A program made the translations under genes and the position numbers. From a virus (taxonomy: Duplodnaviria; Caudoviricetes): a stretch of DNA of 64,000 bases. Positions within the stretch are counted from its first letter, which is position 1. Every line of letters begins with the position of its first letter. The DNA lies in IMG/VR virus record IMGVR_UViG_3300025679_000005; one strand, 5' to 3'. A model generated the notes under the pieces. The model had not been told where the DNA came from, did not search any database, and was given only the letters and a program-made list of their open reading frames with translations. Of the stretch, positions 1 through 64,000 are shown one piece after another.

Positions 1-1
1 C

Positions 2-103
2 GACTTGACTCAATTTGACACTCTGGTCAACTATCTGACTTTTCCAGTAGTCAACAAACCAGCTACATCGACCTTTCAGATCGTGTGGAGGTTGAGTTTC
101 TGA
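2..103 (+). CDS. 3' end of an upstream virion structural gene (partial, runs off the window)
   Basis: Frame 2 is open from the edge (DLTQFDTLVNYLTFPVVNKPATSTFQIVWRLSF*); its TGA overlaps the next ATG (TGATG at 101-105). Confidence 0.55.
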   Translation, partial: DLTQFDTLVNYLTFPVVNKPATSTFQIVWRLSF

Positions 104-2712
104 TGTCTGCCAAAAATTACGGTACAGGGACTTCTGGCTACTTGGATCCGGCAGAGCGCTCTTGGGAGACGACTGTCTACCAAGCTAGTAAGCCCATACT
201 GGACAAAGAGCTGAACCTACTCCAGGACGCCGAGCAGGATGCCACTCGTAAGATCCTTCGCAGCACTTTTCCTTCGGGATGGGTCAGCGACGACTACTTG
301 GCATCTTCAGCTTCGGCCCTGTTCGCAGGACTGACCAATACCTCAAACATCCTCCAGCTCAATTCTTTGGGGGCATACGTCAACGGGTGGTGGGTCAATG
401 TCACGGATACGGGGAACAACACCGGTCTGAACGTTCTTAATCTGGGGACGGCCCCCTCAGGAGCGGGTGCTTCGAGGACGGATTTGGTTATCCTTGAAGT
501 TTGGCGTCGGTTGATTCCGGCTTCGCCTTCGACTCTGGGCAAGAGCCCAGCAGGTCGTATTTGGAAGAACGGTAACGTCAAGATCGCGTCCTCGGACGAC
601 ATGACCTTGAACTATGCCGATGACATCTTGGATGGAGCGGTTGGGTCTGAAACTACCAAGCGTGTCCAGATCCAGTATCGCCTTAGGGTCATTCATGGCG
701 TGGATCTATTCACGTATCCTGCTGGGATCAGCGACCCTACAGTAGTGGCTATGTCAGTCCCTCCGAATGCGGCCACTCCTGACGGATCGTCTACGGTTTT
801 CACTTACGTGAATCAATCCTCTGTAGGTGACCCAGGCCTTTGGTTAGCAGGAGACGGGGACCCCTCGAATACTTTGGGTACTGTCGATGGGCGAATGTTT
901 GCATTGCCCTTGGCAGCTATCTTCCGTAGGAATTCCACGGCTTTTGCTAGGAACACCAATCAGAATGGTGGCATCGCCTTCGGTGGATCGTCGGATCGTC
1001 CGGACGGGTTGTTCTACGACATCATCAGTGCCCGGGATGTCTTGGATATGCGCTCGGGGTCTTCACCCACGGGCTGGGATCTCACAGAAGTCCTCCAGAA
1101 GAACGTGAACCTCCTGTTCGACAATGTGAACCAGACGGAGATTGGTTCGACGTTGTTCGGCGGTGGGATGAACGGCCACACGATCATTCAGGCGGATGAG
1201 ATCGGTGTCTCCAATGCCAACGGTGGCGACGGCGTCATCACAGGTGATACTCCTGGAGCCGACTTCATTGGTGAGTTCGACTCTGTTCGTCGAAGCTTCT
1301 CCGACAGGGGTATCTACGAGACGGTGGTACTCAAGTACCTACCTTCGGGTGGTTCGTGGGCTACCAATGAGGTCGTCACGATCAGTCCGTCGAATCTGCC
1401 CATCTGGCCGTACGCAAACACCAATTGGGCAGCCCACGCACCCTCTAACATCTCGTTCGTCGAGATCACAAGGGTTGCGTTTTTGGGTGAAGCCGGGGGC
1501 TCCAACAGCACGGACATCACCCACTCTGGGTGGTTCTCCTCAGGTTTGGGGACTACTCCACAGGGGGCAGTCACCGTACAGTTGACAGGGGCCGGCGCGG
1601 CTGCCGGTGGCTCGTCACCAATCTTCATTTGGATCACGGTAGCCTACCCTTCGGGGGTAGGCCTGTCCAAGACCCCGACAACCATCCTAGGGAATAATGG
1701 TACCGCTGGTACGGTACAAGGCGTGTATATCAACAATCCTGGGCAATTGCCCGCGACTACGCCTATATACTACAACGCTCTGACCACTCCAGTCTTCACT
1801 CAGGCCAATCGTGAAGTGCAGCTGACCTACCAGACGGTGGCTCACACTAGGAACTACTACTCCACTGGAGCAACAACAACACTGTTCATTCCAGAGCGTA
1901 TCGACAGCAGTCAGCCGGTGACCGTCACGATCAATTCGGTCCCTTATGGTGGATCCCAAGTAATCTCTGGAGACGGCTATTTCATCACGGTTGCGGGTGG
2001 GGCAGTCACAGGTGGTCAGACGATTGTGATCACTTACCAATCGATTCGCCCTATGCCTCAGAACAATGAACAATTGACGGTGTATTATGAGGCCAGAGTA
2101 CCTCAAACCGTTCGGGACGCTCTACTGGGCACTTCTCTCAGTGTCGTTCCCAGGAGTGTTGCTCAACACCTCTACGTTCTGACAGCAGGTAGCGGTACAG
2201 ACGGTCAGGCCTATCCGTTCCCATATCAGTACGTTCAGGCAGGTGGTGTATACCCCACGTCTGGCGGATCCTTTGCAGGGGACCATGAATTGGACGGTGA
2301 TCTTCGACTGTCGACGACAACTTTGACTGCGGATACAGGTTTCATGCAGCTTTCAGTGCAGGTTCCCGTAACCCCAGCCCCAGAGGCAGTAACTTTTGTG
2401 CGCTCCCCAGGAGCCAAGGATATCGAAGGGCGCACATTCTTCAATGCGTCAGGTACTCCGTACTACTTCACCGGCATTGCTCAGACTTTGAGCGATCCCA
2501 AGAAGCACAAGAATATCCTAGCCATGCTGTGTGAACTATCTGCCGACACCTTGTTAGGCCCCAAGGGTCAGTTGGTCCTAGTGCTACTTAGCCGTTGGGC
2601 CATTTTCGACGATTCGAACTCGGTGGGCTTCGTCACCAACCTCGCCAATAATTCCACAACTGCAAGTGTCTACAGGCTCAAGGGCAACCTGTTGAGCAAC
2701 AGGAGAAGCTAA
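103..2712 (+). CDS. Large virion structural protein (baseplate/tail-associated), paralog of 5202..9257
   Basis: G/T/S/N-rich 869-aa protein; start moved to ATG103 because of the TGATG coupling; N-terminal YQASKPILDKELNLLQD resembles DUF4815/DUF6519-type tail protein N-termini. Confidence 0.6.
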   Translation: MSAKNYGTGTSGYLDPAERSWETTVYQASKPILDKELNLLQDAEQDATRKILRSTFPSGWVSDDYLASSASALFAGLTNTSNILQLNSLGAYVNGWWVNVTDTGNNTGLNVLNLGTAPSGAGASRTDLVILEVWRRLIPASPSTLGKSPAGRIWKNGNVKIASSDDMTLNYADDILDGAVGSETTKRVQIQYRLRVIHGVDLFTYPAGISDPTVVAMSVPPNAATPDGSSTVFTYVNQSSVGDPGLWLAGDGDPSNTLGTVDGRMFALPLAAIFRRNSTAFARNTNQNGGIAFGGSSDRPDGLFYDIISARDVLDMRSGSSPTGWDLTEVLQKNVNLLFDNVNQTEIGSTLFGGGMNGHTIIQADEIGVSNANGGDGVITGDTPGADFIGEFDSVRRSFSDRGIYETVVLKYLPSGGSWATNEVVTISPSNLPIWPYANTNWAAHAPSNISFVEITRVAFLGEAGGSNSTDITHSGWFSSGLGTTPQGAVTVQLTGAGAAAGGSSPIFIWITVAYPSGVGLSKTPTTILGNNGTAGTVQGVYINNPGQLPATTPIYYNALTTPVFTQANREVQLTYQTVAHTRNYYSTGATTTLFIPERIDSSQPVTVTINSVPYGGSQVISGDGYFITVAGGAVTGGQTIVITYQSIRPMPQNNEQLTVYYEARVPQTVRDALLGTSLSVVPRSVAQHLYVLTAGSGTDGQAYPFPYQYVQAGGVYPTSGGSFAGDHELDGDLRLSTTTLTADTGFMQLSVQVPVTPAPEAVTFVRSPGAKDIEGRTFFNASGTPYYFTGIAQTLSDPKKHKNILAMLCELSADTLLGPKGQLVLVLLSRWAIFDDSNSVGFVTNLANNSTTASVYRLKGNLLSNRRS

Positions 2713-4493
2713 TGCCATCACAATTTGATGCAAGCCAAGTTACCTCGGGACCTGGCAAAATTCACACGGATGTTGTCACGGCGGCTGCTGAGTTGTTTAC
2801 GTCTGGTGCTAGCGGTGGTGGTGGTGGCGTTACCCCAGATATTCTGGCACAGCTTCTGGCGGCTCCTAGCGTCACGGCCCCCATCGTGGCAAACGTCAGC
2901 ACAGGTGACGCTAGTTACACGATCGTAAATGGTACCTACGGCGTTTTCTGGACAGGAAGTAGTGGTAGCGAAAGCTTAAACGACCTCTTCAAGGTTGTGA
3001 ACTCTTCGGACGACACTGACGTGTTCAACCCGATCACGAACACCTATGTGAGCGTGGCGTCGCTGTCGATTGCAGTTGGAAGTGGGTTCTACAACAACCC
3101 CATCACATTGACTTTCAATACGTCAGTACCCGCTGGCGTCTCCTACAAGATATTCTTCAGCAAGCAGACGATTCTATCGGCTTTGCCCAAGGAATTGGCC
3201 AGCTTTCCTACGATTCGCAGGTCTGCTGAGAGAGTGCGTTTTCCAGAGAACATTCGTACGGGACTTGCCCCTACATCAGTGGCCAATCCTCTTGATATCG
3301 TGGCCAATCCCTATCCTGATCCATACATGGCTCAGTGGAAGTCCCTGCTCCGTGGGACGGCAGCGACGTATACGGCTCAGGCGTCTGGTTCGGCCGGTTT
3401 CGTCAACATAGGTCGCAAGAAGAACGTTCTTGATGCCAATGACGTGTCCTTCGCAGGACACCAGGCGTCCGCGTTCCTAGCGGTCTACGAGAAGGAGATC
3501 ACTTCAGGGACCTTGAATGGTCAGACGGTCTATACGAAGATCGACCCCTCGTTGGCGGCTACTGTGAACCCCACAGGTTCGGCTGATATGGTTCAGCTGA
3601 ATTCGGCAGACTACTTCCGTCTGACTAGTCCCAGCCACCTCACTGCCATTCGTTGTGGGGTGGACATGCTGGAAATCACCTTCGTCTCAGGGCTGAAGGA
3701 GGTCTTCATCATTGGGTCGCTGGATGCCACGGATGTGCATAGAGCGCGTCTTCTGACATTGGGTGGAGCTACGGCTAATTTCCCGACTACTCTCACCAAC
3801 GTCCACCTGAAATGGATTCGTACAGGGGCCTTCCTAGGTGGGGACAATGATGCGGGGACAGCTAACCCACACTACTACAAGGGCTTCAGTCATTTGGTTC
3901 AGGGTGCCATTACCACAAGTCCTGCGGCTGAACTAGCTCAAGAACCACCGTTCTTTTCGGCAGGTACTATAGACAATACCCGTGCGGATTTAAGCCGTGG
4001 CAACTGGAATATCAAGGCATTCACTTGGGGCGGTTATACCCAGACAGGCGCGGCCCCTGCGAACATAGGCCAACGTACTATCAATGGGGAACTCTGGGGG
4101 GATGGCTCGATCATAACCTTCGGTGGGCGAAACATTGGTCTCAAGAACAACCGAAGTGTCTTAAGTGTCATAAACAGCAACACTACTACGACATGGGACC
4201 CAACGGCCAACAGCATGATTGGGAACATTTTCGTTGGCACTACCTCCTGTGTTTGGACGATCGTAATGGCAGGATCTTACGTGCCATTCGAAGGCGACGA
4301 GATCACGGTAACAATCAATTACGGCGGCACTATAGGCTCGGACAGCGAACTCAGTACAGTGGCTTGGCCCAGTAACTTCCTTTTCTCTGGTTTTGATGCG
4401 AACACCCCTTCCCCTACGGGCACTACCTTGAAGTTTAACGGCACTTACTTCAATAGTAAATTCCTCATGACACGTACCGACTACCAACCCTAA
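2712..4493 (+). CDS. Putative tail fibre / receptor-binding protein
   Basis: 593 aa, G/S/T-rich and beta-prone; C-terminal GDEITVTINYGG...VAWPSNFLF resembles fibre tip domains; TAATG coupling. Confidence 0.5.
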   Translation: MPSQFDASQVTSGPGKIHTDVVTAAAELFTSGASGGGGGVTPDILAQLLAAPSVTAPIVANVSTGDASYTIVNGTYGVFWTGSSGSESLNDLFKVVNSSDDTDVFNPITNTYVSVASLSIAVGSGFYNNPITLTFNTSVPAGVSYKIFFSKQTILSALPKELASFPTIRRSAERVRFPENIRTGLAPTSVANPLDIVANPYPDPYMAQWKSLLRGTAATYTAQASGSAGFVNIGRKKNVLDANDVSFAGHQASAFLAVYEKEITSGTLNGQTVYTKIDPSLAATVNPTGSADMVQLNSADYFRLTSPSHLTAIRCGVDMLEITFVSGLKEVFIIGSLDATDVHRARLLTLGGATANFPTTLTNVHLKWIRTGAFLGGDNDAGTANPHYYKGFSHLVQGAITTSPAAELAQEPPFFSAGTIDNTRADLSRGNWNIKAFTWGGYTQTGAAPANIGQRTINGELWGDGSIITFGGRNIGLKNNRSVLSVINSNTTTTWDPTANSMIGNIFVGTTSCVWTIVMAGSYVPFEGDEITVTINYGGTIGSDSELSTVAWPSNFLFSGFDANTPSPTGTTLKFNGTYFNSKFLMTRTDYQP

Positions 4494-4507
4494 AGTGGGA
4501 GATATAG

Positions 4508-5152
4508 ATGGGAACTCTTTACCTGATTGACGGACACAATCCGACCCTCGCATCCTCTGCGATCAAGGACACCTATATCCTAACTAGCGGTTCCCGCGAA
4601 CTTAGAGGTAGTTTCCCCGTGAATCTTCCATTCGACGTGCCTTTGGAAGGCCCCACCCCTACGATTGTGAGCGGCTTGGTGACCCAGAAGTATGCGGGCC
4701 TTTTAAGCATGTACCCCGGGTACAGCCACATCCTCTATGATGAGCAGTTGGACGGCACGGGGTGGGACATGACCGCGATTGCAACCAATGGCACGGCCTG
4801 TACCGTTGGTTCTAGAAAAACCACCAAATTGATCAATGCTGGTAGCCTACCCATGCATTCTCTGGCCACGACCTTGGCCACGACCCCCACGAATTACATA
4901 CTTCGGTATGAGCTGTACAAGTACCAGGACAACGACACTGTAGGCGGCCCGTACCAGCGTTTATACTCAGAAACCACGGACATCGCGGCTCAGGTCACGG
5001 TCTATGCGTCCTTCAACGGCAACTTCCAGCTCGCGACCAACGGGGTAGCAGCGGCCATTGCTAGCTTAGACCAAGGCAATAGCTTCCAGCTTCGCTTCCA
5101 AAAGACCTCGACGAATCCGGTTTGGATAGGCTCCTGGGCTTTGATTTATTGA
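4508..5152 (+). CDS. Hypothetical virion protein
   Basis: 214-aa ORF inside the structural cluster with similar composition. Confidence 0.5.
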   Translation: MGTLYLIDGHNPTLASSAIKDTYILTSGSRELRGSFPVNLPFDVPLEGPTPTIVSGLVTQKYAGLLSMYPGYSHILYDEQLDGTGWDMTAIATNGTACTVGSRKTTKLINAGSLPMHSLATTLATTPTNYILRYELYKYQDNDTVGGPYQRLYSETTDIAAQVTVYASFNGNFQLATNGVAAAIASLDQGNSFQLRFQKTSTNPVWIGSWALIY

Positions 5153-5201
5153 TTGACGATTACAAGCAAGGGGTCTCCCCTGTAGCTCAAAATGTGGAGA
5201 A

Positions 5202-8200
5202 GTGATGACTGATAATTTCGGGCCGAATGTTTCACGAGTTCTGAGCCCCGCGCAAGCCTCCTACAAGACTGTAGTGTTCCAGGCGGGGCGGCCTCCATTG
5301 GACAGCGAGATGTCCTTTGCGCAGCAGATTGCGGCAGAATGGGACCGTTTACACGTTCTGACTGGGACTCCGTCGGGCTGGCTCGATGATGCCATCAATC
5401 CTCAAGATTCGTATGTCACCAGCGTCAACTACTCCAACTGGTTCCAGTACGGCGACCAACAGGCTGGGGAACGCCAGTCCATCATGTGGGCTGTGGTCAA
5501 CGGTTGGATAGTGCCAGTCACGGGAACCCTGACAGGTGCTCCCCCGGGCTCTCCCAACGACTCGGACACTTGGAACCGAATTACCTTGCCCCCGCCCCCC
5601 GCCAACACAGGGGATGCTCGTATCGATTTCGCCTTTCTTGAGGTTTGGCAGGCTCGTGTGGCTCCGAATCCGTCGACCACGAACAAGCCCGCTTCCTCGG
5701 CCGTCTACCGGTACGGTAACGTCGAAGGTGGCGCTAGCTTCATTGCAGATGACATGCAGGACCCTCAAATAGGGTTTGAGACAAGCCAGCGGATTCAGCT
5801 CCAATATCGTATCCGCATAGCTTCGGGCTTAGTTGGTTTGGCCAGCTACCCAGACGGCTTCGACCCCTCAGTGGTCAAGGGTCAGGGCACAGCAACAACG
5901 CCTTCGAGCTACGTGTTCACGAATATGCGTACCGAGCTGGGCGACCCCGGTCTCTGGCGTGCTGGCGACGGCACCCAAAACTCTTTGGGGACTGTCGACG
6001 GGTATACCTATGCAATCCCTATTTGCGGCGTCTTCCGCCGTAACAGTGTGGGTTGGGCGGGGGACCCTAGCCAGAACCTCAACGGCGCCTTCAACCGTAA
6101 TCCACTGGCCGTGGACCGAACGGGATACAAGACTTTCGCACTGGCCCCGACGATTGTAGGCGGGATCACAGCTACCTCTACGAGCCTGACCCTTTCATCA
6201 GTCGTTAACCTCTCGATACCTCTGACTCCCGTGACCCCAGTTGCGATTCAGATTGGCGATGAGATCCTGTACTACTCAGTGATCACAGGCACGACTATGA
6301 CGCTCAGCGCTCGTGGCGCTTTCGGCTCCAAGGCTGAAGCCCACAAGACGGGTTCTACCATTAAGACCGTATCCGGTCGTCCGGACGGCCTATTTGCAGA
6401 CCAGGTTGCAAAGACGGACATTTTGGATCTCCGCCATGTCGTGAGTCCAAACGGCTTCGACTACGCAGCCCTTCTCAAGGGCAACCTCGACAAGCTCCTC
6501 CGGGGTCAGCTGCACTCGACTTGGAAGCGCTCCGGTGGCGGACCACAGGGCACCTTCGTGGCTTATCAGGACAAGGTGTCGGCTACGCCGGGTGCTCTGG
6601 GTGTCACCAAGCTCGATGCTCCGGACGGTATCCGGCAAATATTTGCAGAGCCCGCGTCTTTGCAGCCGGTCATCATCCCAATTTCGTCCCCTGCTTCAAC
6701 TAGTACATCCCCTCAAGCAATTGGCGGGACCCTGGGTGCGGCTTTCAACACTGGAGTCACAGCCATCCACCCTGCGGGCACAGGGTTCCAGCCTGGGGAT
6801 ATTATTACGATTTCACGGAGCCTATTCCTGAATTCGTTACCAGGCAGCGATTCGGATCAACTGCACCTACTGGCCGACAACACCTATTTCTCAATACGCT
6901 TCATGGGTGAGACAACAGATTGCTCGAACACGACATATTCGCTATCCAACGACGGATCGGGGAACCTACTCATCACGTTTGGAGGCGGCTTCACGGTTCG
7001 CAATCTAGGAGCTTTCATCACCTTGTATGTGCAGTATGGTGCCGGACGTGGCATGAGCCGAAAACCCGACGCCATCCACAGCGTGGCTTACCTCTCTGCT
7101 TCACCCAACATCTTGGTACAGCAGCAGGGGCTACCAGCTGGCAATCAGCCAATTCGTACAACATGGGCCGCCCTATGGTCTAAGTTCCAAGCTGGACCGT
7201 TCAACGGGCATCTTGCGTCGACTGCTGAGGCCTACGCGGATCCAGGCAGCAAGAGTGTTATCTTGACGCCGTTCCGTCGGCACACCTTCAGTGGGCCGAA
7301 TTTCAAGAGCACCCAGAAGTACGTGAATACCGGCAACCCCTCAGATGCCCAGTTCGGCGCTATGCCTGCTTATACTCCAGGGGGTTCTCCAAAGTGGACG
7401 ACAACGGACCCTCTAGGCGTGTTCTCTGGATACTCTGACCCGACGACAGCTAGGGCCAACATGTGCGTGATCCTACCCAGGCGCCTCATGCCAGGTTACG
7501 GTGAAGTCCGTGTTCCAATCTTGTACTCAGACTCGGGGAACTTCGCTGAAGGTATCAACTTCGCTTTCAGCGCTCCCAAGGGAGGCACTCCAGGTAATGA
7601 CTATACGAACTTTGTGCCTCCTACGGACGGCAGCGGCGCAGCAACCTACGGTGTGTTCTCGACGCTGAACCTCACCAACAGCACACCAGTCGCCTACAAT
7701 ACGGCGTACACAGACGGCCTCCTCATCGCTGGCATGAGGTTTTTCACAGATACACGGGGCTTGAACCGCCAGGGTCTAGAACTACCGCCATTCTACGGGA
7801 TTGCTCGCCTATTCGCTGTATACGAGGCTCAGGACTACAAGGCGCACGGCAGTGCTTACAACCCCACTACTCGCGCTTTCGTGGGTACGGGCGCAACAAA
7901 CCTACTTCGCCAGAACTTCTCTGGTCCGACCTTCTGGATTGAGTCCGATGTAGACGGCGACCCTACGTTCATCCTGAACGCAGACGCTATCGATATCACG
8001 AAGTCCCCGAATGCGATCTCCGCGTTCAACTCGGCCCATTATGTGATCGAGTCCTCGATCTTCGGCTGTGACCGTGGGGCGTTCGACTTGTCCCAGGATT
8101 GCCGCATTGTCCTCAGTCGTACTCGCAATGAGGGTACGACTGCTGGAGTCACAATGGCTACGAACCCCTCGTTCGTACTGCCGGGTGCTCCGGAAATCGG

Positions 8201-9257
8201 CGACGAAATAGCAATCAACTATAGCCGCACTCCTTACCAGGGTGATGCTTGGGGCTCTCAGCAAGCACAGTCTGACATAGGGTACAAGCCTGGCCCGTTG
8301 GCAACTTCTGTTCGATACCAGCTATTGAACTCGGTATTAGACCAGGCCAACCTGACTCGCCCCAATCAGAAAACCCTTGAAGTCTTGGCGGGAGTCCACT
8401 TCGTCACGACCTTGGGTACAGGGCGTTTCTCTGGTTCTGTCCCGACCTCCAATGACGACTTCAGGAACGTAGGCTTCGAAAGCTGGCTACCTCTGCCGAC
8501 AACTCCAGTGGATGCGCGACCAACGATTCAGCCCACGGCCTTGAATGCTCTAGAGCGTGTCATGACCTTGGGTACGGAGTACTTGGGGTGCATTGAGCGC
8601 CTGCCTTTGGGAGCCCTCTTCCGGGACAAGGACTTCCGAGGCAACTACGTCAGTGGTCTGACCCTCACCCAAAATGGGGTCAATGGCCCACTTTCGATGG
8701 GTTATGGGGCTCCAGGTCTGATGGGTGCAAGCATTGCTCCAGACAATAACCTGGAATACACGGTGATCCCAGCCCATACAGCCTCTATCTCTTCCGGCAG
8801 CGCTGGAGAAATAGTGGTGCATGTTGACGGCGACGCCGGTAACTACAATGTAGTCACCAACTTCCGAACCAATCGTGGTGGCTCCGCTTTCACTGCCTCT
8901 GGCTTTGCTGGTGGAGATATCGGCGGCATCCTTCCAGGTTCGTCAGGGAATACCACCTCGGGTGGCATCCTCTCTGGTATTGCGATGTTGGTTCGTAACG
9001 TACCGACCAGCATCGGGTCTACCGAAGTCAGTGCAGGTCAGGAACTGATGCTTCTGATCGCTACCACGGCTAGGGCTCAGAATAGTGGCGCTAATCTCAA
9101 CACTGTTCAGGTGAGCACTTCCGGCACTGGCGAGGGTTACAGTGCCGTCGACCTGTACCGTATTAGTGGTCACCCAATCACCAATGACTCCAGTCGTGAG
9201 ATTGTCGATCCGACGATTATCAAACTGGCTCGCCCCTCCGACATTTTGAGCGTTTAA
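5202..9257 (+). CDS. Very large virion structural protein (baseplate/tail), paralog of 103..2712
   Basis: 1351 aa; shares blocks with ORF103 (LEVW, ETxxRxQxQYRxR, DPGLWxAGDG, LGTVDG, FRRNS, RPDGLF). Confidence 0.6.
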   Translation: MMTDNFGPNVSRVLSPAQASYKTVVFQAGRPPLDSEMSFAQQIAAEWDRLHVLTGTPSGWLDDAINPQDSYVTSVNYSNWFQYGDQQAGERQSIMWAVVNGWIVPVTGTLTGAPPGSPNDSDTWNRITLPPPPANTGDARIDFAFLEVWQARVAPNPSTTNKPASSAVYRYGNVEGGASFIADDMQDPQIGFETSQRIQLQYRIRIASGLVGLASYPDGFDPSVVKGQGTATTPSSYVFTNMRTELGDPGLWRAGDGTQNSLGTVDGYTYAIPICGVFRRNSVGWAGDPSQNLNGAFNRNPLAVDRTGYKTFALAPTIVGGITATSTSLTLSSVVNLSIPLTPVTPVAIQIGDEILYYSVITGTTMTLSARGAFGSKAEAHKTGSTIKTVSGRPDGLFADQVAKTDILDLRHVVSPNGFDYAALLKGNLDKLLRGQLHSTWKRSGGGPQGTFVAYQDKVSATPGALGVTKLDAPDGIRQIFAEPASLQPVIIPISSPASTSTSPQAIGGTLGAAFNTGVTAIHPAGTGFQPGDIITISRSLFLNSLPGSDSDQLHLLADNTYFSIRFMGETTDCSNTTYSLSNDGSGNLLITFGGGFTVRNLGAFITLYVQYGAGRGMSRKPDAIHSVAYLSASPNILVQQQGLPAGNQPIRTTWAALWSKFQAGPFNGHLASTAEAYADPGSKSVILTPFRRHTFSGPNFKSTQKYVNTGNPSDAQFGAMPAYTPGGSPKWTTTDPLGVFSGYSDPTTARANMCVILPRRLMPGYGEVRVPILYSDSGNFAEGINFAFSAPKGGTPGNDYTNFVPPTDGSGAATYGVFSTLNLTNSTPVAYNTAYTDGLLIAGMRFFTDTRGLNRQGLELPPFYGIARLFAVYEAQDYKAHGSAYNPTTRAFVGTGATNLLRQNFSGPTFWIESDVDGDPTFILNADAIDITKSPNAISAFNSAHYVIESSIFGCDRGAFDLSQDCRIVLSRTRNEGTTAGVTMATNPSFVLPGAPEIGDEIAINYSRTPYQGDAWGSQQAQSDIGYKPGPLATSVRYQLLNSVLDQANLTRPNQKTLEVLAGVHFVTTLGTGRFSGSVPTSNDDFRNVGFESWLPLPTTPVDARPTIQPTALNALERVMTLGTEYLGCIERLPLGALFRDKDFRGNYVSGLTLTQNGVNGPLSMGYGAPGLMGASIAPDNNLEYTVIPAHTASISSGSAGEIVVHVDGDAGNYNVVTNFRTNRGGSAFTASGFAGGDIGGILPGSSGNTTSGGILSGIAMLVRNVPTSIGSTEVSAGQELMLLIATTARAQNSGANLNTVQVSTSGTGEGYSAVDLYRISGHPITNDSSREIVDPTIIKLARPSDILSV

Positions 9258-9259
9258 TC

Positions 9260-9457
9260 ATGGCCATTGAGAGTATGACCTATCTTGATATTCCGGTGGC
9301 CGCTCGCCAAGCGAACGCGGCCAAGGCCATCAACCGACTTGTGGAGCGCATGAACGAGGTCGGGGTGTCGGCTGAGCAGCGTGAGCTGATGGCTGCCCAA
9401 GTCAAGCGCATCGAACAATGGATGCAGGGGACACTCCCTGCTCCTGAAGGGATTTGA
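9260..9457 (+). CDS. Small hypothetical helical protein
   Basis: 65-aa ORF tightly packed between neighbouring genes. Confidence 0.5.
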   Translation: MAIESMTYLDIPVAARQANAAKAINRLVERMNEVGVSAEQRELMAAQVKRIEQWMQGTLPAPEGI

Positions 9458-9460
9458 GTC

Positions 9461-10138
9461 ATGGACCAAGCAGTACTAGCGTTTCTGACCAAAGGGACCT
9501 TCGTCCTTGCGGTTCTTGTCGTTGTCATCAACTTCTTCATTCGGCGGACTGTCCAGCTGATTCGTCCAGACTTTAAGCCTCTTGGCGGGGCCATGGACAA
9601 GAAGGCCATGTACGCAGATACTGCAGCGATGTGGTGGAACGAGATCGGCCTCTACGCTTTGCCTGTGGTCATTGGTGCGAACTTGGGTTTGGTCAAAGGC
9701 CTGGGATTCTTGTTCGATCCTTCGATCAAGACAGTGTCCGGTCACGTGTTTTATGCGGCAGTCGTGGGTTGGTTCGCGGACTTCTTGTACGAAGTGATTC
9801 AGAAGATCCTGTACAAGAGCACGGGTGTAACTTTGCCCAGTGCCAATGATTTGGGATCAGCCTCCTCCGAGGTTGTGGTCGTTCACGAAGAGCGCAAGGA
9901 ACACCACGAGGATGCCCCCACAACGACTGTCGCAACCACGACTACGACAGTGACGGTGAAGACTCCTGAGCCGGTCCCAGAGGCGGAGCCTGCCACTATT
10001 CCAGTTCCTGCTGCGGTTCCAGCAGCCCCTGTAGAAGTCGTAGCTACAGTAGTTCCTGTTGCTGCTCCAGCTGAAGTTCCGCCGGGCCCAGCTCCTACTG
10101 CATTAGGCGGTGGCGAAGAGCCTCCGAAGAGTGGTTGA
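9461..10138 (+). CDS. Multi-pass membrane protein, holin-like, with a Pro/Ala/Val-rich tail
   Basis: About 3 hydrophobic segments in the first 120 aa, then a low-complexity PEA/VPA tail; located after the tail genes. Confidence 0.45.
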   Translation: MDQAVLAFLTKGTFVLAVLVVVINFFIRRTVQLIRPDFKPLGGAMDKKAMYADTAAMWWNEIGLYALPVVIGANLGLVKGLGFLFDPSIKTVSGHVFYAAVVGWFADFLYEVIQKILYKSTGVTLPSANDLGSASSEVVVVHEERKEHHEDAPTTTVATTTTTVTVKTPEPVPEAEPATIPVPAAVPAAPVEVVATVVPVAAPAEVPPGPAPTALGGGEEPPKSG

Positions 10139-10142
10139 TCCC

Positions 10143-10664
10143 ATGGCGCCTACTACTGAACCTACCTTTTGGTCAGCGGCTTGGGTTTGGACCAAGAAAG
10201 CGGCCCGCATGGTGGCCGCTCCCCTTCCGGCCTTGCTGTTGATGGCAGGGGCTATCGTCCTAGTCGTTCTAGGGGCTAAGAACATCCAAATCGGTGGTCT
10301 ATTGGGCAAGTTGTTCGGTAAGGATCCAGCGAGCAGCAAAGCTGTGGACGTAGCCAACACCATTCCGGCTCATCGGGTGGATTCGAATGGTGCCATCATC
10401 CCGGTGGGTACCCCGGATGCAACAGGGCAGACCCAGGCGGTGGTTGTCCCGATCGCTACCCCCACCATGTTCTCTGACCCGAACACGGTGACGATTACGC
10501 CTCCGAACTCAGCTCCCGTGGTCGTGGCGTTGCCTACCGGTGTAAAGTCATCCGACGTGGACAAGGTCGTGATAGTGAAGCCCGAAATCTACGCGGTTAC
10601 CGTGAAGGACTCTTCTTCGGTGACCGGGTCCCATATCGACGACCTGCTGAAGAAGTATCAATGA
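10143..10664 (+). CDS. N-terminally membrane-anchored protein (i-spanin-like position)
   Basis: Start at ATG10143 just after the previous stop; single TM segment PLPALLLMAGAIVLVVLGA followed by a soluble Pro/Val/Thr-rich domain. Confidence 0.45.
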   Translation: MAPTTEPTFWSAAWVWTKKAARMVAAPLPALLLMAGAIVLVVLGAKNIQIGGLLGKLFGKDPASSKAVDVANTIPAHRVDSNGAIIPVGTPDATGQTQAVVVPIATPTMFSDPNTVTITPPNSAPVVVALPTGVKSSDVDKVVIVKPEIYAVTVKDSSSVTGSHIDDLLKKYQ

Positions 10665-11269
10665 GAAAAATCCTCCTGATCCTGTTGACGCTATTTTTGG
10701 GCATCACGCCAATGGGGGCTCAGGCTCAGGAGTGTGCTCCTGGCAGCAAGTGTGTGTCCGCAGACGACCTAAACACTCTTCTCACAATAGCGAGAGAGAA
10801 GCAGTGCCTACTCAGCACCCAGCCTACCATCACGATGGATCCGGTCACACTGACTATCGATCGCCAGGGGCGCATCTTCTTCACAGGCTCGGCTCCGCAC
10901 CCATACTCATTGAAGATGTCTTGGTGCAATTACACCTTGGCCGCCCAAGGAAAAGTCACTGTTGTGGCTGCTGTCGAAGAGCCGCCGGACTGGGGTTTCC
11001 GATTTCGGCCGAAAGCCTACATGGGTGTTTTGCCCCTGGAGCCTTTCCACACGGGCAACAACGCAAGGAGCGCAGTGGATGCGGGCCTCATGCTCGACCC
11101 GCTGTACTACAAGTTCCTGAACCTCAACGTTCACGTAGGATTCCGAGCTGTGGGCGCTGGCATTGGAGTAGATCTGACTCGTAATTTTGGGGTGTATGCC
11201 GGCTACGCACTCACGTGGGACGGTTTCAGGCAGAATCCTGAAGCGGCACTCTGGTTTTCTTTCTTCTGA
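10661..11269 (+). CDS. Secreted protein with a probable C-terminal outer-membrane beta-barrel
   Basis: Signal peptide ending AQA; amphipathic Gly/aromatic strands in the C-terminal half; ends ALWFSFF; ATGA overlap. Confidence 0.5.
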   Translation: MRKILLILLTLFLGITPMGAQAQECAPGSKCVSADDLNTLLTIAREKQCLLSTQPTITMDPVTLTIDRQGRIFFTGSAPHPYSLKMSWCNYTLAAQGKVTVVAAVEEPPDWGFRFRPKAYMGVLPLEPFHTGNNARSAVDAGLMLDPLYYKFLNLNVHVGFRAVGAGIGVDLTRNFGVYAGYALTWDGFRQNPEAALWFSFF

Positions 11270-11289
11270 GCGCAGAAGAATAGGTTGAT

Positions 11290-11333
11290 TAGCTGTTCGT
11301 TGGGCTCTGTTGAGACACAGTCCCCAACAGCTA
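11290..11333. terminator. Stem-loop between the structural and replication modules
   Basis: TAGCTGTT/AACAGCTA inverted repeat with inner CTGT/ACAG pairing; no clear U-tract. Confidence 0.35.
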
Positions 11334-11397
11334 GTGATCACGAATCCAGCATTATTTCGCAGGGATCCTCTATTCGGCGGTGTAGATACCTGCACCG

Positions 11398-14300
11398 ATG
11401 CCCGACGATATCAAGCTCAGTCCCGAACAGCAGAAACTCTATGAGGAGCTGAAAGCCGTCCGTGCTCGCACAGATGTGAAGCTGCCGCCCTCTCCCATTC
11501 TTCGTCAGGAAATAGCAGGGCTGGACGGTGTGCTCCAGCCTTTCACCTTCCGCTATTACCAAGTACAGGGCATCTACCACATGCTTCGCCTGAAGCGTAT
11601 GGTGCTAGGGGACAGCACTGGCTTGGGCAAGTGTACGACCCTTGATACTAGGCTCATTACGGACAGGGGGCAGATCTCCTTGGCTGCTTTGAAGCCCGAA
11701 GGGGACCTAGTCGAGGGGTTCTATGACCTCCCTTTCCCTGTTAATGTTTGGACTGGCCTAGAAACTGCCCCTGTCCGTCGGTTCTATTGGGGCGGCATCA
11801 AGCCCACGGTTAGGGTGACTACTAGAAACGGATTCGTATTGGAGGGCAGCCGAGTACATCCTGTGCTCATAAGAAGTGCCACTGGAGAGGTGTTTTCCAA
11901 ACTACCTGCCCTCAATGAGGGGGACTTTGTTTGCATCGATCGCAATGAGGCGTACTTCCCAGAGACAGAACCAGAACTCAAAGCATTGGACAAGGAGGTC
12001 AGTCCTAACAGGGGGTTCAAGTACCCTGAGCGACTCACTCCGGACTTAGCTGCACTATTGGGTTGGCACATAGCTGAAGGTTGTAGACACCCAACATCCG
12101 TGAATGTGGCTCAGTACATCGACTCCAACCCTGAATGTCATGCGGAGATAGAGCGCCTGTTTCAAGTTGTGTTCGGGTGGTTCAACTTGAATAAAAGGGA
12201 CCTGGAGAAGGTTAACGTCTGCTCTCAGGACATACGTCGATTCCTGATTGGGTGTGGTTTAGCTGAAGTGCTGGCGGCTGGTAAAGAGGTCCCTGAGTGT
12301 GTCCTTAGGGGATCCAGGGAGTCCGTCCGTCGGTTTCTTAGTGCATACATGGAGGCCGAGGGGTCAGTGGCCTCTTGTGGGTTCGAGGTCAGCTCGGCTT
12401 CTGAGAAGCTGATTAAGCAGGTGCAAGGCCTACTGTTACGTTTTGGGGTGGTATCAACTAGGTCCCCAAAACACGTAAAAGGCTATGAGCACACCTATTG
12501 GCGCCTGTCCTTTTTTTCGAATGACGCCAGGACATTCCAGGAGAAGATCGGGCTGATCTCTACCCGAAAACGGGAGGCCTTCCGAGACACTCTACAGAAG
12601 GACTCAAATCCAAATAAGGATGTAATCCCTCACTCTATCGATCATGTGGGCGCCCTAAAAGCACTGCTACTTAAGGCTACTTCTAGGAGTGGGGCTAACG
12701 CTAATCGTAAGGGTTCTGGTATCAAGCAATTTGGACACTCTTTCCAATCCACTTTTACGCATATCCTAACGGGCGTCCGAGACCCAACTTATCAATGGCT
12801 GGACAAGCTCCTGGCTGTTGCTAGTGAGTTGGGCTTAGAAAAAGAGCCAGAATATCAAGAGGTGCAGAGGATTAGGTCCAACAACTACTTCTACGACCCT
12901 GTAGTCAAAATAGAACAGAGTGAAGCAGAGGTGGCTGACCTAGAGATTGAGCACCATTCCCACTGCTTCTCTGGGAACGGCTTCATCAATCACAATACGA
13001 TCGAGACAATTGGTACTCTTGCATACCTCTGGGAGAAGCGCCCAGAGACCAAGGTCATCGTCGTGGCCCCCAAGTCGGCTATCCGTCAGTGGTCTGATGA
13101 AATAGAACGCTTTACTAAGGGTGTGAAGGTCTACATCGCCACGGCCCCCAAAGAGAAGGGAGAGTCCCCCATTGAGGCGAGAGAACGCATCTACGAGGCT
13201 TGGGCTAACGCTCCCTCGGGGCCTAACGACCCGAAGGCAGTCCTCATTCTGAATTACGCCTTGTTGATCAGAGACTGGAATCACGGGGGTTTCCAGCCCC
13301 TAAAACCCAACGGGCAACCGGACCCGAAGGCCCCGGTTTTGCCAGGGTTGTTGGACAAAATAACCAAGAAGGTGGCCGAGAATCTGACTGTCATCTTCGA
13401 TGAAGCCACTGCTTTCAAGTCAATGCGAACGAAGACTTGGGAGGTCGTTCGCTTCCTCTCGGATCGATCGAACCGTGTCTATGCGTTGACAGCCACCCTT
13501 CTCAAGAACAACCTCATGGAGGGCTACTGCATCTACAAGGCCATCCTACCGACGCTCTTTGGAGCCAAGACGAAGTTCATGGAGGACTACACCTTCTATG
13601 AGTTGAAGTCCGTGGGTAGGGCCAAAGTGCCAGTAATCAAGGGGTACAAGAACCTGGACCACTTCAAGGCGGCCATCGACCTGTACTTCCTAGGTCGACA
13701 GAAGCACGTCGTGTCCAAGGAACTGCCTGTACTGACCACACGAGAAATAACCTGCGAGCTGAATGAAGCCGAGGTGCTCAAGTACCGTGAGGCTCTGACA
13801 GGGATTCTAGAACTAGGGGACGGCCAGGTCAAAGAGTTCGAGGAGACGAAGGCCCTCACGAGCCTCATCTACTGCCAACAGGTGGTCAACTCGCTCTCCC
13901 TCCTCAAGTTCAATGAGGGTGACGAAGTCGGCGGGTTCGACCTAGACCTGAAAGTCGCGAAAATAGGCAACCTTTGCAGTAAAGAGCAGGCCCTATTGGA
14001 CCTGCTCACCGAGGACTTGGAGGGTGACAAGGTCATCGTCTATACTCGTTTTGAAAGCCTCGTGGCGAGATTGCAGGAGATCCTCAAGAAGAATGGGATC
14101 AGGAGCGCTCGAATCACAGGCAAAGAGAAGGACACGGATCGCCAGAAGGCTAAGGCAGCCTTCCAAGACCTGAAGTCAGATGTCAAGGTCATCTTCATCA
14201 CAGCCGCTGGCAGCGAGGCCATCAACCTCCAAGCAGCCGCCGGCATGATTTTCTACGACCAGCCGTGGTCGTGGGGTGACTATGTCCAGTGTCTAGATAT

Positions 14301-15594
14301 GGACACTGAGGTCTTAACCAAAAGGGGGTTCTTGAAACGGGTCGAGATTGGAGTGGAGGATTCTGTGGCAGCCCTTGACCCTATCAGTTCAAGCATTACG
14401 TGGCAGCCAATCTTGTCACTGACAGATCGTGCCCTGGCTCCGGGAGAGTCGATGTATTCTATAAAAAACCAGCACATTGACATACGTGTAACAGGTGGTC
14501 ATCGCATGGTTTTCAAGAGAAAGACATCCAAAGATCATGAACCTGTTTGGCCCGATGAGTGGGAATTCGTTACCTGTGAAGAGCTGTCAAAAGAAAAGTC
14601 TGAATTCAGATTGCCAGTGAGTGGGCTGGAGGCCCTACCTACGACAGAAGCCCCCGTGACCGACTCAGAATTACGATTCATTGGCTGGTTTATGTCTGAT
14701 GGCACTTACAACAAGAAGATAGCGCAGATCCAGATTGTACAAGCTGAGCACCAACCCCAAATTCATGATTTGAGGGCCTGTCTACAAGAGTGTGGATTTG
14801 ATTGGAAGGAGTACCGCAGGGACCCCTCGAAGATCAAGGGGTGCTATCCTAACGGCAAACCTCAAATCCAATTTGCCATTCCTAAGGGTGTCGCAAAAGG
14901 GAGTCGGAAACGGAACGGCTGGAACCATTTGGCAGCATACCTGGATAAGGGCCTAGCCCCCATCATGGAGGATTTGAGCCCTAGGCAATTGGGTGTGTTT
15001 CTAGAGGCCCTCCATTTGGGGGATGGGGCAAAGAATTACGATTCGTCTTGGACACAAAGAACCTACCATATTTCTACAGGGTCTAAGGTATTTGCGAACA
15101 GACTTCAGAGTTTATGCCTGAGGCGCGGGTATCATTGCAATCTATATGAGCCTCGTGAGAGCACGACTATTATCCGTATCAAAGAGGTCACGCATCGAAG
15201 CTTGTCTGGAGGTAGGACAGCAGGCAGACCTAAGTTTGACGTTTCTCCCCATGTGGAGGGGGAGAGGGTGTGGTGTGTGGAGAATCCTGTGGGGACTTTA
15301 GTTACTCGTCGAAACGGGAAAGTAGCCATTGTAGGCAATTGTCTGGGTCGCATGATCCGCATCGGTTCGCCCCACACGGGTGTAATGGCCTACCACCTTC
15401 TGGCTGAACTGCCGGAAGTGGCCAAGAAAGACCGTAAGACCATAGACCATCACGTCCTGGGCATGCTCAGGAAAAAGAAAAACCTCATCGACAAGGTGTT
15501 GGGCGAAGCCGCTATCGGCGCCCTGGAATTCGACAGCGAAGGCTCTTCGTCGTTGAAAGACCTCGTCCGTGCAATGCAAGGAAAAGCAACGTAA
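11398..15594 (+). CDS. SNF2/Rad54-like SF2 helicase containing two inteins (about 593 aa after splicing)
   Basis: Motif I DSTGLGK|T, motif II variant IFDEAT, LTAT, AAGSEAINLQAA, motif VI Q|CLGRMIRIG. Confidence 0.9.
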   Translation: MPDDIKLSPEQQKLYEELKAVRARTDVKLPPSPILRQEIAGLDGVLQPFTFRYYQVQGIYHMLRLKRMVLGDSTGLGKCTTLDTRLITDRGQISLAALKPEGDLVEGFYDLPFPVNVWTGLETAPVRRFYWGGIKPTVRVTTRNGFVLEGSRVHPVLIRSATGEVFSKLPALNEGDFVCIDRNEAYFPETEPELKALDKEVSPNRGFKYPERLTPDLAALLGWHIAEGCRHPTSVNVAQYIDSNPECHAEIERLFQVVFGWFNLNKRDLEKVNVCSQDIRRFLIGCGLAEVLAAGKEVPECVLRGSRESVRRFLSAYMEAEGSVASCGFEVSSASEKLIKQVQGLLLRFGVVSTRSPKHVKGYEHTYWRLSFFSNDARTFQEKIGLISTRKREAFRDTLQKDSNPNKDVIPHSIDHVGALKALLLKATSRSGANANRKGSGIKQFGHSFQSTFTHILTGVRDPTYQWLDKLLAVASELGLEKEPEYQEVQRIRSNNYFYDPVVKIEQSEAEVADLEIEHHSHCFSGNGFINHNTIETIGTLAYLWEKRPETKVIVVAPKSAIRQWSDEIERFTKGVKVYIATAPKEKGESPIEARERIYEAWANAPSGPNDPKAVLILNYALLIRDWNHGGFQPLKPNGQPDPKAPVLPGLLDKITKKVAENLTVIFDEATAFKSMRTKTWEVVRFLSDRSNRVYALTATLLKNNLMEGYCIYKAILPTLFGAKTKFMEDYTFYELKSVGRAKVPVIKGYKNLDHFKAAIDLYFLGRQKHVVSKELPVLTTREITCELNEAEVLKYREALTGILELGDGQVKEFEETKALTSLIYCQQVVNSLSLLKFNEGDEVGGFDLDLKVAKIGNLCSKEQALLDLLTEDLEGDKVIVYTRFESLVARLQEILKKNGIRSARITGKEKDTDRQKAKAAFQDLKSDVKVIFITAAGSEAINLQAAAGMIFYDQPWSWGDYVQCLDMDTEVLTKRGFLKRVEIGVEDSVAALDPISSSITWQPILSLTDRALAPGESMYSIKNQHIDIRVTGGHRMVFKRKTSKDHEPVWPDEWEFVTCEELSKEKSEFRLPVSGLEALPTTEAPVTDSELRFIGWFMSDGTYNKKIAQIQIVQAEHQPQIHDLRACLQECGFDWKEYRRDPSKIKGCYPNGKPQIQFAIPKGVAKGSRKRNGWNHLAAYLDKGLAPIMEDLSPRQLGVFLEALHLGDGAKNYDSSWTQRTYHISTGSKVFANRLQSLCLRRGYHCNLYEPRESTTIIRIKEVTHRSLSGGRTAGRPKFDVSPHVEGERVWCVENPVGTLVTRRNGKVAIVGNCLGRMIRIGSPHTGVMAYHLLAELPEVAKKDRKTIDHHVLGMLRKKKNLIDKVLGEAAIGALEFDSEGSSSLKDLVRAMQGKAT
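11632..12996 (+). mobile_element. Intein 1 (455 aa) with LAGLIDADG homing endonuclease, inserted in Walker A
   Basis: Starts with C (CTTLDT), ends INHN followed by T; LAGLIDADG-like blocks LLGWHIAEG and FLSAYMEAEG. Confidence 0.92.
14290..15339 (+). mobile_element. Intein 2 (350 aa) with LAGLIDADG-like domain, inserted in helicase motif VI
   Basis: Starts CLDMDTEVLT, ends TRRNGKVAIVGN followed by C; blocks FIGWFMSDG and FLEALHLGDG. Confidence 0.9.
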
Positions 15595-16532
15595 TGTCTG
15601 AAACCTGTACCCGCTGCGGGTTCGATGTTGTGGAGGGCTGCATGCCCAACGGCACTATCAAAGATGCCGAAGACCGCATGCGTCACTGCCCCAACATGGC
15701 TCGTAAGCTGAAGATAGCCAACATCAGAGAACGTTTAGGCATCCTCTGTAAGGCTACATCAATCAAGACTAGCCCGCTATTCACGCCTTCAGTGAAAGAG
15801 GGGGCTCCATTGGTCGATTTAACCACTCAGAACCTCTTCATCCGAGGGGTGACCAAGAATGGGTTGCACCCACACCTCAAGCTAGCTCTGGCCGGCAAGA
15901 TGTGGACCAATCCAACCTATGCCTACAAGATAGTGGAAGACCATCGTCTGAAGGACGTGTATCTAGGTGGCGAGTCTTTCAGGAACCGTACCCCGACACA
16001 ACGGGAGCGTAATGAGACCACCAACATCATCTCTGACATAGTCGGGGAAGCCTTCGACCTAGTCATCATCATCTTGGGTACGCTGGGTTACAAGAACATC
16101 GCAGCTCCAGGCATCCTCAAAGAGGCTCTGATGGTTCGGGAGTCCTTGGGGAAAGCCACCTGGCTGTTTGAAAGCAAGGACCCTGCGATGCCCTGGAAAT
16201 TCTCCAAGGACTCGGACATCGAACTCTATGTCGAACGTTTTCGACCTATCCAATTGGAGTCTGACGATGACTCTAGTGACTGGTCCTACGAAGCGAACGG
16301 GATCTCAGTGGATGAGCACGAGCCTCAGCAGCCGGACCTGAATCCCGCTGCCCACGAGGTTGATGAGGAGCCCCCTCCTCCCAGCCCCAGGAAGCCTCAG
16401 CGTACGGCATCCAGAGAAATCTATAGAGACGAGCCTCCCTGGAAGCCCTCTGGTGGTGTGGTCGATGACCTGTCTGGTCCCGGTGGGGGCCCCGACGGCA
16501 ACCGTAAGAAGAAGTTCAAGGGGAAGTGGTAA
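15594..16532 (+). CDS. Degenerate DnaC/IstB-like helicase-loader homolog with an N-terminal Cys cluster
   Basis: CTRC...C...C at the N-terminus; NLFIRG and DLVIIILG lie where Walker A/B would be but lack GK[ST] and DD; directly upstream of the DnaB gene. Confidence 0.4.
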   Translation: MSETCTRCGFDVVEGCMPNGTIKDAEDRMRHCPNMARKLKIANIRERLGILCKATSIKTSPLFTPSVKEGAPLVDLTTQNLFIRGVTKNGLHPHLKLALAGKMWTNPTYAYKIVEDHRLKDVYLGGESFRNRTPTQRERNETTNIISDIVGEAFDLVIIILGTLGYKNIAAPGILKEALMVRESLGKATWLFESKDPAMPWKFSKDSDIELYVERFRPIQLESDDDSSDWSYEANGISVDEHEPQQPDLNPAAHEVDEEPPPPSPRKPQRTASREIYRDEPPWKPSGGVVDDLSGPGGGPDGNRKKKFKGKW

Positions 16533-17986
16533 TGTCTAGCCTACTACGTGGCATCATCGACTACGGAGACAAGAAGATCTCCGAAGAATCCATCACTCTC
16601 AATTTCAACACCATCAAAGCGGCGAAGTTCGAATGGCACAACCCAGACGAGCGCAAGATCTTTGAGTACATCCTTGCCTACCACCAGGAAAGCTTGGAGC
16701 CTCCGAGTGCTCTCACCATTCGAGACTACTTCAATCGAGCCGACGACTTGGCGGTCATTGAACGCATCAAAGACATTCACGCGGCGCCCATCTACCAGCG
16801 CTCGGACTACCGCAACCTACTCAAGGCAGAGCTAGAGAAGCAGCACCAGACCAAGTTCTTGGCTTTACTCAAGGATGTCGAGGGGATCGTCACTAAGGGC
16901 CTCATTGTCGAGAAAGAGACCCTCAAGGGGACAGCCGCTGGTTTGAAGTACTTGGAACAGAAGGCCTACGAACTACTGCCCTCCGACACCAATGCAGTAA
17001 CTAGGGGTGAGATCACTAGGGACGTTCAGGCAGAAAAAGACGCCTACAAGACCGCCAAGAACAACAAGTCCAAAGTCTACGGCTGTTTTACAGGCTTGGA
17101 TGACATTGACAAGGTGTGTCACGGTATCAAGAGGGGGGAGCTGTGGATTCATGCCGCAGAGCCCGGCAATCTCAAGACTGCCTTCGCTACCAACTGGGCT
17201 TACAATGGAGTTACCCGGTACAGATACAATACCTTGTACGTCAGTTTGGAGATGAAGTACGAGCATCTGCGGAAGATCATGTGCGCCATGCATACTTCCA
17301 ACGGTGCGTTCGCTAAGCAAGGCTACAATGCCTTGGATTACCGAAAAATCCGTGACGGAGAGCTGACCCCTGAAGAAGAAGTGTTCTACGACGCAGCTCT
17401 GAACGACCTGTCTACCAACCCCAACTACTGCCGTATGCATGTGTGGGTACCGGATCATGATGTGACGGTCAGGGATATTAGAGCGTACACCGAGCAGCTA
17501 CACAAGGAGCTAGAGATAGGTTTGGTCATCATCGACCAGGGCGAACTAGTCAAACCCCCGAAGAAGTACAACGACACGACCTCGGAGCAGAACGCCGTCA
17601 TTCGTGAGATGAAGCTCATGGCAATGCACTTCAACGGTGGCGAGGGGGTTCCGATCCTAGATCTTCACCAGATCAATCGTACGGGTATGACCAACAACGA
17701 GAAGAACAAGAAGACTCCCGAGGAACTGGGGCAGTACAAGTACAGGGACTTGTCCTACGCGAATCAGGCGGAGCGCAGTGCGGACTACATCACGACGACC
17801 TATGCTCCAAAGGAACTCATCGAGCAGGGCTACGCGATCATCGGAAACATGAAGAATCGCGACAACCAGAAGTTCGATGGTGGCCGCATTGGTGTGGACA
17901 TGTCCTGTCACAGACTTCGCAATTGGGATGCCCACGCTGCCGGCTTCGGGGCCGACATGTCTCAAGACGACTACTGTGGGGTATAA
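16532..17986 (+). CDS. dnaB: Replicative SF4 DnaB-like helicase
   Basis: FTGLDDIDKVCHGIKRGEL, Walker A variant AEPGNLKT, SLEM, VIIDQ, QINR, ERSAD; TAATG coupling. Confidence 0.85.
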   Translation: MSSLLRGIIDYGDKKISEESITLNFNTIKAAKFEWHNPDERKIFEYILAYHQESLEPPSALTIRDYFNRADDLAVIERIKDIHAAPIYQRSDYRNLLKAELEKQHQTKFLALLKDVEGIVTKGLIVEKETLKGTAAGLKYLEQKAYELLPSDTNAVTRGEITRDVQAEKDAYKTAKNNKSKVYGCFTGLDDIDKVCHGIKRGELWIHAAEPGNLKTAFATNWAYNGVTRYRYNTLYVSLEMKYEHLRKIMCAMHTSNGAFAKQGYNALDYRKIRDGELTPEEEVFYDAALNDLSTNPNYCRMHVWVPDHDVTVRDIRAYTEQLHKELEIGLVIIDQGELVKPPKKYNDTTSEQNAVIREMKLMAMHFNGGEGVPILDLHQINRTGMTNNEKNKKTPEELGQYKYRDLSYANQAERSADYITTTYAPKELIEQGYAIIGNMKNRDNQKFDGGRIGVDMSCHRLRNWDAHAAGFGADMSQDDYCGV

Positions 17987-18600
17987 TGGCCAATAACGAG
18001 GAGATGATCAAGGCGTGGTACGCAATGCGGCGGGCCACGATCCACGAGCAGATCACGGCTCACGACATTCTACGCATGAATGGGGTTACGTTCCGGCACA
18101 CTTCGGATCGGGAGGAGCAGTTCTCCTGCCCGTTCCACGGTAAGGACGCCAAGCCTTCCGCCCGTGTGTACCCCGCCAAAGCGGACAGCCGATCACACGT
18201 TTGGTGCTACGTGTGCCAGAAGAGCTGGGATGCCATTTCCCTGTGGAAGAAGTACTCAGGGGACGAGAATGGGCATCATCGTATCCTTACGGAGATGGAG
18301 AAGCATCTAGGTATCACACCTCCTAAGGTTCCCGAGGGCACTCACGATCTCCCACAGGTGGATACTAGGGCCAAGGACCTGTTCACGACTTTGCTGGACC
18401 TTTGCGAGCATCGTTTGAGGACAGCTAGGGACAGCTACTTTTCCCAGGAGGACATGGCGGGCTTCCTAATAGCCGGCTCCATCTTGGATAAGCTGACTTT
18501 TCGAATCGCGGAGGGTAAGCTCGCTTATGAGAAGGCCAACGAGCTACTCAAGCAACTGATCGACAAGATCGGCGATAGGATTCGTGGCGAGGCACATTAA
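17986..18600 (+). CDS. Stand-alone CHC2 primase-type zinc-finger protein
   Basis: FSCPFHGKDAKPS...WCYVC; no TOPRIM domain in 204 aa; start at the TAATG overlap. Confidence 0.75.
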   Translation: MANNEEMIKAWYAMRRATIHEQITAHDILRMNGVTFRHTSDREEQFSCPFHGKDAKPSARVYPAKADSRSHVWCYVCQKSWDAISLWKKYSGDENGHHRILTEMEKHLGITPPKVPEGTHDLPQVDTRAKDLFTTLLDLCEHRLRTARDSYFSQEDMAGFLIAGSILDKLTFRIAEGKLAYEKANELLKQLIDKIGDRIRGEAH

Positions 18601-19009
18601 GCTCCCCACCCGTGAGATGGGTGAAGTACGTCTGCTGTTGATACAGCAAGAGGCGGGCGGCACCTGGGAGGACGAGTGGGAACTTCTACGGGAGACTCCC
18701 TTCGGCACCCAATTCAGCGTCATTTCCAAAGAGGTCTTAGACCATGCCTTGCATCGGTGGTCTAAGCCGCTGGTCGATGCCCTAGGAATTCCTCCGGCGG
18801 GCGCACTCAAGAAGATTCCGAAAGTATCCAGAGAGTGTATCAAACGCAGTCATTGCATCCAGTACGAAGCGAAGAATTGTTTCCCAGAGGCTAAGGCAAT
18901 GCCCTGGTGCTACGAGCCCGACGGTGTAAATGACGAAACGGTTCGTCAGACGGCTACTAGAGCCATTCAAGAGTGGCGTGACGGTGTGCATTTGGTCGTG
19001 ATTCAGTAG
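18584..19009 (+). CDS. Hypothetical protein with a Cys cluster
   Basis: 141-aa ORF overlapping the previous stop, within the operon. Confidence 0.55.
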   Translation: MARHIKLPTREMGEVRLLLIQQEAGGTWEDEWELLRETPFGTQFSVISKEVLDHALHRWSKPLVDALGIPPAGALKKIPKVSRECIKRSHCIQYEAKNCFPEAKAMPWCYEPDGVNDETVRQTATRAIQEWRDGVHLVVIQ

Positions 19010-19047
19010 TTGTGAACCCCTCTCTTTCCTGATTCCGAAGGACGCAT

Positions 19048-21870
19048 ATGCCTGAAGACGTAGAGTTCGAAGAAATAGACAGTTCAGTGGACTTGTTCGA
19101 AGCGGCTCCACTTGCTTTGACCAGGGCGCCGACCCCTCGACAAGCCACGGTGATCGCTGGGGATCGCCTAGACGAATTCAGAGAGAGCTTGGTAGCTGAG
19201 GGCGAAACCGCTGTCGGCGATTTGACCAAGCCGTGGATGAAGTTCCACCAGTTTGTGCTCGTCAAAACGGTAGAGCAGGTGCGCCAAATAGTTGATTCTA
19301 TGCTGGAGCACGGTCGCGGGGCTATAGACTTGGAGACCGAGGGGTTGGACAACCGCATCTACTACGATGAGGAGGACAAGCCCTATACGGTGCACAAGAT
19401 CGTAGGTTTCTGCCTAGGTTACAAGGGAATAGGGCACTACATCCCCGTTCGACATAAGTTCGACACGTTCTACGGAGAGAAGGACCCGAATGTGCCGTCC
19501 GCAGGAGTGGAGTCGGAAATACGACGCCTTTGCCTGGCCTCTCAGCCTGTCTTGACTGAGGAGGGCCTTCAAGAAGACACTCTGGCTTCGCCCAAAATAG
19601 CAGTACCTCCTAAGGTCGTGCTGTACTTCTGGCACGCCAAGTTTGACCAGGAGTTCCTATACCCCATCACGGGTATAGACTTCTGGCACCCAGCCTCGTT
19701 TGAAGACGGCATGTTGGCGGCTTATACGACTTTCTCGGATGACGATTCCTTGGGCCTCAAGGACAAGGCTTTTCAGCGTCTTCAAATAGAGGACCCTGAA
19801 CTTAAAGTCGATGGGAAGCCCGTACGGCATCCCTATGAGATGATCAAGTTCAAAGAGCTTTTCAGCAAGGGGAAGAGCAACAAGGACATGCACTTTGCCG
19901 ACCTCTATCCAGAGGAGGGGAGTGCTGTAGTTAAGTACGCCTGTTCTGACGCTATCTGTACAGAGGCTCTCTGTGAGACCAAGAAGGTCGATTGGGCGTT
20001 AACGCAACCCAATCTAAAGGTCCACTACAAGGAAGTACTCACAGCCATTACGGACAAGAAGTTCGCGTTCACCTATCGTTTGGAGAAACAAACGGCTCAG
20101 GCAACCCGAGTCATGGAGCGCCCTAGGGTCAAGATCGACAAGAAGGAGATCGTCGCCCTGTTGGCTAGGGCTGAGGCAGAACGGGACAAGTACTCGGCTC
20201 TGATCACTAGTATGGCCGAAAAAAGAGGCCTTGAGAACTTCAATGTAGGCAGCACCAAACAGCTATCTGACTTCCTGTTCACAAGTAAAGGTCTGGACAT
20301 CAGTCCTAAGCCCGAGCAGAACGCCGCCTCAGGGCAGTACAAGACGGATGCCGCGACGCTTGAGAAGATGTCCGAGAATCCGGACGCTCAGGAGGTCCTA
20401 GTTTGGATCGTCAAATATCGCCAGATCGACAAGATCATTGGGACATACCTGACTAGCATGTCCACGAACTGCGACGCCAACGACGAGCTACGGTTCGGGT
20501 TCAATCAGACAGGCGCTGCGACCGGTCGCTTTACAGCTTCGGCGGGTATGCCAGATCACGGCTACTCGGGTATCCCCATTCACGGGATCCCTGCTAGGAG
20601 CGACCCTAAGAAGCCGGAGGTTGCCCATTCCCTGCGTCGAGCCTTCGTAGCTAGAAAAGGGTATACCTTGGTCAAGGTCGACTACGCCGGCCAGGAACTA
20701 CGTGTTGTCGCCAACCTTTCCGGTGAGAAGGTGTGGATCGACGAGTTCCTTAACGGAACAGGAGACCTACACACTATCACGGCCAAGGCCTTCTTCGGAC
20801 AGCACATCACTAAAGAGGATAAAGTCGAACGTACTGCGGGGAAAACCGCGAACTTCGCTCTAATCTATGGTGGCGGACCTCAAGCTATCATGCGGGCAAC
20901 TGGGTGTGACAAAGTCGAGGGGACTAGACGTAAGGCCAACTTTGACAAGAGCGTACCAACGTTCGCTGGTTGGGTGAAGACTCAGCATGCCAATGTGAAA
21001 AAGACCAAGGGTGTCTTCACGGCTTTCGGTCGATTCATTGCCATTCCCGACGCTAATGTGAAGGCAGGAGACCTTGATAACAAGGGGAATCCTATCATTG
21101 AGGCCGACGCCCGTAAGATTGGGGCGGCTTGTGAGCGGAAGTCCACTAATTTCCCGATCCAAGGTTCGGGAGCAGATATCATGAAGATATCCATGGTCAA
21201 GCTTGTGAAGGAGTTCACAAAGTTTGGCTGGCTACGTCATGGTGGGGACGATTCTGTTCGGATGCTCCTCACGGTCCACGATGAAATCGTGTTCGAGGTC
21301 AAGCATGAGCGCCTTGCTCAGGCCATGCCCGTCATTATCGCTACCATGGAATTCCCTTCTAAGATGGCGAAATGGCGGGTCCCGCTAATTGTAGAACCCC
21401 TCATCAGCCAGACCTGGGAAGCTAAGCTTGATTGGCACGAAGTCATGGCCGGCAAGAAAGCGGACGGAACCCCTGTGCCGGTGCCTAAGTGGCTCGAAGG
21501 CACCCTCAAGCCTGGAGAGGAGCACGATACTCCAGAGGCAGTACCCCCTCATCAGGTGACCCCTCTAACGGTATCTACTATCGTTCCCTCGGGGCCTGTC
21601 AATCCGACTAAGGGAACCCTTCCAACTTACATCTTCGCTTTGAACGATACCTACTTGACCCGTCGGTCGGTCGATCTGGTTTTTGAAGCCCTAGCGGCCT
21701 CTATCGACCCTGACAGCAGGGTGTTTCTGTGCCTCAAGGATAGTCAGCACAATATCTTGATTGACCCGACAAAGAGGAAAATACCAATAAATCCACAGAC
21801 TTTCTCTATGAAGCTGCGGGACAAGAACCTGGGGTCGGGGGATCATATGTACAAAGAAGATCCTTTATGA
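19048..21870 (+). CDS. polA: Family A DNA polymerase with 3'-5' exonuclease and no 5' nuclease domain
   Basis: Exo IDLET, HAKFD, YACSD; polymerase TGRF, motif A DYAGQELR, motif B KTANFALIYG, IQGSGAD, motif C VHDE. Confidence 0.95.
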   Translation: MPEDVEFEEIDSSVDLFEAAPLALTRAPTPRQATVIAGDRLDEFRESLVAEGETAVGDLTKPWMKFHQFVLVKTVEQVRQIVDSMLEHGRGAIDLETEGLDNRIYYDEEDKPYTVHKIVGFCLGYKGIGHYIPVRHKFDTFYGEKDPNVPSAGVESEIRRLCLASQPVLTEEGLQEDTLASPKIAVPPKVVLYFWHAKFDQEFLYPITGIDFWHPASFEDGMLAAYTTFSDDDSLGLKDKAFQRLQIEDPELKVDGKPVRHPYEMIKFKELFSKGKSNKDMHFADLYPEEGSAVVKYACSDAICTEALCETKKVDWALTQPNLKVHYKEVLTAITDKKFAFTYRLEKQTAQATRVMERPRVKIDKKEIVALLARAEAERDKYSALITSMAEKRGLENFNVGSTKQLSDFLFTSKGLDISPKPEQNAASGQYKTDAATLEKMSENPDAQEVLVWIVKYRQIDKIIGTYLTSMSTNCDANDELRFGFNQTGAATGRFTASAGMPDHGYSGIPIHGIPARSDPKKPEVAHSLRRAFVARKGYTLVKVDYAGQELRVVANLSGEKVWIDEFLNGTGDLHTITAKAFFGQHITKEDKVERTAGKTANFALIYGGGPQAIMRATGCDKVEGTRRKANFDKSVPTFAGWVKTQHANVKKTKGVFTAFGRFIAIPDANVKAGDLDNKGNPIIEADARKIGAACERKSTNFPIQGSGADIMKISMVKLVKEFTKFGWLRHGGDDSVRMLLTVHDEIVFEVKHERLAQAMPVIIATMEFPSKMAKWRVPLIVEPLISQTWEAKLDWHEVMAGKKADGTPVPVPKWLEGTLKPGEEHDTPEAVPPHQVTPLTVSTIVPSGPVNPTKGTLPTYIFALNDTYLTRRSVDLVFEALAASIDPDSRVFLCLKDSQHNILIDPTKRKIPINPQTFSMKLRDKNLGSGDHMYKEDPL

Positions 21871-21891
21871 TCCTCCTATTAGAGGCCGAAC

Positions 21892-22533
21892 ATGCCTAGC
21901 CAACCCCCGCGTCGAGATCTTCTCCAAGAATGCGATGAGAAGAAGGTGCCCCTGCAAGAGATCTTGCAGGGGTGGTGCCCTAGGTGTGTGAATCCTGGGT
22001 GTACCCGTAGTCAATGGGGGAAGAGCAAGTTTGAGGACAGGGTCATCCATTGGGAAGACCGCCTGTTCTTGAATCCTGCCAAGCTGGATCCGACCGACCC
22101 TCGATTCAGTCTCATTTCTGCGAAGAATTTCTTGACAATCGCTCCTGGGACCCCAGGGTCTCCGACCTCGGATTGGATAGACCCCAGGCAGACCCGTGCT
22201 GAACCCGTAATGGTGCAGGTGCCGGTAACAGTGATGCCAGTCCCGACGCCTTACACCCCGCCTGTGGTCGTGGTGGAGGCGCCTAAGGCAGCAGAAGTCG
22301 AGGCGCAGGCTCCTACAGTCCTTGCTCCCGAGCCTGTAGTTGTGGTACAAAAGGCGCCGGTCACCCTACCTGCGCTCCAAAATACGGTAGTCAGACCTCA
22401 ACAAATGATCGACGGTGGGCTCAGGTCGAGTCAAACTTCGGTGTTAGATCCCTGGGCACCAAAGCCTTCACTGAGCCCTAGCGGCGAACGGGTCGTAACA
22501 CCTGGCGCCAAAATCAAGCTCGGCGGAGGCTGA
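21892..22533 (+). CDS. Hypothetical protein (N-terminal Cys cluster, Pro/Val-rich middle)
   Basis: 213-aa ORF preceded by GAGG; WCPRCVNPGC. Confidence 0.55.
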   Translation: MPSQPPRRDLLQECDEKKVPLQEILQGWCPRCVNPGCTRSQWGKSKFEDRVIHWEDRLFLNPAKLDPTDPRFSLISAKNFLTIAPGTPGSPTSDWIDPRQTRAEPVMVQVPVTVMPVPTPYTPPVVVVEAPKAAEVEAQAPTVLAPEPVVVVQKAPVTLPALQNTVVRPQQMIDGGLRSSQTSVLDPWAPKPSLSPSGERVVTPGAKIKLGGG

Positions 22534-22578
22534 CTCAGCCGGTGTATGAACCGTAGTTACCCCTAAGGAGATGAGCCC

Positions 22579-22743
22579 ATGAAATTCGAAGTCTTGATTT
22601 ACCCCGACGGCAAGCGCACCCACGAAGTGATCGAACGTACGGAGGGTGAGAACTGCGAGAAGATTCTCCAGTTCAACGCCGGCACGATGGTGTCCGATGA
22701 ACGGACCGGCCCCGACTGCGATAAAGTCGAAGAAACCAACTGA
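22579..22743 (+). CDS. DUF2997-like small protein (missing from the ORF track)
   Basis: 54 aa MKFEVLIYPDGKRTHEVIERTEGENCEK...; TAAGGAG upstream; neighbours DUF1257 and a Ycf46-like AAA. Confidence 0.7.
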   Translation: MKFEVLIYPDGKRTHEVIERTEGENCEKILQFNAGTMVSDERTGPDCDKVEETN

Positions 22744-22785
22744 TTCTCAAAGAAACAAAGAAACAAGGAAACGAAAGGAATAATC

Positions 22786-23109
22786 ATGTCGCACAAAGTG
22801 ACTTTCAAGTCAGAGTTCAAGGATGCGGAGTTGGTCAAAAATGCCCTCACCGCCAAGAAGTACACGTTCAACCAAACGGGCAACGTGTTCGCAATCACCA
22901 GTGGCCCGTTCAACCGCGCCACGCTCGACGCCAACACGGGCGAGCTGACTGGTGATACGGACTACCATCGCAAGGATGAGCTAGGCGCATTCCGTCAAGC
23001 ATACTCGGAAGCTGAGTTCCGTCGCCAAGCGGCCATCGAGGGTCTCACCATCGAAAGTCGTACGGAAACCAACGGCATCGTTCGTATGCTTTGCTCTTCG
23101 TACGGCTGA
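22786..23109 (+). CDS. DUF1257 (Ycf35-like) protein
   Basis: MSH..FKSEFKD.ELVKNAL start and QAYSEA near the C-terminus; gene context. Confidence 0.7.
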   Translation: MSHKVTFKSEFKDAELVKNALTAKKYTFNQTGNVFAITSGPFNRATLDANTGELTGDTDYHRKDELGAFRQAYSEAEFRRQAAIEGLTIESRTETNGIVRMLCSSYG

Positions 23110-23127
23110 TCTCTAGCTCTGGTCGTT

Positions 23128-23170
23128 AAACGGGCCCTGTCCTTTTTAGGATTAGGGCCCGTTTCTTTTC
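23128..23170 (+). terminator. Intrinsic terminator-like hairpin
   Basis: AAACGGGCCCT/AGGGCCCGTTT 11-bp stem followed by CTTTTC. Confidence 0.65.
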
Positions 23171-23199
23171 CATGTCCCGGTGTAAAGCAGAGCACGATC

Positions 23200-24768
23200 A
23201 TGAACGAAGAACTCAAATTCCACCTAAGGTCCCTCACTCGGTTCATCTACTTCGTCACGGAGGAAGAAGACCGCTTCTTGCTGGATATCGAGAAGACCCT
23301 GGGTCCGCTTAAGAAGGCCGCCACCTTCGTCTACAATGCGGCCTTTGGGCTGCAAGCCCTCAAGGGTCTAGCTGATGATTGGAAGTCCCGAGAGCACAAG
23401 GTCGACACCAACACCACGAATATCAACGAAGCCCTCATCAAGGTATACAAGGACGACCCCAGAGAGCTTCAGTTTTACTACGTCATTACGGATCCTGATC
23501 GGTATCTGACGGATCCCCATGTCGTGCGGCGCCTGCTCAATATCGCCCACCAGCTCCACAACAATAACGAGATCATCAAGGTCATCATCTTCGCTGGTCC
23601 CCGCCTCGTAATCCCGCAGAAGTTGCAGAGGTACATCGAAGTCGTTCACGATAAGGGTCTGACTGACGATCAGCTCCAAGACACTGTCTCTGAGATCTGT
23701 AAGCAGCTGACCATCGCCCCCACAGCGAATATCGCGAAGACCTTCAAGGGATTGAATTCCTGGGAAGTTGACGCAGCCATTGCTCAGAGTGTCATCCTCA
23801 ACCGTGTTCCCGGCAATAGCGAGAAGCGTATTGATGCCAAGCACATCGCTGAATTCAAGCGACGCCAGCTCAAGAAGACCGACCTCGTCAGCTACATCGA
23901 TACCAGCGAGTGGGGCTTCGACAGGGTCGGAGGAGCCGATCGGTTCAAAGCTTGGGCCAACAAGACCAAAGCTGCTTGGACTGATGCTGGGCAGAAGTTT
24001 GGCCTGGTGCCACCCAAGGGAGTCCTCCTGGCAGGGCTCTGGGGTTGTGGCAAAAGCATCTCGGTGAAAGCTCTTGGCAATGCCTGGAAGCTCCCAGTGG
24101 TTCAGCTAGAAATGGGCAAACTTCGTTCAAGTGGCGTCGGTGATTCCGAGGCCAACACCTATCGAGTACTCAATCTGATTGAGTCGGTGGCCCCTTGCAT
24201 CCTCTGGATTGATGAGGCTGAGAAGTCCCTGTCAGGCAGCGCTTCTTCGTCCCACAGCGATTCTGGAACGACCTCCCGCATGATCGGTATTCTCTCCACG
24301 TGGATGCAGGAGACGAAGGCCAGGGTCTGTACGGCCATGACCGCCAACACCCTGAAGAATCTGCCGACAGAATTCGTCAACCGCATGAACGAGCGCTTCT
24401 TCTTCGACCTCCCGGCCGAGGAGGAGCGCGTCGATATCCTCAAGATCCACCTGAAGGCCAAAGGTCAAGACCCCACCAGGTACAATCTGGCCAGCCTCTC
24501 GGAAGCCGCCAAGAACATGGTGGGTCGTGAGATCGAGCAGGCCATCGAAGCGGCAATGACGGAGTCCTTTGACGCCAACAAGGAGGGTCTGGACGGGGAG
24601 ATCCTGGAGAATGAACTCCAGCAGAAGCCCCGCATCTTCAAGACCATGAGTGACGAGATCCGGGAACTCACGGATTGGGTTGGCTACGATGACGAGGTAA
24701 ACGACGGAATCCGTGCTAGGTTTGCGTCCTCCGAACGGATTTCCCTATACCGCCAAAACAAAGCCTGA
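23200..24768 (+). CDS. Ycf46-like AAA+ ATPase
   Basis: PKGVLLAGLWGCGKS, Walker B LWIDEAEK, TAN, FFFDLP; inactive N-terminal AAA-like domain. Confidence 0.85.
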   Translation: MNEELKFHLRSLTRFIYFVTEEEDRFLLDIEKTLGPLKKAATFVYNAAFGLQALKGLADDWKSREHKVDTNTTNINEALIKVYKDDPRELQFYYVITDPDRYLTDPHVVRRLLNIAHQLHNNNEIIKVIIFAGPRLVIPQKLQRYIEVVHDKGLTDDQLQDTVSEICKQLTIAPTANIAKTFKGLNSWEVDAAIAQSVILNRVPGNSEKRIDAKHIAEFKRRQLKKTDLVSYIDTSEWGFDRVGGADRFKAWANKTKAAWTDAGQKFGLVPPKGVLLAGLWGCGKSISVKALGNAWKLPVVQLEMGKLRSSGVGDSEANTYRVLNLIESVAPCILWIDEAEKSLSGSASSSHSDSGTTSRMIGILSTWMQETKARVCTAMTANTLKNLPTEFVNRMNERFFFDLPAEEERVDILKIHLKAKGQDPTRYNLASLSEAAKNMVGREIEQAIEAAMTESFDANKEGLDGEILENELQQKPRIFKTMSDEIRELTDWVGYDDEVNDGIRARFASSERISLYRQNKA

Positions 24769-24803
24769 TGCCTCTGAGTATTCAGAGGTGAATTGAAATA
24801 AAT

Positions 24804-25979
24804 ATGCCCGACGAACTCGTAACGACCGAACACCCCCACTCGGGTTTGGTTCAACGACTGAATCCACAGGTACTGTCCAAGGCCAATCCGGAGGTTGTAG
24901 ACCTCCTTCAAGCCCGAGCAGACGTTCAAAGGGTGGAATCCCTCAAGGAGATTTTCCGAAAGTCCGTGACTGAGCAGTGGCCGGATGGTCGCCTTGAATC
25001 CGAGGTGACCGCCGGCCTGCGTCAGATCTGGCCTCACGGGGATCCTACGGAAGCGGCTCAGTTCCTAGCTGACGAGTACCGCCAGCTAGGAGAGGGCATT
25101 CACCTAGTTTCCACAGAGACCGGTCGGGTGACCCTTGTCCTGACTGAGGCGGACATCCATCAGCCGGCACCAGTTCCCAGGGAGGGCGGCGGCATGGCCA
25201 CTCCACTCCCCATCATCCGGCCGGATCTGTCGGCGGCATTGGTGACTTGGAACTACACCAATGCCAGGGAAGCTCAAGTACTGGAGGTGTTGGCTGCCAG
25301 AGGGCACCAAACAGAGCTTCTACGGGAATTGGGCGATCCCCGGCTCCTGGTTGCCTCCAGGGCGGGCCGCAAACACATAGTCGAGTCCTTGGCTCAGATA
25401 CCCCCCAAGGCCCTCTTGGAGTCAGCTGGCGGCACCTCGGCCGCGTTCCTTAAGTTCTTCCAGCTAGTGGACGAGCCTTTGACAGAGGTCCCGGCTGGTC
25501 ATGCCCACTTGAAAGGAGCAACCTCCGCCAAATCGACCATGGGTATCCAGGACATGCTGACCACGAACCTGTCTTACAACCGCCCTAGGGTTCTCCAGGG
25601 TGCCGTGACTCAGGGGTGGATCCGGGATATGGCCAAAGCTGTTTCTCAGTTCGCATACGCGCCCACGGCCGAAGAGGCTGAGCTAGATGACATTGTGTCA
25701 TTGCCCGCACAGTTTTGGATTCTACCCCCACAGCTGACGCGCCCTTTCATGCACATTGACCGAAAGATAACTGTCCTACCTGTAGATGACGCCCACCCAA
25801 TGGGATTGGCTGGCTCTGCCGGTTACATCTACGTGCCTTCCCAGTTTCAGGCAAAGAGTAGGGAATTCTTCAGCCGCTGGGAAACAGTAGCTAACCTCGA
25901 ATTCCAGATCTGGCTCCGTCTAGACGCCCTCCGACCCCTGACAATTACAGGTCAGGCTCACGAAGCCCAAGTGGTCTGA
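24804..25979 (+). CDS. Hypothetical protein
   Basis: 391-aa ORF with no motif recognised. Confidence 0.6.
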   Translation: MPDELVTTEHPHSGLVQRLNPQVLSKANPEVVDLLQARADVQRVESLKEIFRKSVTEQWPDGRLESEVTAGLRQIWPHGDPTEAAQFLADEYRQLGEGIHLVSTETGRVTLVLTEADIHQPAPVPREGGGMATPLPIIRPDLSAALVTWNYTNAREAQVLEVLAARGHQTELLRELGDPRLLVASRAGRKHIVESLAQIPPKALLESAGGTSAAFLKFFQLVDEPLTEVPAGHAHLKGATSAKSTMGIQDMLTTNLSYNRPRVLQGAVTQGWIRDMAKAVSQFAYAPTAEEAELDDIVSLPAQFWILPPQLTRPFMHIDRKITVLPVDDAHPMGLAGSAGYIYVPSQFQAKSREFFSRWETVANLEFQIWLRLDALRPLTITGQAHEAQVV

Positions 25980-26007
25980 CCGTTCCTTTGATTGAATCTC
26001 ACAGGGG

Positions 26008-26274
26008 ATGGCCCTGTATAGCTTCATCGTCATAGCCCAGAAGCCTAGCGGCATTGTTGATCCCATGGTCATGCTCGACAAGGGCTTGAATGTGTTCACT
26101 GCTGAGATTCCAGACCTCGACGGCTTCCTGATCCAACTCAAGGATGAGGGCGTAGTCGTCAAAACAATGAATCGCCTCGATGACTTCGAAGCGGGCGATT
26201 CAAGTGATCTTCAATTACCGGGTGAAGACCTCTTCGCCCTGAATGGGAGTTTTGATGGCGAAGTCGAGACATGA
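26008..26274 (+). CDS. Small acidic hypothetical protein
   Basis: 88-aa ORF preceded by AGGGG. Confidence 0.5.
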   Translation: MALYSFIVIAQKPSGIVDPMVMLDKGLNVFTAEIPDLDGFLIQLKDEGVVVKTMNRLDDFEAGDSSDLQLPGEDLFALNGSFDGEVET

Positions 26275-26536
26275 TTCTGCACCTCCTAGGCAGAAACTAG
26301 AAAAAGAGGACGCCAAGGCGGAGATCCTTATCCTATTCAACCGCAGTATGCGCCCTCTGCTCATTGGGACAGCAGCTCTTCATCTAGGAAGCTTCTGGTC
26401 TATCGACAAGACAGAGGCGCTCTTCCACGAACTTGTGGGAGAGGGCGAAATACGAGAACTGAATTCGACCGAACGGCAATCCCACGACGTGACCCACGGC
26501 TATGTGCTCGTGAAGCGTTTCAGGATGCCAACGTGA
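26243..26536 (+). CDS. Small hypothetical protein
   Basis: 97-aa ORF overlapping its neighbours. Confidence 0.45.
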   Translation: MGVLMAKSRHDSAPPRQKLEKEDAKAEILILFNRSMRPLLIGTAALHLGSFWSIDKTEALFHELVGEGEIRELNSTERQSHDVTHGYVLVKRFRMPT

Positions 26537-26697
26537 ACGGCAAGTTCAAGACAGAGCCACCGACAATTCCCTTCAGCAAAGAGCACCGAGCCGCAAAGCT
26601 TGTGAAGAATTGGGCGGCCTGCTCTACGGAGAGCCAGAAGCTGATTGAGCAAATGGCCGCTCGCCTAGCGTTGTTGGGACCCAAAGAGGCCAAGTAA
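26533..26697 (+). CDS. Small hypothetical protein (missing from the ORF track)
   Basis: GTGA overlap; 54 aa (M)NGKFKTEPPTIPFSKEHRAAKLVKNW...; fills the gap before the macrodomain gene. Confidence 0.45.
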   Translation: MNGKFKTEPPTIPFSKEHRAAKLVKNWAACSTESQKLIEQMAARLALLGPKEAK

Positions 26698-26713
26698 CGG
26701 TGTAAGGGCTGAG

Positions 26714-27175
26714 ATGCCCATTACGTACTTGAAGGGCGACGCTACTCGCCCGAAAATAGGTGGCCCCACGGTGATCGCACAGGTGGTCAACACGTCGGGA
26801 GGTTGGGGTCGCGGCTTCGTCCTCGCTGTCTCCGAACGCTGGGAGGAGCCCGAATATGCTTACCGTCGATGGTACGCCTCCAAAGTCGGTTTCGAACTAG
26901 GGGCGATCCAGGTCGTAGAAGTCGAGCCCGAACTATGGGTGTGCAACATGCTCGCTCAGCAGGGCTACTTGACCACCAAGAAGAATGGCCCGCCAATTCG
27001 TTACGAGGCGCTCAGGAAGTGCCTCGTACAGCTCAACGAGAAAGCTATTGAACTAGGCGCTAGTATTTGCCTTCCTAGGATCGGCTGTGGCCTCGCAGGT
27101 GGGTCGTGGAATGTGATCGGCCCAATGGTCGAGGAAACGCTGGCTTCGAGGCCGGTTTACGTCTACGACCTATGA
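26714..27175 (+). CDS. Macrodomain protein (Poa1/TARG1-like ADP-ribose-processing class)
   Basis: ITYLKGDAT, VVNTSGGWGRGF, LPRIGCGLAGGSW. Confidence 0.9.
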   Translation: MPITYLKGDATRPKIGGPTVIAQVVNTSGGWGRGFVLAVSERWEEPEYAYRRWYASKVGFELGAIQVVEVEPELWVCNMLAQQGYLTTKKNGPPIRYEALRKCLVQLNEKAIELGASICLPRIGCGLAGGSWNVIGPMVEETLASRPVYVYDL

Positions 27176-27283
27176 CATATCCTGACCCACCTGTCTCTGA
27201 CGGTTGGTGTAGTATGTGGTGCACGATGACAGCACACCCCATCGTTCGTCTGTGTGTGCAGTGATCCGCCAAAGGAGAAACCC

Positions 27284-29698
27284 ATGTTCAGCTACAAAGT
27301 TGCAGACGCTCTATTCCTCGTTCGCCAGGCCGTTTCCACCGAAAAGTCGAAGCCGGCTGTCGTGGAAGTCCCGACCAACCATATTATGGTCATCGATTGC
27401 AGCGGTTCGATGAGTTACGAGCTGCCAAAGATTCGTGAGCAGCTCAAGAAGAAGCTCCCGAAGCTCCTCAAGGCCGAAGACACCATCAGCATCATCTGGT
27501 TCTCGGGCCGGAGAGAATGCGGGATTCTGCTAGAAGCGGAACCGGTAGCCTCCCTGACAGACCTCAAAGCCGTCGAAACGGCCATCGACCGCTGGCTGAA
27601 GCCGGTGGGGCTCACGGGCTTCAAAGACCCACTGGACCTCATCCCAGGCCTGACCGCGAAGATCTCGAAGACTCGCCCCAATAGCGTGTTTTCGATATTT
27701 TTTATGTCCGATGGTTGTGATAATTGTTCGTCCCGTCCGGAGATCATCAAGGCCGTTGAAGTCGCTGGCCAGTCGGTGGCTTCTGCCACATTCGTCGAAT
27801 ACGGCTATTACGCCGATCGCCAGCTCCTGGCCCAAATGGCAGAGAAGGCAGGCGGCTCGACCATCTTCGCTCAGCACTTCGACCAGTTCGAACCGGCCCT
27901 GGAAGCCAGTCTCCAGAAGCGCACCTCGGGTGCTCCCAAGGTCGAAGTCAAGATCACGGGTGACTCCATCTGTGGGTTCGCTTTCGGTTTCTCCGGAAAC
28001 GACCTCTTGACCTTCGCCGTAGAAGGTGGCGCCATCCACGCTCCAAAGGACCTGCCAGAAGTCTGGTACCTGTCCTCGAACAGTGTCGGAACTCAAGAGC
28101 TGGACCTTGTGAAATTCTCCGAGGCAGCGACAGGCTCGACTAAGACAGCCCCGGCCTCGTATTCGTCGGTGATGGCGGCTACTTACGCTGCGATCTCCCT
28201 GTTCTCCAATCGCATGAAGTCGGACGTGGTCCTGTCCCTGCTCAAGTCGATGGGCGATGTCACCTTCATCGACGCTTTTTCTACGTGTTTTGGTAAGCAG
28301 AAGTACAGTGAATTCGTGGAGGCTTCGCAGAAGGCCGCCTTCGATCCCAGCGTTCGCTTTACCAATGGCCGTGACCTCAACCGCATCCCCAAGGATGACG
28401 CCTTCACGGTTTTGGACCTGCTCCGTGTACTGTCCTCGGACGAATCCAATCGCCTGCTTCTTGACAGCAAGGACTTCAAGTACAACCGCATTGGCCGTGG
28501 TCAAATCGACTCCAGCTCGTTGCTCACGGATGAAGAGCAAGCCGAAGTCGCTCGCCTGACCGCGGAAATGACCAAGACCAAGGACGGCAAGAAGGTGGCG
28601 GACTTCGCTGCCAAGATCGCCACCATTACCAGCTCCAAGGACGCTCCCTTGAAGTTCGAGGCGACCCCGCTTCCGGACGGTTGCGAGATCAGTGGTCTGG
28701 TCTACAACGAGGAACGCCCGAACGTCAGTGTCAAGGTCTTCCGCAAGGGTTTAGTTGACCTTACAGAACGTAGGGCTAAGGCCACCAATGCTGGCAATGG
28801 CGACCTAGGCAAGATCCCCGCGGTCATCGACACCAACATCTGGCGTAACTACACGATCATCAAGGATGGCCTAGTAAATGTGGAGCAACTTCCGGTGCGT
28901 TTGACGGCTGGTACCATTCGCACCCTCAAGGACAAGGGGATGCCGATCGAGACCATCCTCGGTGTCGGTGGCGAGGCTCCTGAGACTGCACGTATCCGTG
29001 CTGCCAAGGCCTCGGACGATCGTGATGTCAACGTGGTGTTCGACCTCAAGGCCCTCCCCATCATCAATCGTCAGATGATCAAGGAGGCCAGTGCCCAGGT
29101 GCTATTCGAGAAAGAATACGCCCTGTGCAAGGCCCGTGCGGCCCAGAAGGTCTTCTCAGGCTTCTTGAAGGAGAAGTTCCCCAAGGTGTCTGCTGGCCTG
29201 TCTGAGTCTTTTGGTGAGCCAGCAACCCTGTGGCTCAAGGAGCTGGGAATCACTGATGGTGGCTTCAACCCCAAGAGCGTACAGGCAGAATCGACTGACG
29301 TGTACATGGGCAAGGAATTGAAGACCAGCCTCAAGGGATTGTCGACGATCCCGTCCGTGAACGAGGCCAAGAAAAAGATCGCAGCCGGAGGCAAGCTAAC
29401 CCCCTCGGTAGCCCTCATGGCCCCGTATCTTAAGGAAGTCGACGATTACCTAGCCAGTCCCGAACACAAGGCCAACGAAGCCGGCTTGGAGCAGTGGGCC
29501 AAGGACAAAGCGGAGACCGCCACGAAGACCGTCCGGGGGTTGCTCTTCGACCTCGCCAACACGAAATTTAGTATTCTGGTAGGTCAAATCTGGTTCACGG
29601 AGTTCAAGAGTTTGGATGAAGATACTTTGACTATCACCGTGGACGGCCAACAGATTGAGGGCAAAGTCCAAATGCGTGAGGTAGAGGTAAAAATCTGA
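27284..29698 (+). CDS. von Willebrand factor A domain protein
   Basis: MIDAS DCSGS, T in GLTGF, D in FMSDG; start after AAGGAG. Confidence 0.8.
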   Translation: MFSYKVADALFLVRQAVSTEKSKPAVVEVPTNHIMVIDCSGSMSYELPKIREQLKKKLPKLLKAEDTISIIWFSGRRECGILLEAEPVASLTDLKAVETAIDRWLKPVGLTGFKDPLDLIPGLTAKISKTRPNSVFSIFFMSDGCDNCSSRPEIIKAVEVAGQSVASATFVEYGYYADRQLLAQMAEKAGGSTIFAQHFDQFEPALEASLQKRTSGAPKVEVKITGDSICGFAFGFSGNDLLTFAVEGGAIHAPKDLPEVWYLSSNSVGTQELDLVKFSEAATGSTKTAPASYSSVMAATYAAISLFSNRMKSDVVLSLLKSMGDVTFIDAFSTCFGKQKYSEFVEASQKAAFDPSVRFTNGRDLNRIPKDDAFTVLDLLRVLSSDESNRLLLDSKDFKYNRIGRGQIDSSSLLTDEEQAEVARLTAEMTKTKDGKKVADFAAKIATITSSKDAPLKFEATPLPDGCEISGLVYNEERPNVSVKVFRKGLVDLTERRAKATNAGNGDLGKIPAVIDTNIWRNYTIIKDGLVNVEQLPVRLTAGTIRTLKDKGMPIETILGVGGEAPETARIRAAKASDDRDVNVVFDLKALPIINRQMIKEASAQVLFEKEYALCKARAAQKVFSGFLKEKFPKVSAGLSESFGEPATLWLKELGITDGGFNPKSVQAESTDVYMGKELKTSLKGLSTIPSVNEAKKKIAAGGKLTPSVALMAPYLKEVDDYLASPEHKANEAGLEQWAKDKAETATKTVRGLLFDLANTKFSILVGQIWFTEFKSLDEDTLTITVDGQQIEGKVQMREVEVKI

Positions 29699-29719
29699 GT
29701 CTAATAGACTTAGACACGG

Positions 29720-29757
29720 AAAGGCCCCTCTCGACTTTCGGTTTGGGAGGGGCCTTT
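29720..29757. terminator. Bidirectional terminator between convergent genes
   Basis: AAAGGCCCCTCTC/GGGAGGGGCCTTT stem. Confidence 0.65.
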
Positions 29758-29768
29758 GTCGGCCTGAC

Positions 29769-30464
29769 TCACGCCTTTTGTAGGCCAGCCTCAATCAGTT
29801 GATCGACCGTGAAAGCTTCGGGCTCGTAGCTCACGGACATGAGACCCTGCTCACCTGTGTCGGGGCGTTGGGCCCAGGTATCGGTCACTTTCTTGCAGCC
29901 ACAATGGGCACAGACTTCGTGGATGACAACTCCGCCGCCATGTCCCCAAACGCCAGGATTCTGCTTACAGCCGCCGAACAGCTCATGGGACTGTTGCCAG
30001 TCATGCTCGCTTTCGGAGCAATCCGGCTTTCCCTCATACAGGGTCACGGTATCCTCGTCCTCCTCTCCGGTCTCGTCACAGACTGCTTTCACGTCAATCC
30101 AGAGGGTACCCTTGGAGTCTGAGTAGTTGCTGCGGTCGCAATTTTCGCGGGCTGCATCGAGAGCCTCTTCAGAGGAGTCTGCGGTGACGGTATCGTATTC
30201 GTGACCGCCCTCCAATAGCCGCCACTCCCTAGGGCAGTAGGAGCCAGACAAGGCTTCGCGGGCTGCATCGAGCGTCGTCTGGGCAACGTCCTGGGCCGCC
30301 GTGGCCGCAATATAGAGAGGGTCATCGCCAGAGACTTCGTCGTCGTTATTCATCAAATCAACGAAATCTGTGGCCGTTTCTAACGCGGCAACGGCAGCCT
30401 CGACGGCCAAACGGAGGGGGTGGGTGAGGTCTTCGGTCTGAGTCGTTTCTTGATTGAGGTCCAT
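29769..30464 (-). CDS. Acidic hypothetical protein with Cys/His clusters
   Basis: 231-aa ORF preceded by a class A promoter motif. Confidence 0.6.
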   Translation of the reverse strand: MDLNQETTQTEDLTHPLRLAVEAAVAALETATDFVDLMNNDDEVSGDDPLYIAATAAQDVAQTTLDAAREALSGSYCPREWRLLEGGHEYDTVTADSSEEALDAARENCDRSNYSDSKGTLWIDVKAVCDETGEEDEDTVTLYEGKPDCSESEHDWQQSHELFGGCKQNPGVWGHGGGVVIHEVCAHCGCKKVTDTWAQRPDTGEQGLMSVSYEPEAFTVDQLIEAGLQKA

Positions 30465-30473
30465 GCCTAGTAC

Positions 30474-30501
30474 AACGGATCCTTAAGCGAGAAGTTAAGG
30501 G
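30474..30501 (-). promoter_or_regulatory. Class A promoter-like motif CCCTTAA-N16-CCGTT
   Basis: One of six copies with identical 16-nt spacing, each upstream of a gene start. Confidence 0.7.
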
Positions 30502-30570
30502 AATTTTTAGAGTATTTTTTCAGGCCTAGTTGGAATCGGTGTAACCCCCTTATGCAAACCGACAGAGGAC

Positions 30571-30951
30571 ATGACAATGACATTCGTAGCAGTGCAGTTC
30601 AAAGAGAGTGAAACCGCCCACCAACTAGTGGAGCGTTTCATGCAGACCTCGGCTGACAAGGAGTCCCGTTTCAATCAGCTCGAAGTGCTGGGGGTCCTCC
30701 TGTTTGGCAAGAACAAGTACCTTCGCTTCCGTACAGACAGCAAAGACGTGCCGGAAATACTAGGGCAGCTTCTGCTTGAAGGTAGGGGCGTGGTTCACCA
30801 GGATGGGGGAGGGTACGCAGTCAAGCTGCCTACTGGCAAGAAGGGCCCAGCATCGGCATCAGCGATGCAATCCATCGGGGATCCCACCCTAAAGAGGACT
30901 TACAAGGGTACTGCCATCCAATTCTGGGATCGGCAATTTATGCCCAGTTAA
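30571..30951 (+). CDS. Hypothetical protein
   Basis: 126-aa ORF with AGAGG and CGGTGTA upstream. Confidence 0.55.
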   Translation: MTMTFVAVQFKESETAHQLVERFMQTSADKESRFNQLEVLGVLLFGKNKYLRFRTDSKDVPEILGQLLLEGRGVVHQDGGGYAVKLPTGKKGPASASAMQSIGDPTLKRTYKGTAIQFWDRQFMPS

Positions 30952-31004
30952 GGGGCTTCAGGATAGGTTAGCCCTCGAATTTCCTTTGATTAAAGGGGTC
31001 TTGT

Positions 31005-31946
31005 ATGACCCCTTTTGGACGGATCTACCTGGTGACGAACCTGACCAACGGAAAGCGCTATGTTGGCCAAACTACGAAGAGCGTCCGCCAGCGCTGGGTC
31101 CAACATAAATCTGAGGCAAGACGCGGTGGGACTATGCCTTTCCATAGAGCAATTCGGAAATACGGGCCGGATCGCTTTGAGGTGACCGTACTAGAAGAAT
31201 GCTTCGATCTGAATTCGTTGAATTCAGCGGAGGCTCGCTGGATCTCGGTCCTTAAATCTAATATCGATGAAGGCTCCGGCTACAACTGTACCAGTGGTGG
31301 AGAGGGGTGCATTGTATCAGAGGCCACTAGGAAGCTTGCTTCGCTTCAACAGAAGCGTCGTGCTGAAAATCCCGTTCATCGTGCCTGGCTGACTGAAATA
31401 TCTAGGGCTTTCAATCAAAGTGTTGAGGGACGAGCTATACATTCAGAGATAGCACGTCAGGTGTTCTCCGACCCGGTAGTCAGAAAACGTATGTCTGAGG
31501 GTCAACTGAACAGACTTTGGACTCCTGAACAAAGGGCTCAACGACGTTCTATTGGCAAAGAAACTGGACTCCGCCGCTGGTCTAAGCATAGGGAAGAGCA
31601 GGGAGGGTGGATGCCAGAGGATGAGACCAGCTCTTTCATCCAAGGCTTAACCGTTAAGGAGTACGTTGTAAAGAGACGGAGCAACCCCAGGCTACCTAAG
31701 CAAAGTGCCTTTCCGGCAGTGTATGGGAAGACCTTTCAAGAAGTACGTGATGGCTTTAGGCGAAGTTTGTTCGTCACAGAGTCGGAGTTGAAGCTGGCTA
31801 TTACAGGCATGGCTCAGACAGAGTATGTGAGACTCAAGAAAGAAAAGAGACTAGACACAAGGTATCCTCATACAGTCAGTTTCCCGAAAGTATACGGCAA
31901 GACCTACAAAGAAATACGAGACGGATCTCGAAAGGCGGGCTCGTGA
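31005..31946 (+). CDS. GIY-YIG (Seg-like) homing endonuclease
   Basis: GRIYLVTNLTNGKRYVGQT, R, E, GYN motifs; C-terminal repeats FPxVYGKT(F/Y)xExR. Confidence 0.88.
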   Translation: MTPFGRIYLVTNLTNGKRYVGQTTKSVRQRWVQHKSEARRGGTMPFHRAIRKYGPDRFEVTVLEECFDLNSLNSAEARWISVLKSNIDEGSGYNCTSGGEGCIVSEATRKLASLQQKRRAENPVHRAWLTEISRAFNQSVEGRAIHSEIARQVFSDPVVRKRMSEGQLNRLWTPEQRAQRRSIGKETGLRRWSKHREEQGGWMPEDETSSFIQGLTVKEYVVKRRSNPRLPKQSAFPAVYGKTFQEVRDGFRRSLFVTESELKLAITGMAQTEYVRLKKEKRLDTRYPHTVSFPKVYGKTYKEIRDGSRKAGS

Positions 31947-32695
31947 AAGTCGCTGTAATACAGACATCGCCGGTCCTTAAGGACATTGAGGGCAATCTCA
32001 GGACTCTGGCCAAGCTAGTGATTGAGGCCGCAGAAAAAGGGGCTGAGCTAATTACTTGCCCCGAGATGGCTCTCTCCGGATATGGCTACATGTCTACCGC
32101 TGAGGCAGACCCCTACGCAGAGGTCATCTCCAATTACATGCGTGAGGGAGTCGCGCCACCCAGGTCCATGGAGGTCATGGGAGCAATCGCTAGGAAACAT
32201 CAGGTAGCGATTGCTTGGGGTGTGATGGAAAAAGACTACGTGACCGGAGCCCTTCACAACAGTCAAGTCTTGATGCTTCCCAACCAAACGTATGTAACTA
32301 CGCGAAAATTAAACGGATTTTCCAACGACCACCTCTGGTTTACACCGGGAACTGCTAGTCCTCCCATCATTGACTTTTTGGGGAAGCGCATAGGGTTGTT
32401 GATCTGTCGAGACATCCGCAACAAAGCTGACAAGTTCACCGACCTCTACGAGCCTGGTGATGCCGACATCGTCTGCTTCTCCTCCAACTTTGGGGACGGC
32501 GGGTTCCCCAGCAATTCTTGGCTGGACTTCGCCAAGGAAAACAAGGTCTGGTTGGCCGTTTCAAATCGCTACGGCCTCGAAGTTCCGAATAATTTCGGTG
32601 AAGGCGGGATCTGTGTGATCTCTCCCAGTGGCAAAGTCTACTGTGAGGGTCTTGTCTGGAGCCAATCCTGCATTGTCTACGCTGACGTACCCTGA
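31943..32695 (+). CDS. Carbon-nitrogen hydrolase (nitrilase superfamily)
   Basis: Catalytic triad E (CPEMALSGY), K (TRKL), C (LICRD). Confidence 0.9.
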   Translation: MKVAVIQTSPVLKDIEGNLRTLAKLVIEAAEKGAELITCPEMALSGYGYMSTAEADPYAEVISNYMREGVAPPRSMEVMGAIARKHQVAIAWGVMEKDYVTGALHNSQVLMLPNQTYVTTRKLNGFSNDHLWFTPGTASPPIIDFLGKRIGLLICRDIRNKADKFTDLYEPGDADIVCFSSNFGDGGFPSNSWLDFAKENKVWLAVSNRYGLEVPNNFGEGGICVISPSGKVYCEGLVWSQSCIVYADVP

Positions 32696-32699
32696 GATC

Positions 32700-33173
32700 T
32701 CAGACCCTGGCCAATACAGCTCGGACCAAGCGCATCATCGCCAATCCAGCAACATCGGTATCTGAGGTCGCCCGTTCGCTGACCATGTGCATGAGGTCGA
32801 TACCCCCGGTCACTTTCATCGGAGTATAGCCAAAGAAGAGCGCGGCCTTTCCGTTGCGGATGGAAACGCCCATATTGAACGCATCCAGGGGCTGACGTGG
32901 GGCAAAGTAGTAGAATATCCTACCCTTGCTTTCGGTAGCCGTCATGTAGTAGCGATCCCCTTGATGCCGAAACAGCTGTTCCAGTATCTTGGGGAGGAAC
33001 AGGTTGACGGATTCCTGGGCTTCTTGGAGTTCGAACCCGTCCTCGGAATCGAGGGCATAGGCCGTACGGCCTTCAAAGAAGAATTGCAGGACTTCTTTGG
33101 GGATTGGGGACCCGCCTTCGGAGGCCTTCTTGAAAGCCCAGGCAGCGGCGACGCGGCGTGTTAGCGGATCCAT
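32700..33173 (-). CDS. Hypothetical protein with the N-terminal RRVAAAW motif
   Basis: Likely start MDPLTRRVAAAW at 33173. Confidence 0.55.
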   Translation of the reverse strand: MDPLTRRVAAAWAFKKASEGGSPIPKEVLQFFFEGRTAYALDSEDGFELQEAQESVNLFLPKILEQLFRHQGDRYYMTATESKGRIFYYFAPRQPLDAFNMGVSIRNGKAALFFGYTPMKVTGGIDLMHMVSERATSDTDVAGLAMMRLVRAVLARV

Positions 33174-33223
33174 CACCAAGGACGGGGTGAGAAAAGGAAT
33201 TTCGGTGTAGGATCCTGGAACCA

Positions 33224-34474
33224 ATGAGAAGCTGTAGCCTCTGCCAACGTCCTGAGAACGAAGTCAAACAGCTAGTCGAGATGACTGGTGGTGCTTGTAT
33301 TTGCAACAGGTGCGTTGCCACAGCCGCTGGTTTGATAGGTGCATCTCCTAAGCAAAAGAAGGAGGAGGATGCTCCTCTGCTCAAGCCCAAAGAGATCCAC
33401 GCTGCCCTAAGTGACTACGTGATAGGGCAGGAACACGCCAAAAAGGATATCTCCGTCGCCATATACAACCACTACAAGCGCCGCGAGGCCTTGAAGCATG
33501 GGATAAACTTCGAGGTTGAGATTCAAAAGAGCAACATCTTGATCTTGGGCCCTACAGGTAGCGGCAAGACCGAGCTGGCGCGGACCATCGCCAAGAAGCT
33601 GAAAGTGCCTTTGTTCGTGGGAGACGCCACAAAGCTGACTTCGTCGGGCTACGTGGGGGATGATGTTGAGTCATTGCTCCAGGGTCTAATGACCACTTGT
33701 GGCAATGACGTGGAAAAGGCTGAATGGGGCATCGTCTTCCTGGACGAGGTGGACAAGATCGCTCGTAAGTCCGGTAAATCAGACTCTGGGTTCCGAGACG
33801 TGTCTGGGGAGGCTGTCCAGCAGGCGCTCCTGAAGATGCTCGAAGGTAACCAGGTCTCTGTTCCCCGAGCGGGCAAGTCAGGTATGGGTGGGGAATACGA
33901 CATCCTCGACACCAGCAACATCCTCTTCATCTGCGCCGGCTCCTTTGCAGGAATCGAAGAATCTGTCAATCGCCGTAAGAACAGCGGGGCATCCCTGGGA
34001 TTTGGTGGCCAATCCAGGACAAAGTTCACGGGAACGGACATCTACATGGCCGTGGAAGAGGACGACATCCTGGACTTCGGGATCATTCCGGAGATGCTGG
34101 GTCGCATTCCCGTGCGAACGACGACTGTACTCCTGACTGAGGACGAGATGGTGCGGATTCTCACAGAGCCTAAGAATGCCCTAATCAAGCAATTCCAGGC
34201 CCTCTTTGAGATGGACGGGATCGACCTGCAATTCGACGAGGAAGCCCTTAAAGCGATTGGCCGGGAAGCTATCAAACGGCCAACGGGGGCTAGAGCCCTA
34301 CGAAGCATTGTCGAACGAATCCTCAAACCTTATGCCTACGACTCTCCCAGCGACCCCTCAATCAAGGGTATCAGGGTCACCAAGGAAGTGGTGGAGGGGA
34401 CGGGAACGGCCGCTATTTTGACGGAATCCTCGGAGCAATCTGAAGTTCTTACGGTATTGACCGCGTCGATTTGA
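33224..34474 (+). CDS. clpX: ATP-dependent unfoldase ClpX
   Basis: C4 zinc-binding domain CSLC...CNRC, GPTGSGKT, GYVG pore loop, FLDEVDK, RDVSGEAVQQALLK, LGF docking loop. Confidence 0.95.
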   Translation: MRSCSLCQRPENEVKQLVEMTGGACICNRCVATAAGLIGASPKQKKEEDAPLLKPKEIHAALSDYVIGQEHAKKDISVAIYNHYKRREALKHGINFEVEIQKSNILILGPTGSGKTELARTIAKKLKVPLFVGDATKLTSSGYVGDDVESLLQGLMTTCGNDVEKAEWGIVFLDEVDKIARKSGKSDSGFRDVSGEAVQQALLKMLEGNQVSVPRAGKSGMGGEYDILDTSNILFICAGSFAGIEESVNRRKNSGASLGFGGQSRTKFTGTDIYMAVEEDDILDFGIIPEMLGRIPVRTTTVLLTEDEMVRILTEPKNALIKQFQALFEMDGIDLQFDEEALKAIGREAIKRPTGARALRSIVERILKPYAYDSPSDPSIKGIRVTKEVVEGTGTAAILTESSEQSEVLTVLTASI

Positions 34475-34492
34475 CGGGCTATATGGGTTCTT

Positions 34493-34513
34493 ATTGCTCA
34501 GTACGCTGAGACA
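34493..34513 (+). repeat. 21-bp element ATTGCTCAGTACGCTGAGACA, copy 1
   Basis: Exact copy at 39592..39612; contains a CTCAG-TACG-CTGAG hairpin. Confidence 0.8.
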
Positions 34514-34544
34514 CTTATTGGGTACACTTAGGCAGGGAGCCCAC

Positions 34545-34682
34545 ATGAGCCTGACCGCCAAGATCGTAGCCCGACACAAGGAAGACCCCAAGCAGCTGTC
34601 CAACGTCACTTGGAGCAACTTCACTGACTGGCTGAACAAGAACAAGATCGGCTACGACATGCAGTTCTCCTCCTGGCATTGA
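34545..34682 (+). CDS. 45-aa protein with the KIVARH motif
   Basis: ATG34545 after AGGGAG. Confidence 0.5.
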   Translation: MSLTAKIVARHKEDPKQLSNVTWSNFTDWLNKNKIGYDMQFSSWH

Positions 34683-34686
34683 GACA

Positions 34687-36036
34687 ATGACTGCCCCCAC
34701 GCGCCTAGTAGCTCGATATCGTTTTGCGTTCGAGCACGCTACCGAGAAGGAGATGAACCACTATCTTCATCTCCATCCTCACGCGGACCCGAAGAACCAT
34801 GTCGTGAAGAAGAACGATGAATCTGGGTCTGCGGAGGAAGACGAGCACGGGGGCCATGGCGAGCACGAGGAGAAGGAAGAGACAGCCGTCTCCAACAAGC
34901 AGAAGGTGAAGAACGTCTTCAAGGGCTTGTCAGACAAGGCTAAGGCGCTCGTAAAGAATGCCCCAGCTGTGGTCCAGAAGTTCGTAGTCGACGCAGAGCA
35001 CCGTGAGAAGGTGATGATGGACGCGGCTAAGTCCGTCTTGAGGTCACCCAAGGGCTATGCTCGGAACTTGGTGAATGTGGCCAAGGAGGTCCACGAGTTC
35101 AAAGAGGCGGGGCTTGCCATCAAGGACGTGATCTCGGGTAAGAAACTCAACGATCACCAGAAGAAAGCTGTGAAGAAGGTCGCCATCCATATGGCGATCA
35201 CAGCAGCAGCTGCGGCCATCTCGACCACAGGGATCTTTGCTGGGGCCGCCTTCATGGGCAAGGCCATGGCCAAAAAGATCGCGATGAAAGCGGCTCTGAA
35301 GGCCATGGAGAAGGTCCACATCCTAGGTGAACTTCACCATATCAGCCATGAAGCTATCCATGGTATCGTCGAGCTGATGGACAAGTTTGCAGCTGAGGAA
35401 GAAACCGGTGACGAAGAGCTGACTCCTGAAGAAGCCCTGGCCGCGTTGGTGATGAAGTGTATCACAGATGCCTTGGCTGAGTTCAACGAAGAGGACATTG
35501 GAGAAGCCCTGGAAGACGCCTCGGAAGAGAAGCAGAAGCTGTCTTGGAAGCGGACGACGGCCACCTCTAGTGACCTGCCCAAGTTGTTAACCGAAGCAGC
35601 GACGGCCATTCGAGAAGTGCAGGCAGTGCTGACACATTTCGATCGGTTGATGGTACTTTCCAGGCACAATGCAAGTCAGACGGGCCTATCAGAGGATCGT
35701 GTGTGGCAGACATCCTGGGTCAAGTACTTCACTGGGATCGAGCACCCTCTGACCATTCTTGAGCGTGTATCGGACTCTTTGGATGACATCTACTTGGATG
35801 TCCCAGCACAGGCGGACGTGGCCAACGATGCTAGAGGAGCGCTGATTCTCCCTCGTAAGGCTTTGGTTACCTACGCCATTTCGGATATTGATTTCTCCCC
35901 CAACCCGGACACAGGTCGGGAGGGGATCTCCTACAGTGTTCCAGTACTCAGGGAGTGGTCGAAAGCTCTAGAGGTCTGGGCCAAGTCGTCCCTTACCAAG
36001 ATCTCGGGGTTGGCTCGAATCAGTACTCGCTGGTGA
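34687..36036 (+). CDS. Hypothetical charged/helical protein, possibly virion-internal
   Basis: 449 aa; N-terminal RLVARY motif; His-rich and acidic stretches. Confidence 0.6.
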   Translation: MTAPTRLVARYRFAFEHATEKEMNHYLHLHPHADPKNHVVKKNDESGSAEEDEHGGHGEHEEKEETAVSNKQKVKNVFKGLSDKAKALVKNAPAVVQKFVVDAEHREKVMMDAAKSVLRSPKGYARNLVNVAKEVHEFKEAGLAIKDVISGKKLNDHQKKAVKKVAIHMAITAAAAAISTTGIFAGAAFMGKAMAKKIAMKAALKAMEKVHILGELHHISHEAIHGIVELMDKFAAEEETGDEELTPEEALAALVMKCITDALAEFNEEDIGEALEDASEEKQKLSWKRTTATSSDLPKLLTEAATAIREVQAVLTHFDRLMVLSRHNASQTGLSEDRVWQTSWVKYFTGIEHPLTILERVSDSLDDIYLDVPAQADVANDARGALILPRKALVTYAISDIDFSPNPDTGREGISYSVPVLREWSKALEVWAKSSLTKISGLARISTRW

Positions 36037-36061
36037 GGGGCCCCTGGTGTAGGATCAAGGG

Positions 36062-36904
36062 GTGAACCTGATCCGCAGCGGTAAAGTCGAGAACCTCCCC
36101 TATTCGTTGTCTAGGTGGACGGATGTCCCTGGAAGTGCGAACAAATGGTCTTGGTTTCTCCAACAGATGAAGCAGGGCTGGATGACAGCCTTCGACCAAC
36201 GCACTTCTATACCCCAGAAGTGGAGTCTCAAGCCTGAGGACACCTTGGGGTTGATGTTCTGGACGAAGAACGCTACCAACCTCCTCAACCATCGGGAGCT
36301 GTTCAAGCCCTACAACGTGAAGGTGCACGTCACTGTCACGGGGTGGGAAGAGGTCGAGAAGGGGGCCCCGGGTATTCTAGAGGGGGCGACCCTTCTTCGG
36401 GATACGGCCCGAGCCTTTGGGCGTGAGAACGTGACCTGGAGATTCTCGCCCGTACCCATCCTGGAGAGTGTGGCCCTGAGGTTCAAGGCCATTGCCTCAG
36501 TGGCAGCTGAGGCCGGCGTACAATCGGCCTACCTGTCGTTCCTACAACCCAATGACTTGGTGCCTGAGACCCGGTCTGAAAGCGATCGTAAAGCCCTCCT
36601 GCATAGCCTATCTGACATTGCCAAGGGCTATGGGATAGAGGTCCGGCTCTGCAATGAGGACTCCCTATTGACGGGGGAGCAGGACTATCCGAACCTGTCC
36701 TCTGGAGTCTGCGCAAAACCAGAGGATTTTGCCCTATCCTCACGGGATATGCCCCCGGCTGAGGGCTGTGGCTGCGTGATGGCTGTGGATCCGTTCACAC
36801 TGAATGAGTCGTGCAACTACGGATGTGCCTACTGTTACGCCTCCGACAAGAGCCTAACACCCAAGAAGCGTAATACTACTCGCAGCCTCCCTGTGGTAAG
36901 ATAG
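36062..36904 (+). CDS. DUF1848 family radical-SAM-like protein
   Basis: SLSRWTDVP, FWTKN, WRFSP, C-terminal CNYGCAYCYA (CxxxCxxC). Confidence 0.8.
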   Translation: MNLIRSGKVENLPYSLSRWTDVPGSANKWSWFLQQMKQGWMTAFDQRTSIPQKWSLKPEDTLGLMFWTKNATNLLNHRELFKPYNVKVHVTVTGWEEVEKGAPGILEGATLLRDTARAFGRENVTWRFSPVPILESVALRFKAIASVAAEAGVQSAYLSFLQPNDLVPETRSESDRKALLHSLSDIAKGYGIEVRLCNEDSLLTGEQDYPNLSSGVCAKPEDFALSSRDMPPAEGCGCVMAVDPFTLNESCNYGCAYCYASDKSLTPKKRNTTRSLPVVR

Positions 36905-36908
36905 GGCC

Positions 36909-37169
36909 ATGAAGCCCCCTCCTTTGGAAGACTCTGAGGATTTCACCGCAGAAGAAGCGGAGTACGCCATCCCCGCGGCTACCTCGCAGTTCGTTCTGGC
37001 ATCGGCAGGCGAGGTAGCAGAGGCCCTACCCGGTAGGTCTATCCGGTACGAACTCCGTCGTCGCCGGCCTCACATGTACTGCCGGACTCTGATAGGGACT
37101 CCGGGAAACCCGGATAAAGTCTTGGTTTTTCGCCTTGATTGGCTAAAGGAGATCCCAGATGGCGTGTGA
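36909..37169 (+). CDS. Small hypothetical protein
   Basis: 86-aa ORF in the operon. Confidence 0.45.
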   Translation: MKPPPLEDSEDFTAEEAEYAIPAATSQFVLASAGEVAEALPGRSIRYELRRRRPHMYCRTLIGTPGNPDKVLVFRLDWLKEIPDGV

Positions 37170-37593
37170 AAATCCTAGTTGTTCATGTAGCGGCAGCTGC
37201 ACAGAGAAGTTCCACGATACCTGTGGGTGCACTATTGACGGCGTGCAGGTAGTTAGTCCTGACCAACTGTACGAATTTCAGGGTGGGTCCGCTTGCAATC
37301 TCGACCGCAAGAACAACGTGTGGGTTGAGGGTCCCGTGGACTCGAACGGCGTTGGAGGCATCTGTTTGCTGGACACTCTGTGTGAGCAACAGATCGTCGA
37401 TGTCCTTCAACGAGACGACCGGGCTAGAGCGGATCTAGTGCGGGTCACGACCCACCCTCGTCTATTGGAACTGGCAGCAACTGTGCCACATCTTCCGAAG
37501 ACCAACGACGGGGACACTCTCCAGAAGGAGATGAATGCGGGAACGATCCCGTTTTACACTCAATTCCGCGGACAGCCGCCCTTCTCCCAATGA
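37159..37593 (+). CDS. Hypothetical protein with a Cys-rich N-terminus
   Basis: MACENPSCSCSGSC...CGC. Confidence 0.5.
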   Translation: MACENPSCSCSGSCTEKFHDTCGCTIDGVQVVSPDQLYEFQGGSACNLDRKNNVWVEGPVDSNGVGGICLLDTLCEQQIVDVLQRDDRARADLVRVTTHPRLLELAATVPHLPKTNDGDTLQKEMNAGTIPFYTQFRGQPPFSQ

Positions 37594-37931
37594 GCAGCTT
37601 CGGACGTAAGGCCCAGCGAAAGAATCGCCCCAAATCTGCCGGCGCTTCGACGCAGTTAACGAAAGCGATTGAGGCTCTTGGGCAGATCCAAGCTCTGGGA
37701 AACCTAGGAGATCTTGCCCCACTAGTCGAGGAGACACACCGTTTGGTGGTGTTGGCCTCGGAAGACGTTCAGAACGTTTCCCGAGAGCTGGCTCATCATC
37801 GAGCGGTGCTGGAGATTTTGGCCAAGGGGAATGGGGAGGCGATCCAGTTGCTCAGCTTCAACGATGACGACGAACTGCCTCAGGTCCCTCAGCTTGAAAT
37901 TGTAGACGTGAGGCATCGTGACCGAACATGA
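37590..37931 (+). CDS. Hypothetical protein
   Basis: ATGA overlap, 113 aa. Confidence 0.5.
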   Translation: MSSFGRKAQRKNRPKSAGASTQLTKAIEALGQIQALGNLGDLAPLVEETHRLVVLASEDVQNVSRELAHHRAVLEILAKGNGEAIQLLSFNDDDELPQVPQLEIVDVRHRDRT

Positions 37932-38445
37932 AGACCCGCCTTTTGATTCCACAGACAGCTCGACGAGCCCCAACCTCCCCAATCGAATGGGAGAGGCTGA
38001 TGCAGGTGGTGCTCACAAGGGCGTCCGCGATCTCGGATCCTCGTCTGAGCATGTTGAAGGCGGCGATCCCTCAGGGCAAGACCGAGCAGGTGCTTCGTCA
38101 AATGGGGATCATCTGCGAAAACGACGTGCAGAGAGAGTTGCCACTCCCAACGACGTAGGCGTAATCGAAGATGCCTTGCTTGAGGCATTTAAGCAAGGCG
38201 ACCCCGAGGCTGCGTACCAGCTCGTTCGCGACCTGGCTGATCTGGCTCTTAGTTCAGTGGTAGATGCGGCAAAGGCCAGATTTAAGGCTAACTTTGGCTC
38301 TAAACGTTGTCTGAGCTGTGAGGGCTTGGAGGTCAGTCCTGGGGTTGTGGCGACCTGTGTTCAGGTGAATCAATGCTACTACACGAACTTCAAGCAGGGG
38401 GATCTGACACCGAAGCAGGCTCGCATCCTCCGTGTCCTGGGTTGA
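37918..38445 (+). CDS. Hypothetical protein with C-terminal Cys pairs
   Basis: 175 aa; CLSC...CVQVNQC. Confidence 0.45.
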   Translation: MTEHEDPPFDSTDSSTSPNLPNRMGEADAGGAHKGVRDLGSSSEHVEGGDPSGQDRAGASSNGDHLRKRRAERVATPNDVGVIEDALLEAFKQGDPEAAYQLVRDLADLALSSVVDAAKARFKANFGSKRCLSCEGLEVSPGVVATCVQVNQCYYTNFKQGDLTPKQARILRVLG

Positions 38446-38532
38446 CCCTTGCATTGGTGTGAGCTAGGTGTTAGGTATATCAAGGGTGCTCTGCGAACCA
38501 CAGCACCCATATGTAAATCATAGGAGATAGAC

Positions 38533-39567
38533 ATGACGTTAGCGAAAGTGTTCCTGCAAATTGGGCAGGGCTTGGACGAAGAGATCGCCAAAGCCGGCCG
38601 TACTCTCAATGCTGCGATTGCTAGCAGCCTCAACAATCTGATGGCTAGCACCAGCCAGGGCCCCGCCAAGCGAGGTCTGAAGCCAAAGACAGCCATTGCT
38701 GCTCCAGTGCCACAACGGGCGAAGCCCAAGACGACGACGGCGGTAGCTGCTCCCAAAGCTCCCAAAGCTGTCAGCGCAGCCACTCGTGCCGCTGTTTCTA
38801 GGGGACGCCAAGCAGTCGTAAACGGGACTAGGCCGAAGGCAGTAGATGCTCTGGCCACGGTCATGGGCAATGCCACGATGAAGGCTGCGAGTATGGTGGC
38901 CGCCCTTGAGTCCCGTGGTTGGCTTCCAAACTCTGGCTCGCCACAGAACTACGTCAGCTATCTGCTCAGCTCAAACCCCGACATCTTTGAGCGGGTCAAT
39001 CGCGGCGAATACAGGGTCATCAAGGGTGCCAACCTGGGAAAAGCGCCAAAGACTGCTCCCAAGGCAGCAGCTCCGAAAGCAGTTGCCAAAACGGCCAAAG
39101 CTCCGAAAACCCAAAAGTTGGGTGCTAAGGCACCCAAAGCAGCCCCGGTGATTAACGCCGGAACAGTCCCGGGCGGAAAACGGCCGAAGGCGGTCGATGC
39201 TCTGGCCACGGTCATGGGCAATGCCACGATGAAGGCGGAGGATGTGGTCGCCGGCCTGGAGTCCCGTGGTTGGCTCCCCAATTCAGGAAAACCGCAGAAC
39301 TACGTCAGCTACCTGCTCAGTTCGAACCCCGACATCTTTGAGCGGGTCAATCGTGGTGAGTACAAGGTCATCAAGGACGCCAACCTGGGAAAAGCGGCAG
39401 GGGTCTCTAGCAGCGAAAACGGAAGCTCGGAGGCGGTAATTCCGGCTCCGAGCGCTTCCGTAGCTAGTGGCCCAGCCCCTCAAGAACTGGACGAAGACCT
39501 TGTTGACCTGCTTGGTGTGGGCCAAACCAGCGAAGTTGCTGGGAACCCCTACCACGCCAGAACCTGA
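38533..39567 (+). CDS. Histone-like Ala/Lys/Pro-rich protein with a duplicated winged-HTH-like domain
   Basis: PKA/AKA linkers around two near-identical ~70-aa domains. Confidence 0.65.
   Translation: MTLAKVFLQIGQGLDEEIAKAGRTLNAAIASSLNNLMASTSQGPAKRGLKPKTAIAAPVPQRAKPKTTTAVAAPKAPKAVSAATRAAVSRGRQAVVNGTRPKAVDALATVMGNATMKAASMVAALESRGWLPNSGSPQNYVSYLLSSNPDIFERVNRGEYRVIKGANLGKAPKTAPKAAAPKAVAKTAKAPKTQKLGAKAPKAAPVINAGTVPGGKRPKAVDALATVMGNATMKAEDVVAGLESRGWLPNSGKPQNYVSYLLSSNPDIFERVNRGEYKVIKDANLGKAAGVSSSENGSSEAVIPAPSASVASGPAPQELDEDLVDLLGVGQTSEVAGNPYHART
38831..39396 (+). repeat. Intragenic ~215-bp direct repeat (38831..39045 and 39182..39396)
   Basis: Offset 351 bp (117 codons) with long identical DNA stretches. 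Confidence 0.9.
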
Positions 39568-39591
39568 TAAATTGGGGATCTTTCAGATTCA

Positions 39592-39612
39592 ATTGCTCAG
39601 TACGCTGAGACA
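39592..39612 (+). repeat. 21-bp element ATTGCTCAGTACGCTGAGACA, copy 2
   Basis: Identical to 34493..34513; abuts ATG39612. Confidence 0.8.
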
Positions 39613-39953
39613 TGGATGATCTCCTCTTTCGGACCACGGTAATGATCGCCAGACGGCTGCTCAAAAGCCGCCTCAGGCTGTTCTTGAGCCGGATCATGGA
39701 AAGTGGGCCGGATGGCGAAAACTGGAAACCCGTCATCACCTTCGAAGAAGGTGTAGAAGAGGAGGCCAAGCAAGCGTGGCGTAACGTCCGCGGGTGTTGG
39801 GCCACCTCTTCTACATCGAAGGCCATGCTGGAATTCGCTGCCAAGCAAGCCTACCGTCAAGCTAAGCTTGATGTTATCGACTTGTTCCAGGCAGAGGTGG
39901 ACGATAAGTGGCTGAAGTCTTCAATCCGCAGTTACCGCCCGACTCTGGAGTAA
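39612..39953 (+). CDS. Hypothetical protein
   Basis: 113-aa ORF. Confidence 0.5.
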   Translation: MDDLLFRTTVMIARRLLKSRLRLFLSRIMESGPDGENWKPVITFEEGVEEEAKQAWRNVRGCWATSSTSKAMLEFAAKQAYRQAKLDVIDLFQAEVDDKWLKSSIRSYRPTLE

Positions 39954-39955
39954 AA

Positions 39956-40462
39956 ATGGAAATAGGTGATGTCACGCTCTACCAGAATCAGTACTGGAAG
40001 CTGGTTACACGGAACACGAACTTCCGCACGTGCGTGATCACGGACTTTGACGGCAACAAAGTCGAGATCCCAGATGACCTAGACAAGTCCGACAAATTGG
40101 CTGTGCTATACAATCCGTCGAAGTCTTGGCCCTTCACTTCAGTCCCCGACAAAATCAAGGCAGGACCTCTTCGAAGAGTGTCTAGGGGTACAACGCTGCT
40201 ACGTCCCATGGTCGACTGGATGCCCAGCGACTTCCTGAGGTCAGGGGGAGCAATTTTCTTCAATCCCGCCCTACGGTTGAGCACGGGCGAGATCCTAGTG
40301 GCCACCCACCAAAGCGGGGCCCTAAGCCGAATCACTATTACCAAAGCCTTCGGTACAGTGAGGCGTAAGATAGCTAGGGCTGAGAATAGGAGCGCCCCTC
40401 CGAAAGAGCCCATGTCCGTCTACGACCGCCTTATGGCCGGCGACATCTTTGAGGACAAGTAA
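39956..40462 (+). CDS. Hypothetical protein
   Basis: Likely start MEIGD just after the previous stop. Confidence 0.55.
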   Translation: MEIGDVTLYQNQYWKLVTRNTNFRTCVITDFDGNKVEIPDDLDKSDKLAVLYNPSKSWPFTSVPDKIKAGPLRRVSRGTTLLRPMVDWMPSDFLRSGGAIFFNPALRLSTGEILVATHQSGALSRITITKAFGTVRRKIARAENRSAPPKEPMSVYDRLMAGDIFEDK

Positions 40463-41680
40463 TCAACCCCATCCCTAAAGGGCGGAGTTTTGCAGATCAA
40501 GTCCATGGCTCACAACCACTTCAACCCTGTCCGCGTTTGGCCTGATTACGGTGGCCCGGCTAGCAATTACGCTAGCCGCGTTGGCGTCGGCATCCGCGCT
40601 GTGCCCACATGCAAGACAAGCAAACAGATCGCGAGTCTTACGGTTGGCCTTCTCGATATGACCGCAAACGCGGCATTCCCGGGAAGTATTGCGAGGATCG
40701 ACAAAACAGACAGCAACCCCAGCACGCTTGGCTTTGTACCCGATCTTGCTTTGCAAGTCAGCGAAGGCCCAAGAGTGCAGAGAGCGTCGTTGCGACCTGG
40801 AAGCTCGGATCCGGGAGCGGATGCCATCGAGGTTTTCGATGGCTATACCGCGTCCGGTGCGTTCGGCAGCATCGACAATCTGTTTAGAAATAACATGATT
40901 CACATGCGAAGAAAATCGGGATTCTTTGCGACGACGCTTCTTGAGCAGCCGTTTAGCGCTTTTGGTGCCTTTCGTTTGGAGCTTTTTGCGCAACCGGAAT
41001 GCCCGTCCGCGGAGTGCATTAAGGTGTGTTCCGCTGAAATTCTGGCCGTCGCTAGTGGTAGCAATATTCACGATGCCAACGTCTACCCCGAGCCAGCCAA
41101 GCGTCTTATGCTCTTCGGTGTCAGGCACATCGACAGTGACAAACAGGTAGAATTTTCGGTCACGAAGGATGAGATCGGTTTCGCCACGCTCGTACTTGAG
41201 CAAGGCTCGCTGGTGGGTGCCACAAACGAACGGGATACGTTGACGGCCGTTGACTGTCCAGATATTGGTGGAATCTCCCCGCCACGACAGGATCCTAGCA
41301 TCGTACGAGATGGCCCCCAGCGGCCGGAACGTTCGACGACAGATTTTGTCGAGTTTGTAGGAGTCAGCGACCTTGGCGATGCATCGCACGACTACCTGCG
41401 AGGACATTCCTGGAAATTCAGAGCGAGCGTCGTGATAAGCGAGCTTATGGAGGGCGAATTGCCGGAAGATCTGTCCTTCCCAGGCGCGGTCGGAAATCCA
41501 GTTGCAAGCAGCATTAGCTCGACGGATCGTAGCCTCAAGCGCAGCAAATTGCTCAGCCGTCGGCTTGAGCTGAACTTGCACCACGAGCTTCATTTCACAA
41601 TGCTAGCAGTTTCTATACTTGAAGCAAGCCAAGCCGTAACAAGTCTGCGCTCCATCCCGAACGGTCGGGTTTCCGCCTTG
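40460..41680 (-). mobile_element. Non-autonomous IS200/IS605-family (IS1341-like) element carrying only tnpB; ends approximate
   Basis: Right-end palindrome CTCCGCCCTTTAGGGATGGGG on the minus strand; related imperfect palindrome at ~41650-41676 in the same orientation; intergenic insertion; no tnpA. Confidence 0.75.
40475..41593 (-). CDS. tnpB: TnpB RNA-guided endonuclease (372 aa)
   Basis: RuvC-I LGVDVG, RuvC-II IAIENL, zinc finger CRVC...CLAC, RuvC-III DADANAA; ORF runs into the right-end hairpin. Confidence 0.93.
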   Translation of the reverse strand: MKLVVQVQLKPTAEQFAALEATIRRANAACNWISDRAWEGQIFRQFALHKLAYHDARSEFPGMSSQVVVRCIAKVADSYKLDKICRRTFRPLGAISYDARILSWRGDSTNIWTVNGRQRIPFVCGTHQRALLKYERGETDLILRDRKFYLFVTVDVPDTEEHKTLGWLGVDVGIVNIATTSDGQNFSGTHLNALRGRAFRLRKKLQTKGTKSAKRLLKKRRRKESRFSSHVNHVISKQIVDAAERTGRGIAIENLDGIRSRIRASRSQRRSLHSWAFADLQSKIGYKAKRAGVAVCFVDPRNTSRECRVCGHIEKANRKTRDLFACLACGHSADADANAASVIASRATVIRPNADRVEVVVSHGLDLQNSAL

Positions 41681-41688
41681 GAGACGGT

Positions 41689-42312
41689 ATGAAACGACGC
41701 CTTCCAGTGGTGAGTGAGCTACGCCTGGCCTCCGAGGAACTGGCGAGCAGCTACGAGCTTCAAATACAGTCAAAGCTCAGCGATACAGGGGATTCGATCT
41801 CCTGTCGGAAGGGCTGTAGCAACTGTTGCTCCCACCCTCTGTTGCTGACGATCCTCGAAGGACTTCACATCTACCAATGGCTGGCAGAGCATCGTCTTTG
41901 GAGCGGCGCCCTGAAGAAGTCGTTGACAGAGCACTCTGATAAGACCTTAGGACTTTCCCTAGAAATATGGTTGATGAGCCGGATCCCTTGTCCGCTACTA
42001 ACAGACAAGGGCCTTTGCCAGGCCTACCCTGCCCGTCCGTTTTCCTGCAAGGTCACGTATTCCGTGGGAGATCCTGCCGAATGCGAGCCACATGCAGTGA
42101 GTTCGAGTGTCAGCCTCATCCCTAAACGGGCTATCCTCGACGCCATTGCCTCGACGGAAGCGGCTTTGTTACATCGGCACAATCTGCCTCATGTACGAGT
42201 CCCCTTGTCGACGGCCCTGCTTTATGGGGAACGCATCGTCAAAGAAGAGCTGGATCTAGAGGACTTTCAGCGTTTCCTCAGTAAGGACATCGATGCCATC
42301 AACCAAAGTTAA
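41689..42312 (+). CDS. YkgJ/UPF0153 family Cys-cluster protein
   Basis: CRKGCSNCC...CPLL...CQAYPARPFSC. Confidence 0.85.
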   Translation: MKRRLPVVSELRLASEELASSYELQIQSKLSDTGDSISCRKGCSNCCSHPLLLTILEGLHIYQWLAEHRLWSGALKKSLTEHSDKTLGLSLEIWLMSRIPCPLLTDKGLCQAYPARPFSCKVTYSVGDPAECEPHAVSSSVSLIPKRAILDAIASTEAALLHRHNLPHVRVPLSTALLYGERIVKEELDLEDFQRFLSKDIDAINQS

Positions 42313-42589
42313 GTGTCTGATCTGCTCTGGAGAGCGCAACCGATCTGCCTGTAAAGTCATTGTTTTGACCTCGGCCGAACGTTCGGTTACGCAAAATCCA
42401 CTCGATGAGTACGTTTACTGCAACCCCTGCTGGAAGATTATGAAGAATCCGTCGACTGCGTCGGATTTGATGAGCGGGATTATGCTCATGCACCTCCAGC
42501 GGCTTGGTGTAAGTAACTCGAAGGAACTGGCTGCCAAGTACAAGGCTGGCCTTTTGCGTGGGATTACCGATGCCTCAAATGAAAGTTGA
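42293..42589 (+). CDS. Small zinc-finger protein
   Basis: CLIC...YCNPCW. Confidence 0.5.
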   Translation: MPSTKVKCLICSGERNRSACKVIVLTSAERSVTQNPLDEYVYCNPCWKIMKNPSTASDLMSGIMLMHLQRLGVSNSKELAAKYKAGLLRGITDASNES

Positions 42590-43211
42590 CGAAGTCATAG
42601 AGCAGATGCGTCAAATCCGCGAGAAGAGCGGTGAAGCCGCCTTCATCTCTGCTCGGGACAGCCTCGTGAGGATGCTGGTCAACACACCTAGGGGTGAGGA
42701 CTTTCTGAAGACGGTGTTCCCGGACTTGGATCTGGAACCTTACAAGGGGCAAGCTTCTGCCACCGATGAGAGCATGATGGCAGCTCTTCGGGCCAAGACT
42801 CCGAATCTGAAGACGAAGATGCAAATGCAGCTCCTGGTGACGGGCGCTGACGCCTACATGTTGGCCATGGATTGCCTGTTTGCTGGCAAGAAGGAAGAAG
42901 CCAAGCAGGCTATGAATGCTGTCATTGCTATCTGGGATGCCACTGAAAAGGCCACCGAGATCAGCGAGAAAGTAGCTGAGATCCCGGCAGAAGAACGTAG
43001 CGCCTCCGCCTCGGAGTTCGTGGATGCTCCCGATCAAGAGGAATACACGTACACTCAACTTATGTACGAAATGGCCCTGATCACCAGCAAGGAAGCTTTG
43101 GAGATCTGGTATCGGGACAAGCGCCAGGAGATGGAGAAGCTTCGGTCCCCAAAGTACCGCAATGGATTCTTCGATCGTATCCGTGACTTGAAGGGGTCAT
43201 TTTCTAACTGA
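42558..43211 (+). CDS. Hypothetical helical protein
   Basis: 217-aa ORF; the true start may be 42570 or 42579. Confidence 0.55.
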   Translation: MGLPMPQMKVDEVIEQMRQIREKSGEAAFISARDSLVRMLVNTPRGEDFLKTVFPDLDLEPYKGQASATDESMMAALRAKTPNLKTKMQMQLLVTGADAYMLAMDCLFAGKKEEAKQAMNAVIAIWDATEKATEISEKVAEIPAEERSASASEFVDAPDQEEYTYTQLMYEMALITSKEALEIWYRDKRQEMEKLRSPKYRNGFFDRIRDLKGSFSN

Positions 43212-43214
43212 AAG

Positions 43215-43715
43215 ATGGATATGGAAAATCAAATCTGCATCGGCCTATTCGGTACTTGCGACAAGATACGCTGGCGAGACCCCTTCATGGCCGCCTACGA
43301 TGCCAAGGGAGTCTCGTACTTCAACCCTATGGTCGACAACTGGCATCCAGGCATGGTCCCATTGGAAGCCCAGCACCTCGCTGAGGACCCGATCATTCTC
43401 TTCCCAATCCTCAAGGACTCCTACGGCCTGGGCTCGTTATCCGAGGTTGGCTTTGGACCCCTGAGGGCTCTACGTCAGAACAAGTACCGCTCCTTCGTGG
43501 TACTCATCGACGATGACGTGACCGATGCCCTCAAGGCAGATGCACTTCGTGCCAAGGATTCGACTAGGGGTCGGGCTCTCGTCAAAGGACATCTCAAGAA
43601 CATGGGCATGTCCAACCTTTACCTGGTGGAGACTCTAGACCAGATGCTGGAGACCAGCCTGAAGCTCCACAAGATTCACTCGAACTTGGAAGAACTTCAG
43701 GCTCTTCGAGCGTGA
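43215..43715 (+). CDS. Nucleoside 2-deoxyribosyltransferase-like protein
   Basis: IGLFGTC...WRD...YFNPMVDNW...E...GLGSLSEVG pattern. Confidence 0.65.
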   Translation: MDMENQICIGLFGTCDKIRWRDPFMAAYDAKGVSYFNPMVDNWHPGMVPLEAQHLAEDPIILFPILKDSYGLGSLSEVGFGPLRALRQNKYRSFVVLIDDDVTDALKADALRAKDSTRGRALVKGHLKNMGMSNLYLVETLDQMLETSLKLHKIHSNLEELQALRA

Positions 43716-43912
43716 TCCATCTTCGAAAAGATGGCCGTCGTGCCAAGATCCCTACGACTTGGTGCGGCGCCGATCCAACCTTAGAGATAGCGGTGCGTCA
43801 GGACGCCAAAGTTACATGCCTGAAGTGTCTTACCACTCTGAGCAGCTTTATTCTTGAGGCTGTTGAGAATGGTGAGCGTTTCCTCGCTACCTTTCCCGAA
43901 AGCAACCCATGA
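43712..43912 (+). CDS. Small metal-binding hypothetical protein
   Basis: H...C...VTCLKC; overlapping starts and stops. Confidence 0.45.
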   Translation: MIHLRKDGRRAKIPTTWCGADPTLEIAVRQDAKVTCLKCLTTLSSFILEAVENGERFLATFPESNP

Positions 43913-45255
43913 TCGAAATAGATAAAATACGAGCAGTCAACCACATCCTCGTCCATGACAATTGTTCGGACGGGACTGCCAGCGCTATGATCCTCAGGAA
44001 CGTCCTACCCAATGTGAAGGTCACCTTCATGCAGTACGAGACGGAAGCCCACAAGACGCTGGATCCAGAGCCTGGGCAGCTCTTCTGCGATCTCAGCCCC
44101 CACAGGGACCGTTACAAGGCCTTCTTGGAGGCCGGCGCCATCGTGCTTGACCATCACAAGACCGCCAAAGGCGTTGTTATGCCCTTCGTGGAGGCGGGCT
44201 TGGGAGCTTTCGGAGACGAAATAGCTAACCCAGGAGTGTGCGGGGCGGTATTGGCCTTTAGTGAGGTCTGGTCCGTCGTCAATGCTGACGAAATACTTCG
44301 GGAACATGTCGCCGACTTCTTGGAGGGGGCTCAAGACCTCCTAGATGAGGCGGAGACTGAAGCGGACCTGCTGTCTGTTCGGACGCTTCTGCTGGGCAAA
44401 AATGGGCCTATGACTGGGATTCTGAAAAGTTTGGGGACTGTGCTCGCCCCTAAGCGGGCTGAAATAGGCACCACAGTCAATGCTGCTAGGGATCACGTGG
44501 AAGCGCTATACAACCACCATCGAACCCGGATGCTGGGAATGCCCTATGGGGACACCCCTAGTACATACGGCCGAGGGACTTCAGGTGTAGTCCGCGTCAT
44601 GCAAGAACTCGCCACGTTGGCGGGCATCCGCGACACCTGGCAGAAGCAGGACCCACGGTTCCGCGAAGCCTGTGAGCAAGCTGACGCCCTGCATTGGTGG
44701 CCTTGGGAGAAAATAGACGGCACCAACTGGAGGGACTGGTCCAAACACCTGCTGGAAATAGGCCCGGTGCTCTACAATCGTAGCCTCAAGCACGTCGACA
44801 AGGCGATTGCAGGATCCTACAAGTTCACTTCAGAGAAGGGTCGCAAGGTCACGGTGTTCGAAGGCACGAAGCCGACCTCGGACGCAGCTGAGAAGATGGG
44901 AGCCGACAACGATTTGACGATCGGTTTCGCCCTGTTCGTGGAAGACGGTAAGCAGAAGATGATCTTCTCCACCCGTTCCCGAGGGGACTTCGATTGTAGC
45001 GCCTTTGCCGCCGCTTACGGTGGGGGTGGGCACACCAAAGCTGCCGGCTTCAGCCGTGACCTCAAGCCCCTGGACTTGCAGCCCTTCGCCCTGATTCAGC
45101 GCCTGTTCGAGATCTACGAGGGTCTGGAGGCCGATTGGAAGGTCCTGTTCAACTCCGAGGAGTACAAGAACAAGACCTTACCCAAAGACACCTACCAGAA
45201 GATGGTTACGAAGTACCTCGATGACCGGTTTGGGTCTTCAAGGATTACCCTCTGA
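43909..45255 (+). CDS. DHH/DHHA1 phosphoesterase with an inserted PheRS-alpha N-terminal-like coiled coil
   Basis: HDNCSDG, CDLS, LDHHKT, C-terminal GGGGHTKAAG; insert LLSVRTLLLGKNGPMTGILKSLG...R...G..VN. Confidence 0.8.
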   Translation: MIEIDKIRAVNHILVHDNCSDGTASAMILRNVLPNVKVTFMQYETEAHKTLDPEPGQLFCDLSPHRDRYKAFLEAGAIVLDHHKTAKGVVMPFVEAGLGAFGDEIANPGVCGAVLAFSEVWSVVNADEILREHVADFLEGAQDLLDEAETEADLLSVRTLLLGKNGPMTGILKSLGTVLAPKRAEIGTTVNAARDHVEALYNHHRTRMLGMPYGDTPSTYGRGTSGVVRVMQELATLAGIRDTWQKQDPRFREACEQADALHWWPWEKIDGTNWRDWSKHLLEIGPVLYNRSLKHVDKAIAGSYKFTSEKGRKVTVFEGTKPTSDAAEKMGADNDLTIGFALFVEDGKQKMIFSTRSRGDFDCSAFAAAYGGGGHTKAAGFSRDLKPLDLQPFALIQRLFEIYEGLEADWKVLFNSEEYKNKTLPKDTYQKMVTKYLDDRFGSSRITL

Positions 45256-45584
45256 TTCTTCATCGGCAGTAGCTCCGATGAAGATCTCCACCTCCATTCC
45301 CCGGATCTTGTTGAACAGGACGGGGTCTGGGGGCGGGATGTATTTGACGATCGGGTGCAGTTTACAACCCTCGTCCTGGCAAACTGAGGCCTCATCGTCC
45401 AGGGCATTGGGGTTGAAGATGCGAAGCTCCGCTTCTTATTGCTAGCCGTGAACCCCACCATCTCCCAATCAGCCCCCTCTGGAGGAACTGGATCAGAGGG
45501 TAGCGTATCGTATGAATCACCATCCCGATCCATGTACTCATGGTAGAGACTGCCGTGGGTTGTCTTGTATTCGTACTGTGTCAT
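45238..45584 (-). pseudogene. Possibly frameshifted gene
   Basis: The track ORF turns S/R/T/P-rich after GFTASNK; the -1 frame continues AELRIFNPNALDDEASVC...EGNP*. Confidence 0.3.
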
Positions 45585-45594
45585 TTCCTATCCT

Positions 45595-45622
45595 AACGGC
45601 TAGATGCCGGCGGGGATAAGGG
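45595..45622 (-). promoter_or_regulatory. Class A promoter-like motif CCCTTAT-N16-CCGTT
   Basis: Same spacing as the other copies; upstream of ATG45584. Confidence 0.6.
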
Positions 45623-45628
45623 GTTGCC

Positions 45629-45832
45629 TCACCAAAGAGGCTTCCCCTCGATGTGGGCAACGGCCAGGGTAGGGTGTCCACAATGGGCCTCGTTCTCCCA
45701 AACCAGTGTACCCTCAGTGCCCCTGGAAAATACATATTTTGGGTAGCGATACTCGATGGATTCCAAAGCCGCTGTGACACTGCTGTAGAAAGCAGAGTCC
45801 TGCTTACCTTCCATGTACTTGATCTGATACAT
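45629..45832 (-). CDS. Small hypothetical protein
   Basis: 67 aa, directly after the Ku stop. Confidence 0.45.
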   Translation of the reverse strand: MYQIKYMEGKQDSAFYSSVTAALESIEYRYPKYVFSRGTEGTLVWENEAHCGHPTLAVAHIEGKPLW

Positions 45833-45833
45833 C

Positions 45834-46622
45834 TTATTTCTTGCTCTTCTTCGGCGAGGTCTTCTTGGCGTCGTTCAAGCTCATCTTCAAGGCGTCGAAG
45901 AGGTCGACGATGGTTGCCTGGGTGGAGGTTGTGACGACGCTGATCTCCTTGCCGGCGACCTTCTCCTCGACAGCGGCCTTGACCGCCTTGGCGTACTCAT
46001 CCTCGTACCGGTGGGACTCGAACGCCTTGGAGGTGAGGTGGGCCACCAGCTTCTCAGCCAGCTCCATCTCAGAGGGCGTCACCAGGCAGGGGATGACCGT
46101 GACTTCCTCGAAGTTCCGGACCTCATTGGCGTAGAACAGGACCTGAACCACCAGGCGATCCCCGTACGGGCGAAGGGCAACCAGGTGCTCCTTACCCTTG
46201 GTGCTCCACTTGGCGATGGCGACGACGCCCTTCTTCTTCATGACCTGGGCCAGGAGGCAATAGCCCTTGTCGCCACCCTTGTCGGGGCCGCAGTAATAGG
46301 ACTTATCGACCTGAATTTGGTCAATATCGGAGGCGGGGACGAATTCCTGAATGGTGATCGTCTTGGTCGAAGGCAGAGCCAGAGTGTCCAGTTCATCGCT
46401 GGTGAAGGTCACGAACTGGCTTTTGGCGAATTCGTAGCCCTTGAGTAAGGAATCGTACTCGACCACATCTCCGGTCACGGAATCGACGTTCTGCTGCTTA
46501 ATGCGATTTTTGGAGGGGGTCAGGAGGTTGAATTTGAGGGCCTCGTCCGAAGCCGAAACGTACAGCTTCACTGGAACGGAAACTAGACCGAAAACGATAG
46601 AGACACTGGCAGTCGAGCGCAT
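45834..46622 (-). CDS. ku: Ku DNA end-binding protein (prokaryotic NHEJ type)
   Basis: SIVFGLVSVPVKLY, LLKGYE, I.IQEFV...ID...YY, LFYANEVR, YEDEY, DLFDALKMSL. Confidence 0.93.
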   Translation of the reverse strand: MRSTASVSIVFGLVSVPVKLYVSASDEALKFNLLTPSKNRIKQQNVDSVTGDVVEYDSLLKGYEFAKSQFVTFTSDELDTLALPSTKTITIQEFVPASDIDQIQVDKSYYCGPDKGGDKGYCLLAQVMKKKGVVAIAKWSTKGKEHLVALRPYGDRLVVQVLFYANEVRNFEEVTVIPCLVTPSEMELAEKLVAHLTSKAFESHRYEDEYAKAVKAAVEEKVAGKEISVVTTSTQATIVDLFDALKMSLNDAKKTSPKKSKK

Positions 46623-46658
46623 GGGGCAGATTCCTTTTGAGGGGTTGATGCCCTATCT

Positions 46659-46686
46659 AACGGATCCTCCCTGGGGAAGTTAAGGG
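46659..46686 (-). promoter_or_regulatory. Class A promoter-like motif CCCTTAA-N16-CCGTT upstream of ku
   Basis: Shares CCCTTAACTTC-N7-AGGATCCGTT exactly with 30474..30501. Confidence 0.72.
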
Positions 46687-46713
46687 CGCTAGGGTATTTA
46701 TCGCCAAGCTCCT

Positions 46714-47721
46714 GTGATGTCGTGCATTTGCCCAAGCTGCGGCTCTGATCTGACCTACGATGACGGTAGGGATGCCTGGACGTGCCTTAGCTGCGGCTTC
46801 TTGGGGCCGAATGACTCTGTGTGCCCCAAGCCTGGGGACGACCAGTCCTATAAATGGACCGGCCCGGATGCTGACGGGTTCTACAGAGTCAACACTGCCG
46901 CCGTTCGTAGGGTCGTGGCCAAGTACAAAGAGAAGAAGAAGAACCCGAATGGCGGCGACCCAATTTACCTCTACTCGGAGGGGGACGTAACCAAGCGAAA
47001 TAAAGCCAAGGCTGAGCGGCTTGAAAAGCTCTCGGGCAACATCGAAAAGCTTCGTACTCAGTACAGGAAAGACCTGAAGTCTGATGACCTAAAGACAGCT
47101 TTGGTTAGCCTGGCCGTCGCCCTCATCGACGAAACGGCGGAACGTGTCGGCGGCGTTGAGAGCACCAAGGGGGACAACGAAGATGGCAAGCCTCATTATG
47201 GTGTGACTACATGGAAGAAGAGTCATGTCCGCTTCAAGGGATCCGGAGCTACCATAGCCTATGTGGGTAAGAGTGGCGTTCCACAGAAAAAGCAAGTGAC
47301 AGACAAGGCTATCGTAACAGCGCTTCGTAAGGCTCATAAAGAATGCTCTGGAGAGGATCTATTCTGTCATGACGAGGTGACCATAGACGCTTCAAAGGTG
47401 AACGCCTACCTCAAGGACCTGGACCTAGGAATCACGGCGAAGGATCTTCGCGGATTTCATGCAAATTTTGCGATGAAGGAAGAACTCAAGAAGGCCCGAG
47501 CCAAGGGCGGCAAGCTTCCCACTGACAAGAAGGAAAGGGAAGACAAACTCAAAAAAGAGTTCAAGTCTTGCTTAGAGATCGTCGCAAAAGAGGTCGGAGG
47601 TCATACCGTTTCGACGCTCCAAAATCAGTACTTAGTCGACTCCATCGAAGAGGATTACCTGAAGGATGGGTCTGTCGGTGCTAAGATGACTGCTTCAGTC
47701 ATGTCTAGGTTCAGGGGTTGA
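46714..47721 (+). CDS. Type IB DNA topoisomerase with an N-terminal zinc ribbon
   Basis: Catalytic pentad R (ERVG), K (VGKSG), R (AKDLR), H (GHT), Y nine residues after H, as in vaccinia TopIB; N-terminal CPSC...CLSC. Confidence 0.88.
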   Translation: MMSCICPSCGSDLTYDDGRDAWTCLSCGFLGPNDSVCPKPGDDQSYKWTGPDADGFYRVNTAAVRRVVAKYKEKKKNPNGGDPIYLYSEGDVTKRNKAKAERLEKLSGNIEKLRTQYRKDLKSDDLKTALVSLAVALIDETAERVGGVESTKGDNEDGKPHYGVTTWKKSHVRFKGSGATIAYVGKSGVPQKKQVTDKAIVTALRKAHKECSGEDLFCHDEVTIDASKVNAYLKDLDLGITAKDLRGFHANFAMKEELKKARAKGGKLPTDKKEREDKLKKEFKSCLEIVAKEVGGHTVSTLQNQYLVDSIEEDYLKDGSVGAKMTASVMSRFRG

Positions 47722-47727
47722 GACGCC

Positions 47728-48786
47728 GTGCCCAGCAAACTGACCATTGAAGAGATGAGATCCTTGGCCTCAGCTAAGGGTGGTAAGTGTCTGTCTTCGG
47801 AATACTCTAGTAATCGTGTCAAGCTATTGTGGACGTGCCATAAAGGGCATGAGTGGCTAGCTAAGCCCCAACACATAAAGGCCGGGAGTTGGTGCCCTAA
47901 CTGCGCGTCTAATGCACCCGTATCTATTGAGGATGCTCGTAAGGCAGCGACATACAACAATGGTGAGTGCCTATCTGATAGTATTCTAACTTCCAACCCT
48001 ATTCTTAAATGGAGGTGCGCTAAAGGACATGAGTGGGAAGGCTACTTAGGTAAAGTTCGTCGCGGTGAATGGTGCCCCCGCTGTGCTGGGAAACGGAATA
48101 CCTTGGATGATATGCAAGAATTGGCCGCATTATATGGCGGAAAATGCGTATCTCAAAAGTATGCCCCTAATACTAAGCTTAATTGGAAATGTCAATATGA
48201 GCACACATGGACGGCTTATCCCTATGTGCTAAAGCAGGGTTCATGGTGCCCCATTTGTGCTGGGCGTGGTAGTACCATCGAGGACATGCAGAGGCTTGCC
48301 CATGCAAATGGGGGGTGGTGCCTCTCGACTAAGTACATTACATGTCAGAAACATTTAACATGGCAGTGTGCTAATAAGCATATTTGGTCCACAGCACCTC
48401 TGACTATACGTCACGGGGCGTGGTGTCCGGAGTGTAAGCAGAACAAGCGAGAACGTGCTTGCAGGGCAGTATTTGAGACCTTGTTTCAGACTACTTTTGC
48501 GAAAGCCCGCCCACCTTGGCTTCGCAACTCTCGTGGAAACATGATGGAATTAGACGGATACTCTAATTCTCTCGCTATTGCCTTCGAGTACCAGGGATTT
48601 CAGCATTACGAACAATGCTATTGGCATTCAGGGCCTGAGGATTTCGCTTGGCAGCAGCAAAAAGATCAGGAGAAACGTCTTTTATGTAAAGCCAATGGGG
48701 TCACTTTAATCGAGGTGCCTTGGCATACAAAGGATATCACGGCTTTCATTCGGGGGCAGACTCTGGGCCTAGCAAAGGCTTCTTGA
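47728..48786 (+). CDS. Zinc-ribbon-repeat endonuclease (Vsr/PD-(D/E)XK-like), homing-type
   Basis: Four ~57-aa repeats GG.C.S...W.C..[GK]H.W...W CP.C; C-terminal ELDGY...AFEYQGFQHY. Confidence 0.75.
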   Translation: MPSKLTIEEMRSLASAKGGKCLSSEYSSNRVKLLWTCHKGHEWLAKPQHIKAGSWCPNCASNAPVSIEDARKAATYNNGECLSDSILTSNPILKWRCAKGHEWEGYLGKVRRGEWCPRCAGKRNTLDDMQELAALYGGKCVSQKYAPNTKLNWKCQYEHTWTAYPYVLKQGSWCPICAGRGSTIEDMQRLAHANGGWCLSTKYITCQKHLTWQCANKHIWSTAPLTIRHGAWCPECKQNKRERACRAVFETLFQTTFAKARPPWLRNSRGNMMELDGYSNSLAIAFEYQGFQHYEQCYWHSGPEDFAWQQQKDQEKRLLCKANGVTLIEVPWHTKDITAFIRGQTLGLAKAS

Positions 48787-50435
48787 TGCCCAGCAAACGA
48801 ATAGTAAATCGCTACCTTACGGCTCTTGCCTCTGTGAGAACGGCCTCAGTCTTAACTAAGGGGTGGATCTTAGGCTTGAGGAGGGGTTGGCTAAAGGTCT
48901 GGGAGCGTCATCCCCGGGACTGGCACGGCATCCACGAAGGGTTCCGGACCCTCAAGCAGTTCTTGCTCAATCTCAAGGAGCAGCTCTTCTATGCCCGTCG
49001 TGGACCCTACACGGGTACTCAGACGATGACTGAGGGGAAGAAGGTCTCGGACCTGATTGACCAGCTTCTACGGGAAGTCTCAGACGAGAGCAGCAAAGCA
49101 GATCATTGGGACAGCACTGCCAATGGCAGGAACATCCTTCCAGGCTTCCGTCAAGAAGACGGCGAGCACATGTATAGCCTCTACAAGAACAGCTTCTTCG
49201 AGACGGCTGGCGGTAAGGATATGCTTGTCACGTTCGATAAGCTTCTGAAGCTTCTACGGGAAGACGCTCAAAGGGTTGTCGACCACGATACGAAGACTCC
49301 AGAGGATCCGTTCCAAGACACCTCCGTCTACAAGGAATTCGACCTCTACGGGATGAAGGTCGTGGTGGACGACCGCACTGTGACTCCTACCGAGATCAAG
49401 CAATACATCAAGTTCCTGGACGAGGCCCATGCCCGTATGAAGATCAAGGGCTTTGCCAAAGCCTGGTATGGAACGGTCTTCATATCTTGTGAATCATGTG
49501 GGGGAGAGAATTCGAACGGGGCCGACTTGGGGGTTGCTGGCGACTACCGCATAGGTCAGGACACCGTCCAGGTCTACAATCGTCCCGGCCGATTCGTCGT
49601 CGAGTTGATGGCTCACGAGCTGGGACACCGGTACTGGTACAAGCAGATGTCCTCTGGCCAGCGGGAGAAGTTCCGGGCCTTGATCAGGGTCCGCAAGGGT
49701 CCTAAGCCAGAATGGCGAGAGAAGAAGAAGTACCCTGACGAGGGCAAGTGGGCGGTTGACAAGGCTGTAACCCCTCTACGGGAGGCCCTGAAGGACTTCG
49801 CTGGGGAACGACCCAAGTGGTGGAAGGATGCCTACACCAAATTCGAGACGTTGATTCCAAACCTCGCTTGGGATATGAACAACACCGTCCTCGATGCAAT
49901 GCACAAGCCAGGTGCGAATGCAACCATCAACGCTGAGGTCAAGGGTCTGTTTGATGACGCTCTGAAAGCTAGGGGAGAACTCCTCAGGGCTTGCCAGAAC
50001 ATGTCAGAGGGTATCCTCGACCCTCTGCACAAAGAGCCAGAGCCGGCGAAGCGTCCCAAGAGCCTGGACAAGTATTGGTGGGGCGTGTTCGATAAGGCTC
50101 GTGACAACTGGATCAAAGAGATCGAGCAGAAGATCGAAGCGGTTGTCACCACAGCCTACATCTACATTGACGCCTCGGTGGAGGCCTTCAACAAGGCTGA
50201 AGCCGACCGAGTTGAGCAGGCCACGAAGAAGTGGGAGACGGAGCTGGATGGCGATCCACGTTCGGTTCTTCCTGTCTCGGATTACGGCGGAAGTAACATT
50301 TCGGAGGCATTCGCTGAAGTCTTTGCCTATTATGTGATGGACAAGGACATGAGTCGTGATCAAATTGAATCCTTCAAGTCCATCCTCCCATCTTTGAAAG
50401 CTGCCTCAATTGTGGCTAGGTTCTTGGCTGGTTGA
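48786..50435 (+). CDS. Zincin metallopeptidase-like protein
   Basis: AHELGH (HExxH) plus distal SDYGGSNISEAFAEVF; start at the TGATG overlap. Confidence 0.7.
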   Translation: MPSKRIVNRYLTALASVRTASVLTKGWILGLRRGWLKVWERHPRDWHGIHEGFRTLKQFLLNLKEQLFYARRGPYTGTQTMTEGKKVSDLIDQLLREVSDESSKADHWDSTANGRNILPGFRQEDGEHMYSLYKNSFFETAGGKDMLVTFDKLLKLLREDAQRVVDHDTKTPEDPFQDTSVYKEFDLYGMKVVVDDRTVTPTEIKQYIKFLDEAHARMKIKGFAKAWYGTVFISCESCGGENSNGADLGVAGDYRIGQDTVQVYNRPGRFVVELMAHELGHRYWYKQMSSGQREKFRALIRVRKGPKPEWREKKKYPDEGKWAVDKAVTPLREALKDFAGERPKWWKDAYTKFETLIPNLAWDMNNTVLDAMHKPGANATINAEVKGLFDDALKARGELLRACQNMSEGILDPLHKEPEPAKRPKSLDKYWWGVFDKARDNWIKEIEQKIEAVVTTAYIYIDASVEAFNKAEADRVEQATKKWETELDGDPRSVLPVSDYGGSNISEAFAEVFAYYVMDKDMSRDQIESFKSILPSLKAASIVARFLAG

Positions 50436-50438
50436 GCT

Positions 50439-50645
50439 ATGCCGAAAAGATACACAATCGAGGATATGCAAGCGCTGGCGATTAGCCGGGGTGGGTCCTG
50501 TCTTAGCCCCACTTATCTAGCAAAGAAGCATTTACATTGGAAGTGCTCAGAAGGACATGAGTTGGAAGACCAAAGCTCTCGACAATTCCGACTACATCTA
50601 GGTCTGTCATTTCAAATACTCACGTCACCACCAGCAGCTCTTTGA
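50439..50645 (+). pseudogene. Truncated remnant of a zinc-ribbon-repeat endonuclease
   Basis: YTIEDMQALAISRGGSCLS...WKCSEGHE matches one repeat of 47728..48786, then degenerates. Confidence 0.65.
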
Positions 50646-51471
50646 TGGCGCCTCGGCCATCGCCCTTGGAGTTGATGTTTCTACGGGCCATGATCTCCCG
50701 GATCTCGTAGGCTTGATACAGCTCACGGACCAGAGGCGTGTCCGAGTTCGAGAGGACGACTTTGACCTCCCGGTCGGCAAGCTCGTGGACGACATTGGCA
50801 AGGCGCTTCTGAGCTTCGAGCCCGAAGCCCACCTCTGTGTACGAGGCGAAGTTCGAGGTGATGTTCAGCGGCACGTAGGGCGGATCGAAGTAGACGAGGT
50901 CGCCCTTCTTCGCTACCTCTAGCTTATCTTCGAAGTCTCCGTTGTTGATCCAGGTGTCTTGCAGTGCCCGATGACAGGCGAGGATGTTCTCCTCGATGAA
51001 GAGAGTGGGTGGAGTCTTGTAGGACCCAAAAGGGACATTGAAGGATCCACTCTTGTTGACTCGGTAAAGCCCGTTGAAACCATTCCGGTTGAGGTAGATC
51101 ATCCTTGCGGCTCGGGCCACGTCAGATAGTTCCTTGGGGACCAAGGCCCGTTGGGCAAGGAACACGTCCTTGGATCCGCTCTTCATCTTCCCCAAGGCAT
51201 CCATCAGCGCCTTGGGGTCGTCCCGAACCACTCGATAGCAGGTGATGAGTTCGGTGTTCCAGTCGTTGATCCAGCCTTCCTTGAAGGCCTTCTTGCCTGC
51301 TAGGTGCCAGAACATGGCCCCACCCCCAACGAACGGCTCGAAATAGGTGTCGATGCTCTCTGGGAACGACTTGACTATTTCAGGGATGAGCTTGGACTTC
51401 CCCCCTACCCATTTCAGGAAAGGGCGTGGAATTGAGCTTATTTCAGGGAGGAATTCGGTCAAACTTGACAT
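50620..51471 (-). CDS. dam: DNA adenine methyltransferase (Dam/D12 class)
   Basis: FLKWVGGK, YFEPFVGGGA, INDWN, YFDPPY. Confidence 0.93.
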   Translation of the reverse strand: MSSLTEFLPEISSIPRPFLKWVGGKSKLIPEIVKSFPESIDTYFEPFVGGGAMFWHLAGKKAFKEGWINDWNTELITCYRVVRDDPKALMDALGKMKSGSKDVFLAQRALVPKELSDVARAARMIYLNRNGFNGLYRVNKSGSFNVPFGSYKTPPTLFIEENILACHRALQDTWINNGDFEDKLEVAKKGDLVYFDPPYVPLNITSNFASYTEVGFGLEAQKRLANVVHELADREVKVVLSNSDTPLVRELYQAYEIREIMARRNINSKGDGRGAIKELLVVT

Positions 51472-51767
51472 ATCGCCATCGCCTTGTTCATGTGCTGAGT
51501 AAATTCGTCAATCGAAAGGCCCGAGCCAGCTTCTCTGGGGCTCCCCATGATCATGTTGCCGCCGCCCCAGCAATCAGCTGGTTTGCAGCTCTCGACCTCG
51601 TTTAAGGTCTTGGTCAGTCGCAACAAATCGAGGGGGTTGAAGTGGTCCCTGCTGTGCGCAGTGCTTTTCATCTCGTTCAAAGTATTTGAGTCAGAGGGGG
51701 TCATGTACGTGGGTACTCCCGTGGAAGGATGTCTATTTCTTGTGGTGGGTTCTGCTAGACTTGACAT
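51459..51767 (-). CDS. Hypothetical protein
   Basis: 102 aa, overlaps the dam start. Confidence 0.45.
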   Translation of the reverse strand: MSSLAEPTTRNRHPSTGVPTYMTPSDSNTLNEMKSTAHSRDHFNPLDLLRLTKTLNEVESCKPADCWGGGNMIMGSPREAGSGLSIDEFTQHMNKAMAICQV

Positions 51768-51783
51768 ATTGACATTGCTCGAT

Positions 51784-52632
51784 TCATGCCCTGGGTAAAA
51801 GCGACCACGTTTGAGGATTTTCGAGCTGGTGTGAGATCTGAGCGATGTCGGAAAGGCCCGCTAGGTAATCCACCTTCTCGTAGTCGATAGTGCGCTGAAC
51901 CAGAGGACTCAGGGATTCTTGGAAAGGGGTCATGATCGGTACTTTGAGACCGTGGACGAAGTCGTTGAAGGCGGCGTCATGCCAGGGTGGGGACCAGGCA
52001 CTTGACCGACAGATATACACCATCTCGACATTGCCCGCGTATTCCGACACCTTGGGATCAGGCCATACACACGGCTCTGTGTACCGCCTCAGGGAAGCAT
52101 CCAGTTCAGGGAAGCCCCCGTCTCCAAAGCTCCTAGTCCAATCGGCCATCCCCTTCCACGGGGGAAACACGATCAAAGACTTGAGCTGAAGCTGCGTCAG
52201 ATGGGTCATGAGCAGCCAGTTCTCACAGGTGACGTTGCCTCGAAGGGCGTCCCGCTCGAACTGGGCCATGTTGTAGGTCAGGTCGTGGTGAGCGTCAAAG
52301 TTCACCAGCCGGGTGTCAGCTAAGGACGGGCCCTCACAATTCGAACGGGAAAACACCTTGTTCCCGTGCTGATGACTGTCCCCTACAATTACCTCACAGA
52401 GATCATCGAACCGATAGCCCAGACCTCGAAGGGTTTTCCAGAAGTCTCGTGGGTGGGGGTCGTCTAACTTGGCTGACTCTTTGAGGTCGAGCCCCTGTGC
52501 TTTAGCTAAGGCCAGACGAACTTCCCATACAGAGCCGTAGTAGGTTTCAGTTTCTGCGTGAGCCCATTTCCACTCTTCTCGTTCAATAGCGAAGTAGTCC
52601 CAATCTATTGTTAGCCAGATATTTTTTCGCAC
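51784..52632 (-). CDS. UPF0489/arginase-fold-like protein
   Basis: LTIDWDYF, DSHQH, NFDAHHDL; likely GTG start at 52632 after GGAAG (the track start at 52716 lies in spacer 1). Confidence 0.55.
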   Translation of the reverse strand: MRKNIWLTIDWDYFAIEREEWKWAHAETETYYGSVWEVRLALAKAQGLDLKESAKLDDPHPRDFWKTLRGLGYRFDDLCEVIVGDSHQHGNKVFSRSNCEGPSLADTRLVNFDAHHDLTYNMAQFERDALRGNVTCENWLLMTHLTQLQLKSLIVFPPWKGMADWTRSFGDGGFPELDASLRRYTEPCVWPDPKVSEYAGNVEMVYICRSSAWSPPWHDAAFNDFVHGLKVPIMTPFQESLSPLVQRTIDYEKVDYLAGLSDIAQISHQLENPQTWSLLPRA

Positions 52633-52652
52633 GATACTTCCTTGACGTTGTC

Positions 52653-52843
52653 GTGACCACTTGAAAGGGTTTCGTCTCCCTCTCTGACCCTTTTTGGGTC
52701 CGATTTTGATGGTCATTGGTTCTTACCTGGTGACCACTTGAAAGGGTTTCGTCTCCCTCTCTGACCTGTAAAAACGGGCGGCGTCACCAACACCCAGGTA
52801 TCGGTGGTGACCACTTGAAAGGGTTTCGTCTCCCTCTCTGACC
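52653..52843 (-). CRISPR. CRISPR mini-array: 3 identical 37-bp repeats and 2 spacers of 40 bp
   Basis: Repeats at 52653-52689, 52730-52766 and 52807-52843; minus-strand repeat GGTCAGAGAGGGAGACGAAACCCTTTCAAGTGGTCAC; spacers unrelated to each other; next to a RuvC effector. Confidence 0.93.
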
Positions 52844-53151
52844 TTACCCCTAGGCACCTCAAGCATTTCGCGACCTTGCACAATGCTTTGCGAGAGGTCG
52901 CGAAATCGACCCTTTTTGAGGGAGGGCGATTTGGCAATAAACGCCTGGCTCCATCAACGATGGAGCCTAATTTGGCTGTTGCGAGAGCCTGCTGGCTTTT
53001 TGGCGCCACCGAACCTCTCGCAACGAGGAAGACGAATTGTCAGAGAACAGAGTGAGAGAAGAAACCCTCTTAAGTGTGGTGGACTCAACCACCAAAGTTG
53101 GGAATACGTAGGTACTCTCACGAGCCCCACTCAGCTAACTTTCGTTAGCTG
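52844..53151 (-). ncRNA. Putative tracrRNA/scaffold and leader region (boundaries unknown)
   Basis: Anti-repeat at 53048-53076 (24/29 identity to the repeat); stems at 52865-52906, 52947-52967, 52978-53024, 53077-53094 and 53132-53151. Confidence 0.7.
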
Positions 53152-55084
53152 TCGTCCCTAGAGGAGCCACCGACACTGCGCCGCTATCGACACAGCCTTC
53201 CGGTTTGCCTTGCTTACGCTTGGCGCTCTTCCTATTGTGCTCAGGAGCTTTCGCTACTGAGTTTTGGGTCTGCTCTGCCCGAGCAGACCTTTCGGCCCAC
53301 GCTGTTTGGCGTATGGCCAGAAATTCTGGATTGTCAAAGTCCCGGAGATTCATAGCTGCGTTCGCATCTCGATGATTCTCTGGGAGGTGCCCCCTACGAG
53401 GCTCTCGAACGGATCCTACACCGAAGCCGCAGCTCTGGCATCGGAAATATTCGTTAGAACCCAACTTCCTGTTGAGGACCCCGCAGGCATGGCATTGCTG
53501 AGATGTGTATTGAGGCTCCTTGGCGTGGACTACCGCTCCTGCCCAGGTCGCCTTGTAGGTCAATTGCTGGCGAATTGCATAAGGTCCGATCTTGGCCCAC
53601 ATTTTGGCAAAGACCCGTCGCATGCGCTTGGATGCGTTCGAGCCAAGGTCTTGCTTCGCCATCATACCCTTGATGTCCAAGTCCTCGACATGGTAGGTGC
53701 TTGCGCCCTGATCAATCAGGCGTCGAGTGACCTGATGGCGTAGATCCCCCAACAGGTCCGTGATCTTGGAGTCAATGCGTCGGACTTGGCTCTCAACATC
53801 AAGGTAGCCGTTGGAGGGCTTTTGACGGATCGCTTTGCCTTTGGGGTCTAGGCGCACGCTGCCTTGATTGACGAGGACGATACCGTTCTTGTTCGCGGCT
53901 TCGACTGCGACTCGACCTTGTCTTCTGGAGAGTCTCCTCTGGAGGACAGCTTTTTTGCGTTCGAGCTTCTCGACCGTCTTCATAGCCTTCAGGTAGAATT
54001 CCTGAGCATAAATCTTGGCATTGGAGTCAACGACAAATGTCCGTTTGCCCAGGTCGATGCCTAAGGTCTCGCCAGTGCGAGGTTTTGGGTCCGGGGCATC
54101 GATCTCGACTGTCAGAGACAGGTACCAATGAGTCCCTCGTTTTTGGACGGCGACCTGAGTGTGGTTGACGTGATGAACCCCAATAGGGAAATACTTTGGA
54201 CGAGCCAATAGGATCCACTCGTGACCTTTTCCAAAGAACTTGCCAGCTCCTTGGATTTTGATCCGATCTCCCTGTATGGTAACTGTCGTAGACACTCGGA
54301 CAGCACCAGCCTCCGTCGTATAGGCTTCCTCTGGAATTATTGGGAAAGCCGTCACCTTCCCCAATTCCTTGAATGTTGGCTGATTCATCCGGAATTTAGG
54401 AGGGCTCTTCCCAGCCGCCTTGAACTTAGGGTACCCACTAGCTGGAACTCCTGGGGGCGGCTTTACCATGCGATCAAAAGCAAAGTCCACATCCGCGAGT
54501 GCCTCACGACTTACATAGGCAGTAGCTTGGTCCTTCAGGGGCGTTTTGCCGTACAGTGCTTGGGCATTCCTAGGGAATTTGACTATGGGGTCTTCGGCCC
54601 CAGGCTCCCATGCGTCTAGACCTAGGACTCGTGATGCCTGAGGTTGTAACTCCGAAAGATGCGATTCGAGCCATCGAATCGCATTGTTTGGGTTCACACC
54701 CTTGTACTTGTCACCGATCTTTAGGGAACCTTCGATACTGGGGGTTAGAAGGACATCCCCTAGCGGGCCGGAGAACTTCCAACCGCTAGCTTTCTGGCCC
54801 TCTTCTCGGAATTTCTCGTGCGTGTACCCAAGAGCTGTGAACAGAGCTTCGACATCGTAAATGGTTTGAGGGCGCTTGGCCTTTAGCTCTTTTGCGGACA
54901 GGTCCACCCACCCTCGGCGTAGTCCCAGTAGGTAGAGCTGCACCTTGTATGCCTTGTACTCCGCTGTCCTTACTGCGACACCGTGGTTATACGTTCGTCG
55001 AGTGACCCTGCACCAACGAGACAGTTCTTGTTCTTGCCTTGCTGTAGGGTAGATTCGACTTACGTAAGCTTTGTGGATCCTCAT
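53135..55084 (-). CDS. cas12: Compact type V CRISPR effector candidate (TnpB-derived RuvC nuclease, Cas12f/Cas14/V-U-like), 649 aa
   Basis: N-terminal YVSRIYPTARQEQEL; RuvC-I LGIDLG, RuvC-II YHVEDL, zinc finger CHAC...CQSC, RuvC-III HRDANAA; adjacent array and anti-repeat. Confidence 0.85.
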   Translation of the reverse strand: MRIHKAYVSRIYPTARQEQELSRWCRVTRRTYNHGVAVRTAEYKAYKVQLYLLGLRRGWVDLSAKELKAKRPQTIYDVEALFTALGYTHEKFREEGQKASGWKFSGPLGDVLLTPSIEGSLKIGDKYKGVNPNNAIRWLESHLSELQPQASRVLGLDAWEPGAEDPIVKFPRNAQALYGKTPLKDQATAYVSREALADVDFAFDRMVKPPPGVPASGYPKFKAAGKSPPKFRMNQPTFKELGKVTAFPIIPEEAYTTEAGAVRVSTTVTIQGDRIKIQGAGKFFGKGHEWILLARPKYFPIGVHHVNHTQVAVQKRGTHWYLSLTVEIDAPDPKPRTGETLGIDLGKRTFVVDSNAKIYAQEFYLKAMKTVEKLERKKAVLQRRLSRRQGRVAVEAANKNGIVLVNQGSVRLDPKGKAIRQKPSNGYLDVESQVRRIDSKITDLLGDLRHQVTRRLIDQGASTYHVEDLDIKGMMAKQDLGSNASKRMRRVFAKMWAKIGPYAIRQQLTYKATWAGAVVHAKEPQYTSQQCHACGVLNRKLGSNEYFRCQSCGFGVGSVREPRRGHLPENHRDANAAMNLRDFDNPEFLAIRQTAWAERSARAEQTQNSVAKAPEHNRKSAKRKQGKPEGCVDSGAVSVAPLGTTANES

Positions 55085-55449
55085 GATTTGATTGCTCGCT
55101 CCACTGCATCCAACAAGTCCGATTTGTGGGCTGGTTTGAACAAGACCTTGGCTTCTCCGATGTCTTGCAAAGCCGACATGACGGCTATAGGGGACCCTGT
55201 GTTGAATACGAAGCGCTTAGCCATCTTGGGCTTTGCTTTGATAGCAGCCTGCATGAGGGCGGGGCCGGACAGAACCGGCATCTCGCCGTCAGAGACCACA
55301 CAATCGTAGTCCTTCGCCAGGAGCCCCTTCAGGGCCTTCTCGCTGTCGATGTAGGTGTCCACATCGTAACCCGAAAGACGCAGAGTCCTGGACAGGGCCT
55401 CAGCCACTTCCGGACTGTCGTCTACGACTAGTACCTTTTTCATCGCCAT
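55081..55449 (-). CDS. Single-domain response regulator (CheY-like receiver)
   Basis: VLVVDD, phospho-acceptor SDGEMP, T (NTG), KP. Confidence 0.9.
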   Translation of the reverse strand: MAMKKVLVVDDSPEVAEALSRTLRLSGYDVDTYIDSEKALKGLLAKDYDCVVSDGEMPVLSGPALMQAAIKAKPKMAKRFVFNTGSPIAVMSALQDIGEAKVLFKPAHKSDLLDAVERAIKS

Positions 55450-55458
55450 GTTCTACAG

Positions 55459-55486
55459 TACGGCCCAAGAGGGGGCGGCTTAAGGG
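55459..55486 (-). promoter_or_regulatory. Class A promoter-like motif CCCTTAA-N16-CCGTA upstream of the response regulator-cas12 unit
   Basis: 16-nt spacing; the upstream box includes the rnhB stop codon. Confidence 0.62.
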
Positions 55487-56115
55487 AGAGCTTCCAGAAT
55501 CTTACGGATGGGGGCGTAGCTGCGACGGTGTATGTCACACACCCCTAGTTTTTCTAGTCCAGCGATGTGTGCCGGAACTCCGTAGCCAGAATTTTTCGCA
55601 AAATCGTACCCGGGGTACTTCTTGTCCATCTCGACCATGTACCGGTCCCGGGAGACCTTGGCGATGATGCTGCCCAGGGAGACGGCGGGGATGAGGTCAT
55701 CAGCTTTGGGGAGACCTATGAGCCCGGGTATGTCGAATCTCTTCTCCTGCCCTTTGAAGCCGTCGACAATGACCAAGGTGTCAGCGGCCGTAGTCCCCTT
55801 CAAAAGCTCCGTGAGGACCCTCCTGTGCGCTGCAATGAGGGCTTCCCAGATACCTACCTTGTCGATGGTCTGGGAGCTGACAGCAACTCGGCAGTAGAGG
55901 ACCGGAGTCGTCTCCGTCCACTTCTTGTAAGCGGCCTCTCGTTTGGCCTCGGAGAGCTTCTTGGAATCGCCCACCCCCGGGTCTTCCCAGCTCCTAGGGA
56001 GGCGAGTGCCTGCGACTACTAAATTTCCGGCCCAACAGCCGAACCCAACTTCGTCCGAGCCCACCACCCAAGAGGCGGTCGAATTGTCTATTTCAGGAAC
56101 GCCCGTGGGTTTCAT
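55480..56115 (-). CDS. rnhB: Ribonuclease HII
   Basis: GSDEVG, DSKKL, IVDG, KAD, SIIAKVSRD, GYG, HRRSY. Confidence 0.93.
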   Translation of the reverse strand: MKPTGVPEIDNSTASWVVGSDEVGFGCWAGNLVVAGTRLPRSWEDPGVGDSKKLSEAKREAAYKKWTETTPVLYCRVAVSSQTIDKVGIWEALIAAHRRVLTELLKGTTAADTLVIVDGFKGQEKRFDIPGLIGLPKADDLIPAVSLGSIIAKVSRDRYMVEMDKKYPGYDFAKNSGYGVPAHIAGLEKLGVCDIHRRSYAPIRKILEALP

Positions 56116-56136
56116 CCACAGTTATTACACCGAATA

Positions 56137-56376
56137 CTACAGGTCGAAGTCTGACAGGCGTTCCCAAAATGACTTTGAGCCATAGGGATCTCTATCTTGT
56201 TTTTTACGGCAGGCCTGACAGATAGCGCCCGCTACCCTACCGGCTCTGCCAATCTCACTGCACCTAATCGCACAAGGGATCTTCTTCGAGATCGTAATCA
56301 ATTCCGATACAGTCAATGAATTGGGGTCTAGGGTCCTCTCAGTCAGATACCTAGTAACCCATTCCTCTGCTGTCAT
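56137..56376 (-). CDS. Small hypothetical protein (MTAEEW...)
   Basis: ATGA overlap with the stop of 56373..56642; Cys cluster. Confidence 0.55.
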   Translation of the reverse strand: MTAEEWVTRYLTERTLDPNSLTVSELITISKKIPCAIRCSEIGRAGRVAGAICQACRKKQDRDPYGSKSFWERLSDFDL

Positions 56377-56642
56377 CGCCGGCTCCGGCTCCCGCTCACG
56401 CTCCGGCTCCCGCTCACGCTCCAGCTCACGCTCCGGCTCACGCTCCGGCTCCGGCTCCCGCTCACGCTCCAGCTCCGGCTCCGGCTCCGGCTCCGGCTCC
56501 CGCTCCGGCTCCAGTTCCAGCTCCAGTTCCCGCTCCGGCTCCCGCTCCGGCTCCCGCTCACGCTCACGCTCCAGCTCCGGCTCCGGCTCCGGCTCCCGCT
56601 CCCGCTCACCAGGTATGCCTCGAACATTAAACAAGGGTTCAT
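56373..56642 (-). CDS. Ser-X dipeptide-repeat (SR/SG/SW/SV) low-complexity protein
   Basis: ATGA overlaps at both ends identify this frame rather than the EPER frame. Confidence 0.6.
   Translation of the reverse strand: MNPCLMFEAYLVSGSGSRSRSRSWSVSVSGSRSGSRSGNWSWNWSRSGSRSRSRSRSWSVSGSRSRSVSRSVSWSVSGSRSVSGSRSRR
56379..56608. repeat. Hexanucleotide tandem repeat (about 38 units)
   Basis: Minus-strand units AGCCGG/AGCGGG/AGCTGG/AGCGTG/AACTGG. Confidence 0.9.
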
Positions 56643-56977
56643 ATCTGCTCCCTAGGCAATTCATGAGGCCATTTCACATGATCCAAAAATGTGCTCCGAT
56701 TGAGGGTTACTTTCACCCCATCTGGGAATGGCTCGACTTCATCGAAGACCCCTGTTTTAAGCAGGTCTGCGAAGCGGCCGTCAGAAGCAATCCAAGCGGC
56801 CTCGTCCAACTCTAACTCTTCTTCGGACACTGCTGTCACTCTACCTGTATAGTGTGCTGTGATAGTTCTAACGAAGATTTTCGTCCCAATTTCAATTGGT
56901 AGTCGACGTGAGGTGTTCATCCCAAATAGTAGGGCTATCTCGCGCAATTGTTCTAAAGTCAGATTTTGAATTTCCAT
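56639..56977 (-). CDS. Small beta-rich (Sm/SH3-like) phage protein
   Basis: IGTKIFVRTITAHYTGRV...LDEAAWIASDGRF. Confidence 0.55.
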   Translation of the reverse strand: MEIQNLTLEQLREIALLFGMNTSRRLPIEIGTKIFVRTITAHYTGRVTAVSEEELELDEAAWIASDGRFADLLKTGVFDEVEPFPDGVKVTLNRSTFLDHVKWPHELPREQI

Positions 56978-57001
56978 AGAACCCTTTACACCGATCCTAA
57001 G

Positions 57002-57214
57002 CTAAGTACAAGAGCAGGTGGTTTCTGGCCCCGGACCTTTGCCGCGATCACTGCAGGCTTCGCGTTTCAGCTCGTAGCACATGTTCCGGCACCCTCCCGG
57101 GTCGATTTGGGAGTGGCAGCGGACCAAGCATTTCGAGCAGGAACTCCTGATGTCAGCCGCCGTTCCTGCTGGCCAGGCGAACCCAACCAGCAGGAATAGG
57201 ATAGCGGCTTTCAT
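57002..57214 (-). CDS. Small secreted 8-Cys peptide
   Basis: Signal peptide MKAAILFLLVGFAWPAGTAA; ATGA overlap with the cca stop. Confidence 0.55.
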   Translation of the reverse strand: MKAAILFLLVGFAWPAGTAADIRSSCSKCLVRCHSQIDPGGCRNMCYELKREACSDRGKGPGPETTCSCT

Positions 57215-58347
57215 AGGACACACTCTTGAGTGAGGGCCTCTTGGAGGGTTTCCGCAGTGATTGCAGGATCCTTGAGGACCATCAGCCGGGCTTTAGCCAC
57301 CGTCTGGGAGATGGCAGGACCGCTCAGCCCTGTATCCTTGATGAATTTCAAGGCGTCGAAGGGCGGTTTCAGGAACTTCAGGTAGTGTGCATCGAGTTCG
57401 GCATCGGAGTGGTGCCAGGAGAATTCCTGGAGCAAGCGGTATTCCTCTTGGCTGAGGGAGTGCCCCACCATCAACGGGCTGGTGAAGTTCATCAGCTTGA
57501 GGAGGGTACTGGTGTCTTTGACCGTGTTGTTGATGCCACGCCTCATTCGACCTTGGGGCACCATCATGAACACGATCTCCAACAAGCCTAGGTGGTGCAT
57601 GGCATCCAGCGCCAGCTCCAATTGGGGCTTGGGTAGGGTCAAGATCTTCTCGATGAAGATCATGGCCACTACCTCGTAGGGCAGACGACGAAGCTCTTCC
57701 GCCTTGCTCTTGAAGGCAAGCCAGGTGTCTGCACTAGGGGTGAGACCGTACTTGGCCCAGAACCGAATGCCACGAAGAATCCTTGAGGGGTCTTCGTCGA
57801 AGGTTTCCTCGGGATGCAAAGGCGTACGCAAGATCTTCTCCTGCAAGTCGTAGAGGCCTTTGCCCAGCAGATCAATGATCGGAGCCGATTCCGGCCCTTC
57901 CACGAGATCACCTAGACGCCACATGAGCGTACCGATTGTAAAATCGCGGCGGCTTAGGTCTTCTAAAAGTGTGCCGACGGCCACTTCCGACGGCTTATGC
58001 CCATCCTTCTTGGACTTGTTGTACTTTTCTTTGCGAGAAGTGACGATCTCGACCTTTTGACCTCGGAGGCTGACCCCTTGGAAGACGATGTCCTCAGCCA
58101 CGGGACCCAGGTGGACGACCCCGTACTGGTCAGGGTGACAGCCAACGTGAAGGCGCTTGGCAACTTCTTCGGCGAGAACCACTGTGGTTCGGCCTTCGGC
58201 GGGTTCCACGACCACATCGAGGTCTTTGACCCCGAAGCCTAGGACGAAGTCTCGAACGGCCCCACCCACGATGTAGCTGTCCCGACCCATGCCTACGGCT
58301 AGGGCTGATTCAGCGAGGAGGCGTAGCATTGCTTCTTCAGGGGTCAT
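57211..58347 (-). CDS. cca: Class II tRNA nucleotidyltransferase (CCA-adding / poly(A) polymerase family)
   Basis: VGGAVRD...DLDV, TSRKE, RRDFT, EDPSRILRGIRF. Confidence 0.88.
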   Translation of the reverse strand: MTPEEAMLRLLAESALAVGMGRDSYIVGGAVRDFVLGFGVKDLDVVVEPAEGRTTVVLAEEVAKRLHVGCHPDQYGVVHLGPVAEDIVFQGVSLRGQKVEIVTSRKEKYNKSKKDGHKPSEVAVGTLLEDLSRRDFTIGTLMWRLGDLVEGPESAPIIDLLGKGLYDLQEKILRTPLHPEETFDEDPSRILRGIRFWAKYGLTPSADTWLAFKSKAEELRRLPYEVVAMIFIEKILTLPKPQLELALDAMHHLGLLEIVFMMVPQGRMRRGINNTVKDTSTLLKLMNFTSPLMVGHSLSQEEYRLLQEFSWHHSDAELDAHYLKFLKPPFDALKFIKDTGLSGPAISQTVAKARLMVLKDPAITAETLQEALTQECVL

Positions 58348-58616
58348 TTGATCTCGTAGGGGTGGTTGACACTATGCTCTTTGGCACGTTCTTCCATCTT
58401 GGGGACGATTGTGGCCAGGATTTCATCGGACAGTTTGCGAAGCAGCATCGCCTCGGAGTCACGCTTTTCAGAGAAAGCCTTCGTGGCTTTCTCCAACAAG
58501 AATCCTGCGACTGTCTGAGCACCAGCCTTATGCCCTTCCAACCACTTTTGGGTGGCCAGATTGTCGAAGGAGTAGCAGTTGCCTTCGTTGTCTTTGAGGA
58601 GGGTGTCTTGGCTCAT
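58344..58616 (-). CDS. Hypothetical protein
   Basis: 90 aa; ATGA overlap with cca. Confidence 0.55.
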   Translation of the reverse strand: MSQDTLLKDNEGNCYSFDNLATQKWLEGHKAGAQTVAGFLLEKATKAFSEKRDSEAMLLRKLSDEILATIVPKMEERAKEHSVNHPYEIK

Positions 58617-58633
58617 ACTGTTCTAGACACCAT

Positions 58634-58661
58634 AACGGTTCGTGGCCGCCAAGATTAAGCC
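58634..58661 (-). promoter_or_regulatory. Class A promoter-like motif GGCTTAA-N16-CCGTT
   Basis: 16-nt spacing; upstream of the operon containing cca. Confidence 0.55.
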
Positions 58662-58697
58662 TCCCCAACCGAATAATTTGGTGTAAGCTCCAGGGGC

Positions 58698-59261
58698 ATG
58701 GCCGAAATCGACGATCCCCTAGAGGCAGCTTGGGCAGAGGTCCGCGTCCCCAGGACGGAAGCCGATGGTCCAGATGCAGTCCCGGACTTCTCGTCCTTTG
58801 CGAGACCACAAGACCTTGTCATTGGTTCCAAGAACAACCCTCTAGCCATCATCAGGCCAGACGGCGGTGTTGCAATCCGTCCAGGGTACACTCCCGATCA
58901 AGTCGCTGCGGAATTCTGGGAGGTCATGGGCCAACGGCGGTTGGAGATGGAGGAGCGGCTTCTCCTGTTCGCCCACATGGAGGCTGTATTCGTTCGTCTG
59001 GGTCAGGCTGACCTACGGGCCGAAGACCTCCGTCGTCGAGCTGCCGAAGAAACTGACGAAACTCGTGCCAGAGAGCTTACCCAATTGGCCGAGCTGGCCG
59101 TACGTCGTTTGGAAATGGTAGCTCACGAAGCAATCGAACTTGGCCGAGGTATGGCCCGCAGGGACATCCCGGCGCCTCCCGTACCTCCAGTGATCCCGCG
59201 AGTCATTCAGGAGAACGAGAACTCCACCTACAGTGGAGCAGAAGGGTTGGGAGAAACATGA
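58698..59261 (+). CDS. Hypothetical helical protein
   Basis: 187 aa; TGGTGTA 12 nt upstream of the ATG. Confidence 0.55.
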   Translation: MAEIDDPLEAAWAEVRVPRTEADGPDAVPDFSSFARPQDLVIGSKNNPLAIIRPDGGVAIRPGYTPDQVAAEFWEVMGQRRLEMEERLLLFAHMEAVFVRLGQADLRAEDLRRRAAEETDETRARELTQLAELAVRRLEMVAHEAIELGRGMARRDIPAPPVPPVIPRVIQENENSTYSGAEGLGET

Positions 59262-59377
59262 CCTACATTCCCCCATTCTGGCCCTGTTTCCTGGGTTTGG
59301 CCGTTCCCTGGGCCGTGGCGATGTGGTTCATCATCGGGCGTAAACCAGCTTCGTACTATTTGAGGAAACGCCCTTAA
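59258..59377 (+). CDS. 39-aa membrane peptide (missing from the ORF track)
   Basis: ATGA overlap; MTYIPPFWPCFLGLAVPWAVAMWFIIGRKPASYYLRKRP, one TM segment and a basic tail. Confidence 0.5.
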   Translation: MTYIPPFWPCFLGLAVPWAVAMWFIIGRKPASYYLRKRP

Positions 59378-59398
59378 CTTCTTCGGGCGGTCTCCGTT
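59371..59398 (+). promoter_or_regulatory. Class A promoter-like motif CCCTTAA-N16-CCGTT
   Basis: CCCTTAACTTC shared with the 30.5-kb and 46.7-kb copies; 9 nt before the ATG at 59408. Confidence 0.7.
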
Positions 59399-59401
59399 CT
59401 A

Positions 59402-59638
59402 TTGAGCATGAAACTCACCAAATCGTATCTCGGAAACGACCTGACCATCGATTTCACTGCGCTCGCCGTGGCAAACATCGAGGAGACCGGAATCGATTGG
59501 ACCGACGATTACCACGATGTGCGCACTGGGCAGATCACCGAGGAGGCTCTCCGCGAGAAATGCCTCGACGGCTGCGACCAGGACCGACACACCGGCTGGA
59601 TTGACTATTGCGAGGAAATCGTACGCGCTGCTCATTGA
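59402..59638 (+). CDS. Small acidic hypothetical protein
   Basis: 78 aa (likely start MKLTKS at 59408). Confidence 0.55.
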   Translation: MSMKLTKSYLGNDLTIDFTALAVANIEETGIDWTDDYHDVRTGQITEEALREKCLDGCDQDRHTGWIDYCEEIVRAAH

Positions 59639-59651
59639 AACGAGAGAGTGG

Positions 59652-60428
59652 CTATTTGCCATCCGTCTTTTCCTTTTTCCCCCCAGAGGCAGGCCTCCCG
59701 TGGAAGGTCCTGCAATCGCACACAGGTTGCCAAGGTGTTCCAACCGTAGCACCGGCACCCCAGCATTTACGATTGCGGCCCCGCCCAATGTGCTCCTCCC
59801 GAATATGCCCGCACGTACACGTGTCTTGTGACGTTTGTAGCGTTGGATGTACGCGAGGGGGGAAATGCCGTTTGGGAGGGGGACCTGTGGTAGGTACCAC
59901 TCTCTGTAGTGAGGGTGAGGTAGGACGCTCGCCCCATGCTTGGATGTAGCGTATAGCCCCCTGTAGAATTGTTATGTCTTCTCGGGACTGAGCGAGGACA
60001 CGATTACAATGCCCATGCACGAATCCACGTACGCATTTCCCGCAAGCAAAGGCCCCTGGACAACAAGAACGGTCATGATCGACCTGTGCACCTAGGGAAC
60101 CCTTACCCCCTAGCAACATGGGTTGTTGGCAAACACCACACAAACCCTTCTGTGCCGCCCACAATGCTGCACAATCTACACCGAAGGCCGCTGTCTTCTG
60201 CTTTAGAAGAAACTGATCACGATCGGTCTCGCGGCGTGTCTTGTTGTAAGCAGCATGTTGCTCACGATTGATGTTGTATCGTTCGTGCAATCCAGCCAGG
60301 CGGACTAGATACTTGGGGTCGTCGGAGGCACACATACCACGTTGTGTACGACATTTATCGCAGAACCTGCCTCCACCACGGCGGTTATCCTCGGTTAGTC
60401 CAACGCGACAATCCTTGCAATGCTTCAC
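59652..60428 (-). CDS. Endonuclease VII-family (His-Me finger) nuclease
   Basis: QKGLCGVC...VDHDRSCC...CVRGFVHGHCN. Confidence 0.8.
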   Translation of the reverse strand: MKHCKDCRVGLTEDNRRGGGRFCDKCRTQRGMCASDDPKYLVRLAGLHERYNINREQHAAYNKTRRETDRDQFLLKQKTAAFGVDCAALWAAQKGLCGVCQQPMLLGGKGSLGAQVDHDRSCCPGAFACGKCVRGFVHGHCNRVLAQSREDITILQGAIRYIQAWGERPTSPSLQRVVPTTGPPPKRHFPPRVHPTLQTSQDTCTCGHIREEHIGRGRNRKCWGAGATVGTPWQPVCDCRTFHGRPASGGKKEKTDGK

Positions 60429-60694
60429 GGCTGTCTTCGCATCTTTCGAACGACTCGGAGCAAGATCAAGTAACCCAGCAAATCTTGCTCGACATCTTCC
60501 CCTGCCGCGCTGCCCCGCGACAACCGGGATAGCTTGTCATCCAGCCGAACACGAATCTGCTCTTCGGGGTCAGCTTTGCTGAAGATCCTGAGCGGGTCCG
60601 TAGCGCTGTCCCCGTATGCAGCATTCTTCGTGAGGAGCAATTTGCACAACGAATCACACTCAGCTTCGATGAGATCACGAACGTTATCAGCCAT
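60425..60694 (-). CDS. DUF1599 / nucleotide-modification-associated domain 1 (MazG-like fold)
   Basis: KNAAYGDS...RVRLDDKLSRL...ED...DLLGY. Confidence 0.75.
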   Translation of the reverse strand: MADNVRDLIEAECDSLCKLLLTKNAAYGDSATDPLRIFSKADPEEQIRVRLDDKLSRLSRGSAAGEDVEQDLLGYLILLRVVRKMRRQP

Positions 60695-60699
60695 AACTT

Positions 60700-60728
60700 A
60701 TGGTAATATCCGCTGTCTAGGTTGTCAA
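60700..60728 (-). promoter_or_regulatory. Sigma70-type promoter TTGACA-N17-TACCAT (near-leaderless)
   Basis: Perfect -35 box, 17-nt spacer; -10 box ends 5 nt before ATG60694. Confidence 0.6.
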
Positions 60729-60750
60729 GTGCACGTGCCGGCACGTACTT

Positions 60751-61626
60751 TCATTTGGGTCGACTTTCTGTGGTTCTGAGGAGCATTTTGCCAAGCTGTC
60801 TGTGTGCCCGCCCTATGCGAGCGATTGTGTCTGGGTGGGTGTAGGTGATTACGAATCCGACGGGGCTTCCTAGACGCGCCCAACGGTCAGCGGCTAGTAC
60901 AAACTCATAGAGTTCTTGAAGGCCCGCCTTCCTCTGTACCAGACCCAAGTCTAAGACCTTGTCCAGGCCCTCCAGGGGAAGCACCAGGCGGTCAAGGAGG
61001 TTGTTCTGACTGGCTAGGGTCAGGAGCATGAACAGCACGTCTAAACGGGCGCTGGGCGTCGTCAGCTCGTTCGTGATCTTCAGCTGCATCAGCTGCTCAC
61101 GTTCTCTGATGAACAACATCCTGTGAGACACCCACTTGGACAACAGCTCCACCACCGGGGCGACGATATGACCTTCAGTCAGGAGGAAGCGTGCTTCCCA
61201 GACAGCTCGGAAGGCTTCCGTAAACAATGAGCCTTGGTCAATCAAAACCCGTAAGGCGTCGTTGGTCTCGATGTTGAAGTCGGTGAGGGTGAGTAGACTC
61301 CAGATGAGGTCCCACGGGTGGGAGATCAGAGAGCCCTTCATCTTCAGGCTGCTGAAACGCTGAGTAAGGTTCTCGACCAGTCCCGAGGCGAGCCACGTTT
61401 CAGCTCCGACAGAGGAGTATGCCGGGTCCTCAACGCGCTCATAGAGTTCGAGGCTCTTCCGGTCGGATTCCTCTAGGAGTAAAATCGGGGAAGTCCCTGC
61501 CTGGCCGACTTTGGACGCCCAGGCAGCTACCCACGGGGCTACCTCACGCTCGGAGGATTCCGGCGATTTGAGACTGGGACGCAATTCCGCCCAAAAAGCC
61601 TCCAAATCTGTCTCAGACATCTCCAT
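60751..61626 (-). CDS. Hypothetical Leu/Glu-rich protein
   Basis: 291-aa ORF. Confidence 0.55.
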   Translation of the reverse strand: MEMSETDLEAFWAELRPSLKSPESSEREVAPWVAAWASKVGQAGTSPILLLEESDRKSLELYERVEDPAYSSVGAETWLASGLVENLTQRFSSLKMKGSLISHPWDLIWSLLTLTDFNIETNDALRVLIDQGSLFTEAFRAVWEARFLLTEGHIVAPVVELLSKWVSHRMLFIREREQLMQLKITNELTTPSARLDVLFMLLTLASQNNLLDRLVLPLEGLDKVLDLGLVQRKAGLQELYEFVLAADRWARLGSPVGFVITYTHPDTIARIGRAHRQLGKMLLRTTESRPK

Positions 61627-61633
61627 CGGAATC

Positions 61634-62194
61634 CTACCGGATCTCTCCGATGGGGTCGCCTAAAAAGATGTCGAACTCAACATCTTTTTCCAAGTCAACA
61701 CACTTGAGACAAAAACGTCCAGCGATTTCAATAATCTCGTAGGTCACCTTACGGAGCCTTCGGGCCTTCTCAATGGCAATGACCGCGTGGATCCCAGAGG
61801 CGGGCCCACCTATGGCAGAATCACAGACACGTTCGATGAAGGTGTCTGGAAGAGCGACCAGGTACGCCCTCAAGTCCTTGGGGGATAGGTGTTGCCCTTC
61901 GAGGACTATCTCTATCAAGCCGGCCAGGTTCTGGTTCTCTAGGGCCTCCTTCCAGTGGCCTGTAAAACGTCGCACCATTTCCGTCACGATCTCTTGGAGA
62001 ACTTCGGGAGGCAGGGAGTGCTTGCGGAAGACCTGTTTTAGATCGAAGATGGTTTTCTCACAGGCAGCGTCCAGCATCGACTCCAGATCCGAGGAACGAG
62101 TGGAGGCAATACGAATCGCTGACTTCTTACGGACAGCGTCCCAGTCGATGAGGAGTTCGTCGGTCATAGCACCAGCAGACCACTTCGTAGCCAA
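61634..62194 (-). CDS. Hypothetical protein
   Basis: 186-aa ORF (likely start MTDELL). Confidence 0.5.
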   Translation of the reverse strand: MATKWSAGAMTDELLIDWDAVRKKSAIRIASTRSSDLESMLDAACEKTIFDLKQVFRKHSLPPEVLQEIVTEMVRRFTGHWKEALENQNLAGLIEIVLEGQHLSPKDLRAYLVALPDTFIERVCDSAIGGPASGIHAVIAIEKARRLRKVTYEIIEIAGRFCLKCVDLEKDVEFDIFLGDPIGEIR

Positions 62195-62622
62195 GCAGGC
62201 GCCGGGCTGTTAACTACGAAGCCAAAGGCCACCCAACGAGGGGGCTCTTCCGCTAAGGTGTGTGCTCTGTGACCTACGTGCAGATTCTTAAAAGCCTCAG
62301 CGATGAGCTTGCCACCCTTTTTTCGAGTCTTAGGATCCAATCCTGCCCTTCGTTTGGAGATCACTTGGATCACTCGGTTCATGATTTCCACGGTGAAGCC
62401 TTCCAATGTCTTTGGAATTGCAAAAACGACCTCGTGGAAAATTCCAGGATCCGGCTCAAAAGCCGTGTGCAACCCCAGTACTAGAGTGCCTGTAAATAGC
62501 ATGGCATCTCGACTATCATTGGAATATCCGTGGTGGATCTCCGTGGATTCATAGAGTTTTGATTGCTCAGGGGTGGGGTCCGACCCTAAGAGGTCCTTGT
62601 GGAATTTAGCGATGGTCGACAT
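62164..62622 (-). CDS. Hypothetical protein
   Basis: 152 aa; CGGTGTA 12 nt upstream. Confidence 0.55.
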   Translation of the reverse strand: MSTIAKFHKDLLGSDPTPEQSKLYESTEIHHGYSNDSRDAMLFTGTLVLGLHTAFEPDPGIFHEVVFAIPKTLEGFTVEIMNRVIQVISKRRAGLDPKTRKKGGKLIAEAFKNLHVGHRAHTLAEEPPRWVAFGFVVNSPAPAWLRSGLLVL

Positions 62623-62627
62623 CCACT

Positions 62628-62641
62628 TGGTGTATACACCG
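62628..62641. promoter_or_regulatory. Class B motif (C/T)GGTGTA, here back-to-back (TGGTGTATACACCG) between divergent genes
   Basis: Representative of about 12 copies found just upstream of gene starts (listed in findings). Confidence 0.55.
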
Positions 62642-62718
62642 AAGACAGAAGGCTTTTATGGCCCGCCTAGGATCCCAATCCCTAATTTTGGGGACGACCC
62701 TTAAAAAGGAAGTGACTG

Positions 62719-63441
62719 ATGGACGTGTTTGCCTGGATTCTCTCTTTCATCATGTTGGTGGCCCCTCCCGGACGGAAGGTCCACTACCAGGATGCTGTCG
62801 AAACCCAAGAAGAAAGCGTCGCTCGATACCAGTCGATTGCCCATGACGTTGTGGCCGTCGTATACGACCCAGCAACCAAGCCCCTCTTCAAAGGCCCCGA
62901 CGGGAGAGCCCGTACTGTGTCGGTGATCCTGAGCATCATGTTTCACGAGTCTAGCTTCATGAAGAATGTGGACTACGGCCTGGGCAAATACGCTAAGGGT
63001 GACGGTGGGCGCTCGGTGTGCATGATGCAGATCAAGGTCGGGGCTGGAAGGACTATGCCCTGGAACACAGTGTGGGATCGCCCCATCAAGTGGAACGACC
63101 GCGAGGAAGAGATCTTCCGAGGATACACCGGAGATGAGCTGATTCAAGACCGAAAGCTGTGCATTAGCGAAGGCCTGAAGATCCTTCGTCTATCGTTCGG
63201 CCAATGCGGCAAGCTCCCCATCGAGGATCGCCTACGGTCCTATGCCTCGGGTAACTGCGAGGAAGGGGCCGCTGCCAGTCACAACCGCATGAACACGGCC
63301 ATCAACTGGTTCTTCAAAAACTACAAGAAGGACTTGGCTGATGACAAGGTCATGTCAATGTTGAACCACTCCGGCTTCTTTGCACCGAAGGTTCTGGACT
63401 CGGACGAGAAGAAAGGGACCGACCTTCTGTCTCAGGAGTGA
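62719..63441 (+). CDS. Secreted lytic transglycosylase/lysozyme-like protein
   Basis: Signal-like N-terminus; IMFHES, SVCMMQI and YASG correspond to the SLT motifs ES, GLMQ and YNAG. Confidence 0.55.
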   Translation: MDVFAWILSFIMLVAPPGRKVHYQDAVETQEESVARYQSIAHDVVAVVYDPATKPLFKGPDGRARTVSVILSIMFHESSFMKNVDYGLGKYAKGDGGRSVCMMQIKVGAGRTMPWNTVWDRPIKWNDREEEIFRGYTGDELIQDRKLCISEGLKILRLSFGQCGKLPIEDRLRSYASGNCEEGAAASHNRMNTAINWFFKNYKKDLADDKVMSMLNHSGFFAPKVLDSDEKKGTDLLSQE

Positions 63442-64000
63442 AGTTTTCTCCAAGCAGCGCTGAGGGCAGCTCTGGTCAAAGGACCAGGGTTGCCATCGGA
63501 TCCTAGCTTGTTGAGCCCTTGGAAGGTCATGAGGGCAGCCTTGGACTTGGGGCCAAAGTTTCCGTCGGCACCGGCTGGGCCCAGGTCGTAACCAAGAGCG
63601 ATAAGAAGCGCTTGGATGTCCTTCGGGTCTTCGAAGGTGGGCTCGCCAGCGAATACCGGGGCAATGACCGCGTGAGCGTCTTGCCAGTCCTGTAGTTCTT
63701 GGGCGAAGTCGGGGAGGTCTACCCCGTATAGCTTTTCCATCATCGGCCGGATCTTGTTGTAGCGACCCGGGTAAATGGTGATGTTAGGCCCGAAAGTCAG
63801 GGCCTTCAGGATGTGGACACACCAGTCTTCGCTCCACTTGGGGGCGTTGGTCGTAGTCACCGCCTGTTCGAGGTACTTGCTGGCAACGGCTGGGAGGTTG
63901 GCGGCGAAGCTCAAGAACCCTGCTCGGAGAGCGCCCACCCAGCCATCGGCAGCGGCCCCGTCGAATAGGATAGCCTTGGCTTTGGCTGTAGCGAACGTTT
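63432..64000 (-). CDS. Peptidoglycan-binding-domain protein, probable endolysin (5' end outside the window)
   Basis: IQALLIALGYDLGPAGADGNFGPKSKAALMTFQ...DGNPGPLT; frame is open to the window edge. Confidence 0.8.
   Translation of the reverse strand, partial: TFATAKAKAILFDGAAADGWVGALRAGFLSFAANLPAVASKYLEQAVTTTNAPKWSEDWCVHILKALTFGPNITIYPGRYNKIRPMMEKLYGVDLPDFAQELQDWQDAHAVIAPVFAGEPTFEDPKDIQALLIALGYDLGPAGADGNFGPKSKAALMTFQGLNKLGSDGNPGPLTRAALSAAWRKLHS

Follow-up and report, generated by a model that had tools for sequence, protein, structure and literature searches.

The two 40-nt stretches that separate three repeats in the window (the whole 64,000-nt stretch of viral DNA analysed here) are genuine CRISPR spacers. 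Very probably, they are the guides of a working mini-CRISPR array that serves the nuclease encoded next to it, a TnpB-derived type V enzyme apparently closest to V-U4/Cas12n, in a ~464-kb phage from peat. This reading is based on the geometry of the array, the uniqueness of the spacers, the intact D-E-D triad and zinc ribbon of the nuclease, an anti-repeat that co-varies with the repeat, a conserved leader and the presence of an identical locus in an independent assembly. The components of the locus, listed by window coordinates, are the following:

51784..52632, minus strand: next gene, 282 aa, an ENA gene call with a GTG start at 52632; no Pfam or NCBIfam match
52653-52689, minus strand: repeat 1, at the trailer end; identical to repeats 2 and 3
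52690-52729, minus strand: spacer 1, trailer-proximal; 40 nt, 42.5% GC
52730-52766, minus strand: repeat 2, 37 nt; identical to repeats 1 and 3
52767-52806, minus strand: spacer 2, leader-proximal; 40 nt, 57.5% GC
52807-52843, minus strand: repeat 3, leader-proximal; identical to repeats 1 and 2
52844..53037, minus strand: leader, between the anti-repeat and the first repeat
52887..52896, minus strand: leader motif CTCTCGCAAA, whose core TCTCGCA starts 52 nt before the first repeat
53038..53077, minus strand: anti-repeat, 40 nt, the 3′ part of the predicted tracrRNA; pairs with 29 of the first 33 repeat bases
53135..55084, minus strand: effector P0001, 649 aa, TnpB-derived type V, with RuvC residues D344/E467/D573 and a zinc ribbon

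CRISPR arrays are characterized by at least three near-identical direct repeats of 23–50 nt, with a regular period and unique spacers of similar length. In the window, three direct repeats of 37 nt (100% identical) recur with a period of 77 and frame two unrelated 40-nt spacers, a trio for which shuffled sequences give a chance expectation of 0. A motif-bearing leader lies on one side, and the end of the effector gene is found 291 nt from the first repeat. The initial annotation had given the spacer sequences and their coordinates exactly, and each string is present only once, at its own position. Nor are the spacers degenerate copies of each other or of local sequence, an outcome which that annotation had regarded as fatal to its proposal: their mutual identity is 8/40 and 10/40 in the two orientations, which is inside the shuffle range and thus at chance level, while the best match of either in the record is 24/40. 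Given its leader-proximal place, spacer 2 is presumably the newer of the two. It contains a weak terminator-like hairpin with a T-run (52780-52794, minus strand) in the crRNA orientation; terminator-like sites in the region number 4 as against 1.6 ± 1.7 expected, which is not significant. The end of an IS element was also considered for the array and rejected, as the region shows no sign of such an element.

In type V systems, one effector protein carries a split RuvC domain (D, E, D) into which a zinc-ribbon/TNB domain is inserted. The nuclease to which the array belongs, a neighboring TnpB-family protein of 649 aa, displays this organization with matches to the Pfam domains HTH_OrfB_IS605, OrfB_IS605 and Cas12f1-like_TNB and to the NCBIfam model guided_TnpB (2e-51, 175 bits). 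In nine family members D344, E467, D573 and the cysteines of the zinc ribbon are all retained, which makes DNA cutting a likely function of the protein. Its best CRISPR profile is PADLOC Cas12u4 (2e-38, residues 3-624; a profile of 488 positions), with the Cas12f models near behind (1e-36, PADLOC), and no Cas12 subtype profile gives it as high a score as the general TnpB profile does. Among solved structures, those of TnpB and Cas12f come closest, at around 1e-9. On these profile matches we tentatively place the effector closest to V-U4/Cas12n. It is a singleton at 90% identity among 5.8 billion clusters, and an exhaustive HMMER search of 1.84 billion representatives recovered only 7 relatives below E 1e-30; no loci related to it were found in IMG/VR. 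A 122-aa receiver-domain (Response_reg) gene (window 55081-55449, minus strand) runs 4 nt into the start of the effector gene before it ends, an overlap that suggests co-translation. In the locus coding for the closest relative of the window effector (L006), a NUDIX gene takes its place, and so the pairing is not conserved.

In the window, the anti-repeat lies 58–97 nt past the effector stop, and in the relative L009 it falls within the ORF; the tracrRNA probably begins at the very end of the effector gene or within its terminal part. The duplex of repeat and anti-repeat has a ΔG of −41.2 kcal/mol as compared to a mean of −28.4 for shuffled repeats. Cognate anti-repeats are found at the same place in L006, L007, L009 and L011, even as the repeats differ between the loci. 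At each locus the resident repeat and anti-repeat pair over nearly their full length (−31 to −46 kcal/mol), whereas cross-locus pairings are mostly much weaker, the exception being the GC-rich repeat of L011, which comes to about the cognate strength in L006. The placement of an anti-repeat at or overlapping the 3′ end of the effector, a hallmark of Cas12n, is thus seen here and is accompanied by co-variation with the repeat in five loci. This covariation fixes the orientation of the array, with the guides predicted to be read on the minus strand and spacer 2 in the leader-proximal position. Such settled guide orientation and boundaries are a prerequisite for any PAM assay.

We propose that the array would be transcribed on the minus strand from the leader, with each repeat pairing with the anti-repeat of the tracrRNA. 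Processing would then release a crRNA whose 5′ handle stems from the repeat and whose guide comprises the first ~20 nt, or a longer stretch, of a spacer, and the nuclease–RNA complex might cut guide-matching DNA beside a 5′ PAM. By analogy with other huge phages, the targets would most likely be rival phages or further mobile elements that share the host.

The relatives of the effector offer a view of how such arrays vary. The order of gene, anti-repeat, leader and array seen in the window recurs in L006, L007, L009 and L011, where the arrays have one, one, at least three and about nine spacers, respectively. In L008 the array (at least three repeats, with the contig beginning inside it) is located on the other side of the gene, while L010 and L014-L017 have no array within the DNA examined around the gene. 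No spacer is shared between the loci of the relatives or with the window, and none of the relatives' spacers matches the window's record or another locus. Hence, the guides are variable cargo rather than one hard-wired conserved guide. A tRNA-Ser(TGA) gene (L007 2761-2847) is found 21 nt past the last repeat of the one-spacer array of that locus. In the aquatic relative L011, with ~10 repeats, the repeats on the trailer side have point changes, and the final two spacers measure just 27 and 20 nt (4436-4663); this side is a decaying array end.

The leaders of four of these loci are dissimilar other than for a motif that mostly takes the form TCTCGCAAA. Its core TCTCGCA has its start 52, 53, 52 and 52 nt ahead of the first repeat for the window, L006, L007 and L011, respectively (at 5849, 2572 and 3950 in the three relatives, whose effectors are 28–47% identical to that of the window), and 8–9 nt after the TCTCGCA(AA) motif there is a (G/C)(T/C)AAG. 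The window leader additionally contains an imperfect 19-bp hairpin (52865-52906); no sigma-70-like promoter was recognised in it, and it shows no match to GenBank phages. Two roles are conceivable for the motif, namely that of a promoter element or that of a site at which a trans-supplied spacer integrase would dock. To our knowledge, a leader motif at a fixed distance has not been described for Cas12n. As there are no Cas1, Cas2 or Cas4 genes nearby, the array was probably loaded in trans, either through a host integrase that docks at this conserved leader or through recombination. In a broader and rather doubtful version of this proposal, adaptation-less phage arrays might in general be loaded in trans by one conserved integrase, coming from the host or still unrecognised. 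It is prompted by the occurrence of TCTCGCAAA at a fixed 52–53 nt in four distant members and by a constant first-position C in the window and two closer relatives. If true, such trans-loading would explain how huge phages without Cas1/Cas2 keep gaining guides; the fixed-distance motif itself makes the origin of spacers in such arrays a testable question.

The first-position C concerns the boundary between repeat and spacer. On the minus strand, a C comes directly after repeats 3 and 2 and a G after the last one, just as the initial annotation had read them. The repeats, taken in crRNA orientation, close with ...GTCAC; across the window, L006 and L008, all five internal repeats have a C immediately thereafter, but the base at this position varies in L007, L009 and L011. 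Accordingly, the 38-nt repeat unit with 39-nt spacers suggested by that annotation holds up as a plausible one for the window's sub-clade, to judge from these few repeats. Alternatively, the acquisition process may fix the first base of the spacer. In type I-E of E. coli the first spacer base is PAM-derived, and by analogy the same may apply here.

Spacer 1 had also been noted to read like a gene start on the minus strand. Its ATG does open a 310-codon frame (52716 to 51784, minus strand), the longest ORF there, but it is not a local gene start: the true one is the GTG at 52632, which lies 20 nt past the last repeat and has an AAGGAAG ribosome-binding site 7 nt upstream. This dedicated start, its ribosome-binding site and the ENA call led us to reject the array as a coding part of the 310-codon ORF. 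Moreover, the extension would be encoded by a spacer along with a repeat that recurs identically twice more, which marks it as an artefact. The 282-aa gene is not found as a conserved neighbor beside the arrays of the relatives and lies outside the CRISPR system.

The IMG/VR record containing the window is 82,836 bp long and 17% complete by CheckV. The locus is 100% identical over 21,950 bp to an independent ENA metagenome contig of 464,302 bp (ERZ27294387, k141_731965), indicating that the carrier is a huge phage of ~464 kb from peat. The only public run found with the locus is a DNA run from a peat metagenome of 2016, with no RNA run listed. In this run, the repeat-internal unitig (window 52736-52844) has a depth of 505 as compared to 88–95 for the flanking phage contigs (~5.3×), and two further contigs of phage-like depth, of 7,863 bp and 57 nt, enter the repeat from other sequence. 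Together, these imply that about two further copies of the repeat are present, probably as a second mini-array elsewhere in the ~464-kb genome. The Logan contigs of the run cover neither spacer, a gap that carries no evidential weight. The whole repeat has no exact match in IMG/VR, and neither does its last 24-mer in the JGI metagenome contigs.

Profiles for Cas1, Cas2 and Cas4 (PF01867, PF09827 and PF01930), which detected these proteins in control genomes, returned none in the 82.8-kb record, which thus codes for no Cas1-Cas2 module with or without Cas4. The gene tables of the relatives' loci likewise have none, bearing out the absence of an adaptation module remarked upon earlier. Almost all CRISPR systems of huge phages are without Cas1, Cas2 and Cas4 and have compact arrays (PMC7162821); against this published pattern the missing adaptation genes are to be expected and are not surprising.

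We searched for targets of the two spacers in several collections. Neither shows a near match on either strand of the 82,836-bp record (best 24/40), extending to the whole record the initial annotation's finding of no full match in the window; this search reached 82.8 kb of the ~464 kb, namely 40 kb on one side of the array and 18 kb on the other. In IMG/VR there is no exact match to the 5′ and 3′ 22-mers of spacer 1 or to the 5′ 22-mer and 3′ 21-mer of spacer 2, the 5′ 22-mer of spacer 2 is absent from the JGI metagenome contigs, and the 5′ 22-mers of both spacers are absent from the GTDB genomes (one for each of 185,579 prokaryote species). These scans call for exact 21–24-mers, and records neighboring the window's own genome may be missing from them. 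One spacer each of L006 and L011 also had no exact match in IMG/VR. When the whole array was searched by blastn, GenBank phages and PLSDB plasmids gave only chance matches (E ≥ 2). Six-frame peptides of the spacers yielded, in the record and all the relatives' loci, a single 7-residue run, which at 20/40 DNA identity and with stop codons nearby was dismissed as chance. As no protospacer was found in the collections searched, neither the PAM nor the host could be derived. This is the usual outcome for phage CRISPR guides, and the spacers are one more case for the published rule that huge-phage CRISPR systems are small, without adaptation genes and with mostly unmatched guides. Known targets would name the competitors or the host of this huge phage and reveal the PAM of a nuclease family that is compact, tracrRNA-dependent and very rare.

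Two other explanations of the spacers were weighed. It is conceivable, albeit improbable, that they match the phage's own genome or a host gene and serve as a gene switch, or are tolerated self-captures, as opposed to weapons against rivals. Published huge-phage spacers do include ones against host transcription and translation genes (PMC7162821), and the self-match search covered only 82.8 kb of the ~464 kb. However, within the 40 kb and 18 kb on either side of the array nothing exceeds 24/40, and no exact 5′ 22-mer of either spacer is seen in the 185,579 species genomes. The intact RuvC triad also weighs against self-targeting, since a perfect self-match with a PAM is expected to be lethal to the phage.

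Less probable still is that the spacers are parts, with no current target, of an inert relic of a captured CRISPR locus, or of a repeat mimic that sequesters a Cas protein of the host. While the presence of only two spacers, the lack of a target in any collection searched and the failure to find adaptation genes would agree with either, the three repeats are identical, the anti-repeat and the catalytic residues show no damage and co-vary within the family, and the locus is identical in independent assemblies. A decoy would, moreover, need no effector or tracrRNA of its own; since a cognate effector and anti-repeat adjoin the array, it is not a solitary repeat decoy. We favor a working array that arms the adjacent nuclease, with the counter-point that identical repeats and only two spacers leave active acquisition putative.

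Some viruses carry mini-CRISPR arrays with a role in inter-virus conflict, most of which borrow the effector of the host. The window array resembles these in having one or two spacers, in its viral location and in lacking adaptation genes, but differs in that it adjoins its own effector and tracrRNA. Among the type V systems, Cas12n recognizes a 5′-AAN PAM. The window system is similar to V-U4/V-N (Cas12n, C2c9) in its small TnpB-like RuvC effector with Cas12u4 as its best CRISPR profile (2e-38) and in the absence of adaptation genes next to the array. A further likeness is the tracrRNA at or overlapping the 3′ end of the effector ORF, that of Cas12n overlapping its ORF (PMC12216341). On the other hand, the 649-aa protein exceeds the 488-position Cas12u4 profile and scores better against general TnpB (175 bits), has 7 relatives below E 1e-30 and no cluster mates at 90% identity, and belongs to a phage-carried system whose leader has a fixed-distance motif.

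The systems of huge phages (V-U/Cas14-like and CasPhi; Al-Shayeb et al. 2020, PMC7162821) offer a further parallel, being likewise phage-borne, compact, devoid of Cas1/Cas2/Cas4 and with catalytic residues kept. The window array differs in having two spacers as against a published median of six repeats, and in that some spacers of those systems match other phages or host genes (PMC7162821), whereas none was found for the window spacers. CasPhi additionally needs no tracrRNA, while the window effector comes with a tracrRNA anti-repeat. The window system is a new and rare example of the already known huge-phage CRISPR systems without adaptation genes; the new points here are the leader motif at a fixed distance and the extra copies of the repeat elsewhere in the phage. 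Elsewhere in the window, ~37 tandem copies of the hexamer GCTCCC (56379-56609) are found inside a 175-codon minus-strand ORF (56137-56664).

Follow-up and report, generated by a model that had tools for sequence, protein, structure and literature searches.

A candidate tracrRNA overlapping the 3' end of a TnpB-derived type V nuclease gene in a giant phage

The effector gene, its array and its relatives

The window, i.e. the whole 64-kb stretch of DNA analyzed here, is part of an 82.8-kb virus record of IMG/VR, whose completeness is estimated to be about 17%. Its minus strand carries the gene of a TnpB-derived type V nuclease of 649 aa (53135-55084), which we refer to as the effector. On the same strand, the 3' end of this gene is followed by a gene-free stretch of about 290 nt, and then by a mini-array (52653-52843) composed of three identical 37-nt repeats (52807-52843, 52730-52766 and 52653-52689) and two spacers of 40 nt. 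For neither spacer was a target found: there was no match in the phage collection and no exact 22-mer match in IMG/VR. The genes adjoining the effector gene encode a receiver-domain (response-regulator) protein, an RNase HII and a Dam methylase. Neither the gene calls surrounding the effector nor the four scanned proteins include a cas1, cas2 or cas4 family. As incidental observations, a tnpA family is likewise lacking from both sets, and no IS ends were noted.

The effector locus is 100% identical on a 464-kb contig from ENA and on a short Logan contig. Its presence on the 464-kb contig shows that the element hosting the locus is a giant phage of about 460 kb. Because the identity extends over the whole locus, the other contigs containing the effector do not provide any variation of the array. 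The only run listed with the region is a single DNA run of a peat metagenome.

According to Pfam, the effector contains an N-terminal HTH_OrfB (HTH_OrfB_IS605) domain, an OrfB_IS605 (RuvC) domain and a Cas12f1-like TNB zinc ribbon (residues 503-554). The RuvC residues D344, E467 and D573 are intact and, like the cysteines of the zinc ribbon, invariant across the family alignment. An insertion of about 120 aa follows the N-terminal helix. At the other end of the protein, residues 605-649 have a pLDDT below 50 in the AlphaFold (AF2) model, which predicts this C-terminal tail to be disordered. The generic NCBIfam model for RNA-guided TnpB proteins scored 175 bits against the effector, and the nearest solved folds detected with Foldseek were those of the TnpBs of ISFba1 and ISDra2, followed by Cas12p, Cas12f, Fanzor2, Cas12m, CasLambda and LaTranC, all of them with an identity of at most 17%. 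When the family profile was compared with the PDB, TnpBs scored 143-167 bits, RdCas12n 100, LaTranC 68 and Cas12f at most 55. RdCas12n was thus the top CRISPR-associated PDB match of the family profile; it was not reached at E <= 1 when the single effector sequence was used as query. With PADLOC, the Cas12u4 model (V-U4/Cas12n) was the best one for four members of the family; in the case of the window protein it scored 130 bits over nearly the full length, and the Cas12f models scored 125 and 110.

An exhaustive HMMER search identified a small metagenomic family of related effectors (P0015-P0022), with a size of 567-683 aa and at 33-48% identity; a word-indexed protein search for relatives returned only ordinary TnpBs, and no further member was present in IMG/VR. 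Together with L030, a locus added by a metagenome scan, this provided a comparison set of about seven loci: the window, the closely related L005 and L030, and L007, L008, L010 and L006. The arrays of these loci differ. Those of L005, L007, L008 and L010 have 2 to 10 repeats (up to 10 in L010) and are located 3' of the gene, L030 contains one repeat only, and the array of L006 is located upstream of the effector gene. At two other loci, L009 and L013, neither an array nor an anti-repeat pair was present in the fetched DNA.

The repeat and its anti-repeat co-vary across the family

The crRNA of type V systems has its repeat at the 5' side and its spacer at the 3' side. Read in the sense of the effector gene, the repeats of all family loci end in G(U/C)CAC and are otherwise widely different, and the leader of the array is located at the effector side. 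This shared 3' end and the position of the leader settle the orientation of the crRNA, which is that of the effector (minus) strand, the repeat preceding the spacer.

A previous reading of the window, made from the sequence only, had reported a 29-nt anti-repeat between the effector gene and the array. Our alignment is the same: positions 53048-53076 of the plus strand match the reverse complement of the 37-nt repeat at 24 of 29 positions without gaps, and besides the three repeats this is the only match of at least 20/29 on either strand of the whole 64 kb. We recounted the pairs that a minus-strand RNA would form with the repeat, and obtained the claimed 24 Watson-Crick and two G-U pairs, which gives 26 pairs out of 29. 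The duplex involves positions 4-32 of the repeat and leaves its last five bases, GUCAC, free between the duplex and the spacer. RNAduplex calculated an energy of -41.2 kcal/mol for the repeat:anti-repeat pair; the values were -28.8 +/- 2.6 when the repeat was shuffled and -27.9 when the opposite strand of the region was used. The region 52845-53200 as a whole also folds far better than its shuffled versions, and does so on both strands (z = -6.5 for the minus and -5.2 for the plus strand). The sequence-only reading had further described a 7-bp stem within the repeat that would fold on the minus strand only. This stem is present in the window, where it competes with the repeat:anti-repeat duplex; among the relatives it is neither conserved nor strand-specific.

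Each of the six relatives (L005, L030, L007, L008, L010 and L006) contains an anti-repeat on the same strand that is complementary to its own, different repeat. The duplex is ungapped in the window, L005, L030, L007, L008 and L010, with 24-28 pairs over 28-32 nt; the one of L006 is gapped or bulged and shorter (about 21 bp). In every locus it stops 4-5 nt short of the spacer, leaving the G(U/C)CAC end of the repeat free. The anti-repeat lies inside the ORF in L008, and 37-134 nt past the stop codon in the other loci. When all anti-repeats were scored for pairing with all repeats the diagonal dominated: own pairs scored 16-22 and foreign pairs 3-12, with the exception of the sister pair L005/L030, and of L006, whose own score without gaps is only 7 because its duplex is bulged. 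The corresponding matrix of energies agrees with that of the pairing scores. Such co-variation matches the prediction for a functional repeat:anti-repeat pair, and a relic copy of the repeat would not be expected to behave in this way. The comparison across homologous loci, which had been proposed as a check, hence supports the view that the anti-repeat is part of a scaffold RNA of the tracrRNA or omegaRNA-derived type: in seven loci the anti-repeat tracks its own repeat. As judged from these sequence comparisons, the tracrRNA interpretation is strongly supported.

Conserved elements on the two sides of the anti-repeat

The sequence-only reading had placed five perfect stems, of 12, 9, 10, 6 and 8 bp, around the anti-repeat and had considered them, together with the anti-repeat, as parts of one scaffold. 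All five stems are present, and the 8-bp stem indeed spans the stop codon of the effector gene. They do not belong to a single unit, however: the 6- and 8-bp stems are located at the 5' side of the anti-repeat, within the predicted scaffold, whereas the 10-, 9- and 12-bp stems are part of the leader of the array.

The predicted tracrRNA scaffold corresponds to positions 53077-53211 of the minus strand and contains five conserved hairpins, H1-H5. In the 5' to 3' direction it consists of the motif CAAACCGG and a P1 helix enclosing H1 (53165-53209), the small hairpin H2 (53156-53164), H3 (53132-53151), H4 with a GUGA loop (53108-53130), a UUCCCAAC linker between H4 and H5, and H5 (53077-53094), which abuts the anti-repeat. 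H3 is the 8-bp stem (53132-53139 paired with 53144-53151), and the TAG stop codon at 53135-53137 lies within it; H5 is the 6-bp stem (53077-53082 paired with 53089-53094). The scaffold may start further 5', near the invariant sequence UGA..ACAAUAG at 53232-53243. No match was found with Rfam, either at gathering scores over the window or at E <= 5 over 52600-53450. A sigma-70-like promoter for a separate tracrRNA was not found either, in which respect phage promoters may differ from the sigma-70 model.

The window shares with L005 and L030, in the same order, the CAAACCGG motif, P1/H1, H2, H3, H4 and a UUCYYCAA linker, and the loops of H4 in these three loci are all of the GNRA type (GUGA, GCGA and GUAA). 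The positions of H1, H3 and H4 are kept with compensatory changes, and RNAalifold detected changes on both sides in 14 of 32 pairs; the co-variation of the helices is in part derived from hand-anchored comparisons, H3 and H5 having been misaligned by MAFFT. The order of the hairpins recurs, with different stem sequences, in L005, L030, L007, L008, L010 and L006. In the distant loci L007, L008, L009 and L010 the sequence CAAA(A/C) is followed by a co-varying P1 helix, with pairs such as AGUCG/CGACU, AGUCUGAC/GUCGGACU and ACCGC/GCGGU, and by hairpins before the anti-repeat. In all seven loci H5 is directly adjacent to the anti-repeat (distance 0 nt), with a stem sequence that differs from locus to locus, for a background frequency of such an abutting hairpin of 0.005-0.15 per locus; in the case of L007 and L008 the zero distance is partly circular, because the start of the anti-repeat was set with H5 in view.

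Further evidence that this region is under selection as RNA is provided by a conserved block, GCGTAAGC..GCAAACCGG..CGGTsGCTCC. In the window this block is coding (residues ~615-640); the effector genes of L005 and L030 stop at a TAA located inside GCGTAAGC, which leaves the block non-coding there. The fact that the block is conserved in these two loci although it does not encode protein argues that the constraint acts on the RNA. The part of the effector encoded by the scaffold DNA is the tail with pLDDT values below 50 (residues 605-649).

In L006, a long GC-rich stem followed by a T-rich tail, i.e. an intrinsic terminator, is located directly 3' of the anti-repeat. As the array of this locus is situated on the other side of the gene, it follows that the RNA of L006 would end just past the anti-repeat and act in trans. 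Cofolding, another of the proposed checks, gave a compatible result for the window: when the RNA from 53211 to 53044 was folded together with the repeat and 20 nt of spacer, H1, H3, H4 and H5 were kept and the repeat:anti-repeat duplex was formed. We also looked for a pseudoknot partner of the GUCAC tail. The candidates, i.e. the GUGA loops, the loops of H5 and the invariant UGA at 53241-53243, have matches of 3-4 nt, which are indistinguishable from chance.

The region at the 3' side of the anti-repeat (52844-53047, minus strand) has the characteristics of a CRISPR leader, with a conserved hairpin and motifs at fixed distances. The hairpin, GUUGCGAGAGG...CUCUCGCAAC (52978-53024), is the 10-bp stem (52978-52987 paired with 53015-53024). 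It is followed by a variable hairpin of 9 bp (52947-52955 paired with 52959-52967), a variable one of 12 bp (within 52865-52906) and the distal element CTCTCGCAA (52888-52896). The 3' part of the leader has the form CTCGCA-N10-yAAG-N31-33, after which the first repeat starts, and the final 75 nt before this repeat align without gaps in six loci of the family. The window, L005 and L030 have in common the almost invariant hairpin GUUGCGAGAGGUUnGGU...CCUCUCGC, whereas the 9- and 12-bp stems show no conservation, even in these closest relatives. The leader motif occurs only once in the window.

When the DNA pattern of the leader hairpin was used for searching, one match was obtained in IMG/VR and ten in species-representative genomes; seven of these ten look like chance matches in coding sequence and were set aside. 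The full shape of the hairpin was present in L106 (a phage of 512 kb), L107 (a Polyangiales MAG) and L115 (a Dehalococcoidia genome), where the hairpin, TGCGAGAGGTTnGGT...CTCTCGC, is located 125-150 nt upstream of large arrays and in the matching orientation. The repeats of these arrays end in ATTGAAAC or ATTGAAGC, and L106 and L107 also contain a distal CTCG-N10-yAAs-N31 element before the repeat. Based on Pfam, the array of L106 is flanked by the type I-C genes cas5d, csd1, cas7 and cas3, that of L107 by genes for a Cas4-Cas1 fusion and a GSU0053-family protein (type I-G-like), and that of L115 by cas2 and cas3. A homologue of the effector is not encoded near any of these three arrays, and no anti-repeat is present up to 600 nt away from them. 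The presence of the same leader at class 1 arrays that lack both effector and anti-repeat shows that 52845-53047 is an independent module, namely a CRISPR leader. Presumably, it drives transcription of the array and/or the integration of spacers by an adaptation module acting in trans. Furthermore, because the GCGAGAG and CUCUCGC sequences within the leader are complementary, the leader might also have a role as RNA on a read-through transcript. The exact hairpin was found in one of 201 Polyangiales genomes, which is the MAG already identified (L107), and this gave no assignment of a host.

Interpretation and relation to known systems

Taken together, we consider it likely that the locus is a phage-borne type V system without adaptation genes, in which a TnpB-derived nuclease would use two RNAs, and in which the tracrRNA scaffold is located 5' and the leader 3' of the anti-repeat. 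The anti-repeat very probably constitutes the 3' part of the tracrRNA, whose body would overlap the end of the effector gene. We infer from the sequence comparisons where this RNA would end, how it would be processed, and that it would be bound by an active effector. According to this scheme, the tracrRNA would be the 3' part of the effector transcript (minus strand), with a size of about 165-200 nt. It would start within the last ~30-40 codons of the effector gene, which encode the predicted disordered tail, fold into the P1/H1 stem and then H2-H5, and have the 29-nt anti-repeat (53076 to 53048) as its 3' end. The anti-repeat would pair with nearly the whole repeat of each crRNA, H5 would stack directly on the resulting duplex, and the GUCAC end of the repeat would stay unpaired beside the guide; the corresponding positions of TnpB and Cas12n engage the 5' scaffold in a pseudoknot of 3 bp. 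The long duplex is probably trimmed by a nuclease of the host or the phage, which may be of the RNase III type suggested in the sequence-only reading. The ~200 nt leader, which belongs to the same kind as those of type I-C and I-G arrays, would not be part of the body of the tracrRNA.

It may be argued that the scaffold and the first repeat act as a natural single-guide RNA. In that case there would be only one transcript, folded back by pairing between its own anti-repeat and first repeat, with the leader of ~200 nt as the loop of the guide-adjacent stem; the later repeats would be served poorly, or after cleavage. Such pairing with the first repeat is possible in every locus with a downstream array, and the MFE folds of these loci close the leader with the anti-repeat:repeat duplex in six out of six cases. 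In addition, the stretch that separates anti-repeat and array in the window showed neither a promoter nor a terminator, and L030, having a single repeat, does not contain an array that would have to be served in trans. On the other hand, pairing has to occur in trans in L006, with its upstream array and the terminator after its anti-repeat, the longer arrays, with as many as 10 repeats in L010, require a partner that acts in trans, and the homology with class 1 leaders that are not preceded by an anti-repeat identifies the leader as an independent module and not as the loop of a guide RNA. We therefore regard a single-guide RNA as rather unlikely for the family, and treat pairing in cis with the first repeat, on a transcript that reads through into the array, as a partial alternative.

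The sequence-only reading had left open two architectures for the scaffold. The one with its start within the last part of the effector gene and the anti-repeat at its 3' end fits with the compensating hairpins on the 5' side and with the terminator of L006. The other one, in which the anti-repeat is 5' and the hairpins follow, resembles the layout of Cas9 systems: the tracrRNA would start at the anti-repeat and its body would consist of the hairpins in 52845-53047. Three strong stems are indeed present 3' of the anti-repeat, and conservation within the family is very high for the part GCGAGAGG...CCUCUCGC. This conserved part, however, is shared with class 1 leaders that have neither effector nor anti-repeat, the 9- and 12-bp stems differ even between the closest relatives, and in L006 only a terminator follows the anti-repeat. 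Moreover, by analogy with TnpB and Cas12n, a body at the 3' side would be placed at the guide-distal end of a duplex of ~29 bp, far from a protein with the size of TnpB (PMC10097598, PMC12216341). Since the 3' region is a leader homologous to those of class 1 arrays, this architecture is disfavoured, and we consider it very improbable. Recombination can create inverted and degenerate repeats, and the anti-repeat could also be a relic copy of this kind, or a decoy that sequesters the first repeat or attenuates transcription of the array. We give this possibility the least credit, because the register is kept in seven diverged loci, in each of which the anti-repeat is complementary to its own repeat, leaves a free tail of 4-5 nt and is abutted by a hairpin, and because effectors of the TnpB family require a scaffold RNA (PMC10097598).

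How might a two-RNA system with a class 1-type leader have arisen? A tentative possibility, which we put forward with considerable reserve, is that the family represents an independent, as yet unnamed domestication of TnpB in giant phages. Its omegaRNA-derived tracrRNA would have become matched to an array with a captured type I-C/I-G leader, and this array could be filled by the class 1 adaptation machinery of the host or of a co-resident element. The anti-repeat would then track whichever repeat the array contains, with the GUCAC tail and the H5 junction as the only fixed contacts. If the leader was captured in this way, a tracrRNA-dependent type V effector without cas1 and cas2 could make use of class 1 adaptation. 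The leader that the array shares with type I-C and I-G arrays links the two CRISPR classes, and suggests a route of spacer acquisition for phage arrays that lack adaptation genes. The family also offers a snapshot of the evolution from TnpB to CRISPR, as the predicted scaffold has kept the overlap with the end of the gene that is seen in TnpB and Cas12n, and the state of the array varies between a single repeat (L030), an array across the gene (L006) and none in view (L009 and L013). From a practical point of view, the locus provides a complete and comparatively validated design of a guide RNA (scaffold, anti-repeat and repeat with free GUCAC) for a phage-borne type V family of 567-683 aa, which makes it possible to test the effector directly as a compact editor.

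Among known systems, Cas12n (type V-U4 or V-N, also C2c9), which is characterized by an A-rich 5' PAM, is the closest subtype. Cas12n has a disordered C-terminal tail or loop, and its tracrRNA of ~170 nt, with five stems, overlaps the ORF; stem 4 and stem 5 form a continuous helix, and the bases just before the guide are engaged in a 3-bp pseudoknot (PMC12216341). By analogy, the layout described here maps onto this plan, with the scaffold in the ORF tail, H5 on the duplex and the free GUCAC. Thus, the two would share a compact TnpB-like effector with a C-terminal tail, modelled as disordered, whose DNA carries the predicted scaffold; a predicted scaffold that overlaps the 3' end of the ORF and has the anti-repeat last; a hairpin (stem 4 in Cas12n, H5 here) continuous with the repeat:anti-repeat stem; and a few repeat bases beside the guide that are not part of that stem, the pseudoknot being a feature of Cas12n. 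There are also clear differences. True TnpBs outscore Cas12n against the family profile, and the Cas12f models score nearly as high as Cas12u4. Unlike Cas12n, moreover, the system described here has an insertion of ~120 aa in the effector, is located on a phage of ~460 kb, has a class 1-type leader and forms a duplex that covers nearly the whole 37-nt repeat.

The omegaRNA of ISDra2 TnpB has been described as a natural sgRNA, and is the unsplit form of a Cas12n-like layout; the bases between its guide-adjacent stem and the guide form a pseudoknot with the 5' scaffold (PMC10097598). The TnpBs of IS200/IS605 elements (ISDra2, ISFba1) are the nearest relatives of the effector in fold and sequence, the 3' end of their gene is also part of the scaffold RNA, and the guide-adjacent stem is likewise followed by a few bases, which in TnpB form the pseudoknot (PMC10097598). 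In contrast to these TnpBs, the guide-adjacent stem would here be split into anti-repeat and repeat, the guides would come from an array with a leader instead of from the DNA flanking an IS end, and the effector is ~250 aa larger. We rejected the assignment of the locus to an IS200/IS605 TnpB-omegaRNA element, given the leader-bearing array after the gene and the lack of a tnpA family in the four scanned proteins and the surrounding gene calls.

According to a recent report, TranC systems are intermediates between transposons and CRISPR, in which a miniature effector derived from TnpB is accompanied by an array of 3-20 repeats with a length of 32-38 bp, and the same report, citing Jin et al. 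2025, attributes the origin of the TranC tracrRNA to splitting of the right-end RNA (10.64898/2026.03.27.714800). The presence of a miniature TnpB-derived effector beside a short array is a feature that the locus shares with TranC and Cas12f. These effectors are distant from the family, though, as illustrated by the scores of LaTranC (68 bits) and Cas12f (at most 55 bits) against its profile, and by the Foldseek identities of at most 17%.

Cas12j/CasPhi and CasLambda are phage-borne, are encoded next to mini-arrays, lack cas1 and cas2, and need only a crRNA. Cas12r, a recent derivative of TnpB that is also carried by phages, does not need a tracrRNA either (10.64898/2026.04.20.719267). Carriage by a phage, a mini-array and the absence of cas1 and cas2 are features that these systems have in common with the one described here. 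They differ from it in that our family contains a conserved anti-repeat and a predicted scaffold, and CasLambda is only a distant fold match. What is unusual about the locus is that its repeat:anti-repeat duplex extends over almost the full repeat, that it resides in a giant phage, and that its leader is shared with class 1 arrays.

The array and the genes around it

Within spacer 1, the crRNA strand has a hairpin resembling a terminator, with TTTTT directly behind it (window 52780-52794, minus strand). This feature could stop transcription of the array once the first unit has been read, or could be a product of chance. The longest ORF of the gene after the array (window 51784-52716, minus strand) begins within spacer 2 and runs through repeat 3. 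The ENA call places the start 28 codons later, giving a protein of 282 aa, so the longer version is almost certainly spurious; the protein showed a weak match to UPF0489 and nothing more.

At the other end of the locus, a receiver-domain (Response_reg) gene of 122 aa (window 55081-55449, minus strand) has a 4-nt overlap with the start codon of the effector, the TnpB-derived type V nuclease. In its relatives, other genes lie upstream of the effector, one example being the NUDIX gene in the related locus L005. The phage also has a second TnpB-like ORF of ordinary size (372 aa; window 40475-41593, minus strand), whose match to the effector is weak and confined to the zinc-ribbon region.

Locus layouts among effector relatives

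The loci of other family members are not all organized in the same way. In L006, the array (1-177) lies upstream of the effector gene, and downstream of the gene (2299-2364) come the anti-repeat and, directly after it, an intrinsic terminator. In L030 (WNGH01026830.1; 4420-4702), the scaffold, anti-repeat and leader are present and are followed by a single repeat and then by unique sequence. With its one guide, this locus resembles an intermediate on the way from an omegaRNA to an array. Neither an array nor an anti-repeat pair was found in the DNA stretches examined around the genes for P0019 (L009) and P0021 (L013), and the long C-terminal coding tail in L009 retains scaffold-like motifs, namely CAAAAGUC and P1/H1. 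These two loci may represent unsplit forms, or may be served by an array located elsewhere.

A motif that may extend the scaffold at its 5' end

The motif UGA..ACAAUAG (window 53232-53243, minus strand) shows no variation between the window, L005 and L030. In all three it is located inside the coding sequence, on the 5' side of the P1 helix and some 40 nt away from it. The motif may extend the scaffold in the 5' direction and may pair, as a pseudoknot, with the UCA of the repeat tail, but conservation of the encoded protein would produce the same invariance.

The leader hairpin in another CRISPR class

The leader hairpin, GCGAGAGGUUnGGU...CCUCUCGC, is common to the type V mini-array of the window (52978-53024) and to large type I-C / I-G-like arrays. 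The latter copies are found in another giant phage (L106:8883-8924), in a Polyangiales MAG (L107:2256-2297, minus strand), whose copy shares 20 identical bases with that of the window, and in a Dehalococcoidia genome (L115:6023-6065, minus strand).
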